This document shows positions 1-64,000 of a stretch of 64,000 bases of DNA, piece after piece. Origin of the DNA: an uncultured Clostridia bacterium (GTDB lineage: Bacteria > Bacillota > Clostridia > Christensenellales > CAG-314); NCBI GenBank assembly GCA_947586855.1, contig CANPXV010000003.1, forward strand, positions 24,274 through 88,273. Direction: 5' to 3'. Each line of letters opens with the position of its first letter. Within the stretch, counting starts at the first letter, position 1. The position numbers and the translations under genes are program-made. Below the pieces are notes generated by a model. That model was not told where the DNA came from, made no database searches, and saw only the letters and a list, made by a program, of their open reading frames with translations.

Positions 1-1
1 G

Positions 2-448
2 GCCATTGCCCGTCGCCTCAGCCGTTGCAGCGCCGTTTTCTACATCGGCCGCACCTGGGACAGCCCCACGGCAAGCGAGGGCAGCCTCAAACTGAAAGAA
101 ATCAGCTACATCCACAGCGAGGCCTATCCCGCAGGAGAGCTTAAACACGGCACGTTGGCCTTGATGGACAGCTCGGTGGCGGTGGTGGCGATAGCAACGG
201 ACAGCGCACTATGCGACAAAATGGTGTCGTCCGTAACCGAAGTTGCCGCCCGAGGCGCCTTTGTTGCGGTGCTGTCCCCCTTCGACTTCGGCAAAACGCC
301 TCGCCTGCCCTTGCCGCAGGTGCACCCCTATCTGTATGGGATAGTATCCGTGGTGCCGCTGCAACTGTTGGCGTATCACACCGCCAAAACGCTGGGCAGA
401 GACGTGGATAAGCCCCGCCATCTGGCAAAATCCGTGACAGTGGAGTGA
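2..448 (+). CDS. glmS: glutamine--fructose-6-phosphate aminotransferase, C-terminal fragment (5' end outside window)
   Basis: Frame is open from the window edge. The SIS-domain tail EGSLKLKEISYIHSEAYPAGELKHGTLAL...DKPRHLAKSVTVE* matches the conserved GlmS C-terminus. Confidence 0.9.
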   Translation, partial: AIARRLSRCSAVFYIGRTWDSPTASEGSLKLKEISYIHSEAYPAGELKHGTLALMDSSVAVVAIATDSALCDKMVSSVTEVAARGAFVAVLSPFDFGKTPRLPLPQVHPYLYGIVSVVPLQLLAYHTAKTLGRDVDKPRHLAKSVTVE

Positions 449-898
449 GCTTTGGGCGGGCCGAACCTCGGTTTGTTATACAAATGCTTACACCTTGCGG
501 GGCGGACGTCGGGGCAAACAGACTGCAAAAATATCTTTGCCGCAGTTGCGCAAAAACGTTTGACAAAAAACTATAAATATATTACGATATAACCATCAAG
601 TGCACAACGCACCGTCGCAACGTTGGAGGCCAAGGCTTTGGGAACATCTAAGCTCAAATTTTCCAATAATATCGGCGCCGAGCAAACGTCTCAATTGACG
701 TTGCGTGCGTATTTTGCGGCTGTTTTGTGCAGAAATTTTTTGTGATACGGCAAGCATCTGTTTTTGGGTGCTTGTTTTTGTTTGTAAAAGCGCATTTTGC
801 AGCCAATCGGGGCAAAAACGGGGTGCGCCGCAGCAAATCGGAAGCGGGAGCGGGCTGCCGTATGTATTTTTCGGCAGAAAAAATACAAAAATTGGGTA

Positions 899-927
899 TT
901 GACTTGACCCCCTCGAAATGGTATAAT
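899..927 (+). promoter_or_regulatory. sigma-70-type promoter for the 1001-12841 operon
   Basis: TTGACT (899-904), 17-nt spacer, TGgTATAAT extended -10 (TATAAT 922-927), about 70 nt upstream of the first ORF. Confidence 0.5.
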
Positions 928-1000
928 CTTTTTTGGTAAGGTATAGTTTGGGGCACTTGCGCCCTGTTGATAAGTACTAAACATAGTTTTGGAGGACAAT

Positions 1001-1288
1001 ATGCTCGGATTGTTAGCGGCGGCAGCAAAAACCAGCCTCAAACCGTGGGATATCGGTTTCTTTATCGCATGCGGGGTGATAGTCGTTTTGATTGTCGCCG
1101 TATATTTTTTAATTCCCGTTTTCAACAAAAAACAGTATCAGGAGCAACGAGACAACCTTCACAAAAGAGAAAAGGCGTTCAGGGCCAATCAGCAACCTCA
1201 AGGTGAGGATGTCGCCGACCAAACGCCTGCGCAAGACGAAACGTTGGCAGATGCCACTGTCGAAGAAAAGGCAGCCGACAAGGACTGA
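1001..1288 (+). CDS. small single-pass membrane protein, hypothetical
   Basis: ATG at 1001 is preceded by GGAGG (991-995). One hydrophobic helix (IGFFIACGVIVVLIVAVYFLIPVF) followed by a charged tail. No family recognised. Confidence 0.5.
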   Translation: MLGLLAAAAKTSLKPWDIGFFIACGVIVVLIVAVYFLIPVFNKKQYQEQRDNLHKREKAFRANQQPQGEDVADQTPAQDETLADATVEEKAADKD

Positions 1289-1301
1289 GGACTGATCCGA
1301 T

Positions 1302-2702
1302 ATGAAAGGTGGCAAGATCTTCGCCCAGATAGTCTACTATATTTTCACTGCGCTGATTGGGGTTTTTCTTGCACTGACTTTGCCTCAGTATTTTTTCACG
1401 TTCAACAAACTGCCCAAACGTATAGTAGACGCCCTGGACGAAGGCGATGTGTACACTGCGGCGCTGCTGACGTCCAATTTTTTCAATGGCGAGCCGGTTT
1501 TGGACGTCAAACTTGCCGATGGCAGTGGGCTGGTGCTCTTTGAGTCGGTCATGGAAAACGAAGCCCCCGCCGACGACGACGAAAACGCTCCCTACGAGCA
1601 CACCCTCTACAAAACGTTTTGGGGATTTTTGTACGGGACGGAAGATCGCTATGTGACATATAGCAGAGAGTCCAACAAGACAGAGTTGCTTGTCACGCAA
1701 CAGGACGGGACGACCGTCTCGGTGCGGCTGTTGGATTTCGACAACAACGACGACGGCAAAGCGGATGGGATAACGACCTTCAACAACTTTGGGTTTATCC
1801 TGCTCAGTCTGCCTCAATCGCAAATCGATTCTGTCGCAAAACTGCAATTTCTTGACGTAAACGGCGACACATATTGCACGGTAGAGACCCAGCCATTGCG
1901 TTTTGATACGGCGTACTTTTCTTTTTTTGACGAGTTTTCCTTTCAGGATCAAAGCAACTATATCGAACTTAACAACAATTACGTGGGGCAACTCAATTCG
2001 CCGTCCATTACCGCTCAGCAGTGGAACGACATCTCAGGGTTGCGCAACAGAATGAACGAAAAGTTCATCGGTGAGTATATTGCCGCAGGGTACAGTTTTT
2101 CCGGCGAAACCAATCCGGAATACGCCGAGCTCAACACCGAGCTCAACAAGCAATCCAACATTCTGGCGTCGGTGATAATAGTCTCCTACTTTGTGGTTAT
2201 CTACGTCATAGGAGATTTTCTGCTTGGCGGACACTATATCCTCAGATTTTTCGATTGGTTTCTGTTTACGGTGTGCAAGATCCCCCGCAAGCAAAAGAAG
2301 TCCCCCAAAAGGGAAGAAGTTTACGGGCACGACTATTTCAGCATGGTCACCCTCAAATTGGATACATCCGCCGTGCCGGAGTTTAGCGGCAGTGTGGAAA
2401 TCAAATATACCAACAGCGATAGCGAGGCCAAGTGGACGCTGCTCAAAGCGGAAAACTACACGTCCACGCAGCGTATCAAGGCGGGGGTGTATGTCAATCC
2501 CCACATCGACATCAACCGCAGCTATGCGCCCGTGGATTTGCCCGACAATCTGGAAGTGGAAGGCTATCGGATAGAGCGCCTGATAAAGATCGTCAAGCGG
2601 GACGCCCCTGTTGAGGCAACGCAAGAGGCTGGGCAAACCGAAACGCCCGCCCAACCCGACATCGGGCAACAAACGCCGTCCGACACCAAACAAGAAAATT
2701 AA
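1302..2702 (+). CDS. hypothetical membrane protein (466 aa)
   Basis: Long ORF packed tightly into the operon. N-terminal TM helix plus a central TM pair (ILASVIIVSYFVVIYVIGDFLLGG...FDWFLFTVC). No recognisable catalytic motif. Confidence 0.55.
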   Translation: MKGGKIFAQIVYYIFTALIGVFLALTLPQYFFTFNKLPKRIVDALDEGDVYTAALLTSNFFNGEPVLDVKLADGSGLVLFESVMENEAPADDDENAPYEHTLYKTFWGFLYGTEDRYVTYSRESNKTELLVTQQDGTTVSVRLLDFDNNDDGKADGITTFNNFGFILLSLPQSQIDSVAKLQFLDVNGDTYCTVETQPLRFDTAYFSFFDEFSFQDQSNYIELNNNYVGQLNSPSITAQQWNDISGLRNRMNEKFIGEYIAAGYSFSGETNPEYAELNTELNKQSNILASVIIVSYFVVIYVIGDFLLGGHYILRFFDWFLFTVCKIPRKQKKSPKREEVYGHDYFSMVTLKLDTSAVPEFSGSVEIKYTNSDSEAKWTLLKAENYTSTQRIKAGVYVNPHIDINRSYAPVDLPDNLEVEGYRIERLIKIVKRDAPVEATQEAGQTETPAQPDIGQQTPSDTKQEN

Positions 2703-2722
2703 AAAAGCGAGAGGTAACGCTT

Positions 2723-3868
2723 ATGAGAATATCTATTCAACACCTAACCAAGATTTTCCCCAGCCGTACCAAAGGCGGAGCAGCGGTGCATGCCGTAGAG
2801 GACATGAATATCGAAATTCCGTCCGGCAAACTCGTTGGTCTGCTTGGACCTTCCGGCTGCGGCAAATCGACCACTCTCTTTATGCTGAGCGGTCTCGAAA
2901 GTCCGTCCTCCGGCCAAATTGTCTTTGACGATCAGGACGTGACCACCCTTGCGGCAGAAAAGAGAGGTATCGGTCTGGTATTCCAAAACTACGCTCTCTA
3001 TCCGCACATGACAGTGAGAGAAAACATTCGTTTCCCGCTGGACAATATGCGTATCAAGCGTGAGGAAGGCAATGCCCGTGCACTTGACGCCGCTCGTCTG
3101 GTGCAGATCGAGGACCTGTTGGACCGCAAGCCCAACGAACTGTCCGGCGGTCAGCAACAGCGTGTGGCAATAGCCCGCGCTTTGGTCAAGATGCCCAACG
3201 TGCTGCTGCTGGACGAGCCCCTGTCCAACCTGGACGCCCGTCTGCGCCTGCAAACCCGCGAGGAAATCAAGCGCATCCAGAGAGAAACGGGTATCACCAC
3301 GGTGTTCGTCACCCACGACCAGGAAGAAGCCATGTCCATTTGCGACATCATGGTGGTGATGAAGCTGGGCGTTGTTCAACAAATCGGAGAGCCTCAGCAC
3401 ATCTACGACGACCCCAACAACCTGTTTGTTGCCAACTTCCTCGGCACGCCTCCCATCAACATCTTCAAGGGACGTATCGAGGGCGGCAAGGTCTACATCG
3501 GCGATGAGGCCGTTTCCTCTACCGAATTTGCCGACCAGCCTGTGTATGTGGGCATTCGTCCCGAGGGCTACATTTACGACCCCAAGGGCGTGTTTACGCT
3601 GGATGTGGACCACATCGAGGTCATGGGCAGAGACAAATCCGTCGTTGCCATCCACCAAAGCTCCACCAAGCCCACGGTGCGCTGCATAATCGACAGTGAC
3701 GTTGCCTTGCCTGAGGGCGCAACGCAGCTGCGTTTCAACATCAAGCCCTACAAGATGTTCCTTTTCAATGCGGAAAGCGAGGTTCGTCTGCGTGTCGGCG
3801 AGGAGCAACCCGTCGAGGAGGACGTTGCCGTTGTCGAGGAACAACCCACAACCGATCAGAGAGGTTAA
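2723..3868 (+). CDS. ABC transporter ATP-binding protein, CUT1 sugar-type (MsmX/UgpC/MalK-like)
   Basis: Walker A GPSGCGKST, signature LSGGQQQRVAIARAL, Walker B LLLDEPLSNLD, H-loop VTHDQ. C-terminal MalK-type regulatory/OB domain. Confidence 0.9.
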   Translation: MRISIQHLTKIFPSRTKGGAAVHAVEDMNIEIPSGKLVGLLGPSGCGKSTTLFMLSGLESPSSGQIVFDDQDVTTLAAEKRGIGLVFQNYALYPHMTVRENIRFPLDNMRIKREEGNARALDAARLVQIEDLLDRKPNELSGGQQQRVAIARALVKMPNVLLLDEPLSNLDARLRLQTREEIKRIQRETGITTVFVTHDQEEAMSICDIMVVMKLGVVQQIGEPQHIYDDPNNLFVANFLGTPPINIFKGRIEGGKVYIGDEAVSSTEFADQPVYVGIRPEGYIYDPKGVFTLDVDHIEVMGRDKSVVAIHQSSTKPTVRCIIDSDVALPEGATQLRFNIKPYKMFLFNAESEVRLRVGEEQPVEEDVAVVEEQPTTDQRG

Positions 3869-3871
3869 GCT

Positions 3872-4918
3872 ATGAGTTTCAAAAACAAAAATCCTCGAGA
3901 TGTCGAGGCGGACTTGGTGCTTAGCGACGGACCGCAACTCACCAGGGGCGAAAAATTCCGCCGCGGGCTACGGGCTCAAAGCGGTTGGCTGTTTGTAGCG
4001 CCTGCGCTCATTTTGATGGCGGTATTTACCTTTTATCCCATCATTATGGCATTTATACATGCGTTTCAGGAAGACTACAACGGCGCAAACGGCACATACA
4101 GCGGTTGGGGCTTTTCCAACTTTGTGCACGTCGTCAAGGGAGACTTGAACAGAGGCGGTGCAGACTTCCTTCAATGTCTGGTCAACACGTTGATATTCAC
4201 CTTTATCTCCGTTCCCGTTTCCACATTGTTGGCGCTGCTCATTTCCGTTGCGCTCAACTCCATCAAGGCCGTACAAAAGGCATATCAGACAATACTGTTT
4301 TTGCCCTATCTCACCAACGCATTGGCAATGGGCGCCGTGTTTGCAACCTTCTTTACCGTTGTAGGCACCAAATCTCACACGGAGACAGTCGGTATCGTCA
4401 ATCTGGTGTTGGGATTGAAAGACAACCCCATCAATTGGACGGACGTACTCAGTTCGCCCAAGTGGGAACTGGGGCGCATCACCATCCCCTGGGCCAACTA
4501 CATAGTGCTCATGGTCTATGAGGTCTGGTCGGGCTTGCCCTTCAAGATCCTGATACTGTTCAGCGCATTGCAGTCCATCAACAAGCAGTACTACGACGCT
4601 GCCAAGGTGGACGGTGCCAGCCGTTGGACAACTTTGTGGCACATCACTGCGCCGATGGTTTCTCCGCAAATCAGCTACCTGCTTGTTACGGGTATCATGG
4701 GCGGCATGAAGCAGTACTCGGCAGTAGTGGGTATATTCGGCGAAAAGATGGGCCTGCGCTACGAAATGGGCACCATGGTCGGATATATCTACAACTACAT
4801 CGGAGAGGACAAATATGCAGGCCTTGCATTTGCGGGATCTCTGATACTGTTTGTGATCATCATGATCATAACTTGGATCAACAACAAAGTGACCAAGAAG
4901 CGCACAACTTACAGGTAA
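3872..4918 (+). CDS. ABC transporter permease (MalF/UgpA-like)
   Basis: Six-TM pattern with the binding-protein-dependent transport core (DAAKVDGASRWTTLWHITAPM). Directly follows the ATPase. Confidence 0.85.
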   Translation: MSFKNKNPRDVEADLVLSDGPQLTRGEKFRRGLRAQSGWLFVAPALILMAVFTFYPIIMAFIHAFQEDYNGANGTYSGWGFSNFVHVVKGDLNRGGADFLQCLVNTLIFTFISVPVSTLLALLISVALNSIKAVQKAYQTILFLPYLTNALAMGAVFATFFTVVGTKSHTETVGIVNLVLGLKDNPINWTDVLSSPKWELGRITIPWANYIVLMVYEVWSGLPFKILILFSALQSINKQYYDAAKVDGASRWTTLWHITAPMVSPQISYLLVTGIMGGMKQYSAVVGIFGEKMGLRYEMGTMVGYIYNYIGEDKYAGLAFAGSLILFVIIMIITWINNKVTKKRTTYR

Positions 4919-4931
4919 GGAGGAGAAGAAT

Positions 4932-6041
4932 ATGCTCAGATTATTAGCCATTTCATCTTCCGCAGCAGGTTGGATACTTGCCGCATTGGTATGCGTTATC
5001 ATTGCGGAACTGGTAGTTGTGCTGCGTTTGTACAAGCGTTATCGTTACGAAAAGTCCACCCGCATCGCAGCAGATGCCGTCCACATCGATTGGAGCCAAA
5101 CCCAATACGTCCGTTTGGAGCAAGGTGCGTCCGAGCTGGATGTGGAAAAGGAACTCAAACGCCAAAAGGTAGTCGGGATTGTCAAAAACGTGTTTGTTTA
5201 TATCTTTTTGACAGCCTGTGCACTGCTCGCCTTTTTGCCCTTCTATTGGATGATCATCTCCTCGCTCAAAACCGAGGACGAATATCGCGAGGCTGTGCCC
5301 ACGTTCTTCCCGCGTCAATTTCAATGGGGCAACTACAAGGCGATAATGAACCAATCCACCAGTGCCAACAGCCCCACATTTTGGCGAATTTTGCTCAATA
5401 CGTTGGTGGTGGGCTTTATGTCTACAACGATAGGCGTCATCATCACCGTCCTCACGGCCTATGCTCTTGCCCGCATGAACTTCAAAGGTAAAAACATCTT
5501 GTTTGCCATCATGTTGGCAACGATGATGATCCCCGGCGAAATGTTCACCCTGTCCAATTATCTTACCGTCAGCAAGTTGCAAATGAGGCAGACCTACACA
5601 GTACTTATATTGCCCTTCCTGGTCAGCGTGTACTACATCTACCTGTTGCGCAACAATTTTATGCAGATACCAAACTCACTGTATCAAGCGGCCAAAGTGG
5701 ACGGTTTGTCCGACATGGGGTACCTGATCAAGGTGATGGTGCCGTTGACGGCCCCCACCCTCATTTCCATAACGCTGCTCAAATTTATCGGCACCTGGAA
5801 CAGCTACATCTGGCCCCGCTTGGTCAACGAGCAACAATGGCAAATGATAACCAACTGGGTAACAGGCTCCTTCGTGGACCGCGGCAATGTGCTTTATGGC
5901 GGCCGCTATGGTGACAGCGACCCGTTGATCACCCTCAAAATGGCCGCTGTCTGTATGGTCAGCTTGCCGCTGTTCATACTGTTTATCTTCTGCCGCAAGT
6001 ACATCATGCGCGGCGTATCCAAGAGCGGCACCAAGGGCTAA
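4932..6041 (+). CDS. ABC transporter permease (MalG/UgpE-like) with about 90-aa N-terminal extension
   Basis: LPFYWMIISSLK... and QAAKVDGLSDMGYLIKVMVPLTAPT match the MalG-type EAA region. An extra N-terminal TM helix and a charged linker are present. Confidence 0.85.
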   Translation: MLRLLAISSSAAGWILAALVCVIIAELVVVLRLYKRYRYEKSTRIAADAVHIDWSQTQYVRLEQGASELDVEKELKRQKVVGIVKNVFVYIFLTACALLAFLPFYWMIISSLKTEDEYREAVPTFFPRQFQWGNYKAIMNQSTSANSPTFWRILLNTLVVGFMSTTIGVIITVLTAYALARMNFKGKNILFAIMLATMMIPGEMFTLSNYLTVSKLQMRQTYTVLILPFLVSVYYIYLLRNNFMQIPNSLYQAAKVDGLSDMGYLIKVMVPLTAPTLISITLLKFIGTWNSYIWPRLVNEQQWQMITNWVTGSFVDRGNVLYGGRYGDSDPLITLKMAAVCMVSLPLFILFIFCRKYIMRGVSKSGTKG

Positions 6042-6122
6042 GATTTTTTGCCATTACACAAACTATCTACGGACTTATCCGCACGGCAGTGCGGTGGAGT
6101 TAATAAAAAAAAGGAGAAAACT

Positions 6123-7553
6123 ATGAAAAAGATTTTGACAGCGGTGATTGTTATTTCGTTGCTTGCAGCGGGCTGCCTCACCATCTTTGCAGCATGTGCC
6201 GAGGGCGGAGATGTCGATCACACGATCTATTTCTACTCTTCACAAGGAGATGCGCTTCAAACGATAACCGACCAGGCTATTGCGGCATTTGAAGCAAAGT
6301 ATCCCGGCTGGACGGTAGAACACAGCAACCCCGGCGGATATGATGAGGTTCGCGACAAGATACGGCAAGACTTCCCTGCCGGCACTCAGCCCGACCTTGC
6401 ATATTGCTATGCCGACCACGTTGCCGCCTACATGAGCTCTAATGCACAATATCTTGTGGATATGAGCGAGTTCTACACCAGCGACAGAAACTTCTCGTAC
6501 ACCTATACTGATGGCAGTGGTGCCGAGCAAACCGTCAATGTGGAGCATATCGGCTTTACTGAAGCAGAAACCTCCAAATTCGTCAAAGGCTACATCGAAG
6601 AAGGCTACGCCAAGAACTATGCCGACTACGACAAGTACGGTTTCAGCGAGAATTCGCTGCTCACGCTGCCCTTTGTAAAGTCCACAGAGTTGATGTATGT
6701 CAACAGAACAGCCCTCATGGCTTGCGGCATCGAAGAGCCCGCCGAAACTTGGGACCAACTTTGGAAGGATTGCGAAAAGATCAAAGCCAAGTATCCCTCC
6801 TGCACTCCTCTTGGATATGACAGCGAGGCCAACTGGTTCATCACGATGTGCCAACAAAACGGTTGGGGCTACACATCTGCATCCGGCAATCACTACCTCT
6901 TCAACAACGATAACACCAAAGTATGGCTTGGCCAACTTGCCGAGTACTATGACAAGGGCTATATCACCACCCAAGAGGACTATGACGCCTACACCAGCGG
7001 TCTGTTTGTAAAGGGCGTCAGCAACGAGGACGGCCAAAACGGGCTTGTGTACTGCATCGGTTCCAGCGGTGGCGCCAGCCACCAGGATCCCAGCGGTCTG
7101 TTCGATTTCGACATCGTTCCCATCCCGGGCAGCAAGCAAGCTGACGGCACCACCAATTACAGCTGCATCAGCCAAGGCCCCTCTTTGGTTATGTTGACGG
7201 GCGGCAACAACGCCTCCAATGCCGACGAGAAGAAGATCATGACTTGGCTCTTCGTCAAAGAGTTGCTTGATCCCACCTTCCAGGCTGCATTCTCCATTGC
7301 CAGCGGTTATAACCCCATGCGCACCGACGTCTTTGACATTGAAACCTATCAAAAGCATATGGCAGGCGGCAGCGCCACTGCCAAAGCAGCAGCCATCGCA
7401 ACCGAACTGAGCGATCGTTTCTTTGCTTCTCCCGCCTTTGACGGATCCAGCAACGCCCGCGACCAAGTTGGTATTGCCCTGCTTGTTGCCATGACCGGTT
7501 CCCGCGATCCCAGCAGAGCTTTGTCCGAAGCAATCAGCGCCTGCGGTCAATAA
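6123..7553 (+). CDS. extracellular solute-binding lipoprotein of the ABC importer
   Basis: ATG at 6123 after AAGGAG. Signal peptide with lipobox (LTIFAAC). Length and composition are typical of CUT1 SBPs. The ORF-track start at 6048 lacks an RBS. Confidence 0.8.
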   Translation: MKKILTAVIVISLLAAGCLTIFAACAEGGDVDHTIYFYSSQGDALQTITDQAIAAFEAKYPGWTVEHSNPGGYDEVRDKIRQDFPAGTQPDLAYCYADHVAAYMSSNAQYLVDMSEFYTSDRNFSYTYTDGSGAEQTVNVEHIGFTEAETSKFVKGYIEEGYAKNYADYDKYGFSENSLLTLPFVKSTELMYVNRTALMACGIEEPAETWDQLWKDCEKIKAKYPSCTPLGYDSEANWFITMCQQNGWGYTSASGNHYLFNNDNTKVWLGQLAEYYDKGYITTQEDYDAYTSGLFVKGVSNEDGQNGLVYCIGSSGGASHQDPSGLFDFDIVPIPGSKQADGTTNYSCISQGPSLVMLTGGNNASNADEKKIMTWLFVKELLDPTFQAAFSIASGYNPMRTDVFDIETYQKHMAGGSATAKAAAIATELSDRFFASPAFDGSSNARDQVGIALLVAMTGSRDPSRALSEAISACGQ

Positions 7554-7601
7554 CATTTCTCTTGACACACTGCAAAGTGTAAATTTCAAAAAGGACCAAC
7601 T

Positions 7602-8843
7602 ATGAAAAAACTTCTTCCAATTGTCATTGTTATGCTGTTGATGGTCAGTTGCGTGTTTGTCGCATGCGACGGCGGCAACAAGGTGGCCGACAACACAGAA
7701 CATTTGACCGACATCACCAAGACCCTCACGCTCACCAAGGACTACAAAAACAAGTCGTTCTTCAATGATGGTATTGGCGTGGTTCGCGTAGATGCCTTCA
7801 CCGATGGCGACACTACCCGCTTTTACAGCGATACAGATGGCACCGTCAACGTGCGTTATTACAGCATCGACACGCCTGAGTCTACCACCAGTGTCGAAAA
7901 GTGGGGCAAGGCCGCATCCACCTTTGTCAAGGAGCGTCTCAGCGAGGCCACAGAGATAGTGGTGGAGTCCAGCACGGGCGGCGAGCCTGAGATGGACAGT
8001 TACCATACTCGTTGGTTGGGATACGTCTGGTACAAGACGGCCGATCACGATTTCTATCTGCTCAATCTCGAGATTGTCGAAAACGGTTACAGCAAAAACA
8101 ACGGTTCGGGCACAGCCAAGTTTGCATACAACAGCTACTTTGCCAAGGCCGAGTCTGCTGCCCGCAAGATGCAGCTGAGGGTGTTCTCCAAGTTGGATGA
8201 CCCCCTCTACAACGACGACCCCGTCGAGTTTGCCATCAAGGATTTCGAGGGCAACGAGGATATGTACTACGACAAGGCGACCGAAGTCGGCGCCAAGGTG
8301 ATTTTCGAGGCGTACATTGTCGGCCACGAAGTGAGCAAAAGCGGCACGCATATGTTCGAGGCAAGTCAGTTTGTGGATGGCGTCAAGCACTCCATCAACG
8401 TCTACACGGGCTACAACTCCAATCCTGCGTCCAACGCATTGTGTATTGGCACTTTGTACAAATTTGTGGGCACCGTGCAGTTATACGGCAGCGGCTATCA
8501 GATCAGCAACATTTCTTATAGCGAGCTGTACGACAGCAACAAGCTCACAGTCCCCCGTGCGGCCAACGTTTATCTTACGTTCAGCAACAACGTCTCCTAC
8601 AAGGCCGATTACGACAAGAGCCTCTACACGGGCCTCACTGTCACAGAGATTGTCAGCCAAAATGAGGGTCAAACTGTATTCAAGGCCACGGCGTCTTTGG
8701 TCAGCGCAAGCGGCACAGCCTCGCAACCCACCGAGTTTACCGTAACCGCCAACAACAGCCAAACCTACAAAGTCGGCGACTTCCTCATGGTAAACGCACT
8801 TCGCACAAGCGAAGAATCTACCCAATTGACATTGTTAGCATAG
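7602..8843 (+). CDS. secreted thermonuclease (SNase)-family lipoprotein with C-terminal OB-fold-like extension
   Basis: Lipobox VFVAC. SNase core motifs VRVDAFTDGDTTRF...VRYYSIDTPES...WGKAAS...LNLEIVENGYS. About 200 aa of extra beta-rich C-terminal sequence. Confidence 0.75.
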   Translation: MKKLLPIVIVMLLMVSCVFVACDGGNKVADNTEHLTDITKTLTLTKDYKNKSFFNDGIGVVRVDAFTDGDTTRFYSDTDGTVNVRYYSIDTPESTTSVEKWGKAASTFVKERLSEATEIVVESSTGGEPEMDSYHTRWLGYVWYKTADHDFYLLNLEIVENGYSKNNGSGTAKFAYNSYFAKAESAARKMQLRVFSKLDDPLYNDDPVEFAIKDFEGNEDMYYDKATEVGAKVIFEAYIVGHEVSKSGTHMFEASQFVDGVKHSINVYTGYNSNPASNALCIGTLYKFVGTVQLYGSGYQISNISYSELYDSNKLTVPRAANVYLTFSNNVSYKADYDKSLYTGLTVTEIVSQNEGQTVFKATASLVSASGTASQPTEFTVTANNSQTYKVGDFLMVNALRTSEESTQLTLLA

Positions 8844-8875
8844 CTAACTAAAAAAAATAATATAAGGAGAAAGCG

Positions 8876-11800
8876 ATGAAAAAATCAACTAAGTATATGC
8901 TTTTGGCGTTACTTTGCTGCTTGTGCATTGTCAGCACTATTGTGTTGGCAGCCTGCGGCGAGGGCGACCTCGAAGGCTACAAGCCGTCTTGGGCCGACAC
9001 CGAAGTAAAAGAAGATTTTGCATTGGATAAGTACGTCTACATCGACCAGGAAACGGGCGAGGGCGTAGACCCCATCAAGTGGTCATCCAACAACAATGCG
9101 ATTGTTCTTACGGAAAACGAAACCGATTGGACGGCCAAGGTCACACTTGGCGATGAGCGTCAAACGGTCGAGCTCACCGCAAAAGTCGGCTCGCACAAAA
9201 AGGTATTCACGGTGTATGTGGCCAAACTGACCGCCTCTGTCTTTGCCGACAGCTACACCTTCAAAAACGACAGAAAAACCCTTTCCAAGGATTTCGATCT
9301 GGACACCAGCTGCACCTTCCAAGGCAAAACTGCCACAATTTCTTGGGAAGTTGCCAACGAGGCCAGCGGGCACTACATCAAGGTCGAAGGTAACAAGTGC
9401 AAGGTCACTCCCAGCGGAATGAAGCCGGAGGTTCGTCTGCGCGCCACCTTCAAATACGGCACAGACGAGGTCAATCAAACCTACCGTTTCACCGTCTATG
9501 TGGACCTTGACGACGAGGCTCTCATCGACTATTGGTACAACAACACAGGCGTCAGCCAAGACCTCGAAGGTTACGTTGTTGCCATTGCCGAAAACGACTC
9601 CAACTATGCAAACGTCACTTTCTACATGGCAGATAAGAGCTGGAAAGCCGGCTACTATATCTTCCGCGGCGGTGCGGATGCTGCATGCCACGCCGCACTC
9701 AAAGTGGGCAGCTACGTTCGCGTAACAGGCACCACCAACACCAACTACAGCGGCCTCATCGAGACCAACCAGGGCGGCACAGTCACCGTTGATGCCGACA
9801 AGTCTGTCACCGAGGCAGAGGTTGCCAGCCATGTCTACGCAGTGGATAACGACCTCATTGGCGAAGTTCCCAGCACAGTCTATCACGAGTCTCAACGCGT
9901 TTCGCTCACTGGCTGGACTGTCAAAAACGTTTCCGCACCCGCAGGCTCCGCCAATTCCGAGACATTGATGACCCTCACCAAGGACGGCAAGGACGTCAAC
10001 GTTCAGCTCTCCGGCTACATGAAGGGCCACTACACACTCAAAGATGACAATTGGCAAGCCATCATCAACAAAGTAAAGGATCAGACGGGCAAACTGTGCA
10101 CAATCACCGGTATCCTGGGCAACTACCAGGGCAACTTCCAGGTATTGGCAATCAGCGCCGACCTCATCTCCTTTACTGATCCCGCACCCGTTGTTGAGGA
10201 AAAGCCTTATGTCAATTGGGATCCCAGTCAAGAATTGACAGGAGAATTCTATTTCGGCTTTGGCTATAACGGAACATACTACTTTGCGGGTGATGCCACA
10301 AACAGCAAATACAATATCTCTACAACAACAGATTTGAGCAAAGCGTACAAATTCAAGGTCGCCAAGAGTGGTGACGGTTACACCGTCCAACGCACAAGCG
10401 ACAACAAGTACCTTGGACTCAAAAAGAGTGGAAACAATATTAACGGCGGATACGTAGACGACGCATTCGTTTGGAAATATGATGAAGGTTTCAAAGGTTT
10501 CTACGCTAACTTTGATTCGAAAGATCGCTATTTGGGCAACTATTTGTCAAGCGATAAACTTAGAAATAGCGGCGATATCGCTCCGAGCGAAACATCCTAT
10601 ATAAACAAGGATGACGAGGCAAAAGCAAAAGTCGATGTTTCTCAATTTGTTGCAAGACTCTGCAAAGATAACCCCAACTACAAGGTATGGGCACCCGAGG
10701 CAGGCACTTACAAACTCGGTATGTACCAAAAGGGCTTGTATAAGACCCTGTATGCAACTGCCACCTTGGATGGCAGCCGTATAACGACGACTGATGATCC
10801 TACCAAGGCAGCAGACGTGGTTGTGGCAAAGGTTGCGGGTGGATACACTCTCAAACTTGGTACCAAGTTTATCGAGATTGAAGCCTACAAAAAGGATGAA
10901 ACCGCCAAAAACTTCTCCTACAAATTGGTACTTGTAGACACAGCAACAGGCGCATGGGTTTGGGACAACAGCCTTGCAAAAGGTATGTTTACATTCCTTG
11001 ACGATGTTGAGGGAGCAGAGGCTGCCTTCATTGGCACCTATGGCACATATGATACAATGAGCGCCAGCAGCACCTACTACATCACGGGTAGCAATGCAGG
11101 TAATGCAGATGTTTCTCAATTTCTTGCACGCATTGGCAGCATAAAAGAAGATACTTTTGTCGCTGCAAGAGACCCCGAAATTGTCGATCCCGATGCTGTC
11201 AAGGTGCGTGCGGCTGTTGATGAAATCAACGAATTGTTCTCCTCCAAGAGCATTGCCAAACTTGCCGATAACAAAAATATCAGCGGTCACTACATTCTTC
11301 CCGGCGATGTGGAGTTCACCCTTCCCGCCAAGAGTGGCGAAGTTTCCGTTTCATACAAACTTGTTTGGAACAACAGCTTCGTGACACTTGGCACCGATGG
11401 CAAACTGTCCATCAAGCCGGGCGACCTGCACGAACGTATCAACCTGCGTATCGACTTCAAACTTGGTAACTACTCCACCTACGAGTATGTCACTATCGAG
11501 ACGTACAAGCAAACCGACCAACAAATCGTTGATGCCGAAATGGGCGACCTTGTTTACGATAAGGCCATGTCTCAGGGTCAATCCGTCACTCTTCCATCCG
11601 AGGGCGCACGCTATCCCGGCGTCTCCATCGCTTGGAGTGTCGAGGGCAAAACCGACGCAGACAAGGCCAAGATGGACGGCATTTCCATCAACAATGACGG
11701 CAAGCTCGTCATCGATTGGGTAGCCCCCGGCGATGTCACCTTCATCCTCAAAGGCGTTGTAACCCGCGGCGACAAATCTGCCACCTACACCCGCGAAATC

Positions 11801-12841
11801 ACCGTTCCCAAGATCGTCGAGATCATGGGCGATGTAGAGATCGACTTCGTGTCTCGTTTTGCCACTTTCGACAAGACCAACGATTGGACGAGCAGCTATC
11901 AGGCTCACTCCGTACCCATTGGTTTGGACCTTGTTGTTGATTTCAGCAGGGCAGACTCTCAGTCCTCCACAATCACGGACCGTCCTGTCATCGCTGCCAA
12001 CAACAATACGCAATATGTAACAGCAACCCTCACGGGCGGTGGCAAGGACATCAAGTCTGTCAACTTCTCGCTCGCTCAATGGAACACCAAGACCTTCCAG
12101 TCCATGTACATCGAGACATCCAAGGACGGCAAGACCTGGACGGCAGTTGCCAATGTGGGCTTCAAAGATCAAGGTACGGGTATCGATGATGGCAAGTTTG
12201 TCGAAAACCTCACCGCTGATAACCTCGATGCCGGTGTGATCGCCGTTCGTCTGGCAATCGCCACCAAGGCTACCTCCAACACGCAAGTCGGTCTTACCTC
12301 CATCAAGCTCAACGTCCGTGAGAACACCAGCGTCAAGGCTCCAGTCAAGGCAGTTTACACACTTGATACCACTACCAATGAAGCAAAAGGCACCAACAGT
12401 TCATACGCAGGCAGCGGTAATGTGACGGTTGATGGTGTGACATGGAAAGGTGAAGGCAACCTGACAACGCAACCTTGGAGATTGGGTGGCAAAGCTACTA
12501 AGTCTAACGACACGGTCACCAAGTTGGAAGCTGCAAGACATATCACGAGCACAACTTCGGTAAACCACGACGTTGCTAAAGTTGTTTTGACTCTCGGCGC
12601 TGTCGGTATCACTGTTACGAAAGCAACATTTGAAGTTTTCACTTCTGATCCCGCAGTTGCAGGTGCAAAAGCCAGCTTCACTAAGGATTTCACTGCAAAC
12701 GTCAAGGCTAACGAAGTGATAGAGTTCGCTCCCGAAACAGGCACTTGGTCAAATTGCTATTACAGACTGACTTTCGAAGTGACTACTGAAAACACCAGTA
12801 ACGTATATGTCGAATTCAGCAGTCTTGCATTCTTTGCATAG
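8876..12841 (+). CDS. 1321-aa multidomain cell-surface lipoprotein, function unknown
   Basis: Lipobox VLAAC. Ig-like repeats; OB-fold-like segments (YVVAIAEND...VGSYVRVTGTTNTNYSGLIETNQGG; KLCTITGILGNYQGNFQVLAI); beta-trefoil-like and discoidin-like C-terminal segments. Domain calls were made by eye only. Confidence 0.65.
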   Translation: MKKSTKYMLLALLCCLCIVSTIVLAACGEGDLEGYKPSWADTEVKEDFALDKYVYIDQETGEGVDPIKWSSNNNAIVLTENETDWTAKVTLGDERQTVELTAKVGSHKKVFTVYVAKLTASVFADSYTFKNDRKTLSKDFDLDTSCTFQGKTATISWEVANEASGHYIKVEGNKCKVTPSGMKPEVRLRATFKYGTDEVNQTYRFTVYVDLDDEALIDYWYNNTGVSQDLEGYVVAIAENDSNYANVTFYMADKSWKAGYYIFRGGADAACHAALKVGSYVRVTGTTNTNYSGLIETNQGGTVTVDADKSVTEAEVASHVYAVDNDLIGEVPSTVYHESQRVSLTGWTVKNVSAPAGSANSETLMTLTKDGKDVNVQLSGYMKGHYTLKDDNWQAIINKVKDQTGKLCTITGILGNYQGNFQVLAISADLISFTDPAPVVEEKPYVNWDPSQELTGEFYFGFGYNGTYYFAGDATNSKYNISTTTDLSKAYKFKVAKSGDGYTVQRTSDNKYLGLKKSGNNINGGYVDDAFVWKYDEGFKGFYANFDSKDRYLGNYLSSDKLRNSGDIAPSETSYINKDDEAKAKVDVSQFVARLCKDNPNYKVWAPEAGTYKLGMYQKGLYKTLYATATLDGSRITTTDDPTKAADVVVAKVAGGYTLKLGTKFIEIEAYKKDETAKNFSYKLVLVDTATGAWVWDNSLAKGMFTFLDDVEGAEAAFIGTYGTYDTMSASSTYYITGSNAGNADVSQFLARIGSIKEDTFVAARDPEIVDPDAVKVRAAVDEINELFSSKSIAKLADNKNISGHYILPGDVEFTLPAKSGEVSVSYKLVWNNSFVTLGTDGKLSIKPGDLHERINLRIDFKLGNYSTYEYVTIETYKQTDQQIVDAEMGDLVYDKAMSQGQSVTLPSEGARYPGVSIAWSVEGKTDADKAKMDGISINNDGKLVIDWVAPGDVTFILKGVVTRGDKSATYTREITVPKIVEIMGDVEIDFVSRFATFDKTNDWTSSYQAHSVPIGLDLVVDFSRADSQSSTITDRPVIAANNNTQYVTATLTGGGKDIKSVNFSLAQWNTKTFQSMYIETSKDGKTWTAVANVGFKDQGTGIDDGKFVENLTADNLDAGVIAVRLAIATKATSNTQVGLTSIKLNVRENTSVKAPVKAVYTLDTTTNEAKGTNSSYAGSGNVTVDGVTWKGEGNLTTQPWRLGGKATKSNDTVTKLEAARHITSTTSVNHDVAKVVLTLGAVGITVTKATFEVFTSDPAVAGAKASFTKDFTANVKANEVIEFAPETGTWSNCYYRLTFEVTTENTSNVYVEFSSLAFFA

Positions 12842-12896
12842 CACGCTCTGACCATATCAAGCAACTGAATATTTGCTCCCAAGCCCCAGCGGCTTC

Positions 12897-12924
12897 AAAG
12901 GCTCCCCTTGCGGGAGCCTTTTTC
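12897..12924 (+). terminator. intrinsic terminator of the nuclease/ABC operon
   Basis: AAAGGCTCCC-cttgc-GGGAGCCTTT hairpin followed by a T-run. Confidence 0.7.
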
Positions 12925-13175
12925 CTATCCCCCTCCCACAAAAACCTCTTTCCCCGCCCCTGTCTCCCTCGCCCTCTTTCCCTTACCTTCTCTCTTCTCT
13001 CCTCTTCTCTTTTTTCCTATCATTTTCTTATTTATCCCTCTCGCCCTTTTCTTCTTTATTTAATTTTTTCTCCTTGTTTTTTTCTTTTATTTCTCACGTA
13101 AGTTTCTTTTCTTCCTCTCTCTTATTCTCTCTTTACTAAATTTCCCATTGTCCCTAAAACCCCGCCCTATGTCTG
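12922..13175 (+). repeat. polypyrimidine (C/T) tract, family member 1
   Basis: About 250 nt almost devoid of purines on the + strand (ctttcccttaccttctctcttctctcctcttc...). Starts at the terminator T-run. Confidence 0.8.
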
Positions 13176-13231
13176 TCATAGCTTAACCGTCCACCGCTGC
13201 ATTATCTAAATTGTCAACCGTGGTGCACGTA

Positions 13232-13260
13232 TTGCCATTTGCGGCGATTTGTGCTACAAT
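13232..13260 (+). promoter_or_regulatory. promoter of the GHMP kinase gene (apparently leaderless mRNA)
   Basis: TTGCCA (13232-13237), 17-nt spacer, TGcTACAAT (TACAAT 13255-13260). The ATG at 13267 lies 7 nt after the -10 and has no SD. Confidence 0.5.
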
Positions 13261-13266
13261 AGCACT

Positions 13267-14523
13267 ATGAAGCTGTTTTCCTGCTCAAACCAATTGTCGC
13301 CCTATCTTTTGCCGCTGTACGGGCGCAAAAATATTGCCGATTTGCGGCGTTTCGACGAGGTGCTGGCCAATTTTCGGCGGCTGTTTGGCGGCTCGCAGGC
13401 GCACGTTGTCAGTTCTCCCGGGCGATTGGAGCTGATCGGCAACCATCTGGACCACAACGGCGGCAAAGTGGTGGCGTGCACCGTCAATCTGGACATTTTG
13501 GCGGCCTTTTTGCCCAACGATCGGCAGCAAATCCGCATTTGCGGCAACGGGCGCAGCACTGTTACGCTACGTCTGGACGACCGCCAACATCACGGGCGCA
13601 GCGCAGGTCTTGTGCTGGGCGTGGTGCAATATCTGCAACAAAACGGCTACAACGTGGGCGGATTTGACGCCTACACCGATTCCGTCATCCCTACAGGCGC
13701 AGGGGTAAGCAGCAGCGCCGCCTTCGAGCTGGCCGTGGGCGCCATTTTGTCTGCGCTCTACAACCAAGGGGCCATCCCCGCCGAGACCCTTGCCCGTGCG
13801 GGGCAATATGCCGAGGTAAACTTTTTTGGCAAGCCGTGCGGCCTGCTGGATCAAAGCGTCATCGCTATCGGCGGCGCCGTTTTGCTGGATTTTGCCGACG
13901 GCCTGCGCCACACCCGCCTTGCGTTGCCAAGCGACCCCGTGCCCGTGCTCATCAACAGCGGCGGCAGCCACTCGCAACTATCCGCCCTGTATGCGCAGAT
14001 CCCTGCCGATATGCACGCCGTTGCCCGCTTTTTTTGCCGTCAGCGCTTGGTGGATGTGCCGCCCGACGCCTTTTTTGCCGCTTTCGACGCCGTTGTGCGC
14101 CAAGTGGGAGAGCTGCCCGCCCTGCGTGCCCGCCACTTTTTTACCGAGCAGGCCCGTGTGCAGCAGTTTGCCGATATGCTGTCTCCCACCGCCGAACGTC
14201 CCGACGACGCCCGACCCGACATCGAACACCCCGATATTGCCAAACTGATATCCCTTGTGGACGCCTCCGGCCAAAGCAGCCTGTGCGACCTGCGCAATTG
14301 CGCCGCAGACGAGCACGACACAGCCATCGCCGACATCATTTCGCTTGCGCACAGCCTTGCCCCCTGCGCCGCCCGAGTGCACGGAGGAGGTTTTGCGGGC
14401 ACGGTGTTGTGCCTTGTGCCCCGCATGCATTTGGACGCATTTGTATCCGCCGCTGCACAGCAACTTGGCGCCGACAAGATCCTGCCGCTGCGCCTTCGCT
14501 CTCTCCCCGTCACCGTCCTCTGA
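13267..14523 (+). CDS. galactokinase-family GHMP sugar kinase
   Basis: SPGRLELIGNHLDHNGG (galactokinase signature region), GHMP motif PTGAGVSSSAAFELA, C-terminal GGGFAGTVLCLVP. Confidence 0.8.
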   Translation: MKLFSCSNQLSPYLLPLYGRKNIADLRRFDEVLANFRRLFGGSQAHVVSSPGRLELIGNHLDHNGGKVVACTVNLDILAAFLPNDRQQIRICGNGRSTVTLRLDDRQHHGRSAGLVLGVVQYLQQNGYNVGGFDAYTDSVIPTGAGVSSSAAFELAVGAILSALYNQGAIPAETLARAGQYAEVNFFGKPCGLLDQSVIAIGGAVLLDFADGLRHTRLALPSDPVPVLINSGGSHSQLSALYAQIPADMHAVARFFCRQRLVDVPPDAFFAAFDAVVRQVGELPALRARHFFTEQARVQQFADMLSPTAERPDDARPDIEHPDIAKLISLVDASGQSSLCDLRNCAADEHDTAIADIISLAHSLAPCAARVHGGGFAGTVLCLVPRMHLDAFVSAAAQQLGADKILPLRLRSLPVTVL

Positions 14524-14574
14524 CCCCTCCCCACAAGCCATGCTTGTCGTGCTTTTCTCGTCCTTCCGACGTTC

Positions 14575-14600
14575 AGCCTCGCCCTGTGCGAGGCTTTTTT
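14575..14600 (+). terminator. intrinsic terminator
   Basis: AGCCTCGC-cctgt-GCGAGGCT followed by TTTTTT. Confidence 0.7.
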
Positions 14601-14784
14601 CTTCTTTTTTTTCGTCCCTTTTTATTTCTTCTTCTCTTCCTCTCCTTTTTTCTTTATCCTCTCTCTTCCTTTCTCTCTTCCTTTCCCATCTTCTTTTCTT
14701 TCTCTTCTCTCTTCCTTTCTTTCCCATCTTCTTTTCTTTCCTCTCCTCTTTTCTTTTTCTGCTCTCTTCCTTTTCTTTTTTTTC
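14596..14784 (+). repeat. polypyrimidine (C/T) tract, family member 2
   Basis: About 190 nt of C/T-only sequence beginning in the terminator T-run. Internal near-repeats (cttcctttc(tt)tcccatcttcttttctttc appears twice). Confidence 0.8.
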
Positions 14785-14880
14785 GGCACAGAGTGGGCGC
14801 AAAGGCTGGACGGGTAGGGTACACTCTAAACAAAAATCTTAGTAAAAATAAAAATTGTTTAGAATAACTAATCAAAACGT

Positions 14881-14909
14881 TTGACAATACCTTATCAATG
14901 CTATATACT
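14881..14909 (+). promoter_or_regulatory. promoter with long (about 175 nt) leader upstream of the HTH-cupin regulator/pot operon
   Basis: TTGACA (14881-14886), 17-nt spacer, TATACT (14904-14909). Same TTGACA-17-TATACT architecture as the two sRNA cassettes at 36.7/37.2 kb. Confidence 0.5.
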
Positions 14910-15087
14910 GTCATTGTTGCCCTTGGCAATCAATTTTATTTTCGCAAATGCAGCGTGCGCAAGTGGTGCACGGGCGCCGTCCGACGGGCGAGCGTGTTGT
15001 AGTTTGGCGTTTTGCCTCTGCGGCAAGGCGCACCGTAAATATTTTTGGTTTGGCCAAAGGGTATTTTTTGTTTTGGGAGCGTCGAAA

Positions 15088-15624
15088 ATGGTAGAAATCG
15101 GTCGAAAAATCAGACAATACCGACAGCAGCTGGACCTCACTCAGGAAGAGCTGGCGCAGCGCACGGAGCTGACCAAAGGCTACATCTCACAGTTAGAAAA
15201 CGACCTTTGCTCGCCCTCCATCGCCACGCTGGAAGATATCCTCAACGTATTGGGCGTCACTCTGCCGGATTTTTTTGCCGAGCAGCGCAGCGAGCAAGTT
15301 GTGTACACCCCGTCCGACTACTTTGTATCCAACAACGGCAGCGGGCAAAGCACCTGGCTGATACCCAACTCGCAGGTCAAGCAGATGGAGCCCATCGTGC
15401 TCACGTTGCAAGCGGGCCAGCAAAGCATGGAGCGCAGCCCCTTTGAGGGGGAGGAATTTGGCTTTGTGCTGCAAGGCTCGGTGGAGCTGTCCGTGGGCGA
15501 GGAGTGCTATCTTTTGCGCAAGGGAGAGTCCTTTTCGCTAAACGGCACCCGACAGCACGTCATCAAAAACGCACACAAAGGCGAAAGCAAAGTTTTGTGG
15601 GTAACAACCCCGTCTAATTTTTAG
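15088..15624 (+). CDS. XRE-family HTH + cupin-domain transcriptional regulator
   Basis: N-terminal HTH (IRQYRQQLDLTQEELAQRTELTKGYISQLEND) and C-terminal cupin barrel (EEFGFVLQGSVEL...). The ATG at 15088 is preferred to the ORF-track start. Confidence 0.8.
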   Translation: MVEIGRKIRQYRQQLDLTQEELAQRTELTKGYISQLENDLCSPSIATLEDILNVLGVTLPDFFAEQRSEQVVYTPSDYFVSNNGSGQSTWLIPNSQVKQMEPIVLTLQAGQQSMERSPFEGEEFGFVLQGSVELSVGEECYLLRKGESFSLNGTRQHVIKNAHKGESKVLWVTTPSNF

Positions 15625-15632
15625 GAGGCACC

Positions 15633-17090
15633 ATGGACGACAAAATCATCGAAATCAAAAACGTCAGCAAATCGTACGGCGACAAGCCCGTTGTCAAAAA
15701 CATTTCTCTCAGCATACGCCGAGGCGAATTTGTCACCTTGCTTGGCCCCAGCGGCTGCGGCAAGACGACCACGCTGCGCATGATTGCCGGCTTTGAGCAG
15801 CCCACAAGCGGCACAATACTGTTCAACGGCAAGGACATCACCGAGTTGCCGCCCCACAAGCGCAACATCAACACGGTGTTCCAGAAGTATGCGCTGTTTC
15901 CCCATCTCAACGTGTTTGGCAACATAGCGTTCGGCCTCAAAATGAAAACGGTGCCCAACGGCGAGCCCATCACCGACAAAAACGGCAACAAGGTGCAAAA
16001 AATGCGCCACCTCACCAAGGCGGAGATACGAGACAAGGTCAACAACGCCCTCAAAATGGTGGATCTGGAAGACTACGGCCACCGTGCGGTAAACAGCCTT
16101 TCGGGCGGACAGCAACAGCGTGTGGCCATCGCCCGAGCCTTGGTAAACGAGCCGCAGGTGCTGCTGCTGGACGAGCCTCTGGGTGCGCTGGACCTCAAAA
16201 TGCGCAAAGACATGCAGTTGGAGCTGATGCAGATGCACAAACAGTTGGGCATCACCTTTGTGTACGTCACGCACGATCAGGAAGAGGCCCTCACCATGTC
16301 CGATACCATCGTGGTGATGAAGGACGGCGAGATCCAGCAGATCGGCAACCCCACCAAGGTGTACGACGAGCCCGCCAACGCCTTTGTGGCGGACTTTATC
16401 GGCGAAAGCAACATCCTGAGCGGCACCATGGTCAAGGATTGTTGCGTGGATATATCCGGCCACAAATTTGAGTGCGTGGACAAGGGCTTCAAGTTCAACG
16501 AGCCCATCGACGTCATCGTTCGGCCGGAGGACATCAAGATCGTGCCCACCTCCGACAAGCAATGTCTGGTGGAGGCGGACGTGCTCAGCTGCGTGTTCAA
16601 AGGGGATCACTATCAGGTGACGGCCCTCACGCACGGCGACGAGCGCAACGAGGTGATCATCCACGACAATGTAGAGGTGCGCACAGGTGACACAATCGGG
16701 CTGTACATCAAGCCGTTCGACTTCCACATCATGCACAAATCCCGCCTCATCAACGAGCTGGACGGCGAGATATGGGAGCAAAACGTGGTGTACTTTTGCG
16801 AGGGCAAATTCCCCTGCGTCACAGACCTTGACGAGGGCACCAAGGTGCACATCAAGGTGGATTTTGACGACGTGGAGCTAACCGACGACGAGGAGGACGG
16901 CACCATCGGCGCCACGATAATATCCGCCATCTACAAGGGCAGCTATTGGCAGTACATTGTGCGCACGGACGACTACTACGACTTTTTTGTGGACAACGAC
17001 TACGAGTGGAGTATCGGCGACCGAGTGGGCATCAAGATCGCCCCGGAAAAGATTTTGTTGGAGGAGGTGCCTGATGAAAAAGAGGTTTAA
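15633..17090 (+). CDS. potA: spermidine/putrescine ABC transporter ATP-binding protein, unusually long (485 aa)
   Basis: GPSGCGKTT, LSGGQQQRVAIARAL, LLLDEPLGALD, VTHDQEEA. An insertion follows the Q-loop region, and the C-terminal domain is extended. Confidence 0.85.
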   Translation: MDDKIIEIKNVSKSYGDKPVVKNISLSIRRGEFVTLLGPSGCGKTTTLRMIAGFEQPTSGTILFNGKDITELPPHKRNINTVFQKYALFPHLNVFGNIAFGLKMKTVPNGEPITDKNGNKVQKMRHLTKAEIRDKVNNALKMVDLEDYGHRAVNSLSGGQQQRVAIARALVNEPQVLLLDEPLGALDLKMRKDMQLELMQMHKQLGITFVYVTHDQEEALTMSDTIVVMKDGEIQQIGNPTKVYDEPANAFVADFIGESNILSGTMVKDCCVDISGHKFECVDKGFKFNEPIDVIVRPEDIKIVPTSDKQCLVEADVLSCVFKGDHYQVTALTHGDERNEVIIHDNVEVRTGDTIGLYIKPFDFHIMHKSRLINELDGEIWEQNVVYFCEGKFPCVTDLDEGTKVHIKVDFDDVELTDDEEDGTIGATIISAIYKGSYWQYIVRTDDYYDFFVDNDYEWSIGDRVGIKIAPEKILLEEVPDEKEV

Positions 17091-17874
17091 GTTTCGCTTT
17101 TCTCGTCGGGCGTTTGCCTACCCCTACATGGCGTTTTTGCTGTTGTTTGTGGTGGTGCCGCTGGTGATAATACTCATCAACGCCTTTTTGGACGACGCCA
17201 ACAAGTTTACCTTCCAAAACTTTGCAGAGTTCTTTTCCGACGCAGGCGGCGGATTGACGGTGTTGGGCAACTCGCTGGTCATCGGGTTGGTGACAACGCT
17301 CATCTGCCTTGTGATTGGCTACCCATGTGCCTATTTGCTGGCCAAGTATCACGCCAAGAGCCGTGTGTTTGTGCTGCTGTTCATTTTGCCGATGTGGGTC
17401 AACTTCCTCATCCGCACCTTGTCTACCAAGGCGATATTTATGGCGCTGGACGTGGAGCTGGGCATGGGCACGGTGCTGTTTGGCATGGTGTACAACTACC
17501 TGCCCTATATGATATTGCCGCTGCACACCACATTGGTCAGTATCGACCACAGCTACATCGAGGCGGCCGAGGACCTTGGCGCCGACAAAATGACGGTGTT
17601 TCTCAAAACGGTGCTGCCCCTTTCCACCCCGGGCATTGTCAGCGGCATAACCATGACATTTATCCCCGCAATCAGCACCTTTGCCATATCGGAGATTTTG
17701 TCATCCAGCAAAATTTTCCTCTTTGGCGACGCAATCAACATGCACTTTTCCAAAACCACCAACAGCTTTGGCGTGGGCAGCGTGATGAGCCTTGTTATGC
17801 TGGTGCTGGTGATAGTGGCCAACATTGCTGTGGGCCTCACAAGTAAGGACGAGGAGGCGGCGAGCGTACTATGA
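17074..17874 (+). CDS. potB: spermidine/putrescine ABC transporter permease
   Basis: Six-TM permease with EAA region (SYIEAAEDLGADKMTVFLKTVLPLSTPG). The ATG at 17074 overlaps the potA end. Confidence 0.85.
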   Translation: MKKRFKFRFSRRAFAYPYMAFLLLFVVVPLVIILINAFLDDANKFTFQNFAEFFSDAGGGLTVLGNSLVIGLVTTLICLVIGYPCAYLLAKYHAKSRVFVLLFILPMWVNFLIRTLSTKAIFMALDVELGMGTVLFGMVYNYLPYMILPLHTTLVSIDHSYIEAAEDLGADKMTVFLKTVLPLSTPGIVSGITMTFIPAISTFAISEILSSSKIFLFGDAINMHFSKTTNSFGVGSVMSLVMLVLVIVANIAVGLTSKDEEAASVL

Positions 17875-18686
17875 AAAAGCGCAACATTTTGTCTCGCATT
17901 TGCGCCGACGGCTATCTCGGCTTGGTGCTGGCGCTGTTGTATCTGCCCATATTGCTGATTATCGTGTTCAGTTTCAGCGGCACAAGCCGTTTCAGCTTTG
18001 CCAACGGGTTCACCCTGGATAGCTACAAGGCGCTGTTCGACCCGGAACAAAACGGCGGATTGGTGTCCGCCCTCGAAAACACTGCGATATTGGCCATTTC
18101 TGCCAGCGTAATATCCACCGTGCTGGGCGCATTTTCCACAATCGGTATCTATGCGCTGGGCCGCAAGATGAAAAAAATCACCCTCACCGTCAACCAACTG
18201 CCCATGATCAACAGCGAGGTGGTGATGGCGGTCAGCCTCATGGTGTTTTTTGCGGCGTTTTCCTTTATCTTTCCGCAGGGCATGACCCGCCTGATTATCA
18301 GCCACGTGGCATTTTGCACGCCCTATGTGGTGCTGTCCATTTTGCCCCGATTGCAGCGCATGGACCCCAACATGTACGAGGCGGCGCTGGACTTGGGCGC
18401 AAATCCCTTTACCGCCATGCTCAAAGTGGTGTTTCCCTTTATCATGCCGGGCATCATCAGCGGCTTTGCGATGGCGTTTACGCTCAGTCTGGACGACTTT
18501 ATCATCACGCAATTCAACAAGGGCGACACGGGCATCGAGACCCTCTCCACCTACATCTACGAGGACGCCCGCGTCAAGAGCCTCGAACCGTTTTGGTTTG
18601 CGGTGTTCAGCATATTCTCGGTGGTGATGTTTGCGCTGCTGCTGGTGATGAACATCAAGCGTACCTCCAAGGAGGTGGCCAAATGA
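17871..18686 (+). CDS. potC: spermidine/putrescine ABC transporter permease
   Basis: EAA region NMYEAALDLGANPFTAMLKVVFPFIMPG. Start overlaps the potB stop (ATGA). Confidence 0.85.
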   Translation: MKKRNILSRICADGYLGLVLALLYLPILLIIVFSFSGTSRFSFANGFTLDSYKALFDPEQNGGLVSALENTAILAISASVISTVLGAFSTIGIYALGRKMKKITLTVNQLPMINSEVVMAVSLMVFFAAFSFIFPQGMTRLIISHVAFCTPYVVLSILPRLQRMDPNMYEAALDLGANPFTAMLKVVFPFIMPGIISGFAMAFTLSLDDFIITQFNKGDTGIETLSTYIYEDARVKSLEPFWFAVFSIFSVVMFALLLVMNIKRTSKEVAK

Positions 18687-20251
18687 AAAATTTTGTGCGT
18701 ATTTTGTCCCTTTTGCTGCTGGTGTGCGCCCTTTTGGCGGTGTTTGCCGCCTGCGACAGTCAACCTGTCGAGACGCTTGTGATCTACAATTGGGCGGACT
18801 ACATTTACAGCGAGGACAAGCTCAAAGAGGACTTCGGCGCCTACTACTCGCAGATGACGGGCGGCAAGCAAATCGAAATCACCTACGTCACCTTCGACAC
18901 CAACGAGACCATGCTCACCCGCCTCACCAAGGGCGACAGCAACGTGGACGTGGTGTGCCCCAGCGAGTACGCCATACAAAAGCTCATCGAGATGGACATG
19001 CTTATGCCCCTCAACTACTTTGACGAGCAAACCTACAAAAGCAAATTTTCCGACGCAGTGGATCTGTCCAAATACGTCCACAACGCCGACAACGTAGAGG
19101 AAGGTATCCGCAGCAAGGTGGGCAGCACCTTTGGGCAGATAGAAATTGCCTCCACAGGGCAAAAAGTAAGCATGCTGGACTACTTTGTGCCCTATATGTA
19201 CGGCACGCTGGGCATTTTGTACAACAAATATGCCTTTATGGATGCGGGCATCTACGACGAGGAGACGCTCAACAAGGCCAATTGGGGCATTTTGTTCAAC
19301 GACGACGGCAACGGCAATGTGCTGTCCGACAAGCTCAGCGGCAACATCCTGATGAAGGACAGCATCCGGGACAGCTACGCCGCAACGGTGTTTTACCTGT
19401 TGGAAAGCGACCAACTCGATGGCAAAACCAACGACGAGGGCAGGTTGTACACAAGCATGTCCGCAGGCGAGCTCATCAACGAGGTGGACGACAATCTTTT
19501 GGAGCTGGTCAAGGAGGCGCTCACCGCCCAAAAGCAGCAGCTGTTCGGCTACGAGGTGGATTTCGGCAAAGACGATTTGCTCTCCGGCAACGCCATCGTG
19601 GACCTTGCTTGGAGCGGCGACGCCATGTACGCTGTGGAAGAGAGCTGGAACGACGACCTCGGCGAGGAGGGCGACTACGAGTTGTCCTACTATGTGCCGC
19701 ACAGCACGGGCAACATCTGGTTTGATGGCTGGGTGGTGCCCAAGCAAAAGACGGAAAACAAGGAACATCTTGACGCCGTCAAACTGTTTATCAACTTCCT
19801 CAATCGCCCCGATATCGCCGCCCAGAACCTCTACGAGATCGGCTACTCGGCGGCCGTCAAACCGCAGGCCCTGTTGGATAGCCCCGAGGCCATGGCGTTT
19901 TTGGCGGAGGGCTACGACTATGACCCCGACGACCCCGAGCAGATGGAGCAGTTTACCGAGGAGTTTTTCCACTACGAGGACGAAATCGACCACAGCAATT
20001 GGCGCTACCCCTTTGTCAGCGCCGAGCTGAACGCCGACAACTACCGCAATATCGACAGCCTTGGCGTCATGCGGGATTTTGGCGACAAAAACCATGATGT
20101 CGTCACCGCCTGGAACTATTCTCGCTCGGTAGGCGTCACCACTTGGCCGCTGCTGGGCTGGACGGCGCTGGCCGTGGCGGCAGTTGTGGGGGCAGTGTTT
20201 GCCGTGATAGGCGTCAAACGCTACCTGCAACACCGACAAAAAGAAGAATAA
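18683..20251 (+). CDS. potD: spermidine/putrescine-binding lipoprotein with additional C-terminal TM helix
   Basis: ATG at 18683 overlaps the potC stop. Lipobox AVFAAC. PotD-like body. C-terminal hydrophobic helix WPLLGWTALAVAAVVGAVFAVIGV followed by KRYLQHRQKEE. Confidence 0.8.
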   Translation: MKNFVRILSLLLLVCALLAVFAACDSQPVETLVIYNWADYIYSEDKLKEDFGAYYSQMTGGKQIEITYVTFDTNETMLTRLTKGDSNVDVVCPSEYAIQKLIEMDMLMPLNYFDEQTYKSKFSDAVDLSKYVHNADNVEEGIRSKVGSTFGQIEIASTGQKVSMLDYFVPYMYGTLGILYNKYAFMDAGIYDEETLNKANWGILFNDDGNGNVLSDKLSGNILMKDSIRDSYAATVFYLLESDQLDGKTNDEGRLYTSMSAGELINEVDDNLLELVKEALTAQKQQLFGYEVDFGKDDLLSGNAIVDLAWSGDAMYAVEESWNDDLGEEGDYELSYYVPHSTGNIWFDGWVVPKQKTENKEHLDAVKLFINFLNRPDIAAQNLYEIGYSAAVKPQALLDSPEAMAFLAEGYDYDPDDPEQMEQFTEEFFHYEDEIDHSNWRYPFVSAELNADNYRNIDSLGVMRDFGDKNHDVVTAWNYSRSVGVTTWPLLGWTALAVAAVVGAVFAVIGVKRYLQHRQKEE

Positions 20252-20261
20252 ACCTTTGCCT

Positions 20262-20311
20262 CACCTCGCCGGTGGGGCAAGTTGGGCCACCTCGCCGGTG
20301 GGGCAAGTTGG
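20262..20311 (+). repeat. tandem duplication of a 24-nt hairpin-forming unit
   Basis: cacctcgccggtggggcaagttgg occurs at 20262-20285 and 20288-20311. The first copy forms a 10-bp stem with the flanking ttgcc. No T-run. Confidence 0.6.
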
Positions 20312-20534
20312 AAGAAATTATCACCCGAAGTAATGTGTCGTTGCGCCCAAATCACTCCGAGGCGAGCTATGTCACAACTCTCGCTTGGTTGTTCTCCCAC
20401 ACATGTTTAGTACATCAACTTGTGTGGGTACTCACTACAAGGGTTTTTCGCCTTTTTTGCGCAAAATTCCGCTTGAAGCCTCACCGATTTTTTGATATAC
20501 TTATTGTGCAAATTGCCACGAGGTACATTTATCT

Positions 20535-23500
20535 ATGACTCAACACAAAAATCTGTTTTGTTTTGCCCTGTTGCTGCTGTTTTCGGCGGCGCTTTTGCTT
20601 ACCTGTGCGGGCGGCGAGGCGTTGGCGCAGCAGTCGCAGGACCCCGACCTGTATTGGAGCGAGACCAACAAGCCCGTGTTTTACGGCGCAACGGAGATAA
20701 CTTTTTCGCTGGGCGCCGTGGACGAGTTCGACGCCAAGGACAGTCGTTTTCGGCTGTTTGCCAAGGATTTCGAGGACGGCGACCTGGACAGCAGGATAGT
20801 GCGCAGCGGCACTGTCAACACCGCCAAGGCGGGCGACTACACTTTGCAGTACAGCGTAAGGGACAGTCACGGCAACGTGTCGCAGCTTACGGTGCCAGTG
20901 CACGTGGTGGACGACGGCAAAAACGCCATCACAGTGCGCCGCACGCTCTACGCCCTGCCCAACGATTGGAACATGCAGCTTGCGGGTTTTTCTCGCTGCA
21001 ACAGCGGCGACCGCCAGATTTTGGGCATTTATCTGCCCCACGGGGCGTCCTTCCGCATGAAGGCCCTCTGCCCCAACCTCAAAGACACCTCGGGCAACAG
21101 CGGTATCGGTGTGGCGCTGCTCAACGATGACGCCCGCCGAGAGTCCTCCACAACAATATCTACCCAGCCTGCGCAAACGGACGCAGATGGCTACGTCACC
21201 GTGCAAAATACCATCACCAGCGGCCTTGTCAACGGCGAGATCATCCCCGACAACACTGCCTGCGTGCCCCTTGTCAGCACCCCCAAGCTGCTGCGGGGCA
21301 AGGATATCTCCACAACCTACCGGATCGAAATCAGCTACGACGCCGACACAGTGCACCCCTTGCAGTACTATCACTATGGCGATTTTGGCGGGGGAGATGA
21401 GGGCGAAAGCAAGTTTGTGGCGCAGTGGAAGGCCTCGGGCGACGGCCACGCCGTAGAAGAAAACAACGCAATAACCGTCATTGTGCCCATCGGCGATATG
21501 GAAAGATGGCAAACGGAGCGTGCCAAAAACAACGGCAACCGCTTCACCCGCAATCTGGACGAGCACCTTGCCTACTATGAAAAGGTCGTCACCTTTATGG
21601 ACAAAATCGTCGGTCTGGACTACAACCCCGACGACGCCATCGACCAAAATTTGCGTGCCAAGTATCTTGTCAAGGCCAACGCACACGGTGCAGGTGCCGC
21701 CTACTACTCCGGCAATCACGTCGGCGTCAACTCCCGTATCGAGCAAACCGTCACCTACAACGATGCCGAGTACAAGCAAGTGGTGCGGGGGCAGATGTAC
21801 TCCTTCTTCGAGATGAATTGGGGCGGCCTGCACGAGCTGGGACACGGCTATCAAGGCGGTTTGGGCAACGGCAGCATGGGCCTGGGCGAAACTTCCAACA
21901 ACATCTTGTGCCACTATGTGCAGATGGACGACGAAATATGGACGGCGCAATCGGCCTATTGGCTGGGCAAGACGCTCAACGCTCCCGTCAAGGATTCGCA
22001 GGGGCAGGACAGCACAGTAGAGCAGATCCACAATGTCGGCCGCCTCACCAACCAAACCTACGACGACTTTTTTGTGCACAGCGAGGTGGGCGACAGGCTG
22101 TACTTCCTCATCAACCTGTTTGATAGCTTCGAGGGCTGGCAAACCTACGCCAAGTTTTTCAGTTGGTATCGCAGTTTGCGCCGCACCTGCCAGCAGCTGT
22201 CGCTTGCCGCACCAAATCAGCAGGATTGCTATGTGCGCTTTTTTGCCGAAACCTACAACACCAACGTGCTGCCCTATTTCAACGCCTGGGGGCTGGATAC
22301 GTCCGACGCCGTAACCGAGCTTGCCTACAAATGCGGCACAACGCTATCCGTTTTGCAGGATGCGGCAGGTGACAAAACCGACGACATCAAGCAGAGCGAA
22401 AACCTGTCGCTAAGCTACGGACTTGTGTCCGACGAGGTGCTGGCGGCAAACGGCGTGGAGGGCAGCCTCACCGTGCGGTTCAATATAAACTCCGCCGACA
22501 GATTGCAGGGCAAAACCGTCCTGCTGGAAAAGGGCGGCAAGGTGCTCTACAATGCCCATATCGACAGCGGCGAGGCCCGTTTCGACGGCATTTCCGCAGG
22601 CAGCTATCTGGTGCGGGTGCCCGTGCTTACCGATTACATCTGCCGCGTCGGCACGGCAAACGTCAAGCAGGGGCAAAACGAGCTTGCAGCCGACTACACC
22701 GCCCGCCCCGACAGTGACTTCAACCCCCAAACGCTGCGTATCAGCGGTCCCAACAACACAGTAGGGCTGACGATTGCCTTCTCCGACAGCCTCACCGCAA
22801 CGCTCAGCAAGGGCGGCGCCAATCTGGGCAATCAGGGCAACGAGTGGAAGCAAAATCCCGACGAGGTGTTTGTCTCCGTCAAACTGGCCGATAGCAGCGG
22901 AAAGCAGCTGTTTTTCCAAGAGGTAAAGGGCTCGGGATTTTTTACCACCGTGGCCGAGCCCTCGCAGCAGCTGAGTGTCGATTACGGCAGCAAGGTGACG
23001 GTGTACACGCACGCACCGCAATATGTGCAGGTCATCTCGCAACTGACGGACAAGCAGCTGGATTGCTACCGCATAACAACGCCTGCCGCCGGCAAAACCT
23101 ACGTCTACACCCTCACCAAGCAGGGGCTTGTGGCGGACTATCTGGCCGAAACCGACCTGCAACAGGCCATTTACGACGAAACCAAGCAGGATATGGCAGC
23201 GCAGTTGCAGCGTCTTGTGGACGGTTTGCAGGATGGCGCTTTGGACGCTGCCTACTATCAAACGGAGGATAAGGCCGCCATTCTGGATCTGTACAACCGC
23301 TTGCAACCGCAGGACAGACAGCAATTTGACGAAACCTGCCGCAAGATAGTGCAGGGTGGCAGCCCCGTCATTGCAGCAAGCGACATCGGCATAGACGTCG
23401 CCCACACTCTCGATTGGACGCAGTACGTGTCGGCAACGGACGCCGAGGACGGCCCCATTACGCTGGACTCGCACAATTTGCGGGTGCAAACGGCTTTCAA

Positions 23501-23762
23501 TGGCACGCAAGCGGGCACTTTCGACGTCACCTTTTTTGTGACGGACAGCGACGGCAACGTCTCCTCGCAGCAGGTGACGCTCACCGTCGAGCGCAATGCT
23601 GTTGTGACGGACGGCGACAACGACCCGGCACATCAGGTGTCGCCCGCAGATGGTTCCTCGGGGCTCAGCACAACCGCCACCATCTTGATATGGGTGGGCG
23701 CATTTGCAGCCATGGCCGTCGCCGCAGTGGTGATAGTGCTCATTCTCAAAAAGAGAAGGTAA
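20535..23762 (+). CDS. M60-like (enhancin-type) zinc metallopeptidase with Ig-like domains and C-terminal membrane anchor
   Basis: Signal peptide. HELGHGYQGG...GETSNN fits the HEXXH...E gluzincin signature of M60-like peptidases. Ig-like domains at both ends. C-terminal TM helix followed by KKRR. Confidence 0.7.
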   Translation: MTQHKNLFCFALLLLFSAALLLTCAGGEALAQQSQDPDLYWSETNKPVFYGATEITFSLGAVDEFDAKDSRFRLFAKDFEDGDLDSRIVRSGTVNTAKAGDYTLQYSVRDSHGNVSQLTVPVHVVDDGKNAITVRRTLYALPNDWNMQLAGFSRCNSGDRQILGIYLPHGASFRMKALCPNLKDTSGNSGIGVALLNDDARRESSTTISTQPAQTDADGYVTVQNTITSGLVNGEIIPDNTACVPLVSTPKLLRGKDISTTYRIEISYDADTVHPLQYYHYGDFGGGDEGESKFVAQWKASGDGHAVEENNAITVIVPIGDMERWQTERAKNNGNRFTRNLDEHLAYYEKVVTFMDKIVGLDYNPDDAIDQNLRAKYLVKANAHGAGAAYYSGNHVGVNSRIEQTVTYNDAEYKQVVRGQMYSFFEMNWGGLHELGHGYQGGLGNGSMGLGETSNNILCHYVQMDDEIWTAQSAYWLGKTLNAPVKDSQGQDSTVEQIHNVGRLTNQTYDDFFVHSEVGDRLYFLINLFDSFEGWQTYAKFFSWYRSLRRTCQQLSLAAPNQQDCYVRFFAETYNTNVLPYFNAWGLDTSDAVTELAYKCGTTLSVLQDAAGDKTDDIKQSENLSLSYGLVSDEVLAANGVEGSLTVRFNINSADRLQGKTVLLEKGGKVLYNAHIDSGEARFDGISAGSYLVRVPVLTDYICRVGTANVKQGQNELAADYTARPDSDFNPQTLRISGPNNTVGLTIAFSDSLTATLSKGGANLGNQGNEWKQNPDEVFVSVKLADSSGKQLFFQEVKGSGFFTTVAEPSQQLSVDYGSKVTVYTHAPQYVQVISQLTDKQLDCYRITTPAAGKTYVYTLTKQGLVADYLAETDLQQAIYDETKQDMAAQLQRLVDGLQDGALDAAYYQTEDKAAILDLYNRLQPQDRQQFDETCRKIVQGGSPVIAASDIGIDVAHTLDWTQYVSATDAEDGPITLDSHNLRVQTAFNGTQAGTFDVTFFVTDSDGNVSSQQVTLTVERNAVVTDGDNDPAHQVSPADGSSGLSTTATILIWVGAFAAMAVAAVVIVLILKKRR

Positions 23763-24031
23763 TTTTTGTCCAACAAACTGCAATCAGATTGCAACAGTCT
23801 TTGCCCTTTTTCACGTCCCTTGCCCGTCCCAAAGGCGAGTGCAGGGGGCACATCGGGCGCAATCGATGTGTATCGGGGCAGAGACGGGCGGCAAATTGGC
23901 CTATATTTCCGTTAAAGTGGTGCAATAAAGTTGTAAAAACAGCCGTTTTGTGGTAAAATACCCCTTAGTGGTATTTCCGATTTGGGAGGTATCGCACACT
24001 ACACACAGCTTTTAGCTTTTGAGAGGAAACG

Positions 24032-25549
24032 ATGAAGATTTTACCATATCCTCAAAAGTCCGAAAATATCTCCGGCAGTTTTTGTATTGACGGCAATGCC
24101 AAGGTGTTCTGCGAAAACGAGTTTGTTCCGCAGGCCGAGCGGCTTGCCGACCTGATATACGAAAGCTGCGGTTTCTTTTTGCAGTTTACCGACGTCATCG
24201 AGCAAGCGCAGATAATCTTTGCCAAGGATGCCGAATTGCCCGCCGAGGGTTACGTCATCATGATAAGCCGAGGCGTGGCCACCGTCACATCGGCCACAAG
24301 CGCAGGGTGTTTTTACGCAGTGGAAAGTTTGCGACAACTGTTCAATCTGGACGTCAAGCAGACCCGCATCGTGTGCAGCGACGGCTACATCGAGGATAGC
24401 CCCCGCTTTGCCTATCGAGGCTTTATGTTGGATATTGCCCGCCACTTTTTCGGCTTGGACGTGCTCAAACGCATTGTGGACTTGATGTCGCAGGTCAAGC
24501 TAAACAAGTTGCACCTGCACCTGACGGACGATCAGGGCTTTCGTCTGCAAATAGACAAGTACCCCCGCCTGACGGAGTTTGCCAGTGTCCGCAGCGGGTC
24601 CGAGGTGCGCACAGGCGGCGAAAGTTACATCGACGACGTGCCCCACGCAGGCTACCTCAGCAAGCAGGATGTGGCCGAACTTGTGGCCTATGCCGCCGAT
24701 CGCAATGTGGAGATCATTCCCGAAATTGACCTCCCCGGGCATTTTGTGGCCGCCATTGCCGCCTATCCGCAGCTAAGCTGCACGGGCAGCGTCACCGAGG
24801 TGCGCAAAAAGTGGTCGGTATCCAAGGATATTTTGTGCGCAGGCAACGACAACGTCTACGATTTTGTCAAGGACATTCTGGACGAGGTTTGCGAGCTGTT
24901 CCCCTCGCAGTACGTCCACTTGGGCGGCGAGGACGTGGCCAAGGACAGGTGGTGCAACTGCAAACTGTGCCGAGAGCGCATGTCTCAGCTCAAATTGGAC
25001 AGCGTAGAGGAGCTGCAAACCCACATGATAGAGGTTTTCCGCACCTATCTGCAACAAAAGGGCAAGACGGTCATCATCCGCAACGACGGCATAACCGCCT
25101 CCGCCGACAAACGCATTGTCAGTCAGGTTTGGACCAAGGTGAGGCATCGTAAGGCGGCCCGTTTGGCCAACAGCGGCCACCCCGTCATCATTTCGCCCCG
25201 TCGTCGTGTGCACCTTCACCACGACTACAATGCGCTTTCCCTCAAAAAAACGCTCAAAACCAACCCCTATCGCCGTGTTCCCAAGTCGCAGTACGCCAAC
25301 GTGCTGGGCATAGAGGGCGCTTTGTGGACGCAGGACGTGCAGGACGAGCAACAGCTGTTTTATCTGCTGCTGCCCCGCATGGACGCCTTGGCCGAGTGCG
25401 CCTGGAACAAGCGTCACAGGGACTTTTTGCACCGTCTGCAAAAGCGTTTGGCGCTGTACGATAAATTGCAGCTAAACTACAACAGAAAATTTGTGCGCAA
25501 ACACAACGAAAATCCCGTTGCAGATGCGCCTCAGGGAGATACAATATGA
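24032..25549 (+). CDS. beta-N-acetylhexosaminidase (GH20)
   Basis: RGFMLDIARHF, KLNKLHLHLTDDQGFRLQI, HLGGEDV - the canonical GH20 catalytic-domain motifs. Confidence 0.85.
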   Translation: MKILPYPQKSENISGSFCIDGNAKVFCENEFVPQAERLADLIYESCGFFLQFTDVIEQAQIIFAKDAELPAEGYVIMISRGVATVTSATSAGCFYAVESLRQLFNLDVKQTRIVCSDGYIEDSPRFAYRGFMLDIARHFFGLDVLKRIVDLMSQVKLNKLHLHLTDDQGFRLQIDKYPRLTEFASVRSGSEVRTGGESYIDDVPHAGYLSKQDVAELVAYAADRNVEIIPEIDLPGHFVAAIAAYPQLSCTGSVTEVRKKWSVSKDILCAGNDNVYDFVKDILDEVCELFPSQYVHLGGEDVAKDRWCNCKLCRERMSQLKLDSVEELQTHMIEVFRTYLQQKGKTVIIRNDGITASADKRIVSQVWTKVRHRKAARLANSGHPVIISPRRRVHLHHDYNALSLKKTLKTNPYRRVPKSQYANVLGIEGALWTQDVQDEQQLFYLLLPRMDALAECAWNKRHRDFLHRLQKRLALYDKLQLNYNRKFVRKHNENPVADAPQGDTI

Positions 25550-26541
25550 AAAAAATCGGTGTTTTGACCAGCGGCGGCGACAGTCAGGGCATGAATGCGG
25601 CAGTGTATGCCACTGTGCGTTCGGCGCTGTCGCACGGGTTGGAGGTATACGGCATTTATCACGGCTACACGGGCCTCATTGGGGGCGAAGTGCGCCGTCT
25701 GGACGCAAAAAGCGTCGAGGGCATCATCCACAAGGGCGGCACAGTGCTGGGTACGGCACGCTGTCCCGAGATGAAAACGCCCCAAGGCCGTCAGCAAGCC
25801 CTGCAAACGCTGCAACGTTACGGCGTCGAGGGGCTGGTGGTCATCGGCGGCGACGGCAGCTTTCAGGGCGCCAAGGTGCTTAGCACGCAATACGGCGTCA
25901 AGGTCATCGGCATACCGGGCACCATCGACAACGACCTGGCCTACACCGACTACACGCTGGGCTTTGACAGCGCCGTGGCGGTGGTGGTAAACAACGTCAA
26001 CCTTCTGCGGGACACCATGTCCTGCAACGACCGCACCTGCGTGGTAGAGGTTATGGGGCGCGATTGCGGCGACATCGCCCTGCATGCGGCCCTTGCTTGC
26101 GGCGCCGAGGCCGTCTGCGTGCCGGAAAAAGGCTACCATCCCGACGATCTGGCGCAGCTTATCCGCCACAATGCGCAAGTCGGCAAAAAGGATAACATCA
26201 TTTTGGTGGCGGAAGGTATCCGCTCCGACGGCACTCTGGACAAGGGACACGAGGCGGACAAGGTGATGAAGGACATTTTGCAGCGCCTGCCCGACCTAAA
26301 CATCCGCTCGATGGTGCTGGGACACCTTCAACGCAGCGGCGACGCCACCGTGTTCGACCGCAAATTGGGCATAAACATGGGCGTGCACGCCGTCAAGTGC
26401 CTTGTTGAGGGCAAAACGGACCGTGTCATCGGCATACACAACGACGTCGTGTTCGACGAGGACATGTTGGAGGCGCTTGCCAAGCAAAAGCACTTCGACG
26501 ACTCCCTCTACACCTTGGTGGGTGCGCTTGCCAAGTACTAA
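25546..26541 (+). CDS. pfkA: ATP-dependent 6-phosphofructokinase
   Basis: MKKIGVLTSGGDSQGMNAAV..., GGDGSFQGA, GIPGTIDNDL, MGRDCGDIAL. Confidence 0.9.
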   Translation: MKKIGVLTSGGDSQGMNAAVYATVRSALSHGLEVYGIYHGYTGLIGGEVRRLDAKSVEGIIHKGGTVLGTARCPEMKTPQGRQQALQTLQRYGVEGLVVIGGDGSFQGAKVLSTQYGVKVIGIPGTIDNDLAYTDYTLGFDSAVAVVVNNVNLLRDTMSCNDRTCVVEVMGRDCGDIALHAALACGAEAVCVPEKGYHPDDLAQLIRHNAQVGKKDNIILVAEGIRSDGTLDKGHEADKVMKDILQRLPDLNIRSMVLGHLQRSGDATVFDRKLGINMGVHAVKCLVEGKTDRVIGIHNDVVFDEDMLEALAKQKHFDDSLYTLVGALAKY

Positions 26542-26550
26542 GCGGCTTTT

Positions 26551-26582
26551 TCGGTGCTCATCGGGCACCGATTTGTTTTTTG
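26551..26582 (+). terminator. intrinsic terminator after pfkA
   Basis: CGGTGC-tcatcgg-GCACCG hairpin followed by atttgTTTTTT. Confidence 0.6.
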
Positions 26583-26732
26583 GGACGTCAAACAGGTTCT
26601 GATTTACCCTTTTGAGACATCATAAGGGCGCCGTTTTGCCATTTTGAGACGCTCGACAGACGCTTTTGCCCATTTTGTGCGGTGTTCGGAGCGTGATCCT
26701 GTAACTTTTTTGCGTAAATTCCCGCCATTTTG

Positions 26733-26761
26733 TTGCGAAATTCGCTCGGCGGTGCTACAAT
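26733..26761 (+). promoter_or_regulatory. promoter of the FMN riboswitch-ribU unit
   Basis: TTGCGA (26733-26738), 17-nt spacer, TGcTACAAT (TACAAT 26756-26761). Confidence 0.55.
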
Positions 26762-26777
26762 ATACTCACAACAACAA

Positions 26778-26895
26778 ATTCTTTGGGGCGTGGTGCAAGT
26801 CCACACCGATAGTGACAGCCTATGAACGCCTGTTTTCAGGCGCCGATCAGGTGAAATTCCTGAGCCGACGGTAACAGTCCGGATGAGAAAAGAAT
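26778..26895 (+). promoter_or_regulatory. FMN riboswitch (RFN element)
   Basis: P1 attctt/aagaat. Conserved cores GGGGCGTGGTGCAAGTCCACACCG and CAGGTGAAATTCCTGAGCCGACGGTAACAGTCCGGATGAGA. A riboflavin transporter gene lies downstream. Confidence 0.85.
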
Positions 26896-26915
26896 AAATA
26901 CTTTTCGTATTTTGC

Positions 26916-26941
26916 GCCCTTGTATTCCAAGGGCCTTTTTG
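26916..26941 (+). terminator. riboswitch expression-platform terminator
   Basis: GCCCTTG-tattc-CAAGGGC followed by cTTTTT. Confidence 0.7.
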
Positions 26942-27145
26942 TTGCTCCGAGACAAATGTTGTGCAGGAAGCAATCAAAAAAAGCAAGACGCTCTAAGCTG
27001 AACTCCCTGCAATCACGGACCTCTACCGAAAGCAGGATTCCCGACCGAGGTTGTGTATTATATTCTCTATATGAAACCTGCTCAACTCGCCCCGCCGGCG
27101 AGGCGGCGTTTCAAAGATACACAAATCAAAAAGGAGGTATCTGTT

Positions 27146-27934
27146 GTGACAAATTTATTGTCTATCAGTCAAATAGCCATCAGTTGGCTTGTGGCCGTGT
27201 TGGCCATCGTTATCGCATTGCAGTTGGGCGCCATTGTGGTTTTGGCCGTGCGCCGTCGCAAGGGCGTGTCGGCTCGTCAGCAGACGGCGGGGGCAAAGGC
27301 CGTCACCTTCAAATCGGTGACGTACCTCACCAAGGTGGCATTGCTAAGCGCCATGGCCGTGGTGTTGCTGTATGTGGAGTTTCCGCTGCTCCCCGCCACC
27401 CCGTGGCTCAAACTCAACGTATCCGATGTGCCCTGTCTGCTGGCCACGTTTATGTTCGGGCCCATCACGGGCACCGTTGTCAATGGCGTCAAAGTGGGCG
27501 TTTGCCTGCTGCTGAGGGGCACAAGTACGGGCTTTGTGGGGGATCTGTCCAACTTGATAAGCGGCACCGTGTACGCCGTTGTTGCGGGCCTCATCTATAT
27601 GATCTGGCGCAACAAAAAGGGCGCCGTGGTGGCCCTGACGGTTAGCAGTGCGCTGTTTTGCGGCGTGATGTGGCTGTGCAACCAATACATGCTGCTGCCC
27701 TTCTTCGGCATGGACGGCGACCCTGCGGAAATGACCGTGCTGCTGTGGTGGACGCTGCTGTTCAACGTCATCAAGACGCTGCTGACGGCGCTGCTTACAT
27801 TTGTCATCTACAAGCCTCTAAGCCGAGCCCTGCATTGGGAGTTTGGCACGGGCAAGCCCTCCAAGCAAACGCCTGTGCAGGCCGCTGCGGGGGCCGATAG
27901 CTCTCAGACAAGCGAGCTTCCCCAAGAAAAATAA
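27146..27934 (+). CDS. ribU: ECF-type riboflavin transporter S component
   Basis: GTG at 27146, 8 nt after AAGGAGG. Multi-TM protein with the RibU-like segment YVEFPLLPATPWLKLNVSDVPCLLATFMFGPITG. Sits under the FMN riboswitch. Confidence 0.8.
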   Translation: MTNLLSISQIAISWLVAVLAIVIALQLGAIVVLAVRRRKGVSARQQTAGAKAVTFKSVTYLTKVALLSAMAVVLLYVEFPLLPATPWLKLNVSDVPCLLATFMFGPITGTVVNGVKVGVCLLLRGTSTGFVGDLSNLISGTVYAVVAGLIYMIWRNKKGAVVALTVSSALFCGVMWLCNQYMLLPFFGMDGDPAEMTVLLWWTLLFNVIKTLLTALLTFVIYKPLSRALHWEFGTGKPSKQTPVQAAAGADSSQTSELPQEK

Positions 27935-27951
27935 AATTGTAACGCACAGGG

Positions 27952-27982
27952 AAAGTCAACCTCGCAAGTGAGGTTGACTTTT
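27952..27982 (+). terminator. intrinsic terminator after ribU
   Basis: 12-bp stem AAAGTCAACCTC/GAGGTTGACTTT with a 6-nt loop, then a T-run. Confidence 0.7.
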
Positions 27983-28021
27983 CGCATGCCTCTGGGCTTA
28001 TCGGGTGCGTGCGCATTTTGC

Positions 28022-28050
28022 TTGCAAAGCGCCGCAAAGTGTAGTACAAT
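28022..28050 (+). promoter_or_regulatory. promoter of tsaE-tsaB-rimI (apparently leaderless)
   Basis: TTGCAA (28022-28027), 17-nt spacer, TACAAT (28045-28050). The ATG at 28058 lies 7 nt after the -10 and has no SD. Confidence 0.5.
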
Positions 28051-28057
28051 ATACCCG

Positions 28058-28483
28058 ATGGAAATTTTGGCGCAAATCACAACACATTCGACAGAGGAGA
28101 CGGAGCACTTTGCCCGCACCTTTGCCGCACAGCTTCACGGCGGCGAAACTTTGCTGCTGCAAGGGCCGCTGGGAGCAGGCAAAACGCATTTTGTCAAGGG
28201 TCTGGCAGTGGGCTTGGGCATTTCGGATGTCGTCACCAGCCCCACATTTGCCCTGCACAACGAGTACGTCGGGCGGCTTGCGCTCAACCATTTCGATTTT
28301 TATCGGGTGGATAGCGCCGAGGAGGTAGAGATGCTTGGCCTGCACGAGCTTTTTTGTCTGCCCAACGCCGTTTCAGCCATCGAGTGGAGCGACAACGTGG
28401 CCGAGCTGCTGCCTCGCAATTGCACACAGGTGCGCATAGATGTGTTGGGCGACTTGGTGCGCAGGATCACGGTGCAAAGATGA
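28058..28483 (+). CDS. tsaE: tRNA t6A37 biosynthesis ATPase TsaE
   Basis: LQGPLGAGKTHFVKGLAVGLG...VTSPTFAL - the TsaE P-loop and SPTF motifs. Confidence 0.85.
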   Translation: MEILAQITTHSTEETEHFARTFAAQLHGGETLLLQGPLGAGKTHFVKGLAVGLGISDVVTSPTFALHNEYVGRLALNHFDFYRVDSAEEVEMLGLHELFCLPNAVSAIEWSDNVAELLPRNCTQVRIDVLGDLVRRITVQR

Positions 28484-29043
28484 ACATTCTTTTTGTAGAT
28501 ACAACCACAACCGACCTGGTGGTGGCGTTGGTGCAGGATAACAACGTGGTGCAGGTGTGTTGCCGAGACGATCAACGCCGTCACAGCGAGCTGTTGTGCA
28601 ACAAGGTGGCAGAAGCGCTTTTGCTGGCCAAGGTGGATTTTTCTATGTTGGACGCCTACGCATGCGCCATCGGCCCGGGCAGTTTTACGGGGATACGGAT
28701 AGGCGTTTCCACCGTCAAGGGCTATGCCACGGCCGTCCCAAGGCCCTATATCGCCGTCAATTGCTTGCAGGCGTTGGCGCTTTCGCAGCGATTGGGAGCA
28801 AAGGGCAGTGCGGTGGTGGACGCCGGCAACGGCTACTATTTTGCCGACTACATCAACGGCGTTGCGCCCTGCTTGGTGCCCTACGACGACGTACGTGCGG
28901 CAAACGCTGCGTCGGGCACGGCCTGCGACTATCTCGACGGCGCCGTGCAGCTTATTTTGCAACGCTTTGCCAACAGGCAGTGGGACGAAGATCTGGTGCC
29001 GCTGTATATCAGGCGCTCTCAGGCGGAGGAAAACAGAAAATGA
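28480..29043 (+). CDS. tsaB: tRNA t6A37 biosynthesis protein TsaB (short form)
   Basis: ILFVDTTT..., GPGSFTGIRIGVSTVKG. Start overlaps the tsaE stop. Confidence 0.75.
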   Translation: MNILFVDTTTTDLVVALVQDNNVVQVCCRDDQRRHSELLCNKVAEALLLAKVDFSMLDAYACAIGPGSFTGIRIGVSTVKGYATAVPRPYIAVNCLQALALSQRLGAKGSAVVDAGNGYYFADYINGVAPCLVPYDDVRAANAASGTACDYLDGAVQLILQRFANRQWDEDLVPLYIRRSQAEENRK

Positions 29044-29492
29044 TCAAACAACTTGGGTTTTCGATGCCCACCGTGTTTCAGCTCAACAAGATCGAAAAGG
29101 CCTGCTTTGGCAAGGACGCCTGGTCGGTGCCCAACCTTGTGGGAGAGTTTCAAAACGACTACTCGCACATGTTTGGCGAGGTGGTGGACGACGTCGTTGT
29201 GGGCTACGTTTGCGTGCGCATCATGTACGAGGAGGCGCAGATTTGCAACATTGCCGTTCTGCCGGAGTTTCGCCGTCAGGGCATTGCCACCCGCCTGTTG
29301 GAGACGGTTGCCGATTTTGCCAAGGTGCAGCAGTGTCAGCGCTGCGAGCTGGAAGTAAACACCGCCAACACTGCCACTGTGCAGCTGTACAAAAAATGCG
29401 GCTATGAAGTGGTGGGCACCCGCCCCAATTTTTACCGCCGCACCCGCCGCTATCCCACGCGGGACGCCTACACAATGGTCAAAACACTGTGA
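29040..29492 (+). CDS. rimI: ribosomal-protein-alanine N-acetyltransferase (GNAT)
   Basis: GNAT motif A NIAVLPEFRRQGIATRLL. Conserved tsaE-tsaB-rimI gene order. Confidence 0.8.
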   Translation: MIKQLGFSMPTVFQLNKIEKACFGKDAWSVPNLVGEFQNDYSHMFGEVVDDVVVGYVCVRIMYEEAQICNIAVLPEFRRQGIATRLLETVADFAKVQQCQRCELEVNTANTATVQLYKKCGYEVVGTRPNFYRRTRRYPTRDAYTMVKTL

Positions 29493-29796
29493 CGCCTCTC
29501 GGCTAATTGTGATTTTGTCCAATCTTCACTTTGTCAAATCTCAATCTTTCCAACCGCTTTTTCTCGCCAACCATTTACGGTTGGCGTGTTCTTTGTCAAC
29601 TCAATAATTTTTTAATTTAGCTCGTTCTATATTTCTAAAAACATCAATTTTATTTCAAATGCCCATTTGGGGGCTTGATTATGTCGAAAATCGGCAAAAT
29701 ATAGAATACTACGACACGCATAATATATAAATTATGTTATATTTTGCCTGTTTCGGCAGGTTTTTGTCACTTTGAGGGGGCGTTTGTCATAGGATA

Positions 29797-30495
29797 TTGG
29801 CGAGAGGTATCGGGGTGTATTTTGTTGCGATGGGAGAGGGCAAGCCTGTTGTGTGGCTGCACGGCTGGGGTTGTGACGGCAGCATTTTTGCTCCCGTTGC
29901 GCAGCGTGTGCCCCGTCGCAAGCACTATCTGCTTGATCTGCCCGGCTTTGGGCAATCGCAGCCCGTGCCGATTGACGGCTGGACGGTGCAGGACTACGCC
30001 GACGAACTGCTTGCCTTTGTCCGCTCGCAAAACCTTGTCTCCGTCACGTTGGTGGGGCACAGCTTCGGGTGCCGTGTGGCGATGGTTTTTGCGGCGCAGC
30101 ACCCCTCGCTGGTGGACGGCCTGATGTTGGTGTCGCCGGCGGGTCTGCGCAAATTTTCCTTCAAGCGGCAGTGGAGGGTGTGGCGCTACAAGCTGTCCGT
30201 TCGGTTGGGACGTCCCTCTTTGCGGCACGCCTCCGCCGACTACCTTGCCTCTCGCCCCCTCAAAAACACCCTTGTCAAGGTGGTCAACGCCGACCTCTCC
30301 CGCTACGCCAAGCGCATTGCCTGCCCCACGCTGATTGTCAACGGCAACCGAGACGACGCCACGCCCCTTGCCCACGCCCGCCGATTGCACAAGCTCATCA
30401 AGGGCAGCAGTCTTGCCGTCATCGAGGGCGGACATTTTGCATTTTTTTCCGCCCCGCAGGCCTTTGCCAACGCAGTGGAAATTTTTACGGAGTAG
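29797..30495 (+). CDS. alpha/beta-fold hydrolase
   Basis: KPVVWLHGWG, nucleophile elbow GHSFGC, C-terminal GGHFAF. Start is uncertain (TTG 29797, GTG 29815 or ATG 29830). Confidence 0.7.
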   Translation: MARGIGVYFVAMGEGKPVVWLHGWGCDGSIFAPVAQRVPRRKHYLLDLPGFGQSQPVPIDGWTVQDYADELLAFVRSQNLVSVTLVGHSFGCRVAMVFAAQHPSLVDGLMLVSPAGLRKFSFKRQWRVWRYKLSVRLGRPSLRHASADYLASRPLKNTLVKVVNADLSRYAKRIACPTLIVNGNRDDATPLAHARRLHKLIKGSSLAVIEGGHFAFFSAPQAFANAVEIFTE

Positions 30496-30497
30496 CC

Positions 30498-31964
30498 ATG
30501 CGCATCCTGTTTGAGCTGTTCAGCGCCATATGTCTCACGGCGGCCTCGACGGAGTGTTTCCGCACATTGCAGTCGGTCGGATATCGTCCCAACAGGGGCT
30601 ATTTCCGCATATATTTTTCGGTATATTTTGCCGTGCTGGCGGTCGTGCAGGCGGCGTCAACGCTTTTGGAGCTGTTTGTGCCCTATGCGCTGTACATCAA
30701 CGCAGCGCTCTACCTGATTGTGGCCTCGGTGTGGTGCGCCCTCCCCCGCAAAACGCCATTGCGCCTCACCAAGCGCATGTGTCGGATGTTGGCGGTGCAG
30801 TGCCTGTTGCTGTGTGCGCTGTGTCTTACGATAAGTTGCAGCTATTGGGTGTGGCTGCTGCCCCTTGCAACGCTGGCAAGTTGGGCGTGCTGTCTGCCCT
30901 TGGACGCCGCAATCAACGCCGCCTATCTGCGCAAAGCAAGCGCCAAATTGGCGGCAAGCGGCATCACGGTGGTGGCCGTCACGGGTAGCTACGGCAAGAC
31001 GTCCGTCAAGGATATGCTTTCGGCACTGCTAAACGACAGCCTCTGCGCCCAAGGCAGCTGCAACACGCCGTTGGGGATAGCCGCCTTCATCAACCGCACC
31101 GACCTCTCGGGCGCAAAGTACCTCGTGTTGGAGTTCGGCGCCCGCTGCAAGGGGGATATTGCCCGCTTGTGCAAGCTCTACAAGCCATTAGGCGGCGTGG
31201 TGACAGGCATTTGCCGCCAGCACCTGTCCACTTTCGGCACGATGGAGCGCATCATCGCCACCAAGCGAGAGCTGACGGAAAATCTGCCCCAACAGGGCTT
31301 TTGCGTGCTCAACGGCAACGATCCGCTTGTTGCGGGCTTTGCGGATAGCGGAGTTTGTTCCAAACGCTTGTCCTATGACGGCCTTCAAATCGATGTAGAG
31401 GCGGTGGATTTCGACGGCACGCAGCTGCTTGTCACCGCCGACGGCGCAAGCTACCCCATCCGCCTGCCGCAAATAGGCAGCTATCTGGCGGATAACCTGG
31501 CCCTCTGCCTGCAAACGGCGCTGGCTCTCGGCCAAACGTTGCCGCAAACGATGGCCAATGCAGTCAATGTGCGCCAAACGCCCCACCGTATGCAACTGAT
31601 GGAGGGCGCCCGCTGCCACATCATCGACGACAGCTACAACGGCAGCGAGATGGGCGTCAGGTCCTGTGCGCAAACGCTTGCCCGCTTTTGTTGCCCCAAG
31701 GTGGTCATCACGCAGGGGCTGGTGGAGTGCGGCAAACAGCGCCGTCGCCTCAACGAGCAGTGCGGCAAGGTGTTGGGCGAGGTGTGCGATGCGGCTGTGG
31801 TGCTGGGCAAAAATGCCAAATATCTGGCGCAGGGATTGTCCCAAACGGGCTGTCGGGTGCTGTATGCCGACACTCTCCGTCAGGCGGTGGGGTTGGCGGT
31901 GCCGTTGGCGCAGGACGGCATTTTGCTCTTTCAAAACGATCTGCCCGACATTGCGGGCGCATAA
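30498..31964 (+). CDS. murF: MurF-like Mur ligase with N-terminal polytopic membrane domain
   Basis: Mur-ligase P-loop VVAVTGSYGKTSVKDML and MurF-type IDDSYNGSE. The first 150 aa or so are 4-5 hydrophobic helices instead of the usual soluble N-domain. Lies upstream of ddl. Confidence 0.7.
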   Translation: MRILFELFSAICLTAASTECFRTLQSVGYRPNRGYFRIYFSVYFAVLAVVQAASTLLELFVPYALYINAALYLIVASVWCALPRKTPLRLTKRMCRMLAVQCLLLCALCLTISCSYWVWLLPLATLASWACCLPLDAAINAAYLRKASAKLAASGITVVAVTGSYGKTSVKDMLSALLNDSLCAQGSCNTPLGIAAFINRTDLSGAKYLVLEFGARCKGDIARLCKLYKPLGGVVTGICRQHLSTFGTMERIIATKRELTENLPQQGFCVLNGNDPLVAGFADSGVCSKRLSYDGLQIDVEAVDFDGTQLLVTADGASYPIRLPQIGSYLADNLALCLQTALALGQTLPQTMANAVNVRQTPHRMQLMEGARCHIIDDSYNGSEMGVRSCAQTLARFCCPKVVITQGLVECGKQRRRLNEQCGKVLGEVCDAAVVLGKNAKYLAQGLSQTGCRVLYADTLRQAVGLAVPLAQDGILLFQNDLPDIAGA

Positions 31965-31979
31965 ACGCAGGAGAATGAT

Positions 31980-33062
31980 ATGATCAATCGCAATCAACTC
32001 AATATCGCAATCGTGTACGGCGGCCAAAGCTGCGAACACGAGATTTCCGTCATAACGGCCTGCCTTGCCAAGGGCTATTTCGGCGGTAGGCTGTTCAGCG
32101 TGTACATCGACAAGCACAACGTGCCCTATCTGGTGGACAACGACCTCACTCCCAAGGCGCACATGACCTTTCGCCCCAAAAACAGGGTGGTGTTTTTGCA
32201 GGGGCAGGGCGCAATAGGCGTGGTGCGACGTCGCCGCATCAGGGTGCAGCCGATAGACGTAGTTGTCAATTGCTGTCACGGCCTCAACGGAGAGGACGGC
32301 TGCATTGCCGCACTGTGCCAACTTAGCGGAATACCTTTGGTGGGCTCGGACGTGGCCTCGTCTGCGGTGGCGATGGACAAGGTGCTGACAAAGCGTGTGC
32401 TGTCCGCATGCGGTTTTCCCGTGTTGGAGGGGCAAAGTCTCGCAAATGGGCAGCCCCTCCCGCCCAAATTGACCTATCCGCTCATCGTCAAGCCGTCCAA
32501 ACTCGGTTCCAGCATAGGCGTAAAAGTGGCGCACGACATTCAGCAGCTGCAACTTGCGCTGCAAACTGCCTTCAAGTACTGTTCCACCGTGCTGATAGAG
32601 CCCGCCCTCACCCATTTTACCGAGCTCAACTGCGCCGCATTGAGGGCGCAAGGCAAGGTGGCAGTCAGCAATGTGGACAGCCCCGTCACCCTCAACGAGC
32701 TGCTCACCTTCGACGACAAATACATCTGCAACAACGCAACAAAAAAGTCCTCCGATACTGTTTCGGAGGAGCTGATAACAGAAGTACGCACACTTACGGC
32801 GCAAATTTACGACAAATTGGGCTTCGGCGGGGTGATAAGGGTGGATTTTTTGTTGGATAACCAAACGGGCAAGCTGTACGTCAACGAGATAAACACCACG
32901 CCCGGTTCGCTGGCGCTGGGGCTGTGGGAGGGCATATTTTCTCGCACGCAGTACGGCGAGGCGCTGGTGGATCAGGCCGTCGCCGACTACCGACAGCTGC
33001 AAAGCTACACTTACAGCTTTTCGTCGGGGGTGCTGGACGGCAACGGCTGCAAAAAGAAGTAG
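31980..33062 (+). CDS. ddl: D-alanine--D-alanine ligase
   Basis: IAIVYGGQSCEHEISV, HGLNGEDGCIAALCQLSGIPLVG, IVKPSKLGSSIGV, VNEINTTPGS. Confidence 0.9.
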   Translation: MINRNQLNIAIVYGGQSCEHEISVITACLAKGYFGGRLFSVYIDKHNVPYLVDNDLTPKAHMTFRPKNRVVFLQGQGAIGVVRRRRIRVQPIDVVVNCCHGLNGEDGCIAALCQLSGIPLVGSDVASSAVAMDKVLTKRVLSACGFPVLEGQSLANGQPLPPKLTYPLIVKPSKLGSSIGVKVAHDIQQLQLALQTAFKYCSTVLIEPALTHFTELNCAALRAQGKVAVSNVDSPVTLNELLTFDDKYICNNATKKSSDTVSEELITEVRTLTAQIYDKLGFGGVIRVDFLLDNQTGKLYVNEINTTPGSLALGLWEGIFSRTQYGEALVDQAVADYRQLQSYTYSFSSGVLDGNGCKKK

Positions 33063-33102
33063 CCCCGCCGTCGGATAATGTCGCAAACGATTGCCGCAGC
33101 CG

Positions 33103-33279
33103 CTATGTCCTGTCCGAAAGGTTGCGGCAACGTTGCACAGCGGCCTGAAACTCGGTCAGAGTAAACTGCGGCGCAAAAAAGTCGCACGCAGCAACCATGG
33201 TGGGGCAAGGCGTCTGCGGTGCCGTCAGTTTGCAAAATATTTCACATAGGTTAAATTCGTCCGAGCAATCGTATTTCAT
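33103..33279 (-). CDS. small Cys-rich hypothetical protein (58 aa)
   Basis: ATG at 33279 follows a strong AAGGAGG. Five Cys (MKYDCSDEFNLCEIFCKLTAPQTPCPTMVAAC...). Divergent from the WYL regulator. No family recognised. Confidence 0.45.
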   Translation of the reverse strand: MKYDCSDEFNLCEIFCKLTAPQTPCPTMVAACDFFAPQFTLTEFQAAVQRCRNLSDRT

Positions 33280-33376
33280 CGCTTGCCTCCTTGTTTTATG
33301 TCTATATTGTATCACACTATATATGCCAACTATATGTCAGCTTTATAAAAATTTTTAGATAATTTTTGCGCCATTA

Positions 33377-33405
33377 TTGACAAATATCTGACAGTGTTTT
33401 ATAAT
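33377..33405 (+). promoter_or_regulatory. promoter of the WYL regulator gene
   Basis: TTGACA (33377-33382), 17-nt spacer, TATAAT (33400-33405). A CTGACA repeat within the spacer is a possible operator. Confidence 0.55.
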
Positions 33406-33500
33406 CGATTGTGAGGTAAGCTGCCAATGTCGCCAAGGTAAAGCCCCGTTTGCGGCCCTGTGCAGCCAACGCAATATACTATTTTGGCGAGGTGCAAAAT

Positions 33501-34421
33501 ATGCAAATACCTGTATTGGTGGGCATGTTGTCCACGCTGCTTGCCGCCGACGACGTTGTGCGAGCGGACGATTTTGTCAAAAAATACGAAATTTCCAAGC
33601 GGTCGGTCTATCGGTACATCGCCATGCTGTCGGAGGGCGGCGTGCCCATCGAGAGCTGTCTGGGCAGGGGCGGGGGCTGGCGCATAGTGGAAAACTACAA
33701 GTTGAAGGCCACCTATTTCACTCCGGAGGAGTACGAGCGCCTCATTTTCAGCCTGCAAAGCTTCACCTTGCAGGACGACATCACCAAGCAAGCCACCCTC
33801 AAACTGACGGGGCTAAATCGCAGCCACAAAAGCGCCACCGTGCTCAAAAGCGAGCAATTTATCGTGGACGGCGGCGACAGCATGCCGGGAGAGCTGGTCA
33901 ACACGCTAAGCGAGTGCATAGCGCAAAAAAAGTTGTGCCACATCGAGTACCACTCCAAGGACGGCGTGGATTCCGTCCGTGTCATCGAGCCCTACTGCCT
34001 CATCTTGAAGGACGGCGCCTGGTATGTGTACAGTTTTTGCCGTCTGCGCAGGGATTTCAGGTATTTCAAGGTGGCCCGTATCGTCAATTTGCAGGTGGGA
34101 GAGCGTTTCAGCGGGCGCCCCTACGACGGCGTGGACAGCAGCGTCATCAAGACGGACGTGCTCAAAGGCAAAGAGATGGTGGAGGTGTTGCTTTCGGTGG
34201 ACAGCACTGCGCTATCCGCCTGCGAGGAGTGGTTGGGCGTCAATGCCGTCGTCAAGCTGGGCGAGGACTTTGTTGCCAAGGCCACCCTGCCCTACGACGA
34301 AATGCTCATCAACAAGATTTTGTCGCTGGGCGTGGGCGTCCGTGTCGAAAAGCCCCGACGTCTGCGCCTTGCCGTGATCGAGCGTTGCAGCCTCATCGCC
34401 CAACGCAATGCCGAGGAGTGA
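33501..34421 (+). CDS. HTH-WYL domain transcriptional regulator (YafY-like)
   Basis: N-terminal DeoR-like HTH (FVKKYEISKRSVYRYIAMLSEGGVPI), central WYL-type segment (HIEYHSKDG...EPYCLILKDGAWYVYSF) and a C-terminal WCX-like part. Confidence 0.75.
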   Translation: MQIPVLVGMLSTLLAADDVVRADDFVKKYEISKRSVYRYIAMLSEGGVPIESCLGRGGGWRIVENYKLKATYFTPEEYERLIFSLQSFTLQDDITKQATLKLTGLNRSHKSATVLKSEQFIVDGGDSMPGELVNTLSECIAQKKLCHIEYHSKDGVDSVRVIEPYCLILKDGAWYVYSFCRLRRDFRYFKVARIVNLQVGERFSGRPYDGVDSSVIKTDVLKGKEMVEVLLSVDSTALSACEEWLGVNAVVKLGEDFVAKATLPYDEMLINKILSLGVGVRVEKPRRLRLAVIERCSLIAQRNAEE

Positions 34422-34456
34422 ACAAAGCGGCTTTGTACGCCGCAAGTTTCGGCCCC

Positions 34457-35506
34457 TCAGTGCGGCCCTTTGCCCCTTTTGCCCGACTGTGCGGCTTGCA
34501 GGATCAACTCGGCCACCCTGTCCGTGCCGTAGAGGGCACGTTGCGCCCGTTGTTTGGCGCAGATGGCGTTGCGGTTGTCGTAGGCGGCGTTGACGGCGCT
34601 TTCAATGCTATCGGGCAGCTGTTGCTCGGATAGTTGCAGTCCGCAGCCCCGCTCCACAAACCACATGGCGTTTTGCAGCTGTTCGCCCCTCGATTGTTTG
34701 GTGAGGGGCACCGTCACAAAGGGCACCTGCGCCAATGTCAGCTCGGATAGTGTGTTGGCGCCTGCCCTTGTCAGACACACGTCCGCCGCCGCAAATATAT
34801 CCCCCATATTGTCGGCAAATTCGCTTTGACGCACAAAGTTGCAGTCAAGGCGTTTGTTTTTGCCGCACAGCACAAAGATGTCGAAGCGCTCCGCCAAATG
34901 CGGGCAGCCCTGCACGGCGTCGTTGAGAGCCTTTGCCCCCAAACTGCCGCCCGTCACCAGCAGCAGCGGTTTTTTGCCGTCAAAACCCATGGTTTGCAGC
35001 CCTTTTTGACGGTCGCCGTGCAAAATTTCCTCCCGCACGATCAGCCCCGTCGTTTGCGAATCTTTTGCGCCGAAAGCGGACAGGTACACGTCGGCATAAC
35101 GTGCGGACAGCCTGTTTGCCAGCCCGGGCGACATGTCGCTTTCGTGTATCACGGTGGGTATGCCCAAGCGTTTTGCAGCTATCACCACGGGCAGCCCCAC
35201 ATAGCCGCCCTTGCTGAACACCACATCGGGGCGCAGCCGGGATAGGTGCCGTTTGGCCTGCCTCACGCTGCCCACCAGCCGAAAGGGCAGCAGCAGATTG
35301 CCCAAACTTAGTTTGCGTTGCAGCTTGTAGGCGGCAATGGTGCGATATTGCGATATGACGCCCCTCTCCGCAAAAGGCGCCGTCAGCTGTTTTTCCATGC
35401 CGTCGGTGCCTATGTAAAAAATGGTGTGCGCTTTCAGTTTGTTTATCAGGGCCAGGTTGGGCGTGATGTGCCCGGCCGTGCCCCCTCCGGTAAAAGCTAT
35501 CTTCAT
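34457..35506 (-). CDS. murG: UDP-N-acetylglucosamine--N-acetylmuramyl-(pentapeptide) pyrophosphoryl-undecaprenol GlcNAc transferase
   Basis: MKIAFTGGGTAGHITP..., GGYVGLPVVIAA, LLVTGGSLGA, ADVCLTRAGANTLSEL. Confidence 0.9.
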   Translation of the reverse strand: MKIAFTGGGTAGHITPNLALINKLKAHTIFYIGTDGMEKQLTAPFAERGVISQYRTIAAYKLQRKLSLGNLLLPFRLVGSVRQAKRHLSRLRPDVVFSKGGYVGLPVVIAAKRLGIPTVIHESDMSPGLANRLSARYADVYLSAFGAKDSQTTGLIVREEILHGDRQKGLQTMGFDGKKPLLLVTGGSLGAKALNDAVQGCPHLAERFDIFVLCGKNKRLDCNFVRQSEFADNMGDIFAAADVCLTRAGANTLSELTLAQVPFVTVPLTKQSRGEQLQNAMWFVERGCGLQLSEQQLPDSIESAVNAAYDNRNAICAKQRAQRALYGTDRVAELILQAAQSGKRGKGPH

Positions 35507-35666
35507 GGTGATAGTGTATGCAGACGGGGCGTATTTTATAAGGGTTTGCTTGCGCCGATTGCTGTTTTTGCGGCGTTTGGGCGCAGCGCAGCGGCAAAAG
35601 ATGTTGTTGACTTTTGCGGCGGAATTGCTTACAATATAGCTATCGAAATCAAGGACGGTGTATCAC

Positions 35667-36620
35667 ATGAAGCTAAGCAGATTTACCTCGCACGACGGCC
35701 GAGAGGTGCAACTGTACACCTGGGACGAAGTGCCCCTTGCCAAGGGCGTTGTCAAGATTGCCCATGGCATGGTGGAGCACTCTGCCCGCTACGACGATTT
35801 TGCCCAATTTCTCAATCAACACGGCTACATCGTGGTGATGAACGACCATCGGGGCCACGGCCTCACCGCCGAAAAGGACAGCCTCGGCTACGAAGAGGGG
35901 GATATGTTCGGCAACAACGTCAAGGACCAGCTTGCCATCTTGGATCACTGCCGCAACAAGTACAATCTGCCCCTGTACATGATGGGACACAGCTACGGCA
36001 GCTTTGTTGTGCAGGCCGTCATCGAGCAGCACCCCTCTGTCAACGGATTTGTGCTGTGCGGCAGCAACTACATCAAGGGCGTAAGCTACACGGCGTGTTC
36101 CGTCATCGCCAAGGGCATGTGCCGACACAAGGGCGGCCGCTATCCTGCCGAGCTTATCGCCAAACTGTCCTTTGGCAGCTACGAAAAGAAGTTTCCCGGC
36201 AAAAACAATTGGCTCAACCGAGACGAAAACGAGGTTGCCAAGTACAACAACGACGAGCTGTGCAGCTACACCTGTTCCGCCAACTTCTATCGCACCTTTA
36301 TGGCGGGCATCTCAAAGTTGTACGATAAGCAAAGTTACAGCGCCATCAACACCGATACCCCCATCTTGCTGATTGCGGGCAGCGACGACCCCGTCGGCAA
36401 CTACGGCAAGGGCGTGGCAAAACTGCAAAAATTTTATACCGACAAGGTGGGCGTTCAGGACGTGACAATGCACTTGTACGACGGCGCCCGCCACGAGATT
36501 CTCAACGAAACCAACAAATCTCAGGTGTACAACGACGTGCTTAGCTGGCTGGACGAACGCACCCCTGCGCCCGCCGCTCCCACCGACGAACCTCCCGTCG
36601 AAAAACGCCGCCGCCGCTGA
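35667..36620 (+). CDS. alpha/beta hydrolase (lysophospholipase / monoacylglycerol-lipase-like)
   Basis: VKIAHGMVEHSARY, DHRGHG, elbow GHSYGS, late HEILNE. ATG at 35667 follows AAGGA. Confidence 0.75.
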   Translation: MKLSRFTSHDGREVQLYTWDEVPLAKGVVKIAHGMVEHSARYDDFAQFLNQHGYIVVMNDHRGHGLTAEKDSLGYEEGDMFGNNVKDQLAILDHCRNKYNLPLYMMGHSYGSFVVQAVIEQHPSVNGFVLCGSNYIKGVSYTACSVIAKGMCRHKGGRYPAELIAKLSFGSYEKKFPGKNNWLNRDENEVAKYNNDELCSYTCSANFYRTFMAGISKLYDKQSYSAINTDTPILLIAGSDDPVGNYGKGVAKLQKFYTDKVGVQDVTMHLYDGARHEILNETNKSQVYNDVLSWLDERTPAPAAPTDEPPVEKRRRR

Positions 36621-36747
36621 TTTGTCCCGACCGCCGCAGTGGTGCAATGTTTTCACTGCTGTCGTGCGATTTCACTCGCCCCTCTCAACTCTCCCGCCCG
36701 CTACCTGCCCACAGCCCTTTTGCCGCATCGCATGTGATGCAATTTTA

Positions 36748-36776
36748 TTGACATCTGCCACAAAAGAAGATATACT
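36748..36776 (+). promoter_or_regulatory. promoter of candidate sRNA 1
   Basis: TTGACA (36748-36753), 17-nt spacer, TATACT (36771-36776). Confidence 0.5.
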
Positions 36777-36782
36777 AACAAC

Positions 36783-36866
36783 AGGTAAGTGGCATATTGC
36801 GCACTTACACCTGCCGTCAAGTGTTGCGGCATTGCCCCGAACGGATAGTTTCGGGGACATTTTTTG
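36783..36866 (+). ncRNA. candidate small RNA 1 (about 84 nt), unknown class
   Basis: Bounded by a consensus promoter and an intrinsic terminator (CCCCGAA-cggatagt-TTCGGGG plus TTTTTT, 36835-36865). Two upstream hairpins. No SD-led ORF. Confidence 0.4.
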
Positions 36867-37249
36867 CCCTCTTGCCCTGCGATTTAGTACGTAGTGTGGT
36901 GGTGCAAACTCGCCGTCGAATCGCTTGCGCCTTGTTTCTCTTCCTCTTCTTCCCTCTTTTCTTTTCTCTTCTTTTTTTTCTTTCTTCTTTTTCCCTTATT
37001 TTTTTTCTTTTTCACCCTCTCTTCTCTCTCTTTTTTCCCTTTCCGTCCTTCCTTTTATTTTCTCACCCCGACCATTTGCTGTTTTATGTAATACAGTGGA
37101 GTAATGTTTTCGCCGCCATCATATCGATTTTACCCCGTCTCAGCCTCTCCTTTCTCTTCTTTTTTCTTTTCCTTCTTCTATCCCTCTCCTCTCTCACGCC
37201 CTCTATCTGCCCACAGCCCTTTTGCCGCATCGCATATGATACAATTTTA

Positions 37250-37278
37250 TTGACATCTGCCGCAAAGTGATATATACT
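37250..37278 (+). promoter_or_regulatory. promoter of candidate sRNA 2
   Basis: TTGACA (37250-37255), 17-nt spacer, TATACT (37273-37278). Flanks are near-identical to the sRNA 1 promoter. Confidence 0.5.
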
Positions 37279-37284
37279 TATAGA

Positions 37285-37368
37285 CAGTTGAACGGCTTAT
37301 GTGCGTTCATTCCCGCCAACTCACTTGTGGCATTGCCCCGAACGGATTAGCTTCGGGGACTTTTTTTG
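37285..37368 (+). ncRNA. candidate small RNA 2 (about 84 nt), paralogue of sRNA 1 with divergent 5' body
   Basis: Same promoter and the same terminator (CCCCGAA...TTCGGGG plus TTTTTTT, 37336-37367). The 5' 50 nt or so differ strongly from copy 1. Confidence 0.4.
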
Positions 37369-38551
37369 CCCACTTGCCCTGCGATTTAGTACGTAGTGTG
37401 GTGGTGCAAACTCGCCGTCGAATCGCTTGCGCCTTGTCTCTCTTCCTCCTCTTTCTTTTCTCTCTTCCTTCCTCTTTTATTTCTTTTTTTTTCTTTTCCC
37501 GCTCCCCTTCTCTTTCACTCTTTTCTTATTTCTCTTTCCCGCCCGTTTGCTGTTTTTTTTGTGTAGCGCAGTGGTGCGTTTTTGCTGCCATCTGGTCGCC
37601 CCGTTCCAGCTTCTCCTCTCACTTCTTTTTTTTCCTTCTTCTATCCTCTCATCTCTCCCACCCGCTACCCGTCCACAACCCTTTTCGCCACCTCTTGCCC
37701 AGCGATTTTGTACGTAGTGTGGTGGTGTCATATTTACGCCGTCGAATAGATTGCGCCATGTCTCTCTTTTTCTTTTTTTCTCTCTTCTTTCTCCCTTATT
37801 TTTTCTCTCCTTTTCTTTCCTCTCCCTTCTCTTTTTTTATTTCTTCCTCTCTTTCTCTTTTCTTTTTCCTTCCCCACCTGTTTTCTGTTTTTTGTGTAGT
37901 GTAGTGGTGCGTTTTTGCTGCCATCTGGTCGCCCCGTTCCAGCTTCTCCTCTCACTTCTTTTTTTTCCTTCTTCTATCCTCTCATCTCTCCCACCCGCTA
38001 CCCGTCCACAACCCTTTTCGCCACCTCTTGCCCAGCGATTTTGTACGTAGTGTGGTGGTGCAAACTCGCCGCCGAATCGCTTGCGCCATGTCTCTCTTTC
38101 TCCTCTTTCTTTTCTCTCTTCCTTCCTCTTTTATTTCTTCTCTTTTCTTTTTCCGCTCCCCTTCTCTTTCACTCTTTTCATATTCCCTTTCCCGCCCGTT
38201 TGCTGTTTTATGTAATATAGTGGTGTAATTTACCAACGCCATCGTATCGATTACGCCCCGTTCCAGCCTCTCTCTTCTTTTTTTCCTTCTCCTTTCTCTT
38301 TTTTTTATTTTTTCTCTTTTCCCCCTCTCCTTTTTTTCTTATTTCCCTTCTCTCTTTTATTTTTTATCCCTTTTATCCTCTCTTTTTTCTTCTTTGCCGG
38401 TCGGAATTTTGGTACAAAGGGGCGAATGAATAAATATGCAAAGGCGATTTATAAATATGCAAAAAAGCGCATAAACATACAAAATATTCTGTATAAACAA
38501 TTTTTCTTGCAAAAACCGTTGTTTTCGGGTGAATAAATATAAAAATAGTTA

Positions 38552-38580
38552 TTGCATTGCGGCGGCAAATATGGTATAAT
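38552..38580 (+). promoter_or_regulatory. gyrBA promoter
   Basis: TTGCAT (38552-38557), 17-nt spacer, TGgTATAAT (TATAAT 38575-38580), in an AT-rich block about 105 nt upstream of the gyrB ATG. Confidence 0.55.
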
Positions 38581-38686
38581 ATCTGCGTTGGAGAGTGCAT
38601 TTTATGCAATTTTGCCTCGGCAGCGGGGCAGGGCTTGCGGTGCGCTCTGCAAAGTACAACGGATACACTCATTCGGAGGATAACAA

Positions 38687-40648
38687 ATGAGCAAAACTTA
38701 CGAAGCAAAAGACATTCAGGTGTTGGAGGGCTTGGATGCCGTGCGTATGCGGCCGGGCATGTACATCGGCACTACGGGGCGCACGGGTCTGCATCACCTG
38801 TTGTGGGAGATAGTGGACAACGCCGTGGACGAGGCCAGCAACGGCTTTGCGGACAGGGTAGAGGTCACACTGCACACGGACGGCAGCGTCACTGTCAGCG
38901 ACAACGGCCGAGGCATACCCGTCGACGAGCACCCGCAGCTAAAAATCAGCGGCGTCGAGGTGGTGTTTACGCAGCTGCACGCAGGCGGCAAGTTCAACAA
39001 CGAAAACTACGCTTTTTCCGGCGGATTGCACGGCGTGGGTGCCAGCGTCACCAATGCGCTTTCGTCCTGGCTGACGGTCAACGTCAAAAAGAACGGCTAC
39101 GAGTACGAGCAGCACTTTCACAGCCCCACCGACGCCAATGGCAAGGTGCTAAGCGGCGTCCCCAAGGATCACCTCACCAAGATTGGTCCCACCGATCAGC
39201 ACGGCAGCACGATAACCTTTTTGGCCGATGCCCGAGTGTTCAAAAACATCCAGATGGACTACGACATCATACACAAGCGCATCAAGGAGTTGGCCTTTCT
39301 CAACCGGGGCATCACCTTTGTGCTGACGGACGAGCGTGGTGTGGACGACGACGGCAACGTGCGCAGCGAAACATTCTGCTACAACGGCGGACTGAAAGAC
39401 TTTGTGCTGTACCTCAACGAAAACAAGGCGCCGCTGCACCTCAATCCGCTGTATTGGAGCGGCAAAAACGACACTTTGCAGCTGGAATTTGCCTTTCAAT
39501 ATACCACCAACTACACCGAAAACCTCATTTCTTACGTCAACAATATCCCCACGGGCGAGGGCGGCATGCACGAGACGGGCCTCAAAACGGCCATGACGAA
39601 GGTGTTCAACGACTACGCCCGCAACAAAGGCTTTTTGAAAGCCAAGGACGAAAACCTGCTGGGCGAAGATTTTCGAGAGGGTATCACGTTGGTGATGTCC
39701 GTCAAGATGGCCAACGTGCAGTTTGAGGGGCAAACCAAAACCAAATTGGGCAATGTAGAGGCCAAGATCGCCTGCGAGGCGCTGGCTACCGACGCCTTTG
39801 CCGAGTTGCTCTCCAAAAACAGCTCCGACGCCGAGACCATCATCAAAAAATCCATCGCTTCGGCCAAGGTGAGAGAGGCCGCCCGCAAGGCAAAGGAAGT
39901 CACCCGCCAAAAGAACAGCATTTTCAACAGCACTTTGGTGGGCAAGTTGGCCAGCTGCACGGGCAGGGACGCCTCCAAAAACGAGCTGTTCATCGTGGAA
40001 GGCGACAGCGCAGGCGGCAGCGCCAAGCAAGCCCGCAACCGTCGTTTTCAGGCCATTTTGCCGCTGAGAGGCAAGCCGCTCAATGCCGAGCGCAAGCGTA
40101 TCGACCAGGTGTTGGCCAACGAGGAGATCCGCTCCCTCATCAACGCCCTGGATACGGGCATAGGAGAAGAGGACTTCAACATCGACGACCTCAAATACAA
40201 CAAGATAATCATTTTGTCCGACGCCGACCAGGACGGCGCCCACATCAGGGCCATTTTGCTTACCTTTTTCTTCCGCTACATGCGAGAGCTCATCACCGAC
40301 GGCCACGTGTACATTGGCATGCCGCCGCTGTACAAGATCTCCAAGAAGGACAAGGTGCGCTACGCCTACGACGACTACGAATTGCAGGAGATCGTCGGCG
40401 AGTTCGGCCGAGGCTACGACCTGCAACGCTACAAGGGATTGGGCGAGATGAACGCCGAGCAGCTGTGGGAGACCACCATGAACCCCGAAACCCGCACCCT
40501 TATGCGTGTCACCATCGAAAACATCTCCGAGGCGGAGCGCATGGTGACCACCCTCATGGGGGATCAGATCGACGCGCGCAAGGCGTACATCACAGAAAAC
40601 GCCGATTTCAACAAGGACAACGACGCCCTGTTCGACAAATTGGTGTAG
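38687..40648 (+). CDS. gyrB: DNA gyrase subunit B
   Basis: YEAKDIQVLEGLDAVRMRPGMYIG, HHLLWEIVDNAVDE, GGLHGVGASV, EGDSAGGSAKQARNR, PLRGK, DADQDGAHI. Confidence 0.95.
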   Translation: MSKTYEAKDIQVLEGLDAVRMRPGMYIGTTGRTGLHHLLWEIVDNAVDEASNGFADRVEVTLHTDGSVTVSDNGRGIPVDEHPQLKISGVEVVFTQLHAGGKFNNENYAFSGGLHGVGASVTNALSSWLTVNVKKNGYEYEQHFHSPTDANGKVLSGVPKDHLTKIGPTDQHGSTITFLADARVFKNIQMDYDIIHKRIKELAFLNRGITFVLTDERGVDDDGNVRSETFCYNGGLKDFVLYLNENKAPLHLNPLYWSGKNDTLQLEFAFQYTTNYTENLISYVNNIPTGEGGMHETGLKTAMTKVFNDYARNKGFLKAKDENLLGEDFREGITLVMSVKMANVQFEGQTKTKLGNVEAKIACEALATDAFAELLSKNSSDAETIIKKSIASAKVREAARKAKEVTRQKNSIFNSTLVGKLASCTGRDASKNELFIVEGDSAGGSAKQARNRRFQAILPLRGKPLNAERKRIDQVLANEEIRSLINALDTGIGEEDFNIDDLKYNKIIILSDADQDGAHIRAILLTFFFRYMRELITDGHVYIGMPPLYKISKKDKVRYAYDDYELQEIVGEFGRGYDLQRYKGLGEMNAEQLWETTMNPETRTLMRVTIENISEAERMVTTLMGDQIDARKAYITENADFNKDNDALFDKLV

Positions 40649-40660
40649 CGAGGTGACAAA

Positions 40661-43141
40661 ATGAGCAAACAAGTAGATATTTTCGATTTGGAACACAGCG
40701 ACATAGTAAAAATGGAGGACGGCAGCAACCTGCTTACCAAGCCAATGGAGGTGGTGATGCACGAATCCATGATGCCCTATGCCGAGCACGTAATATTGGA
40801 TAGGGCGTTGCCCCGTGTGGAGGACGGCCTCAAACCCGTCCAGCGCCGCATATTGTACTCGATGTACGAGCAGGGCAACACTCCCGACAAGCCCACACGC
40901 AAGTCCGCCCGTATCGTGGGCGACTGCATGGGCCGCTATCACCCCCACGGCGACAGCTCCATCTACGATGCAATGGTGCGTATGGCGCAACCCTTTGCCA
41001 TGAACGTGCCCTTGATCATCGGTCAGGGCAACTTCGGCAACATCGACGGCGACAGCGCCGCAGCCATGCGTTACACCGAGGCCAAGCTGTCTCCCTGCGC
41101 ATTGGAGCTGCTTCGGGATATCGAAAAGGACACCGTCCGCTGGTCCCGCAACTTCGACGACACCACCAAGGAGCCGGACATGCTGCCGGGACGCTTTCCC
41201 AATCTGTTGGTAAACGGCGCCACGGGCATAGCGGTTGGCCTTGCAACCAACATCCCGCCCCACAACTTTGGCGAGGTGATAGACGGCACAATTGCCTACA
41301 TCGACAACCCCCGCATTTCGTTGCAATCCATGATGAAGATCATCAAAGGGCCGGATTTTCCCACGGGCGGGCACGTCATCCCCGGCGACGGCCTTGCCCA
41401 GGCCTACGAGACGGGCAAGGGCAAGATAACCATTCGTGCCAAAATGCACATCGAGGTGGCACCCGGCGACAGGCGCAACATCGTCATCACCGAGATCCCC
41501 TACGGTCTCAGCAAGGCGGATATGCTGATAAAAATCGCCGCCTTGAAGGACGAAAAGAAGGAGATGTTTGCCGGAATAGCCGAGATCGTCGACGAAAGCG
41601 ACAAGGAAGGTTTGCGTGCCGTCATCAAGTTGCGCAAGGATTGCGACTTGGCCCAAGTGGTGCAAAACCTGTTCAAATACTCGCAATTGCAGGTCAGCTA
41701 TGGCATCAACATGGTGGCCATCGCCGACGGCAAGCCCCAGCTGATGGGCCTGCTTGACATCATCGCCTACTATGTGGCCTACCAGCGGGACGTCATTCTC
41801 AAACGCAGCAAGTTCGAGCTGGAAGAGGCCAAGGAGCGTGCGCACATACTGCAAGGTCTGGTCATCGCCGTCACCAACATCGACGAGGTGATACGGATAA
41901 TCAAAAACTCCGCAGGCACCACGGACGCCCGCAACAAGCTGAGGGAGCGCTTCGACTTGTCCGAGCGGCAGGCGCAGGCCATTCTCGATTTGCGTCTGGC
42001 CCGCCTCACCAAGCTGGAAGTAAACAAGCTGGAAAACGAACTGAAAGAGTTGGAGCACACAATTGCACGCCTCAACATCATCATCAACAGCCGCAAGGAG
42101 CAGATGAACCTCATCAAGACCGAGCTGACCGTGCTCAAACGCAACTACAAAACGCCCCGCCTGTCGGAGATTTGCAAGAGCGAGGAGGACGCCGTTATCC
42201 CCAGCGAAACGGACGAAAAACCCGTCGAAACGGTGGTGGTGGGCATTTCCGCCGACTACACAGTCAAGCGCATACCCGTCAAAAACTTCAATCTCTCGCA
42301 AAAGGACGCCATCGGCAGCAGCTCGGCGGAGCTGTTGACCCGTGCCGTGGAGACCAAGACGGACGTCAACGTGATGTTTTTCAGCAATCTGGGCAACTGC
42401 TTCCGTATCAAGGCGGGGGACTTGCCGGAGATCCGCTATCGGGATACGGGCGTGATGCTAAGCCACATCTTCCCCGAGGCGCAGATGGGCGAGCTGCCCG
42501 TGGCCGTCTTTGCCCAAAACAGCGACGACACCGGCGGCGAACTGCTGTTCTACACCCGTCAGGGCATGATCAAGCGCACCGCCTGGAGCGAGTATCAACT
42601 GCTAAAACCCGTGTTTCAGGGCTACAAGGGCAAGGACGATGACGAAGTGTTCAAGGTGGAGCTGGTGCGCCCCGACACGGAGATATTCTACGTCACCAAC
42701 AGGGGCGGCTGCACCCGTTTCGACGTGGCCGAGGTGCCCTTGCAAGGCCGTGTGGCGGGCGGCGTGCATTGTATCAACCTGTCCGACTCCGAATACGTCA
42801 TGTTTGCGGGTCAGGTAAGCGGCGGCGAGGTGCTGCTTGTCACCAACAAGGGCTTTATGAAGCGCCTGCCCGTCAGCGAAATCGCCAAGCACGCCCGCAA
42901 CTGCAAGGGCGCCAAGGGTATCGAGTTCGGCGTCAACGGCAGCAGTATCGTGTTTGCCGACTACCCCGCAAATGGCTCCTTCAAGCTGGCCGTCTACGAC
43001 AGGGCCAACACCTATGTTGTGGATAGCGCCGATGTCTCGGTGGAAAACAAAAACCACAAGGGCAAGCTGCCTCTGGGCAAAAAGGGCGGCATAGCGGTGG
43101 AAAAAATCATCCGCTACTGCACCGAGTCGGAAAAGATTTAG
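40661..43141 (+). CDS. gyrA: DNA gyrase subunit A
   Basis: [46 protein letters not shown] (catalytic Tyr region), C-terminal beta-pinwheel repeats. Confidence 0.95.
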
Positions 43142-43142
43142 C

Positions 43143-43295
43143 TTTGTCGGATTATCGCCTCGTCGGGATAGATTTACTTCCGTTGGAAAGATATCGTCTT
43201 GTCGGAGATATAGTTGTGTCGGATATATGGACTCGTCGGCAGAGATTTAACCTCCGTCTGATAAGATATATTCCCTCGGATAAAGATTTTAGTCT
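43143..43295 (+). repeat. array of about 8 degenerate 17-20-bp direct repeats (core GTCGGA-N-AKAT)
   Basis: Cores near 43147, 43163, 43183, 43201, 43219, 43236, 43256 and 43276, e.g. gtcggattat, gtcgggatagat, gtcggagatat, gtcggatatat. Lies immediately after the gyrA stop. Confidence 0.55.
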
Positions 43296-43407
43296 TTTCT
43301 GTACTCATTCCCGCAGTGGTGCGATTTTGCCCGCAACTACTTCGATTTTTGCAGAAATATAGAATACTATTTCACACATAGTATCCCAAAACACTCATTT
43401 TAATAAC

Positions 43408-43444
43408 AAAAAAAAGCCCTTCTGCAACCGAGAAGGGCTTTTTG
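43408..43444. terminator. bidirectional intrinsic terminator (gyrA side / trmB side)
   Basis: A-run, GCCCTTCT-gcaaccg-AGAAGGGC, T-run. Reads as a terminator on both strands. Confidence 0.75.
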
Positions 43445-44128
43445 CTATTCCTTGCGCAAATGCACTTTCAGCTCAAGTATGGGCAGGCCGAGGCTGCGAA
43501 ATTTTGCCTCGTACTCCGTCACGATATTGTCGTCGGCGTCGGGCAGGTCGTAGCACACGTCCGTCACTTCAAAGCCGTTTTGCGCATAGCTTTCCAACGA
43601 CCATTCAAAAAAATCCCTGTTGTCCGTTTTCTGGCGTATCTCGCCGTCGTCCGTCAGCAGCGTCTTGTATTTTTCCAAAAAGTTTTTGCTTGTCAACCTG
43701 CGATTGGCGTAGGTTTTTTTGGGGAAGGGGCAGCTGAAATTGAGCGCAATACGGCTTATCGAGTGAGGGGGCAGGTATCTGTCCAGATTTTCCGCCCGCA
43801 CGTTGAGGAAGCGCAGATTGGGAAGGTGCAGCGGCAGTGCGTTTTCGCAAGCAACCACAATCACATTGGACAGTTTTTCCACCGCAACAAAGTTCAGCTC
43901 GGGGTGGCGTTGTGCGCTTTGGATAGCCCAGGCGCCCTTGCCGCAGCCGATTTCCAGCACAACGGGTTGCACCTCGTCAAATGCGTGGGCGATATCTATG
44001 CGATAGGCCAGCTTTTGCTGTTCGGTCAGGGTGTAGTAGCCGTCGCCTTCTCGTGCAAGCAGCAGCTCTCCGCACTGCGCAATGCGTTCTTCCAGATGTT
44101 TTTTGAGGCGCATGCGCATATCAGTCAA
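43445..44128 (-). CDS. trmB: tRNA (guanine46-N7)-methyltransferase
   Basis: VVLEIGCGKGAW (SAM motif I), NFVAVE, LNFSCPFPKK, TDN..FFEW - a typical TrmB layout. Confidence 0.85.
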   Translation of the reverse strand: MTDMRMRLKKHLEERIAQCGELLLAREGDGYYTLTEQQKLAYRIDIAHAFDEVQPVVLEIGCGKGAWAIQSAQRHPELNFVAVEKLSNVIVVACENALPLHLPNLRFLNVRAENLDRYLPPHSISRIALNFSCPFPKKTYANRRLTSKNFLEKYKTLLTDDGEIRQKTDNRDFFEWSLESYAQNGFEVTDVCYDLPDADDNIVTEYEAKFRSLGLPILELKVHLRKE

Positions 44129-46217
44129 GGCCCTCCAACTCTTGCAGCCACACGTCGGGGCAGGCGTCGGTGGGGATGCGCAGGCTCATCTTGGACAGGT
44201 CCACCGAGCCCAGCCGAACGCTGTCGGGGGTGCAGCTGCGCTTAAACTGCTGCGAAAAGAACCTTTTCACAAAAAATCTCAGCCATTTCAGGATGGTGGC
44301 GTCGTCGTATATACCCGCAAAGGAGCGTTTTGCCAGCTCAAACACCTTGCGCGCGCCAAAGCCCTTGCGCACGATCAAAAACAAAAAGTAGTCGTGCAGT
44401 TGATAGGGCCCCACGCTGTTTTCGGTGATCTGCGCAATGTTACCCTCGCTGTCGGTGGGCAGCAATTCGGGGCTGACGGGCGTTTCGATGATGTCGTGCA
44501 GCACCTTTTTCAGCGTCCCCTTGCTGTGATGTTCGCAGTGGGCCAGCAGCGTTTTTACCAACGTTTTGGGCACCGAGGCAATGGCGGCATACATGCTCAT
44601 CTGGTCGCCGTTGAAGGTGCTCCAACCCAGCGCCGCCTCGCTCATATCGCCCGTGCCCACAACCAGGCCATTTTCGGCATTGGCGATGTCCATCAGCACC
44701 TGCGTGCGCTCTCGGGCCTGGGCGTTTTCGTAGACGGTGTCGGGGGCAAAGTTGTGCCCGATGTCCTTCAAATGCTGCGTCACGGCGGCGGATATGTCGA
44801 TCTGGCGCACTTCGCAGCCCAATTCGCTCATCAGCGACAGGCTGTTGCCAAGGGTGCGCTTGCTTGTGCCAAAGCAGGGCATTGTCACCGCCACAATATC
44901 CTTGGCGCTGCGGTTGGATAGCTCCAACGCCCGTTTTGCCACCAGCAGTGCAAGGGTGCTGTCGCTGCCGCCCGATACGCCCAGCACCAGCTTTTTGGCG
45001 CCGATGTGGTCGATGCGCTTTTTCAGGCCAAAGCTGAGTATCGTCAATGCCCTTTCGCACACCTCGTCGGCGTTTTCGACGGGCACAAACGGGTTGGGAT
45101 CGTAGGTGCGGGCCACGCCTTTCAGCGGCAGGCAAAAGCTCACAACGTCGTAGCCATCGGGCGTGCGACCCTTGTCCAGACGGGCACGCTCGTTCCGGAT
45201 AAAGTCAAAGTCCGCCACGGCCTCGACATATCCGCTGCCAAAGGGTTGCGCCTCGGCCAGGCACTGTCCGTTTTCGCACACCATATTGTGCGCCGAAAAC
45301 ACCGTCGCCGAGGTGGATTCGCTTGGCCCCGACGAGCAATATGCGTAGATAACGCCGCACTTTGCCGACTGTATCTCTATCATTTTTTTGCGGTAGGCCG
45401 CCTTTACGATGGTCTCGTTGCTGCTGGACAGGTTAAGCACCGCATTGGCCCCCGCCGCCGCATGTCCCACCGATGGCGAATCGGCCACCCACACATCCTC
45501 GCACACCTCCACGGCAAAGCGCATTTCGCTGTGGAGGGCGTTGTCAAACAGCAGCCTCACGCCAAATGGCACCTGCTTGCCCAGCAGATAAACGGTGGTG
45601 TTGGGGCCGTCGTAGGGGCAAAAAAACCGCTTTTCCATAAACTCGTTGTAGTTGGGCAGATTTTTTTTGGGGATAACGCCCAGCACCTGCCCATGCAGCA
45701 GCACCGCAGCCACGTTGTACAGCCGCCCGTCGTTGCCGCACAGAGGCAGCCCCACAACAGTGATCACGTCCAGATCGGCCAAGGCCGCAGCGATGTCGCA
45801 GAGAGAAGTTACCGCCGCATTGCGCAAGCTGTCAGAGAAAAACAAATCGCCGCAGGTGTAGCCCGTCACGGATAGCTCCGGCAGCACGGCAATCTGCACG
45901 TTGTTTTGGGCGGCTTGGCGCACAGCCTCGACGATCTTTTTGGCGTTGAAGTCGCAATCGCCCACACGCACCTCGGGGCTGATGCAGGCAATGGCCACCA
46001 TGCCCAGGTAGGGTGCGTCGGTGCCCAGCAGCCACTGTTCCGATACGTCCAACGCCGCCGCCAGACGGCTCAGCTTGTCCGGACGGACGCTTTTCAGCTC
46101 TCCGCTCATGATTTTGTTGACGGTGCCCTGCGACAATCCGCTGCTCTCCGCCAGCTGTTTGAGGGTGCAGCCCTTTTGCCTTTTTGCTTCGTTAAGTTTT
46201 GCCACGATGTTTTGCAT
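44121..46217 (-). CDS. nadE: glutamine-dependent NAD+ synthetase with N-terminal XRE-type HTH domain
   Basis: Residues 1-65: HTH (CTLKQLAESSGLSQGTVNKIMSG). Then a CN-hydrolase domain (VLPELSVTGYTCGDLF). Then an NAD-synthase PP-loop (VLGVSGGSDSTLALLV). Confidence 0.85.
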   Translation of the reverse strand: MQNIVAKLNEAKRQKGCTLKQLAESSGLSQGTVNKIMSGELKSVRPDKLSRLAAALDVSEQWLLGTDAPYLGMVAIACISPEVRVGDCDFNAKKIVEAVRQAAQNNVQIAVLPELSVTGYTCGDLFFSDSLRNAAVTSLCDIAAALADLDVITVVGLPLCGNDGRLYNVAAVLLHGQVLGVIPKKNLPNYNEFMEKRFFCPYDGPNTTVYLLGKQVPFGVRLLFDNALHSEMRFAVEVCEDVWVADSPSVGHAAAGANAVLNLSSSNETIVKAAYRKKMIEIQSAKCGVIYAYCSSGPSESTSATVFSAHNMVCENGQCLAEAQPFGSGYVEAVADFDFIRNERARLDKGRTPDGYDVVSFCLPLKGVARTYDPNPFVPVENADEVCERALTILSFGLKKRIDHIGAKKLVLGVSGGSDSTLALLVAKRALELSNRSAKDIVAVTMPCFGTSKRTLGNSLSLMSELGCEVRQIDISAAVTQHLKDIGHNFAPDTVYENAQARERTQVLMDIANAENGLVVGTGDMSEAALGWSTFNGDQMSMYAAIASVPKTLVKTLLAHCEHHSKGTLKKVLHDIIETPVSPELLPTDSEGNIAQITENSVGPYQLHDYFLFLIVRKGFGARKVFELAKRSFAGIYDDATILKWLRFFVKRFFSQQFKRSCTPDSVRLGSVDLSKMSLRIPTDACPDVWLQELEGLD

Positions 46218-46543
46218 ATTTTCTCCATTTTTTTGCGATTTTTTTTGTTTTTTGCCCTTGATAACGCTCTTCCGCCCAAATTTCAGGCACCTTTGCGCCC
46301 GAATTTTTAACGATTGTGCGCTCTATAAGGGCGATTTTTTACTTGATTTTTAGCAAGTTTGCTGCCTTGCGCCCTGCACAAACGTGATTTTTTTGTTTCC
46401 GCTTTTGCAGGACAGCAAATTTTATTCTCAATATATTTTACTCTCAATCGATTATAAAATCAACAAAATCGCAACGCAAAATTTATAAAAAATTCAGTGT
46501 CCCGCTTGTTCATTTGCAAGATTTTATAAAATCCGCCCCTCAC

Positions 46544-46563
46544 CGCCGCACGCCCTTGTCCAA
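46544..46563 (+). repeat. left copy of 20-nt direct repeat flanking the Dpn-type island
   Basis: cgccgcacgcccttgtccaa. The partner at 49414-49433 is cgccgcacgcccttggtcaa (19/20 identical, same orientation). Confidence 0.5.
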
Positions 46564-46602
46564 TACAAAATCGCAACAATTTTTGCCCACCCTTTTCCGA
46601 TA

Positions 46603-46636
46603 CGAAAAAAAACACGAGATTTGTCCTCGTGCTTTT
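46603..46636 (-). terminator. intrinsic terminator of the island operon
   Basis: On the - strand: CACGAG-gacaaat-CTCGTG followed by TTTTTTTT. Confidence 0.7.
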
Positions 46637-46656
46637 CATTTCACATTTTCCATTAT

Positions 46657-47256
46657 TTATTTTCTAAACACAAACAGGTACTCATGCGCAAGCAGAAGAA
46701 AATTAAACTTGATGCTGTTTGTTTTCCAATAGCCTGTTGCCTTGCAGTTGTGCTGTTCTTTTATGATAATCTCTTTTGTCTTGAACCCAGCAAGTTCGAA
46801 TACTCGCATGGTTTCAAATGCGAGAGGCTTGACCATACCTTTTTGCCTCGTATCGCCCATAAGGATAGCACAAAACTTATCCTTTTTCAATACCCGATAA
46901 CATTCCTCGGCAACTTTGCCCATTTCAAACAGGAACTCTTTCATTGGCAGGCGGGACAAGTCCCCGTCAATGTCCTCGCTGTAATGGATAATATCGGCAT
47001 ACGGTGGGTGAGTGCACACAAGGTCTATGCTTTCGTCCCCAAGCGGCAGCTTGCGTGCGTCCCCAACGGCAAGTGATGTGGTCGCCTGCGTGTCAAAATC
47101 AAACTCGCATTTTCTTTTCGACAGTTCAATTGCGTGTGGATTTATGTCAATGCCGACAAAATTCCTGTGCGTCAGCTTGGCCTCGACAGCAGTAGTGCCG
47201 CCTCCGACAAATTGATCCAACACGGTATCGCCCTCTTGGGTATAGCGCAAAATCAC
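46657..47256 (-). CDS. site-specific DNA methyltransferase (N6-A or N4-C); start codon problematic, possibly a pseudogene
   Basis: Motif I VLDQFVGGGTT, then motif IV THPPY, then HEYLFVFRK*. Conserved-looking sequence (THDAKYRGNWSPYIPRN) continues upstream of the first GTG up to an in-frame TAA. Confidence 0.6.
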   Translation of the reverse strand: MILRYTQEGDTVLDQFVGGGTTAVEAKLTHRNFVGIDINPHAIELSKRKCEFDFDTQATTSLAVGDARKLPLGDESIDLVCTHPPYADIIHYSEDIDGDLSRLPMKEFLFEMGKVAEECYRVLKKDKFCAILMGDTRQKGMVKPLAFETMRVFELAGFKTKEIIIKEQHNCKATGYWKTNSIKFNFLLLAHEYLFVFRK

Positions 47257-47319
47257 GTTGCGGGGGATATACGGCGACCAATTGCCACGATACTTTGCGT
47301 CGTGGGTTGCACGGCGAGA

Positions 47320-47514
47320 TTAAAATTCCATCCATTCGGTTGGTTCGTCTCCGACAGATGCCATTTGCCGAAACTGTACCTCGCCGGGTTCTAAAACAAA
47401 TTTACCTTTGCGATATTTTTCCTCGGCAATTTCAAGTGCTTGGACGCTATCATCTGCCATTACCTCAAATTCTTGTACAACTGTTTCTTCGATAGCAATA
47501 ATAAACTTTTTCAT
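47320..47514 (-). CDS. DpnD/PcfM-like small protein (64 aa)
   Basis: MKKFIIAIEETVVQEFEVMADDSVQALEIAEEKYRKGKFVLEPGEV fits the recalled DpnD/PcfM pattern. Sits directly downstream of the DpnI-like gene, as in the pneumococcal DpnI cassette. Confidence 0.55.
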   Translation of the reverse strand: MKKFIIAIEETVVQEFEVMADDSVQALEIAEEKYRKGKFVLEPGEVQFRQMASVGDEPTEWMEF

Positions 47515-47522
47515 TTCTCACC

Positions 47523-48293
47523 TCAATAGAGTTTTTTGTATTCTCCTCTCTGGGTAAATTGCAAAAATCCTTTGTCTCGCAAGTATTGCAATTGCTGTCG
47601 GATTTTAGGCTTCACGTTGTGATTGTTTGGATGTTTTGCCGACAATATCGCCTCGAAACGATAAATGTCATCAAGAGTAAATTCCTGCATTTGTATCTGG
47701 TTGACGCATTGAAGCACATCAAACAACCAACCGCGAGCCTCGATATTTGAAAGTTCCAAATTGGAGCTTCTGGACATTTGCGACAACACTATTCCTTTAT
47801 CTATGGCGCAGCCGTTCTCAACTATTTTGATAAAGCCCTGTTGCGGGACAGTGTGCAGCAATATGTTGCAACCCACCCAGCCTGCTCTGCGTGCACTTGC
47901 CGAAAGGGGCTTGCGTTTTTCAATCATAGACGGGACAAAAAAGTGTTTGGGAACAATAACAAGGTCTTTTACAACCATGGATTGCTTTTGGTAACTCATA
48001 AACAGAAAATCAGGGTTGCGGTTGCTTGTTATTCGTGCAATCATTGTTTCGTAAGCACCGTCATTTATTTTCTCGCCCAATTTTCCGCCTTTACTTTTCA
48101 GTTCAAATTCGTTTTTACAATGCTCGCAGTAGAAGTCGGCCACAGGACGGTTGTTTTGAAAATGCAATATTTTTTCATTGCCGCAACGTGGGCAATACAG
48201 ATTTTCTCCCACCCAAGTCTCTGTCAATAGACGTGCTCGTTGTGTTTCGCTGTGATAAACGTCAATTCCATCAAAGTGCATTTGTAAATCCAT
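47523..48293 (-). CDS. dpnC: DpnI-like type IIM methyl-directed restriction endonuclease (cuts G6mATC)
   Basis: Collinear with the recalled S. pneumoniae DpnI sequence: YCPRCGN...FQNNRPVADFYCEHCKNEFELKSK, INDGAYETM, RKPLSASARRAGWVGCNI, C-terminal winged helix IRQQLQYLRDKGF. Confidence 0.85.
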   Translation of the reverse strand: MDLQMHFDGIDVYHSETQRARLLTETWVGENLYCPRCGNEKILHFQNNRPVADFYCEHCKNEFELKSKGGKLGEKINDGAYETMIARITSNRNPDFLFMSYQKQSMVVKDLVIVPKHFFVPSMIEKRKPLSASARRAGWVGCNILLHTVPQQGFIKIVENGCAIDKGIVLSQMSRSSNLELSNIEARGWLFDVLQCVNQIQMQEFTLDDIYRFEAILSAKHPNNHNVKPKIRQQLQYLRDKGFLQFTQRGEYKKLY

Positions 48294-49236
48294 AAGTTTT
48301 CAACTCCTTGTTGCATTTTGTCAAAACAATCTTTGCCCCTGTTGCATCGATGTCGTCTATAAACTTGGAAAGCCTGATTTGCTCGCTGTCATCGAAGGCA
48401 TCGGCATTGTAGGACGTGAAAGCCGAAGTTTCGGAAATGGGGCGATAAGGCGGATCGAGATATACAAAAGTATTCTTGTCGATGAACTCTTTCGATAAGG
48501 AATAGTCGCCGCAAACGATAGTAACGTTTTGCAAAACTTTGCTGATATTAAGCAAGTTTTCCTCGTCGCAAATCGTCGGATTTTTGTATGCGCCCATTGG
48601 GACGTTGAATTGTCCTTTGCGGTTTACCCGATACAGTCCGTTGAAGCAAGTCTTGTTGAGGAAGATAAAATAAGCCGCTTTTTCGACCGCTGTTTCGTCT
48701 GTCAATACCACGGAATTGAATTTATCACGGATGGAATAGTAGTAAAACTTTCTGCCGTTTTCGTCCATTGGCAAAAATACCATTTGCATTTCTTTGAGGC
48801 GCACAATCAGCCTCTCAACATCCTTTTTGATAACGTTGTACGCATTGATAAGCTCGGCATTTATGTCCCCAATATACAGTTCGGCAAAATCATACTTCGA
48901 CAGTACGTTGAAGAGTAGTGCGCCGCCGCCCACCATAGGTTCACAATACTTTGTAAGAACCCTTTCGCCGCCCGAGGGCAGCATCTTTTCAAGCTCGTCG
49001 ATGAGTTGTCCCTTGCCGCCCACCCATTTGACAAACGGTTTCAACGTGATTTGATGTTCCTTTTCGTAACGAACGGTTCTCTTGTCTATGGGCTTTTCGG
49101 CGTCGCTTGGGATAATCCACATATTTCCGACCATCATAGCGCCGTCAATCCTGTTTTCGGCACAGAGAATTGCCACACGCCGTTGCGAAATGTTCCACTT
49201 TTCGGCGGCTTCTTTTGCCGACATATAACTCAACAT
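48271..49236 (-). CDS. Dam-type (D12-class) N6-adenine DNA methyltransferase with N-terminal HTH; apparently C-terminally truncated
   Basis: HTH_17-like N-terminus. FVKWVGGKGQL, EPMVGGGALLF, CFNGLYRVNRKGQFNVP, VYLDPPY. Ends 17 aa after the GAKIVL strand, whereas Dam/DpnM have about 45-50 more aa. The 3' end overlaps the dpnI start. Confidence 0.7.
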   Translation of the reverse strand: MLSYMSAKEAAEKWNISQRRVAILCAENRIDGAMMVGNMWIIPSDAEKPIDKRTVRYEKEHQITLKPFVKWVGGKGQLIDELEKMLPSGGERVLTKYCEPMVGGGALLFNVLSKYDFAELYIGDINAELINAYNVIKKDVERLIVRLKEMQMVFLPMDENGRKFYYYSIRDKFNSVVLTDETAVEKAAYFIFLNKTCFNGLYRVNRKGQFNVPMGAYKNPTICDEENLLNISKVLQNVTIVCGDYSLSKEFIDKNTFVYLDPPYRPISETSAFTSYNADAFDDSEQIRLSKFIDDIDATGAKIVLTKCNKELKTYGFTNAL

Positions 49237-49261
49237 AAAGCACCTCACTTTTGATGTCTAT

Positions 49262-49290
49262 ATTATATTCCAACTCTCGAACAAAAGCAA
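49262..49290 (-). promoter_or_regulatory. promoter of the island operon
   Basis: On the - strand: TTGCTT (49290-49285), 17-nt spacer, TATAAT (49267-49262). Confidence 0.5.
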
Positions 49291-49413
49291 GCATTTTCTT
49301 GTTGAAGTCCGATCTTATTTCCCAAAGCAAGTGCTATCCGCAGAGGCGTTGGGTTTGTCTCCCCGCAGGGGAGTAAGGGGAGCAACACAATGTGTTGCGT
49401 AGCGCTACTTCGT

Positions 49414-49433
49414 CGCCGCACGCCCTTGGTCAA
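49414..49433 (+). repeat. right copy of 20-nt direct repeat flanking the island
   Basis: cgccgcacgcccttggtcaa. See 46544-46563. Confidence 0.5.
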
Positions 49434-49592
49434 CACCAACCTCGCAAGCTCGGTTGGTTCCGTTGACGGTCGGCGGCTCCTCTCCCACAAAAGTTTCGCA
49501 AGCTCGACTTTTGCGGGTGCCCGTGGGGCGTCTCGTTATAGAAACACGCCCAAGAAGTGGGGCGAGCGACAGGGCGGCAAACAAAAGCGAGC

Positions 49593-49626
49593 AATAGAAA
49601 AGGGGTGCACCTGGTGTGTACCCCTT
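49593..49626 (-). terminator. intrinsic terminator after tRNA-Asn
   Basis: On the - strand: GGGGTACAC-acc-aGGTGCACCCC-type hairpin followed by TTTTCT. Confidence 0.6.
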
Positions 49627-49658
49627 TCTGTTGCGACCACAAGTGCAGCCGCCCACAA

Positions 49659-49733
49659 TGGCTCCCCGTGTTGGGTTTGAACCAACGACCCTCCGGTTAA
49701 CAGCCGGATGCTCTGCCGCTGAGCTAACGAGGA
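49659..49733 (-). tRNA. tRNA-Asn (anticodon GTT), CCA encoded
   Basis: Manual fold: acceptor TCCTCGT/ACGGGGA, D-arm AGCTCAGCGGCAGAGC, anticodon stem TCCGG/CCGGA with loop CTGTTAA, T-arm GGTTCAAACCC, discriminator G plus CCA. Confidence 0.9.
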
Positions 49734-49750
49734 ATATCAATTGCGTTTAT

Positions 49751-49779
49751 ATCCTACCACCTGCGGCGCAAAATGTCAA
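49751..49779 (-). promoter_or_regulatory. possible tRNA-Asn promoter
   Basis: On the - strand: TTGACA (49779-49774), 17-nt spacer, TAGGAT (49756-49751), 17 nt before the tRNA 5' end. Confidence 0.4.
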
Positions 49780-50029
49780 ATGTTTTTATGAAAAAATTTT
49801 TCCGCAGCCCTTTTTGCGGTTCGCCCGATGTTTTTGCGCTGTCCGATCGCCTTCCATCGCCACCGGATAGCAGCGGTGTTATAGCTTACCATGCGATGGA
49901 AAAGTAAGCGCAAGAGGTTTGCAATTTCTATGATAACGACCTGCGCACATGTCAGTACCGCAAATGACATAAAAATATGCATAATACCTTTTGGATAATA
50001 AAAGCGGTGCAGTAGCTATCCTAAAACCA

Positions 50030-50512
50030 TTTCCTCTCCCATTCTCTCTTCTTTTTTTTCTTTTTCTTCTTTTCTTTTTATTATTTTTTTTTATTCTTTT
50101 TCTCTCGTTCGTTTCACCCCGTACCTCTTCTTTTTTTCTCCCCCTTTCCTTCTCCCTCTCTTTTCTTTCTTTTCCTTTTTCTTTTTTTTATTCATTTCTT
50201 TGATTTTTTCTCTTGTTCGTTTCTCCCCGTCCCCTCTCTCTTTCTCTCCTCTCCACTTTTTTTTCTTCCTCTCCCTTTCTCTCTTCTTTCTTTCTTTTCC
50301 TTCTTCTTTTTTTTATTCCTTTCTTTGATTTTTTCTCTCGTTCGTTTCACCCCGTACCTCTTCTTTTTTTCTCCCCCTTTCCTTCTCCCTCTCTTTTCTT
50401 TCTTTTCCTTTTTTTATTATTTTTTTTATTTATTTCATTCTTTGATTTTTTCTCTTGTTCGTTTCTCCCCTGTCCCCTCTCTTCCTCTCCCCTTCTCCCC
50501 TTCTTCTCGGCA
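50030..50512 (+). repeat. polypyrimidine tract array with about 115-125-bp internal periodicity
   Basis: The box TTTGATTTTTTCTCTYGTTCGTTTCWCCCCGTMCC recurs at about 50100, 50200, 50325 and 50443, alternating in two variants. The header AGCGGTGCAGTAGCT at about 50003 precedes the tract. Confidence 0.85.
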
Positions 50513-50638
50513 TACTGCGCATTTTTGCGCATAAAATATACAAAAATACAAAATTTTCGACAAAAGTTGCCATGTTCGCAGCGCAAAAATTGCATTATAA
50601 TATAGTTGCGCATGGGCAAAACGTCAAGGGGGATAGAC

Positions 50639-51391
50639 ATGGTCAAGCAAACGGTGGTGGCCGTTGCGGTGACGTTGGTATGCGTGATGCTGGTATGCGG
50701 CATGGGCGGATATGCCCAGGTGTACGCCAACGGACGTTCGGTGCCCATTTACAGCGTGGATCGGCAGGACAATCTGGTGTCCATCAGTTTCGACGCCGCC
50801 TGGGGAGCGGACAAAACTCGGCAAATAATGGATGTTTGCGACAGTTACGGCGTCAAAGCCACCTTCTTTCTGGTGGGATTTTGGGTGGACAAATACCCGC
50901 AAATGGTGGCGGAAATCGCCTCGCGCGGTTTCGAGATAGGCACGCACAGCGCCACGCACCCGCAGATGAGCAAGCTGACCGAGCAGCAATGCCGAGAGGA
51001 ACTGCTGACAAGCAGCAAAAAGATATTCGAAATCACCGGCGCCCCCGTGCAGTTGTTTCGGCCGCCCTTTGGCGACTACAACAACACATTGCTAAGCGTG
51101 GCCAAAGGTCTGGGGCTGTACACCGTGCAGTGGAGCGTGGACAGCCTGGATTGGAAGGGCCTATCCGCCGTGGAGATAGCGCAGCGAGTGCAGCAGGCGC
51201 AAAGCGGCGACATCATATTGTGTCACAACAACAGCGACCACATAGTGGAGGCGTTGCCCCTAATTTTTGAGGCGATGCGTTTCAAAAATCTGCAATTTGT
51301 ACCCATAGGGCAGCTCATCTATCGCAACGGATACACAATCGACAGCAGCGGCCGACAGCGGCAGGACAAATCCGCCAACACCCTGTTGTAA
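50639..51391 (+). CDS. polysaccharide deacetylase (NodB homology domain), secreted/membrane-anchored
   Basis: N-terminal TM/signal, then VSISFDAAWG, KATFFLVG.W, IGTHSATHP, LFRPPFGDYN - the NodB motifs. Confidence 0.8.
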   Translation: MVKQTVVAVAVTLVCVMLVCGMGGYAQVYANGRSVPIYSVDRQDNLVSISFDAAWGADKTRQIMDVCDSYGVKATFFLVGFWVDKYPQMVAEIASRGFEIGTHSATHPQMSKLTEQQCREELLTSSKKIFEITGAPVQLFRPPFGDYNNTLLSVAKGLGLYTVQWSVDSLDWKGLSAVEIAQRVQQAQSGDIILCHNNSDHIVEALPLIFEAMRFKNLQFVPIGQLIYRNGYTIDSSGRQRQDKSANTLL

Positions 51392-51449
51392 CAGATGACT
51401 GCACAATGTACCCCACAAGGCAAATGTAAAACACACGAGAGGTATCCAC

Positions 51450-52103
51450 ATGAACACACCTTCATCCAACAACAGCGTAACGCTTTGCGGCACCGTGATA
51501 GGCGAACCGACCTTCTCTCACGAGGTGTACGGCGAGCGGTTTTTCGAGGTGACGCTGGCCGTCAAGCGCCTTTCGGGCATGGAGGACATCCTGCCGATAA
51601 GCATATCCGAGCACCTGCTATCGGGGCAATTTCACGACGGCAACCAAGTGTGCGTGACGGGGCAATTTCGCAGCTACAACAAGACCGTCGAGGACAAAAG
51701 CAAGCTGATGCTCACCGTTTTTGTGCGGGACGTGCCGCAGGTGGACGAAAGCGTCAACCCCAACACCTTGCAGCTGACGGGCTATGTGTGCAAGCCCCCG
51801 ATCTACCGCACAACCCCCTTCAACCGAGAGATCTGCGACGTGCTGCTGGCCGTCAACCGACAGTACAACAAAAGCGACTACATCCCCTGCATCGTGTGGG
51901 GGCGCAACGCCCGATTTGCCGCCAATCTGCCCGTGGGCGAGCACATAAGCGTGTTGGGCAGGGTGCAATCCCGCAACTACCAAAAAAAGCTGCCCGACGA
52001 CACCGTTGTCACCCGCACCGCCTACGAGGTGTCCGTCAGCAAACTTAGCGTGGTTGGGTCGGAGGCCGACGTAATCGCCACATCCGCTCACCCATTGACG
52101 TAG
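51450..52103 (+). CDS. SSB-family protein with two tandem OB folds
   Basis: Two repeats of an SSB-like OB pattern (VTLCGTVIGEPTF...VCVTGQFRSYN; LQLTGYVCKPPIY...ISVLGRVQSRNYQ). No acidic C-terminal tail typical of canonical SSB. Confidence 0.55.
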   Translation: MNTPSSNNSVTLCGTVIGEPTFSHEVYGERFFEVTLAVKRLSGMEDILPISISEHLLSGQFHDGNQVCVTGQFRSYNKTVEDKSKLMLTVFVRDVPQVDESVNPNTLQLTGYVCKPPIYRTTPFNREICDVLLAVNRQYNKSDYIPCIVWGRNARFAANLPVGEHISVLGRVQSRNYQKKLPDDTVVTRTAYEVSVSKLSVVGSEADVIATSAHPLT

Positions 52104-52118
52104 CCAACTGCGGCCATT

Positions 52119-52258
52119 CCGCTTGCGATTGCCCGCTATATGGTGCGATTGTCCAAGCGGCACAGTCGGCGATAAAGTGGTGCGATTGTCCGTCAATCGG
52201 TGCGATTTTTTCCAAGTGGTGCGATATTTTCCAAGCGGTGCGATTGTTCGTCAAACAG
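52119..52258 (+). repeat. iteron-like array: 5-6 direct copies of GGTGCGATTnTYC with about 19-bp spacing
   Basis: Copies start near 52123 (degenerate), 52142, 52179, 52199, 52218 and 52237, e.g. ggtgcgattgtccaagc, ggtgcgattgtccgtca, ggtgcgattttttccaag, ggtgcgatattttccaagc, ggtgcgattgttcgtca. Confidence 0.65.
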
Positions 52259-52343
52259 ATGATATCAAGTGCACCCCATCAGGCAACAATGTTGTTCTTG
52301 CCCCGCCCTACCTTTCGCTCGGCCCGTCATCAACGTCTTATAC

Positions 52344-52386
52344 GCAAAAAAACTCCCGAAAGCGCACACTTTCGGGAGATTTTGTA
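52344..52386 (-). terminator. intrinsic terminator of the 617-aa gene (weakly bidirectional)
   Basis: CTCCCGAAA-gcgcacac-TTTCGGGAG with a long T-run on the - strand. Confidence 0.7.
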
Positions 52387-52420
52387 TAGAAAAAATTTTG
52401 TTTTTTGTTGCAACTTGTTC

Positions 52421-54274
52421 TTATTTTAGGTTTTCCTCTGTTTCGGCTGGCGAGGCGGTAGGTTGGGTGCGCTTTCTGCGACGCAAAAACACAACTGTCA
52501 GCACAACGGCCAGCGTCACTGCGACGCACATCACAACCAAACCGAACACGGCGTTGGTGGTGAGGGCGGTCACGGCAATCAGCCTATCCGAGAAGCAATA
52601 TCCCGTCACGGTTGTGCCGTCGTCGTACAGCACCTGCACAAGCGATGTGCCGTTGTCGTACTGCTTGATGAGGGTCACTCGGGTGCCGCTGCTGAGGTGT
52701 TCCAGCTCCTTTTCGTCGGTGCGGGCGTGGTGGGCCTCGTCCATGGTGTCTGGGTTGTTGTTGTCGTACAGCTGGACGTATCCAAACAGCGTGCCGTTCA
52801 CTTTGCGGTCGCCAACAACTTCCAGCCCGTCGATGTTGGCGCTAAGGTAAAACTGCCCAACATCCTCCTGCTTGACAAATCCCTTTGTATTGCCAAAGGA
52901 CACGTAGTACCACACGTTTTGCCCCTCGGTAAAGCGTTGTAGCACGGTCACTTCGGTGCGGTTGGTGGCCGATTGATTGTGCACCGTCCAATATTTTTCC
53001 GTCATGTAGCTGCTGTTGGGCAGCGGTGCAAGATACACAGCCCCCAGCGAATTGAACTTAAATTCCGTCTTGTATTCCACAACGTCGTGGCTCATAGCCG
53101 TATCCACCACCTGCAATTTGCCGTCGTTTTGCGGCGAGGTGGCGTTGTCGCTCTTTTTGACCCAGCCAAATTTGTCCCCAATCAGCACGTAGTAGAAGGG
53201 GCTTTCCTCCGCCCCGTCGTAGCCCAGCACGATGTACTGCTCGGCGTTTTCGATGAGCCGTTCCACACTGTTCTCGCCGCCGGTCTTGAACACGATATTG
53301 GACGGATAGCCGGCGCTCTTCACCAACGTGAAAGATGTGTACTTGGTGGGCACGTCGCCGCTAAGAGTTTCGGTGCCTATTGTGGCGGATACTTGCAGAG
53401 TGTTCTCGTTGTTTTTGGTGTAGATATCCACCTTGTGCTGACTGTTTAGCACAAACAGTTTTTGGCCGTCCGACGCCACGTCGGTGATGGTGCCGTTTTG
53501 TTGCGGATAGTCGCTTATCAGTGCCACGGGGTTGCAGATGCTGTCGGCGATCTCCACGTAGTGCACAGCATTGTCGCTGAAATATGCGGGGAAGGTCTTG
53601 TTTTGATCCGTCGTCCAGGCAAACAGCCCTTTGGCGCCGCTGTTTGAGATGTCAAGTTTATCGTTTACAACATCTTCTTCGGGCAATCCAAGGCTGTTTT
53701 TGCCATTTGCCCGTTTGAGGTTTGCGCTGTCGTTGCCGTACAGGTAGTAGAGGAAGCCGTCGTCGAGAGCCAAAATATCTGCGAAATTGTCAAAGTTGCC
53801 AAGACCCACACCCCAAAATTTGTCGCCGCCGTTGCGATACAGCTGCGTGGTAGTGGCATAGATTTCGGTCTTTGTGTCGCCAAATGCGCCGTAAACCATA
53901 TTTACGGGGTTGGGCTGCACGGCAAACACGGTCGCTTGCGTCAAAGCGTTGTCGCCCACAGTGTACTCCACAACCTTGTTGGACAGCACCGCATACAGGC
54001 CGCCCTCCTTGGACGAAAGTCCCTCAACGTCGCCGTCCACCTCCTGCGTAAAGCAGTAGTTGGGCTTGTCGCCGGACACGTCAAAGCACAAAATCACGCT
54101 TTTGCCGCTTTCGATTTTGTCCGCAACAAACAGCTTGCCCTGCACGGTGGCGATGGCGGTGGGATCGAGGAAATATGTTATGTCGCTGACGGCGCTTGCC
54201 TCTGCCGTGACAAATGTGGGCAGGGTCAGCGCAACTACCAGCAGCAAAATGGCTACTACAACAGGTTTCTTCAT
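52421..54274 (-). CDS. secreted beta-rich protein with SH3b-like domains and C-terminal membrane anchor
   Basis: Signal peptide (LPTFVTAEASA). Repeated SH3b-like segments (YYVLIGDKFGWVKKSD; WYYVSFGNTKGFVKQEDV). C-terminal TM helix followed by RRRKR. Confidence 0.6.
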   Translation of the reverse strand: MKKPVVVAILLLVVALTLPTFVTAEASAVSDITYFLDPTAIATVQGKLFVADKIESGKSVILCFDVSGDKPNYCFTQEVDGDVEGLSSKEGGLYAVLSNKVVEYTVGDNALTQATVFAVQPNPVNMVYGAFGDTKTEIYATTTQLYRNGGDKFWGVGLGNFDNFADILALDDGFLYYLYGNDSANLKRANGKNSLGLPEEDVVNDKLDISNSGAKGLFAWTTDQNKTFPAYFSDNAVHYVEIADSICNPVALISDYPQQNGTITDVASDGQKLFVLNSQHKVDIYTKNNENTLQVSATIGTETLSGDVPTKYTSFTLVKSAGYPSNIVFKTGGENSVERLIENAEQYIVLGYDGAEESPFYYVLIGDKFGWVKKSDNATSPQNDGKLQVVDTAMSHDVVEYKTEFKFNSLGAVYLAPLPNSSYMTEKYWTVHNQSATNRTEVTVLQRFTEGQNVWYYVSFGNTKGFVKQEDVGQFYLSANIDGLEVVGDRKVNGTLFGYVQLYDNNNPDTMDEAHHARTDEKELEHLSSGTRVTLIKQYDNGTSLVQVLYDDGTTVTGYCFSDRLIAVTALTTNAVFGLVVMCVAVTLAVVLTVVFLRRRKRTQPTASPAETEENLK

Positions 54275-54424
54275 TGTGTACCTCTCAGGGCGGCTATTGC
54301 CCCTTTTGTGACGTCGGCAGGGACGAGCAAGCGCCCATCTGTCCCCGACGCATATTATCTAATTATACAGTATAGCAAAAAGAACGTATTTTTTCAACAC
54401 TTTGCGCCCAATTGCAACAAAATT

Positions 54425-55155
54425 TCCTCCCCTGCCCCCGCTTTCTCCCTTTTCCCTCTCTTTTCTCTTTCCCTCATTCATTTATTATTTTATTCTTTTC
54501 TCACCCAAACATATTTTTTCTCTCATTCTCTCTTGCCCCTCTCGCTTTTCCCCTCTCCGCTCTTGCTTTCTTTTCTCCCCTCATAATAGAGGGGCATTAT
54601 TTCCTGCAATAAAGTAGAAAAAGTGATTGCAAGGGTTGTGCGATCTCAAAAATAACAAGCGCACATGCCCGTTGCGGCAAAAGATGTTGTGCAAATGACT
54701 TAAAAAAATGTGGTGATAGCTTTTTTATAGATAACAGCGGTGCAGCAGCTTTCAAACTCGCCCCGTCCCCCTCATCTCTCCCATTCTCTTCCTTTTCTTT
54801 CTCTTCCCCTTTCCCCCTCTTCCTTTCTTCTTCCCATTTTCTTTCTCTCTTCCTCTTCTTTCTTTTTTCACTCTTTTATTTTTTCCTATTCTTTTTTATC
54901 GTTCGTTTCTTCCCGCCCCTCGCTCGGAATTTATGTCGCCGTGTGCGAACGAAATAAAATTATTTGCCGCCGCCCGCCCCTCTCTCCCTCTCTTCTCACT
55001 TCCTTTCTCTTCTTCTTTTCTCTCTTTTTCTCATTTTTTTCTTTCTCTCTTCTCTCTTCTCTCTTATTTCCCCCTCTCTTTCTTTCTTCCCTCCCCTCTC
55101 TTTCTTCTTTTTCTTCTCTTTCTTCTCCCCTTTTTTCTTCTTTCCATCTCTCGCT
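54425..55155 (+). repeat. three polypyrimidine tracts (54425-54590, 54757-54925, 54975-55155) in a divergent intergenic region
   Basis: C/T-only runs. The header AGCGGTGCAGCAGCT at about 54735 followed by CTCTCCCATTCTCT matches the header of the 50-kb array. A GTTCGTTTCTTCCCGCCCCTC box lies at about 54900. Confidence 0.8.
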
Positions 55156-55340
55156 CAAAAAAATTTTCAAAAAAAAGTGTAAAATTTTGAAAAAACTGAC
55201 AGACAGTTGGCAACATTGATGTGCTATTATACTATCGAATAGAACAAACGTTCGATAATTCGCCTTGCCCCGATAGGCGTCTCAACGTTTGAGGCTATCA
55301 GTTTTCGGTACGCAGCACACGGCAAAAGGAGGTGAGCAAG

Positions 55341-55775
55341 GTGAATTACGATATGATAATGCTCAAAAATGCGGTACGGATGAACAAATCTGCAAAAATA
55401 CTCTCTCGGGAGCTGCAACGTTTGGCGATACAGTCCTACGACACGTTGCATTGGAGGGACGGCACAATGGGCCAGGTGGCGGCCATGGGCGCATTGACGC
55501 AGGACATATCTCGCCTGCGCCTGTTTTGGGATAGCGTTGTGGGTGCGCTCAAACGCATTTCCCCCGCCGAGAGGGCGTTGTTGGTGGCGGTCTACCTCAA
55601 ATGTTGCGACAAGCAGCGTCTTGCGGACAGGTTTGGGGTGTCCGTTTCGACGGTGTATCGCAAGTTATTTGTGGCCCGCAAGCATTTTTGCGCAGCCCTG
55701 CAAAAGATGGGTTGCGACGAGCAGTGGTTCCAACAAAACTACGGCGATTTCGATTGGTTGGTGCGCCGCCGCTAA
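55341..55775 (+). CDS. ArpU/sigma-70 region-4-like phage late transcriptional regulator
   Basis: GTG at 55341, 8 nt after GGAGG. C-terminal region-4-type HTH (ISPAERALLVAVYLKCCDKQRLADRFGVSVSTVYRKL). About 145 aa and located upstream of a terminase. Confidence 0.5.
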   Translation: MNYDMIMLKNAVRMNKSAKILSRELQRLAIQSYDTLHWRDGTMGQVAAMGALTQDISRLRLFWDSVVGALKRISPAERALLVAVYLKCCDKQRLADRFGVSVSTVYRKLFVARKHFCAALQKMGCDEQWFQQNYGDFDWLVRRR

Positions 55776-56509
55776 ATATCCTGATCGAAAACGGCGTTTT
55801 TCTTTTTGAGGTTGCCGGGCAAAAAAAGCGCCAATGTCAGCCCCACGGCCAGCACCACAACAAACACGATGAGCAAAATCTCCGACGTGGGCGTGGGTTC
55901 TGTCGGCGTCTCCGTTGCGGGCGGCTCTGTCTCCGATGGAGTGGTGACGGCGGGGCGGCTTGGCAGCGGCGTGGGGTGGGGCGAGATTTGCGGTGCGCTC
56001 ACCGTTTCGGCGTCCACATAGCCGAATTTGCCCCCGTAGTAGACGTAGTACCAAGTGGTGCCGTAGTTGACGATGCTGCCGTAGTAGCTCAGTTTTTGGG
56101 TGTTGACGGCGGTTATCACGGGCAGGGCAGAGGGCGTCGGCGATTGTCTCAGCGGCGCACTGCCGCCCAGCACCGCGATTTTTTCGGTGGGGTACAGCGG
56201 CGCAACGGGCGCAGACAGGCAGTCGCTTACCTGTGATTTGTACACATAGCCCGATATCAACGGAAAATCCTCTTCGTTTTGCATTATATACACAAAGTAC
56301 ATTCGGTCCGTCTCCGCCTGTATTTGCAGATAGTAGGATTTTTCCAGCACAAACAGGCGTTGATCGTCGCTTTCCGAGGCAAACAGGTACACGTCGTCCT
56401 CGGTGATACGGGCAAAGGAGACGGTTTCGGCAAGGGCGGCGCAGGATACGTCCGCACAGCAGGTCAACCACCAGCACAGCAGCAGCGCTGCGACAATTTT
56501 TTTTAACAT
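55772..56509 (-). CDS. SH3b-domain protein with signal peptide and C-terminal membrane anchor
   Basis: ATG at 56509 after GGAGG. Signal MLKKIVAALLLCWWL. SH3b-like WYYVYYGGKFGYVDAE. Pro/Thr linker, then TM helix ILLIVFVVVLAVGLTLALFL. Confidence 0.6.
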   Translation of the reverse strand: MLKKIVAALLLCWWLTCCADVSCAALAETVSFARITEDDVYLFASESDDQRLFVLEKSYYLQIQAETDRMYFVYIMQNEEDFPLISGYVYKSQVSDCLSAPVAPLYPTEKIAVLGGSAPLRQSPTPSALPVITAVNTQKLSYYGSIVNYGTTWYYVYYGGKFGYVDAETVSAPQISPHPTPLPSRPAVTTPSETEPPATETPTEPTPTSEILLIVFVVVLAVGLTLALFLPGNLKKKNAVFDQDI

Positions 56510-56631
56510 AACAACCTCCACAGGTGCAACAGGCACAGTATAGCCCCAAGCGCAGGGTAAAATTTGCCAAGTTGTGTAGGTTGGTGGGAGAATAGTGCTG
56601 TTTGCGAGGGGCAACACACAGGGGGATAATC

Positions 56632-58044
56632 GTGAAAGAATTGATAAATCGCATACACGCCATCGAGACGGAGCAGCGCCGCCGACAGAGCAGTCCGCTT
56701 GCCCGTTACAACAAGGGCAAGGTGCACGCCAAACAGATGGCGTTTCACCGATGTCTCAAACGCAACAGGTGGGTATTTGGCGGCAATCGCAGCGGCAAAA
56801 CGGAGTGCGGCGCAGTGGAGACGGTGTGGCTGGCCCGAGGTATACACCCGTTTCGGCCCAATCGCCCCAACGTAAATTGCTGGGTGGTGTCCCTCAGTCA
56901 GCAGGTGCAGCGAGATGTGGCGCAGCAAAAGCTGCTGTACTATCTGGACAGGAGTTGGATACGTGAGATCGTCATGGAAAGCGGCTCCAAGTCCAGCCCG
57001 GAGTTTGGCGTCATCGACTACATTGTGATAGACAACGTGGCGGGCGGCACATCTCGCATTGCCTTCAAAAGCTGCGAGGCGGGCCGAGAAAAATTTCAGG
57101 GCACAAGTCTGGATTTCGTCTGGTTCGACGAGGAGCCGCCCCGTGACATCTACGAGGAGTGCCGCATGCGTATTCTGGACCGCAAAGGGCACATTTTCGG
57201 CACAATGACGCCCTTGAAAGGGCTAAGCTGGGTGTACGACGAGATCTACCTCAACAAGCACAACTCGCCGGAGGTGTGGTGCGAGTTTATGGAGTGGAGC
57301 GACAACCCCTTTCTCAATGGAGACGAGGTGGCGCTGATGTCGCAAAGCATGTCCGCCGAGCAGCTTCAAAGCCGCCGATACGGCAAATTTACGCAGGCCA
57401 ACGGGCTTGTGTATCCGGAGTTCGGCGAGCAAAACGTCATCGAACCCTTTGACGTGCCCACAGCCTGGCACGACGCCATTTCGGTGGATCCGGGGCTGCA
57501 CAATCCGCTATCCTGCCATTGGTATGCCAGAGACGGCGACGGCAACGTGTATGTGATTGCCGAACACTACCAAGCGCAGCGGGATGTGGAGTATCATGCC
57601 GACAGGATCAAGCAGATTTCCCGTCAGCTGGGCTGGAAAAACGGCGCCGAGCTGACCGTGCTGATGGACAGCGCCGCCAACCAACGCACCCTCAACGGGC
57701 AACGCAGCGTGGCCGAGCTGTTCAGAGAGCAGGGCGTCAACGTCAACACCCGTGTGGACAAGGGACTGTATGCAGGCGTCAACAGGGTCAAAACCATGCT
57801 CAAACCGCTCAACGGCCCGCCCAAACTGTACATTTTTTCCACCTGCGTCAACATGCTGCGAGAGATCAAAGGCTACTTTTGGGGCAGCGGCGACGTCCCC
57901 GTTAAAAAGGACGACCACGCCATGGACGAGCTGCGCTACTACATATGCACCCTGAGCGAGCCCTCGGGCGAAAAACTTGCCAAAACGCAGGTGGAGCGTG
58001 ACAAGGAACGGCTGATAAGGCAATTGAGGAGCAGGCGCCCATGA
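56632..58044 (+). CDS. terL: phage terminase large subunit
   Basis: Walker A FGGNRSGKTE, Walker B LDFVWFDEEP, TMTPLKG coupling motif, C-terminal RNaseH-like nuclease (ISVDPG..., DDHAMDELRY). Confidence 0.85.
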   Translation: MKELINRIHAIETEQRRRQSSPLARYNKGKVHAKQMAFHRCLKRNRWVFGGNRSGKTECGAVETVWLARGIHPFRPNRPNVNCWVVSLSQQVQRDVAQQKLLYYLDRSWIREIVMESGSKSSPEFGVIDYIVIDNVAGGTSRIAFKSCEAGREKFQGTSLDFVWFDEEPPRDIYEECRMRILDRKGHIFGTMTPLKGLSWVYDEIYLNKHNSPEVWCEFMEWSDNPFLNGDEVALMSQSMSAEQLQSRRYGKFTQANGLVYPEFGEQNVIEPFDVPTAWHDAISVDPGLHNPLSCHWYARDGDGNVYVIAEHYQAQRDVEYHADRIKQISRQLGWKNGAELTVLMDSAANQRTLNGQRSVAELFREQGVNVNTRVDKGLYAGVNRVKTMLKPLNGPPKLYIFSTCVNMLREIKGYFWGSGDVPVKKDDHAMDELRYYICTLSEPSGEKLAKTQVERDKERLIRQLRSRRP

Positions 58045-58352
58045 TAGACAAGCAAATGCTGGTGGATATTCTCGTCAAAAGGGCCAAGGGCTACCGCTAC
58101 ACCGAGCGCACGGACGAATATGCGGTGGTGGATGGCGAGCGCAAGTTGGTCAAGAGCAAAAAGGTAAGCAAGTGCATCCAGCCCGACGTCAACGCCGTCA
58201 AGGCGCTCATCACCCTCGACGACAGTCAGGACGTCACCCAACTGACGGACGAGCAATTGCAGGTAGAAAAGCTGCGTCTGCTGCGCCTGCTCAACATCAT
58301 GGAGGCCGCCCCCGACGAGCCCACCCCCGACGGCAGCGACAACGAAGAGTAA
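58041..58352 (+). CDS. hypothetical phage protein (103 aa)
   Basis: Start overlaps the terL stop. Charged helical protein. No family recognised. Confidence 0.45.
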   Translation: MIDKQMLVDILVKRAKGYRYTERTDEYAVVDGERKLVKSKKVSKCIQPDVNAVKALITLDDSQDVTQLTDEQLQVEKLRLLRLLNIMEAAPDEPTPDGSDNEE

Positions 58353-58370
58353 ATAAGGAGGCAAAAATCA

Positions 58371-58598
58371 ATGCTAAACAACATTTTCAACAAAATCAAA
58401 TGCGACGTCAAGGACTGCAAAAACGACGCAACATGCAGTTTCGACGTCAAACTCAGGGGCGGCAAGTGCTTTTTGTGCGACAGCTGTCTGGCCGCTCTCA
58501 CATCGGACGGGCGCCAACGCACAGTGCCCAAAAGTCCGCAAAGCGCAATAAAAAAGCGTCTGGAACATCGTGCGGAGGAGGCAAACAGTGACAGATAA
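58371..58598 (+). CDS. small Cys-rich (zinc-ribbon-like) phage protein
   Basis: Strong RBS AAGGAGG. CDVKDC...C...CFLCDSC pattern. Confidence 0.45.
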   Translation: MLNNIFNKIKCDVKDCKNDATCSFDVKLRGGKCFLCDSCLAALTSDGRQRTVPKSPQSAIKKRLEHRAEEANSDR

Positions 58599-60465
58599 CA
58601 ACCAATTTCATCAAATCACGCAACCTGCGCCCGATGAGCCGCAACCGCAGACGGTGGTGTGCGCCGAGGACGTGGTGCGTTCGGTGCAGGCGGATTTCGC
58701 CGAGAGGCAGCGCATGCGCCGTCCCTACGAGCTAAGTTGGCAGCTCAACATGAACTTTACCATGGGCAACCAATATTGCGCCGTCTCGCCGAGGGGCGCC
58801 ATCGAGCAGGAGGACAAGTACTTTTTCTGGCAGGAAAAGCAGGTGTTCAACCACATCGCCACGATAGTGGACACAAGGGTATCCCGCCTCAACCGAGTGC
58901 GTCCCCGTCCCGTCGCCAGGCCCTTTTCCGTCAGTGAGTCGGATATCAACGCCGCCAAGCTGTCCACCAAGATACTCAACAGCGTATCGGACAAGCTGCA
59001 CCTCAGCGAGCTGATCGGCCGTGCAACGGTGTGGAGCGAGGTGTGCGGCACCGCCTTCTACAAGGTAAGCTGGGACCCCGACCGTCAGGACGTGCAGCTG
59101 TCGGTATGCTCTCCATTCGAGATCTACCCCGACAGCAACGTCACCCCCACCTTGGAGGAGTGCGCTTCGGTGATACATGCCAAGGTGTATTCGGCGCAGG
59201 ACGTCAAGGACACCTGGGGAGCGGATCTTGCGGGCGAAACGGTCAAGGTGTACGCCATCGACGGCGCCCAAAGCGTGGGCGGCATGGGGTACAATTCGGT
59301 GGTGCCATCGATAGTCCAGGAGGGCAAAAAGGATCAGGTGCTGGTGATAGAGCGCTACACCAAGCCCACCCAGCAATATCCCAACGGCAAATTGGAGATC
59401 GTTGCGGGCGACCGTCTGCTATATATGGGAGAGCTGCCCTACATGCTGGGCGAGGACAACACATTTTGCTATCCCTTTGTGCGGCAGGTTGCGTTGGAGC
59501 AGGCCGGTTGCTTTTGGGGGACGAGCATGGTGGAGCGGTGCATACCCATTCAGCGTGCCTACAACGCCGTCAAAAACCGCAAGCACGAGTTTCTCAACCG
59601 CCTTTCGATGGGCGTGCTGATGGTGGAAGATGGCTCGGTGGATACAGACAGCCTGCAAGAGGAAGGCCTGTCCCCGGGCAAAATTCTGGTGTATCGTCAA
59701 GGCTCGGCCAAGCCGCAGCTTATGGACAGCGGCGACGTGCCCAACGACTTCACCTACGAGGAGGAGCAGCTGCTCAAAGAGTTTGTCACCGTCAGCGGCG
59801 TGTCGGAGTTTGCCCGCAACAGCACCACCCCCACGCAAGTGACCAGCGGCGTGGCGTTACAGCTGATTGCCGAGCAGGACGACATTCGCCTCAGTTGCAG
59901 CGTAGACAGTATCCGCAACTGTATCAAGCGCATTTCGCAGTACGTTTTGCGGCTGTACCGCCAATTTGTAAGCGCTCCCAAACTTATGCGCTACGCCGAC
60001 GGGCAAAACAGCGCCGAGGTGTTCTACTTTACGGGCAGCAACATCGGCGCCGACGACATCGTGTTCGAGACGGAAAACGAGCTCAGCGACAGCCTTGCCA
60101 CCCGCCGCAGTATGATATTTGACCTGCTCAAAGCGGGCGTTCTGTCCGATGGCAACGGCAAGATGTCCGCCGCCACCAAAAGCAAAGTTTTGTCCCTTAT
60201 GGGCTTTGGCAATTGGGAGGCGGCACAGGACGTGGCGCAGATGCACCTTGCACGGGCCGAGAGGGAAAACGTGGATATCGACCATGCCGAGGTGCTGCCC
60301 GTGGACGACCACGACATACACATCGAGGAGCACACTCGCTTTGTTGTGGGCAGGGATATCGACGGCCAAAGCAAGCAATATCGCAACAAGGTGTTGGATC
60401 ACATCGCCGCCCACCGAGCCATGCAAGCCGCCCAACAGGCGCCCAAAATACATCAAGGAGAGTAG
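58588..60465 (+). CDS. phage portal protein
   Basis: GTG at 58588 after GGAGGAGG. Portal-typical N-terminal region (YELSWQLNMNFTMGNQY...FNHIATIVDTRVSRL...RP). About 625 aa and adjacent to terL. Confidence 0.8.
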   Translation: MTDNNQFHQITQPAPDEPQPQTVVCAEDVVRSVQADFAERQRMRRPYELSWQLNMNFTMGNQYCAVSPRGAIEQEDKYFFWQEKQVFNHIATIVDTRVSRLNRVRPRPVARPFSVSESDINAAKLSTKILNSVSDKLHLSELIGRATVWSEVCGTAFYKVSWDPDRQDVQLSVCSPFEIYPDSNVTPTLEECASVIHAKVYSAQDVKDTWGADLAGETVKVYAIDGAQSVGGMGYNSVVPSIVQEGKKDQVLVIERYTKPTQQYPNGKLEIVAGDRLLYMGELPYMLGEDNTFCYPFVRQVALEQAGCFWGTSMVERCIPIQRAYNAVKNRKHEFLNRLSMGVLMVEDGSVDTDSLQEEGLSPGKILVYRQGSAKPQLMDSGDVPNDFTYEEEQLLKEFVTVSGVSEFARNSTTPTQVTSGVALQLIAEQDDIRLSCSVDSIRNCIKRISQYVLRLYRQFVSAPKLMRYADGQNSAEVFYFTGSNIGADDIVFETENELSDSLATRRSMIFDLLKAGVLSDGNGKMSAATKSKVLSLMGFGNWEAAQDVAQMHLARAERENVDIDHAEVLPVDDHDIHIEEHTRFVVGRDIDGQSKQYRNKVLDHIAAHRAMQAAQQAPKIHQGE

Positions 60466-60468
60466 AAT

Positions 60469-60867
60469 ATGTCGGAATTTGGCAAATTTTCTTCGGCAGA
60501 GGAACTGCTGAAAGGCTACAACGAATTGGAAAAAAGTTTCACTCAAAAATGTCAGCAACTAAGTCAGTTGCAGCGTTCGGCGCAGACAACCCCGCCCTCG
60601 GCAGAGGCCTGCGTCACGGACGAAAGCGGTACAAGCGAGGTTACCCCGTCACCGCAGCAACAGGCAGTGCCCCAACAGTCCGACGGGGCTGTTGATGCGC
60701 CCACGGTCCCTTTGTCCGCAACGCCCGACGTCCCTGCGGACGAATGCGCAAGCGCTGCCCGTCCACCCAAGGTTATGACGGGTGGAGGCAATGTCTCGGC
60801 GGCCCTGCCAAACCGCCCCAAGACCCTCAAAGAAGCGTCGGAATTGGCAAAAAAATATTTTGTATAG
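60469..60867 (+). CDS. scaffolding-like phage protein
   Basis: Position between portal and capsid. N-terminal FSSAEELLKGYNELEKSFTQK helix, low-complexity Pro/Ser/Thr middle, short basic C-terminus. Confidence 0.45.
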   Translation: MSEFGKFSSAEELLKGYNELEKSFTQKCQQLSQLQRSAQTTPPSAEACVTDESGTSEVTPSPQQQAVPQQSDGAVDAPTVPLSATPDVPADECASAARPPKVMTGGGNVSAALPNRPKTLKEASELAKKYFV

Positions 60868-60880
60868 GAGATAAAAAACA

Positions 60881-62044
60881 ATGGTAACACTCACAAGTGC
60901 CGACAACGCACTCAAAACACTCTATCTCGGCGTTGTGTCCGAGCAACTCAACACGGCGGTCAATCCGCTGCTTGCCCGTATCGAGCAGACCACAAGCGAC
61001 GTCTGGGGCAAGGAAGTGCGCAAGCTGGCGTCTTTTGGCGTCAACGGCGGCATAGGCGCAGGCACCGAGGACGGCGAATTGCCCTCGGCGGCAGGCAACA
61101 ACTATGCGCAGTTTGTGCTTCCCCTCAAAAACCTCTACGGCACGATAGAAATTTCCGACAAGGCCATTCGCGCAAGTATGGATAACAGCGGCGCCTTTGT
61201 CAACTTGCTGCAATCGGAGATGGAAGGGCTGATCAGGGCCTCCAAATTCAACTTCGGCCGCATGCTGTACGGCGACGGCAGCGGCAAGCTGTGCACGGTA
61301 AGCGCCGTCAGCGGCAACGAAGTGACGGTGGACTCTGTCAACAACGTCATGGAAGGCATGGTGGTGGATGTCATCGGCAACAGCGGCAAAACGCCCGTAG
61401 CAACCGCCCGCCGCATAGTGGATATCGACCGAGAGGGCAAAAAAATCACACTCAGCGGCGCAGCGCTCACGGGCACAGTCACCGCCGACGACTTCTTGAC
61501 GGTGCAGGGCAGCTACAACAAGGAGATCACCGGTCTCGGCGCCATCTTCGGCGACAGCGCAACGCTCTACGGTTTGCAGCGCACCTCCAACAAGTGGCTC
61601 ACTCCCTACAAAAAGACGGCCGAAACATTGAACGACGTCACCATCCAGAAGGCCATCGACGCTCTGGAAGAGACGGCAGGCTCCACAGCCGATTTCATCG
61701 TGTGCTCGGGCGGCGTCAAGCGTGCCTATCAGGACTACCTGATCACCAATCGCACCAACATCGACGTGATGAACCTGCAAGGGGGTTTCAAGGCCATCAG
61801 CTACAACGGTATCCCCGTGGTAAGCGACCGTTTTGTGCCGTCGGGCACCATGTACATACTCAACACCGCCGATTTCCACCTGCACCAGCTGTGCGATTGG
61901 CGCTGGTTAGAGGGGGACGACGGACGCATAATCAAGCAGGTACCCAACAAGCCCGTCTACACGGCCACGCTGGTCAAGTACGCCGACCTCATCTGCGACA
62001 GACCTATCGGTCAGGCCATGATAAGCGGCATCACAGAGGCGTAA
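60881..62044 (+). CDS. major capsid protein (HK97-fold type, inferred)
   Basis: 387 aa in the canonical position after the scaffold. The N-terminal LKTLYLGVVSEQLNTAVNPLLARIE resembles recalled capsid/encapsulin-like families. Not verified by search. Confidence 0.6.
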   Translation: MVTLTSADNALKTLYLGVVSEQLNTAVNPLLARIEQTTSDVWGKEVRKLASFGVNGGIGAGTEDGELPSAAGNNYAQFVLPLKNLYGTIEISDKAIRASMDNSGAFVNLLQSEMEGLIRASKFNFGRMLYGDGSGKLCTVSAVSGNEVTVDSVNNVMEGMVVDVIGNSGKTPVATARRIVDIDREGKKITLSGAALTGTVTADDFLTVQGSYNKEITGLGAIFGDSATLYGLQRTSNKWLTPYKKTAETLNDVTIQKAIDALEETAGSTADFIVCSGGVKRAYQDYLITNRTNIDVMNLQGGFKAISYNGIPVVSDRFVPSGTMYILNTADFHLHQLCDWRWLEGDDGRIIKQVPNKPVYTATLVKYADLICDRPIGQAMISGITEA

Positions 62045-62095
62045 CGTCCAATGCGGAGCAGGGGCTGACCCTGCTCTTGCCATAGGGAGGACACA

Positions 62096-62407
62096 ATGAC
62101 ACTCATTCGCATAACGCAAGACGTTTTTGATATAGCACAGCGCTTGCAGGCACTCAACGACGACTACGAATTGTACTACAACGCTCGTTTGGGTCGCTAC
62201 GAGGTGCACAGCAAGGCACGGGGCACACTGCAATTTGTGCTGCCCTATGCCGAGCTGGACGCCCGTGCGGTAGAGTACGCCCGCAAGACGGCCGTTTGCA
62301 ACGCCGACGCCCTCTTTGACGAGGTGGAGCGGCACAATGCCGCTGTGCGCCGACAGCAAATATCCCGTGCGGCACAGGCTGTGCAAGGGAGGATCGATGA
62401 AACTTAA
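62096..62407 (+). CDS. hypothetical phage protein (103 aa)
   Basis: RBS GGGAGGA. Lies in the head-module operon. No family recognised. Confidence 0.4.
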   Translation: MTLIRITQDVFDIAQRLQALNDDYELYYNARLGRYEVHSKARGTLQFVLPYAELDARAVEYARKTAVCNADALFDEVERHNAAVRRQQISRAAQAVQGRIDET

Positions 62408-62945
62408 AGAACTGATACAAAAGTGCAGCGAGCTGTTGGGGTTAGAGCTGTCCCGAAGCTACTTTCAGGCCACCTCGCAGCCGCAAAACACCTACATAGA
62501 CAAACTTGTGGCCTGTTTCGACTCGGTCTATGAGGAGCTTTTTCGGGATTACGCCTCGCCCCTCAGACGCACGGTGGTGCAGTCGGCGGACGGGGTCGTG
62601 GATCTGTCGGGACTGCGCCTCAACAAGGTGGTGTCCCTCACGGACGGCGAAGGGCGAGACGTTCCCTTTCGTTACAGCGACAACGCTTTGTCGGTGGGGC
62701 GGCAGGGCAGCTTCAATCTGTGCTACTCTCGCCTGCCCGACGACGTGGCGTGGGACGAAGAAATCAAGTTGCCTGCGCCCTATCTCAGCGACAGACTGCT
62801 CACCTACGGCATCATGAGGGAGTATCTTTGCACCGTGGGCGATTGGTCGGCCGCCGGGATGTGGGACGAACGCTATCGGACGGCCATCACCGCCGCATGC
62901 AGCAAAACCACGTCCATGCGCCTGCCCGTGGGGAGGTGGTGGTGA
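62397..62945 (+). CDS. hypothetical phage head-completion/connector-position protein
   Basis: ATG at 62397 after AAGGGAGGA, overlapping the previous ORF. Assigned by position only. Confidence 0.4.
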   Translation: MKLKELIQKCSELLGLELSRSYFQATSQPQNTYIDKLVACFDSVYEELFRDYASPLRRTVVQSADGVVDLSGLRLNKVVSLTDGEGRDVPFRYSDNALSVGRQGSFNLCYSRLPDDVAWDEEIKLPAPYLSDRLLTYGIMREYLCTVGDWSAAGMWDERYRTAITAACSKTTSMRLPVGRWW

Positions 62946-64000
62946 TGTACTATCCCAAACCGCTGCGCAAGGCTGCGGCTGCGGAGCTGACCCTGCGGCT
63001 GAAAGACCTGCCCAACGACCTGTTGGAGGACTGCGACAACATGCGCCTGTCAGGCGGCGGCGTTGTGCCGCTGGGGCAGTTCAAAAAGGTGACGTTTTCC
63101 TCCAAGGCCGTCAAGCCCGTGCACGTCTCCGGCGACAAGGCCTATGTGGTGGCGCAGGACGGGCTGTACGAGGTGGCAAGCTCCGCCAAGTGCATGATTG
63201 CCCAACCCCTCGACGACGGCTGCTGCGCAAACTACGCCCAAAAGCTGCTGTTCAGCTGCAAGGAGGGGCTGTTCGACCTCACGGACAACGCACAGCGGCT
63301 GCACATCAAGGGCTACAATTCGCTGGTGGCGGTGGGCGATCGCCTGTTGGGCGCAGATGACAGCGGCCTCACCGTCAACAAGGTGGACGACTGCTCCGAT
63401 TGGAGCCAAAGCGTCAACGTCTACCCTTATGTGGCGTGCGATTGCCTTGTCGCCGACCGGACGCAGGCGGTGGCGCTGGGTGACGTGTGCTACGTCTACA
63501 AGGTGCGTGCAGAGGAGTTGCAGTCGGTTTTTCGCCCGATAGCCTACAACGTGGGCAAGGTGTGCAAAGATTCGGTGGCGACGCTGCCGCATATGACGGT
63601 GTTCACCTCCGACAGCGGCGTGTATTGCTACCGAAAGGACGCCGTGCGCAAGCTGTTTGACAATTTGGACGGCACCTTGCGCTTCGATATGGCCGCAGGC
63701 TGCCCCTTCGACGGCATGTATCTGGTGTCCTGCCGCCGCACAAGCAGCAAAACCAACGACGTCACGCTGCTGCTGGACCCCGACCGCCAAAAAGTGGTGG
63801 GCGTGCTCAACACGGGGTATTCGGCGATGTGTTCGGACGGGCAAACCGTCTACGCCGTGCGCAACAACGAGCTGTACCTTCTCGGCAGCGGACAGGGCAA
63901 TTGCAGCCTCACCGTCACCGCCGATATGGGCACTGCGGCCACCAAATTTCTGACCGGCCTCACCGTGCTCACCCAAAACTCCCTCACCGTGTGGATAGAG
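62945..64000 (+). CDS. hypothetical phage structural protein, 3' end outside window
   Basis: ATG at 62945 overlaps the previous stop (ATGA). The frame is open for 352 codons to the window edge (MYYPKPLRKAAAAEL...). Missing from the ORF track because no stop is reached. Confidence 0.45.
   Translation, partial: MYYPKPLRKAAAAELTLRLKDLPNDLLEDCDNMRLSGGGVVPLGQFKKVTFSSKAVKPVHVSGDKAYVVAQDGLYEVASSAKCMIAQPLDDGCCANYAQKLLFSCKEGLFDLTDNAQRLHIKGYNSLVAVGDRLLGADDSGLTVNKVDDCSDWSQSVNVYPYVACDCLVADRTQAVALGDVCYVYKVRAEELQSVFRPIAYNVGKVCKDSVATLPHMTVFTSDSGVYCYRKDAVRKLFDNLDGTLRFDMAAGCPFDGMYLVSCRRTSSKTNDVTLLLDPDRQKVVGVLNTGYSAMCSDGQTVYAVRNNELYLLGSGQGNCSLTVTADMGTAATKFLTGLTVLTQNSLTVWIE

What the first reader, a model, noticed from the sequence alone, without database searches (positions are those of the whole stretch)
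50030..50512. 480-bp polypyrimidine array with alternating A/B sub-repeats and a conserved header
The tract is internally periodic. The box TTTGATTTTTTCTCTYGTTCGTTTCWCCCCGTMCCYCTC recurs four times, at about 50100, 50200, 50325 and 50443. Two variants alternate, giving a super-period of about 235 bp.

The tract opens with a header, GATAA-N-AGCGGTGCAGTAGCT...CTCTCCCATTCTCT. This header is shared with the 54.7-kb tract and is related to the AGTGGTGCR A-box.

Here the tract lies between a - strand tRNA and a + strand gene, so nothing upstream is transcribed into it. It is nevertheless still pyrimidine-rich on the + strand. All tracts in the window share this polarity. That points to a replication-strand or element-intrinsic orientation rather than a purely transcriptional one.
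Basis: seen in the sequence. Interest (0 to 1): 0.6.

Follow-up and report, generated by a model that had tools for sequence, protein, structure and literature searches.

The report
One-stranded C/T repeat tract between genes
A 480-base stretch made almost only of C and T on one DNA strand is real and internally repeated; it belongs to 13 such tracts private to this gut bacterium that all point the same way along the chromosome, and it is most likely young, unstable filler DNA that can stop transcription in one direction.

Summary
Window 50030-50512 is 92% pyrimidine. It holds four copies of the box in two alternating variants, an (A-B)x2 duplication with 233/242-bp spacing. Its header has one paralogue, at 54.65 kb.

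Genome-wide there are 13 such loci.
- All are pyrimidine-rich on the strand that carries most genes and the genome's most skewed octamer family, AGTGGTG(C). The header's AGCGGTGC belongs to that family.
- In a near-complete relative this motif flips at the skew-defined origin and terminus.
- Twelve of the 13 loci map to one stretch of about 156 kb on one replichore.
- Forty congeners lack such tracts, including at three syntenic spacers.
- Among 300 other Clostridia no genome comes within ten-fold of this load.

The tracts are the genome's top predicted Rho substrates: unstructured, C>>G and U-rich. Rho is encoded.

Polarity cannot be assigned to replication rather than transcription here, because 12 of 13 downstream genes are co-oriented with their tract.

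Best reading: fast-evolving low-complexity DNA, tolerated in one orientation only, which acts as a one-way Rho stop.

The scan had already described the sibling array upstream of gyrB (e1-3555861).

The parts
49659..49733 (-). tRNA-Asn(GTT), the upstream neighbour, transcribed away from the tract
   Evidence: ARAGORN and Rfam tRNA at 64.9 bits. It is syntenic upstream of the deacetylase gene in 6 congeners.
49751..49779 (-). Promoter-like site of tRNA-Asn (TTGACA-17-TAGGAT with TG)
   Evidence: Consensus scan, 10 of 12 positions.
49930..50029 (+). Header, a non-repetitive lead-in shared with 54650-54745. It contains AGCGGTGC at 50003-50010, a member of the polar RGYGGTG motif family.
   Evidence: MAFFT alignment at 79% identity. 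Only two copies in the genome. Motif skew.
50030..50512 (+). Polypyrimidine tract: 92% C+T, G 3.5%, organised as (A-B)x2
50097..50180 (+). Unit A1: 84 nt identical to A2, containing the box core at 50100-50120
   Evidence: Exact repeat with spacing 233.
50196..50228 (+). Unit B1 core: 33 nt identical to B2, with the box core at 50208-50228
   Evidence: Exact repeat with spacing 242.
50330..50413 (+). Unit A2
50438..50470 (+). Unit B2 core
50554..50565 (+). TTTTCGACAAAA box upstream of the deacetylase promoter. It is ancestral spacer sequence, not part of the tract.
   Evidence: Present in near-identical form upstream of the orthologous gene in 5 congeners whose sequence was inspected.
50591..50601 (+). 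Extended -10-like TGCATTATAAT of the deacetylase gene
   Evidence: Read from the sequence. The orthologues have TGNTAYAAT at the same place.
50639..51391 (+). Polysaccharide deacetylase gene, the downstream neighbour with its own promoter
   Evidence: ORF. Orthologues in 40 of 40 congeners.
54420..55160 (+). Sibling locus: three polypyrimidine runs, with the paralogous header at 54650-54745
36919..38402 (+). Sibling locus: the largest array, upstream of gyrB, with 333-bp units and P/Q boxes carrying GTGGTGC
14589..14791 (+). Sibling locus that starts at the T-run of the upstream gene's terminator hairpin
12943..13095 (+). Sibling locus that starts at the T-run of the upstream gene's terminator hairpin

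Best explanation
The tract is young, fast-evolving low-complexity DNA that grew inside a pre-existing spacer of about 300 bp.

How it grew. It expanded by slippage of short C/T motifs and by tandem duplication of larger units; the last step was duplication of a 233-bp A-B pair. It is one of 13 such expansions private to this species. They spread locally within one chromosome segment.

Why the polarity is uniform (inferred). Only one orientation is tolerated: pyrimidines on the strand that is both the sense strand of most genes and the leading strand. In that orientation any transcript crossing the tract is an unstructured, C>>G, U-rich RNA. This is the preferred substrate of Bacillota Rho and cannot form stable R-loops. 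The purine strand also stays out of the lagging-strand template.

What it does. The by-product activity is a one-way, Rho-dependent stop for rightward transcription in front of the next gene's own promoter. At this particular locus nothing obvious is transcribed rightward into the tract, so it probably does little here.

Status of the steps.
- Shown: the anatomy, species-private status, in-situ growth, uniform polarity, clustering, and the extreme Rho-target composition.
- Inferred: actual Rho termination, and the selective filter on orientation.
For: In-situ growth.
- tRNA-Asn(-)/deacetylase synteny is conserved in 6 congeners, with a spacer of about 300 nt against 905 nt here and no tract.
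- The ligA-yicC spacer is 235-405 nt in 5 of 5 relatives against 937 nt here.
- The hydrolase-gyrB spacer is 390-760 nt in 3 of 5 relatives against 2067 nt here.

Species-private and extreme.
- No real tract (60-nt pyrimidine window with at most 3 purines) in 40 congeners and relatives; the single hit, in G012, is a poly-C artefact at a contig end.
- Among 300 other Clostridia the highest count is 140 window positions, against 1395 here.

Fast turnover.
- A1 and A2 share 84 identical nt, while A and B have diverged.
- Between the gyrB units the boxes are 91% identical but the C/T parts only 71%.
- The boxes are private to each locus.

Discrete class. Other intergenic DNA has no pyrimidine bias, at 0.49-0.52.

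Polarity. All 13 loci agree with the polar motif and with the gene majority.

Local spread. Twelve of 13 loci lie in about 156 kb; 0 of 400,000 simulations reach this clustering. The two header copies are 4.7 kb apart.

Rho substrate.
- The tract RNA folds at only -15 kcal/mol over 521 nt.
- CG skew is 0.86-0.88 and maximum T is 0.63-0.67, both beyond the genome's 99.9th percentile.
- All 73 of 58,530 fragments that pass both cut-offs lie in tract loci on the leading-proxy strand.
- Rho is encoded over its full length.
- Coding strands are purine-biased on both replication strands, at 52.1% and 53.4%. This is the signature that PMC13323073 links to a pyrimidine-specific Rho.

Other points.
- In at least 5 of 9 co-directional loci the first C/T run starts at the T-run of the upstream gene's terminator hairpin.
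- Published work shows orientation-dependent transcription blockage when the purine strand is the non-template strand (PMC3561996 and PMC5499740, abstracts seen).
Against: - No transcription data are available.
- At this locus and two others the upstream neighbour is divergent, so there is no read-through to stop.
- 92% purity with a seemingly scrambled C/T order is hard to keep under neutral drift. Transitions outnumber transversions 39:7 in the C/T parts against 5:10 in the boxes of the same gyrB units. This hints at selection on composition or at a special generating process, although misalignment could mimic it.
- RGYGGTG boxes are 3-fold enriched in tract spacers and typically sit 10-70 nt 5' of a C/T run. 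Plain slippage does not explain this.
- Regional clustering could also reflect a regional function.
- Mismatch repair (MutS) is intact, so general repeat instability is not expected.
- In another genome (G131) one purine tract sits on the sense strand, so the proposed orientation filter is not universal.
Confidence: 0.45

Rival explanations
1. Selected transcription insulators. The tracts are maintained because they act as Rho-loading (rut-like) back-up terminators that shield the next promoter from read-through. In the reverse direction they act as R-loop blocks against antisense, head-on transcription.
For: - The composition is the genome's extreme by the published Bacillota Rho criteria.
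- The tracts sit between intrinsic terminators and the next gene's own promoter in 9 of 13 loci.
- Purity is kept while the sequence is not.
- Rho is present.
- An earlier scan note reached this reading for the gyrB array (e1-3555861).
Against: - Forty congeners do without such tracts at the same spacers.
- Three loci, including this one, have no co-directional upstream gene.
- The lengths (0.1-1.5 kb) far exceed what Rho loading is thought to need (about 80 nt, from general knowledge).
- Placement among spacer types matches chance: observed 9/3/1/0 against a background of 292/100/104/36.
Confidence: 0.2
2. Replichore-level polar element. The tracts, together with their adjacent Chi/KOPS-like GGTG boxes, act on DNA rather than RNA. 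Possible roles are a one-sided polar barrier to forks that overshoot the terminus, or fragile sites each guarded by a recombination hotspot.
For: - Polarity equals that of the replichore-polar motif in 13 of 13 loci.
- Twelve loci cluster 75-230 kb from the terminus on one replichore.
- RGYGGTG is enriched 3-fold in tract spacers and lies 10-70 nt 5' of C/T runs.
- From general knowledge, purine-rich lagging-strand templates such as GAA repeats stall forks in an orientation-dependent way.
Against: - No matching set exists on the other side of the terminus; contigs C4 and C5 have none.
- Mirror symmetry, which H-DNA needs, is no better than in shuffled sequence.
- The tracts are absent from all relatives.
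- Motif copies inside tandem units are not independent.
- There is no pyrimidine enrichment next to the motif elsewhere in the genome.
- The G131:C5 tract lies on the lagging strand.
Confidence: 0.1
3. Non-coding RNA gene or array. One possibility is a CU-rich RNA from the + strand, acting as an anti-Shine-Dalgarno-like or Rho/S1 sponge. The other is a GA-rich RNA from the - strand, carrying many GGA and SD-like motifs.
For: - There are - strand promoter-like sites at 50627-50599 (10 of 12 positions) and 50563-50535, and a weak - strand hairpin at 49819-49802.
- An earlier scan note proposes polypurine RNA arrays in another Clostridia lineage (e1-3551667).
Against: - No + strand promoter lies upstream, and the header has no convincing -35/-10 pair (read from the sequence).
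- The units carry no promoter or terminator of their own.
- There is no Rfam match even at E = 1.
- The sequence is not conserved between loci.
- The candidate terminator is weak: 5 pairs and no clean T-run.
Confidence: 0.08
4. H-DNA or supercoil-responsive structural element upstream of promoters.
For: A long pure purine-pyrimidine duplex lies 60-160 bp upstream of promoters, including the gyrBA promoter.
Against: - The best mirror-repeat arms (12-20 nt) are within the range of shuffled sequence.
- The downstream genes are functionally unrelated.
- A DNA-structure role would not require a fixed strand polarity.
Confidence: 0.04
5. Assembly artefact of a metagenome-assembled genome.
For: The genome is in 36 contigs. 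The exact 84-nt repeats make the copy number within the array uncertain.
Against: - Tracts lie inside long contigs with syntenic flanks, and no contig ends in a tract.
- The 13 loci have distinct sequences and embedded unique boxes.
Confidence: 0.03

Closest known systems
Rho-utilisation (rut) regions, 'C>G bubbles', and the pyrimidine-rich (high excess C, high %T) Rho targets of Bacillus subtilis (Dierksheide et al., Nat Microbiol 2026, PMC13323073)
   Same: The RNA would be unstructured, G-poor and C- and U-rich. The effect depends on orientation. Rho is encoded. Coding strands are purine-biased, as in species with runaway transcription.
   Different: The tracts are 0.1-1.5 kb of almost pure pyrimidine rather than a skewed stretch of about 80-150 nt. 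They are internally repeated, private to one species and clustered in one chromosome segment. At this locus no promoter feeds into the tract. No termination data exist.
Bacterial intergenic minisatellites / VNTR loci
   Same: Head-to-tail units of 108-125 and 233 bp. There was a recent unit duplication, the tracts are absent from relatives, and they are non-coding.
   Different: The composition is two-letter and strand-pure, the polarity is uniform across 13 loci, and only the composition is shared between loci. Strain polymorphism could not be tested.
Mosaic intergenic repeats (BIME/REP of enterobacteria, BOX elements of Streptococcus pneumoniae)
   Same: Modular intergenic arrays with alternating sub-units and a variable number of modules.
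   Different: There are no palindromic or hairpin modules, no conserved module sequence across loci, no associated transposase (one partial Y1 transposase elsewhere) and few copies.
Homopurine-homopyrimidine H-DNA / R-loop-forming tracts of eukaryotes, such as GAA-TTC repeats (PMC3561996, PMC5499740, PMC11667243)
   Same: Long strand-pure purine-pyrimidine DNA, for which orientation-dependent blocks to transcription and replication are documented.
   Different: The context is a bacterial chromosome, the sequence is irregular rather than a simple repeat, and mirror symmetry is not above chance.
Chi / KOPS-type polar oligomers (relevant to the header's AGCGGTGC only)
   Same: AGTGGTG(C) is skewed 95:4 to the leading-proxy strand whatever the gene orientation, occurs about once per 5 kb, and flips at origin and terminus in a relative.
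   Different: The identity of the motif reader (AddAB or FtsK/SpoIIIE) is unknown. The header copy is one mismatch from the top-skewed word.

Membership tests
Rho-dependent terminator / rut region | C-rich, G-poor, unstructured RNA segment of at least about 80 nt | tested here: met
   G is 3.5% and C 32%. MFE is -15 kcal/mol over 521 nt. CG skew of 0.86-0.88 exceeds the genome's 99.9th percentile.
Rho-dependent terminator / rut region | Rho factor encoded by the organism | tested here: met
   C9:1293-2630 matches TIGR00767 over positions 3-414 of 415 at 479.6 bits, just under the curated cut-off of 509.
Rho-dependent terminator / rut region | The segment is transcribed in the C-rich sense, with a promoter or gene upstream on the same strand | tested here: not met
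   At this locus the upstream neighbour is a - strand tRNA and no + strand promoter-like site was found. The feature is met by position at 9 of the 13 sibling loci.
Rho-dependent terminator / rut region | Rho-dependent 3' ends, lost with bicyclomycin or in a rho mutant | not testable with these tools
Minisatellite / VNTR | Head-to-tail repeat units | tested here: met
   TRF period 125 with scores 420-430. Exact repeats of 84 nt and 33 nt at spacings of 233 and 242.
Minisatellite / VNTR | Copy-number variation between strains | not testable with these tools
   No conspecific sequence was found in genome contigs or metagenome contigs.
H-DNA-forming H-palindrome | Homopurine-homopyrimidine mirror repeat beyond chance | tested here: not met
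   The best arm is 20 nt, against a shuffle mean of 14.0 and maximum of 20. Three sibling tracts are at or below the shuffle mean.
Dispersed mobile repeat (REP/BIME, MITE, BOX) | Conserved element sequence and ends across copies, with terminal inverted repeats or hairpins | tested here: not met
   The boxes are private to each locus. There are no inverted repeats of 20 nt or more. The header has only 2 copies.
Catalogued RNA family (Rfam 15) | Covariance-model match | tested here: not met
   No match at gathering score or at E up to 1 over 49740-50660.
Chi/KOPS-type polar motif (header box AGYGGTGC) | Strong leading-strand skew independent of gene orientation, flipping at origin and terminus | tested here: met
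   AGTGGTGC is 95:4. AGTGGTG is 29:2 in minority-strand genes and 34:2 in intergenic DNA. The motif flips with GC skew at about 200 kb and 840 kb in G053:C1.
Chi/KOPS-type polar motif (header box AGYGGTGC) | Recognition by AddAB/RecBCD or FtsK/SpoIIIE | not testable with these tools
   This needs biochemistry or genetics.

The most novel reading that the evidence does not exclude
The polypyrimidine arrays and their adjacent Chi/KOPS-like GGTG boxes form a chromosome-level polar system. It is confined to one segment of about 160-200 kb, 75-230 kb from the replication terminus. It lets the normal fork and co-directional RNA polymerases pass but stalls forks or polymerases moving the other way. 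That would be a protein-independent, sequence-encoded fork and transcription trap not described in bacteria.
Probability: 0.07. Interest if true: 0.8.

Novelty: new variant of a known kind. Interest (0 to 1): 0.42.

Why it matters
Long strand-pure purine-pyrimidine tracts are not a normal feature of bacterial genomes. A survey found such runs merely 'normally represented' (PMC4060949).

This genome carries about 7 kb of them in 13 loci of uniform polarity, more than ten times the load of any of 300 other Clostridia sampled.

If the tracts are Rho stops, they are a natural, extreme illustration of the recently proposed purine/pyrimidine 'hidden code' for Rho in Bacillota. They would also be compact one-way terminators for engineering.

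If they are merely tolerated junk, their strict polarity gives a read-out of which orientation of purine-pyrimidine DNA a bacterial chromosome can bear.

The by-product finding of a replichore-polar AGTGGTG motif gives a way to orient contigs of this uncultured genus.

Tried and rejected
- **Conspecific DNA.** The box pattern found nothing in genome contigs. The exact deacetylase protein is not on record. The metagenome scan gave at best 75% identity.
- **Mobile-element origin.** There is no reverse transcriptase and only a partial Y1 transposase far away. The tracts have no conserved ends.
- **Mismatch-repair loss as the cause.** MutS is intact.
- **General mutational pyrimidine bias of intergenic DNA.** Absent.
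- **H-DNA.** Mirror symmetry is at chance level.
- **Header as a sigma-70 promoter.** No acceptable -35/-10 pair was found (and reading of the sequence).
- **Long-range helix.** An 11-bp pairing between the header (GTGCAGTAGCT) and the 3' flank (GGCATACTGCGC) closes the tract in the RNA fold, z = -3.0. By eye I found no matching complement at the 54.7-kb sibling locus, so I treated it as chance.
- **Link to the mirrored-skew desert next to rpmH (e1-4599981).** That region is A+C against G+T skewed, not purine/pyrimidine skewed, and the polar motif does not flip there.
- **General coupling of the GGTG motif to downstream pyrimidine runs.** Absent outside the tract loci.
- **Transition/transversion test for selection on purity.** Suggestive, but confounded by possible misalignment in two-letter sequence.
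- **Gene caller error.** My crude gene caller mis-called C7:22447-24552(-); the real genes there are on the + strand.

Full report
**Observation**

Window 50030-50512 is 483 nt with T 290, C 155, A 21 and G 17, which is 92% pyrimidine. The binomial probability at p = 0.5 is about 2e-89. Genome-wide, the median pyrimidine content of 100-nt windows is 0.50 and the 99.9th percentile is 0.91.

The periodicity survives formal analysis.
- The core TTCTCTYGTTCGTTTCWCCCC occurs exactly four times, at 50100, 50208, 50333 and 50450, with the two variants alternating.
- An 84-nt exact repeat links 50097 and 50330 (spacing 233), and a 33-nt exact repeat links 50196 and 50438 (spacing 242).
- Tandem Repeats Finder reports period 125 with scores of 420-430, and the repeat finder recovers the 233-bp register.
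- The tract is therefore an (A-B)x2 array whose last growth step was duplication of an A-B pair.

The header (49930-50029) aligns at 79% identity with 54650-54800. No third copy exists, and the A/B boxes occur nowhere else in the genome.

The upstream neighbour is tRNA-Asn on the - strand, with its own - strand promoter-like site. The downstream neighbour is a + strand polysaccharide deacetylase gene with its own extended -10. No + strand promoter-like site feeds the tract.

**Genome-wide picture**

The window lies in a 1.47-Mb, 36-contig genome that is 93% complete. A purine/pyrimidine scan finds 13 tract loci: seven on C3, five on C7, and one each on C15 and C2. All are intergenic. I corrected one gene-caller error. 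After that, the contexts relative to the pyrimidine strand are:

| Context | Loci |
|---|---|
| gene-tract-gene, co-directional | 9 |
| divergent (including this locus) | 3 |
| convergent (one weak case) | 1 |
| both neighbours antisense | 0 |

The background of spacer types is 292/100/104/36, so given the polarity this placement is what chance would give. Other intergenic DNA has no pyrimidine bias (0.49-0.52). The tracts are therefore a discrete class rather than the tail of a mutational trend.

**Polarity**

The most strand-skewed octamers of the genome are CAGTGGTG (63:1) and AGTGGTGC (95:4).

The skew follows contig polarity regardless of local gene orientation. AGTGGTG is 29:2 in minority-strand genes and 34:2 in intergenic DNA, and it occurs about once per 5 kb. 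Every contig has one polarity, except C4, which flips at its start.

In the relative G053, whose contig C1 is 1.097 Mb, three signals flip together at about 200 kb (terminus) and about 840 kb (origin): the motif family, the GC skew and the gene orientation. The dnaA orthologue maps to 833 kb. The motif is thus a replichore-polar, Chi/KOPS-like word.

All 13 tracts are pyrimidine-rich on the motif strand. The C2 locus reads as purine-rich only because that contig is assembled in the other orientation.

It does not separate replication from transcription, because 12 of 13 downstream genes are co-oriented with their tract.

An independent look-alike in another Clostridia genome (G131:C5:50-178) is pyrimidine-rich on the lagging strand but co-oriented with its two downstream genes. 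Another tract (G131:C7, about 69 kb) follows a - strand gene's terminator. A third (G131:C7, about 113.5 kb) is a purine tract on the sense strand. This small sample leans towards a transcription-linked rule but is mixed.

**Clustering**

Synteny with G053 is high. It orders the contigs as C25-C15-(C12)-C3-C7-C16-C4 along one replichore towards the terminus. Twelve of the 13 loci fall in G053 coordinates 274-430 kb. That is about 156 kb, lying 75-230 kb from the terminus. None lies on the other side of the terminus (C4, C5). No simulation out of 400,000 gave such clustering. Together with the two header copies 4.7 kb apart, this points to local spread, or to a regional role.

**Origin**

- No real 60-nt pyrimidine window with at most 3 purines exists in 24 congeners and 16 same-order genomes; the only hit is a poly-C artefact at a contig end of G012.
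- At three syntenic spacers the relatives have short spacers without tracts. These are tRNA-Asn/deacetylase (about 300 nt against 905 nt here), ligA/yicC (235-405 against 937) and hydrolase/gyrB (390-760 against 2067).
- The closest species is distant: deacetylase 85% and GyrB 96% amino-acid identity. 'Private' therefore means private at species-representative resolution.
- In a sample of 300 other Clostridia, 46 have some hit, with at most 140 window positions against 1395 here. About half of the hits I inspected are K/E-rich coding repeats.
- Between the duplicated units of the gyrB array the boxes are 91% identical and the C/T parts only 71%. Composition is kept; sequence is not.
- Neither a reverse transcriptase nor loss of MutS is available as an explanation.
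- In at least five co-directional loci the first run starts at the T-run of the upstream terminator hairpin. This is a plausible seed that would also set the polarity.

**Mechanism**

Read as + strand RNA, the tract is essentially structure-free, at -15 kcal/mol over 521 nt.

Using metrics modelled on those of Dierksheide et al. (PMC13323073), the tract fragments have CG skew of 0.86-0.88 and maximum T of 0.63-0.67. Both exceed the genome's 99.9th percentile. All 73 of 58,530 fragments that pass both cut-offs lie in tract loci on the leading-proxy strand.

Rho is encoded. Coding strands are purine-biased on both replication strands, as the paper's model expects of organisms with a pyrimidine-specific Rho. 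Rightward transcription entering a tract should therefore be terminated by Rho. Leftward transcription would make purine-rich RNA with the purine strand as non-template. In-vitro work shows that this configuration blocks transcription through R-loops (PMC3561996 and PMC5499740, abstracts seen).

These are inferences from composition and from published rules.

Mirror symmetry is at chance level, so H-DNA is not specifically supported. There is no Rfam match.

**Verdict**

The tract is real and periodic. It belongs to a species-private, regionally clustered and uniformly polar family of polypyrimidine expansions.

I rate most likely (0.45) that it is young low-complexity DNA, tolerated in one orientation only, whose by-product is a one-way Rho stop. 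At this divergent locus it probably has nothing to stop. The rivals are selected insulators (0.20), a replichore-level DNA element (0.10), an ncRNA (0.08), H-DNA (0.04) and an assembly artefact (0.03).

Two observations remain unexplained. One is the 3-fold enrichment of RGYGGTG boxes 10-70 nt upstream of C/T runs. The other is the confinement of the family to one chromosome segment.

The scan had already described the sibling array upstream of gyrB with a similar reading (e1-3555861). New here are:
- the genome-wide map of the 13 loci;
- the polar-motif and replichore evidence;
- the clustering;
- the class-wide rarity;
- the link to the published Rho specificity.

Noticed in passing
whole genome; for example window 37570-37577, 37896-37903 and 50003-50010 (variant): AGTGGTG(C)/RGYGGTG is the most strand-skewed oligomer family of the genome (AGTGGTGC 95:4). 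The skew is independent of gene orientation and the motif occurs about once per 5 kb. In the relative G053:C1 it flips with GC skew at about 200 kb and 840 kb. It is a candidate Chi or KOPS/SRS-type polar motif of this uncultured genus.
   Followed up: partly
window 50554-50565: The box TTTTCGACAAAA lies just upstream of the deacetylase promoter and is conserved at the same place in 5 congeners whose sequence was inspected. It is a likely regulator binding site.
   Followed up: no
whole genome versus L127-L144: This genome has 53.3% G+C, while three congeners sampled over 120 kb each have 44-46%. That is a large compositional shift within one genus.
   Followed up: no
G000:C8:60400-66000: The gene desert next to rpmH has an A+C-rich arm followed by a G+T-rich arm (keto/amino skew, not purine/pyrimidine). 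The polar motif does not change orientation across it. A partial Y1 (IS200/IS605-type) transposase frame sits at its edge (C8:66207-66344).
   Followed up: partly
window 49853-49900: A nested hairpin, CCATCGC-CACCG-GATAGCAG-CGGTG-...-GCGATGG, lies between the tRNA-Asn promoter and the header. Its function is unknown.
   Followed up: no
L194-L196, L206-L210 (G131:C5:50-178; G131:C7 at about 69 kb and 113.5 kb; G248:C1 at about 203.3 kb and 207.3 kb): Non-coding polypyrimidine or polypurine tracts of 70-160 nt occur sporadically in unrelated Clostridia genomes. One starts right after a terminator hairpin, as in several loci here.
   Followed up: partly
G000:C15 end, C2 start; C7 end / C16 start; C25 end / C15 start: Contig ends overlap (tRNA sequence for C7/C16, a coding stretch for C25/C15) or run into the 16S rRNA leader (C15, C2). 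This, together with synteny to G053, allows a partial scaffold.
   Followed up: partly
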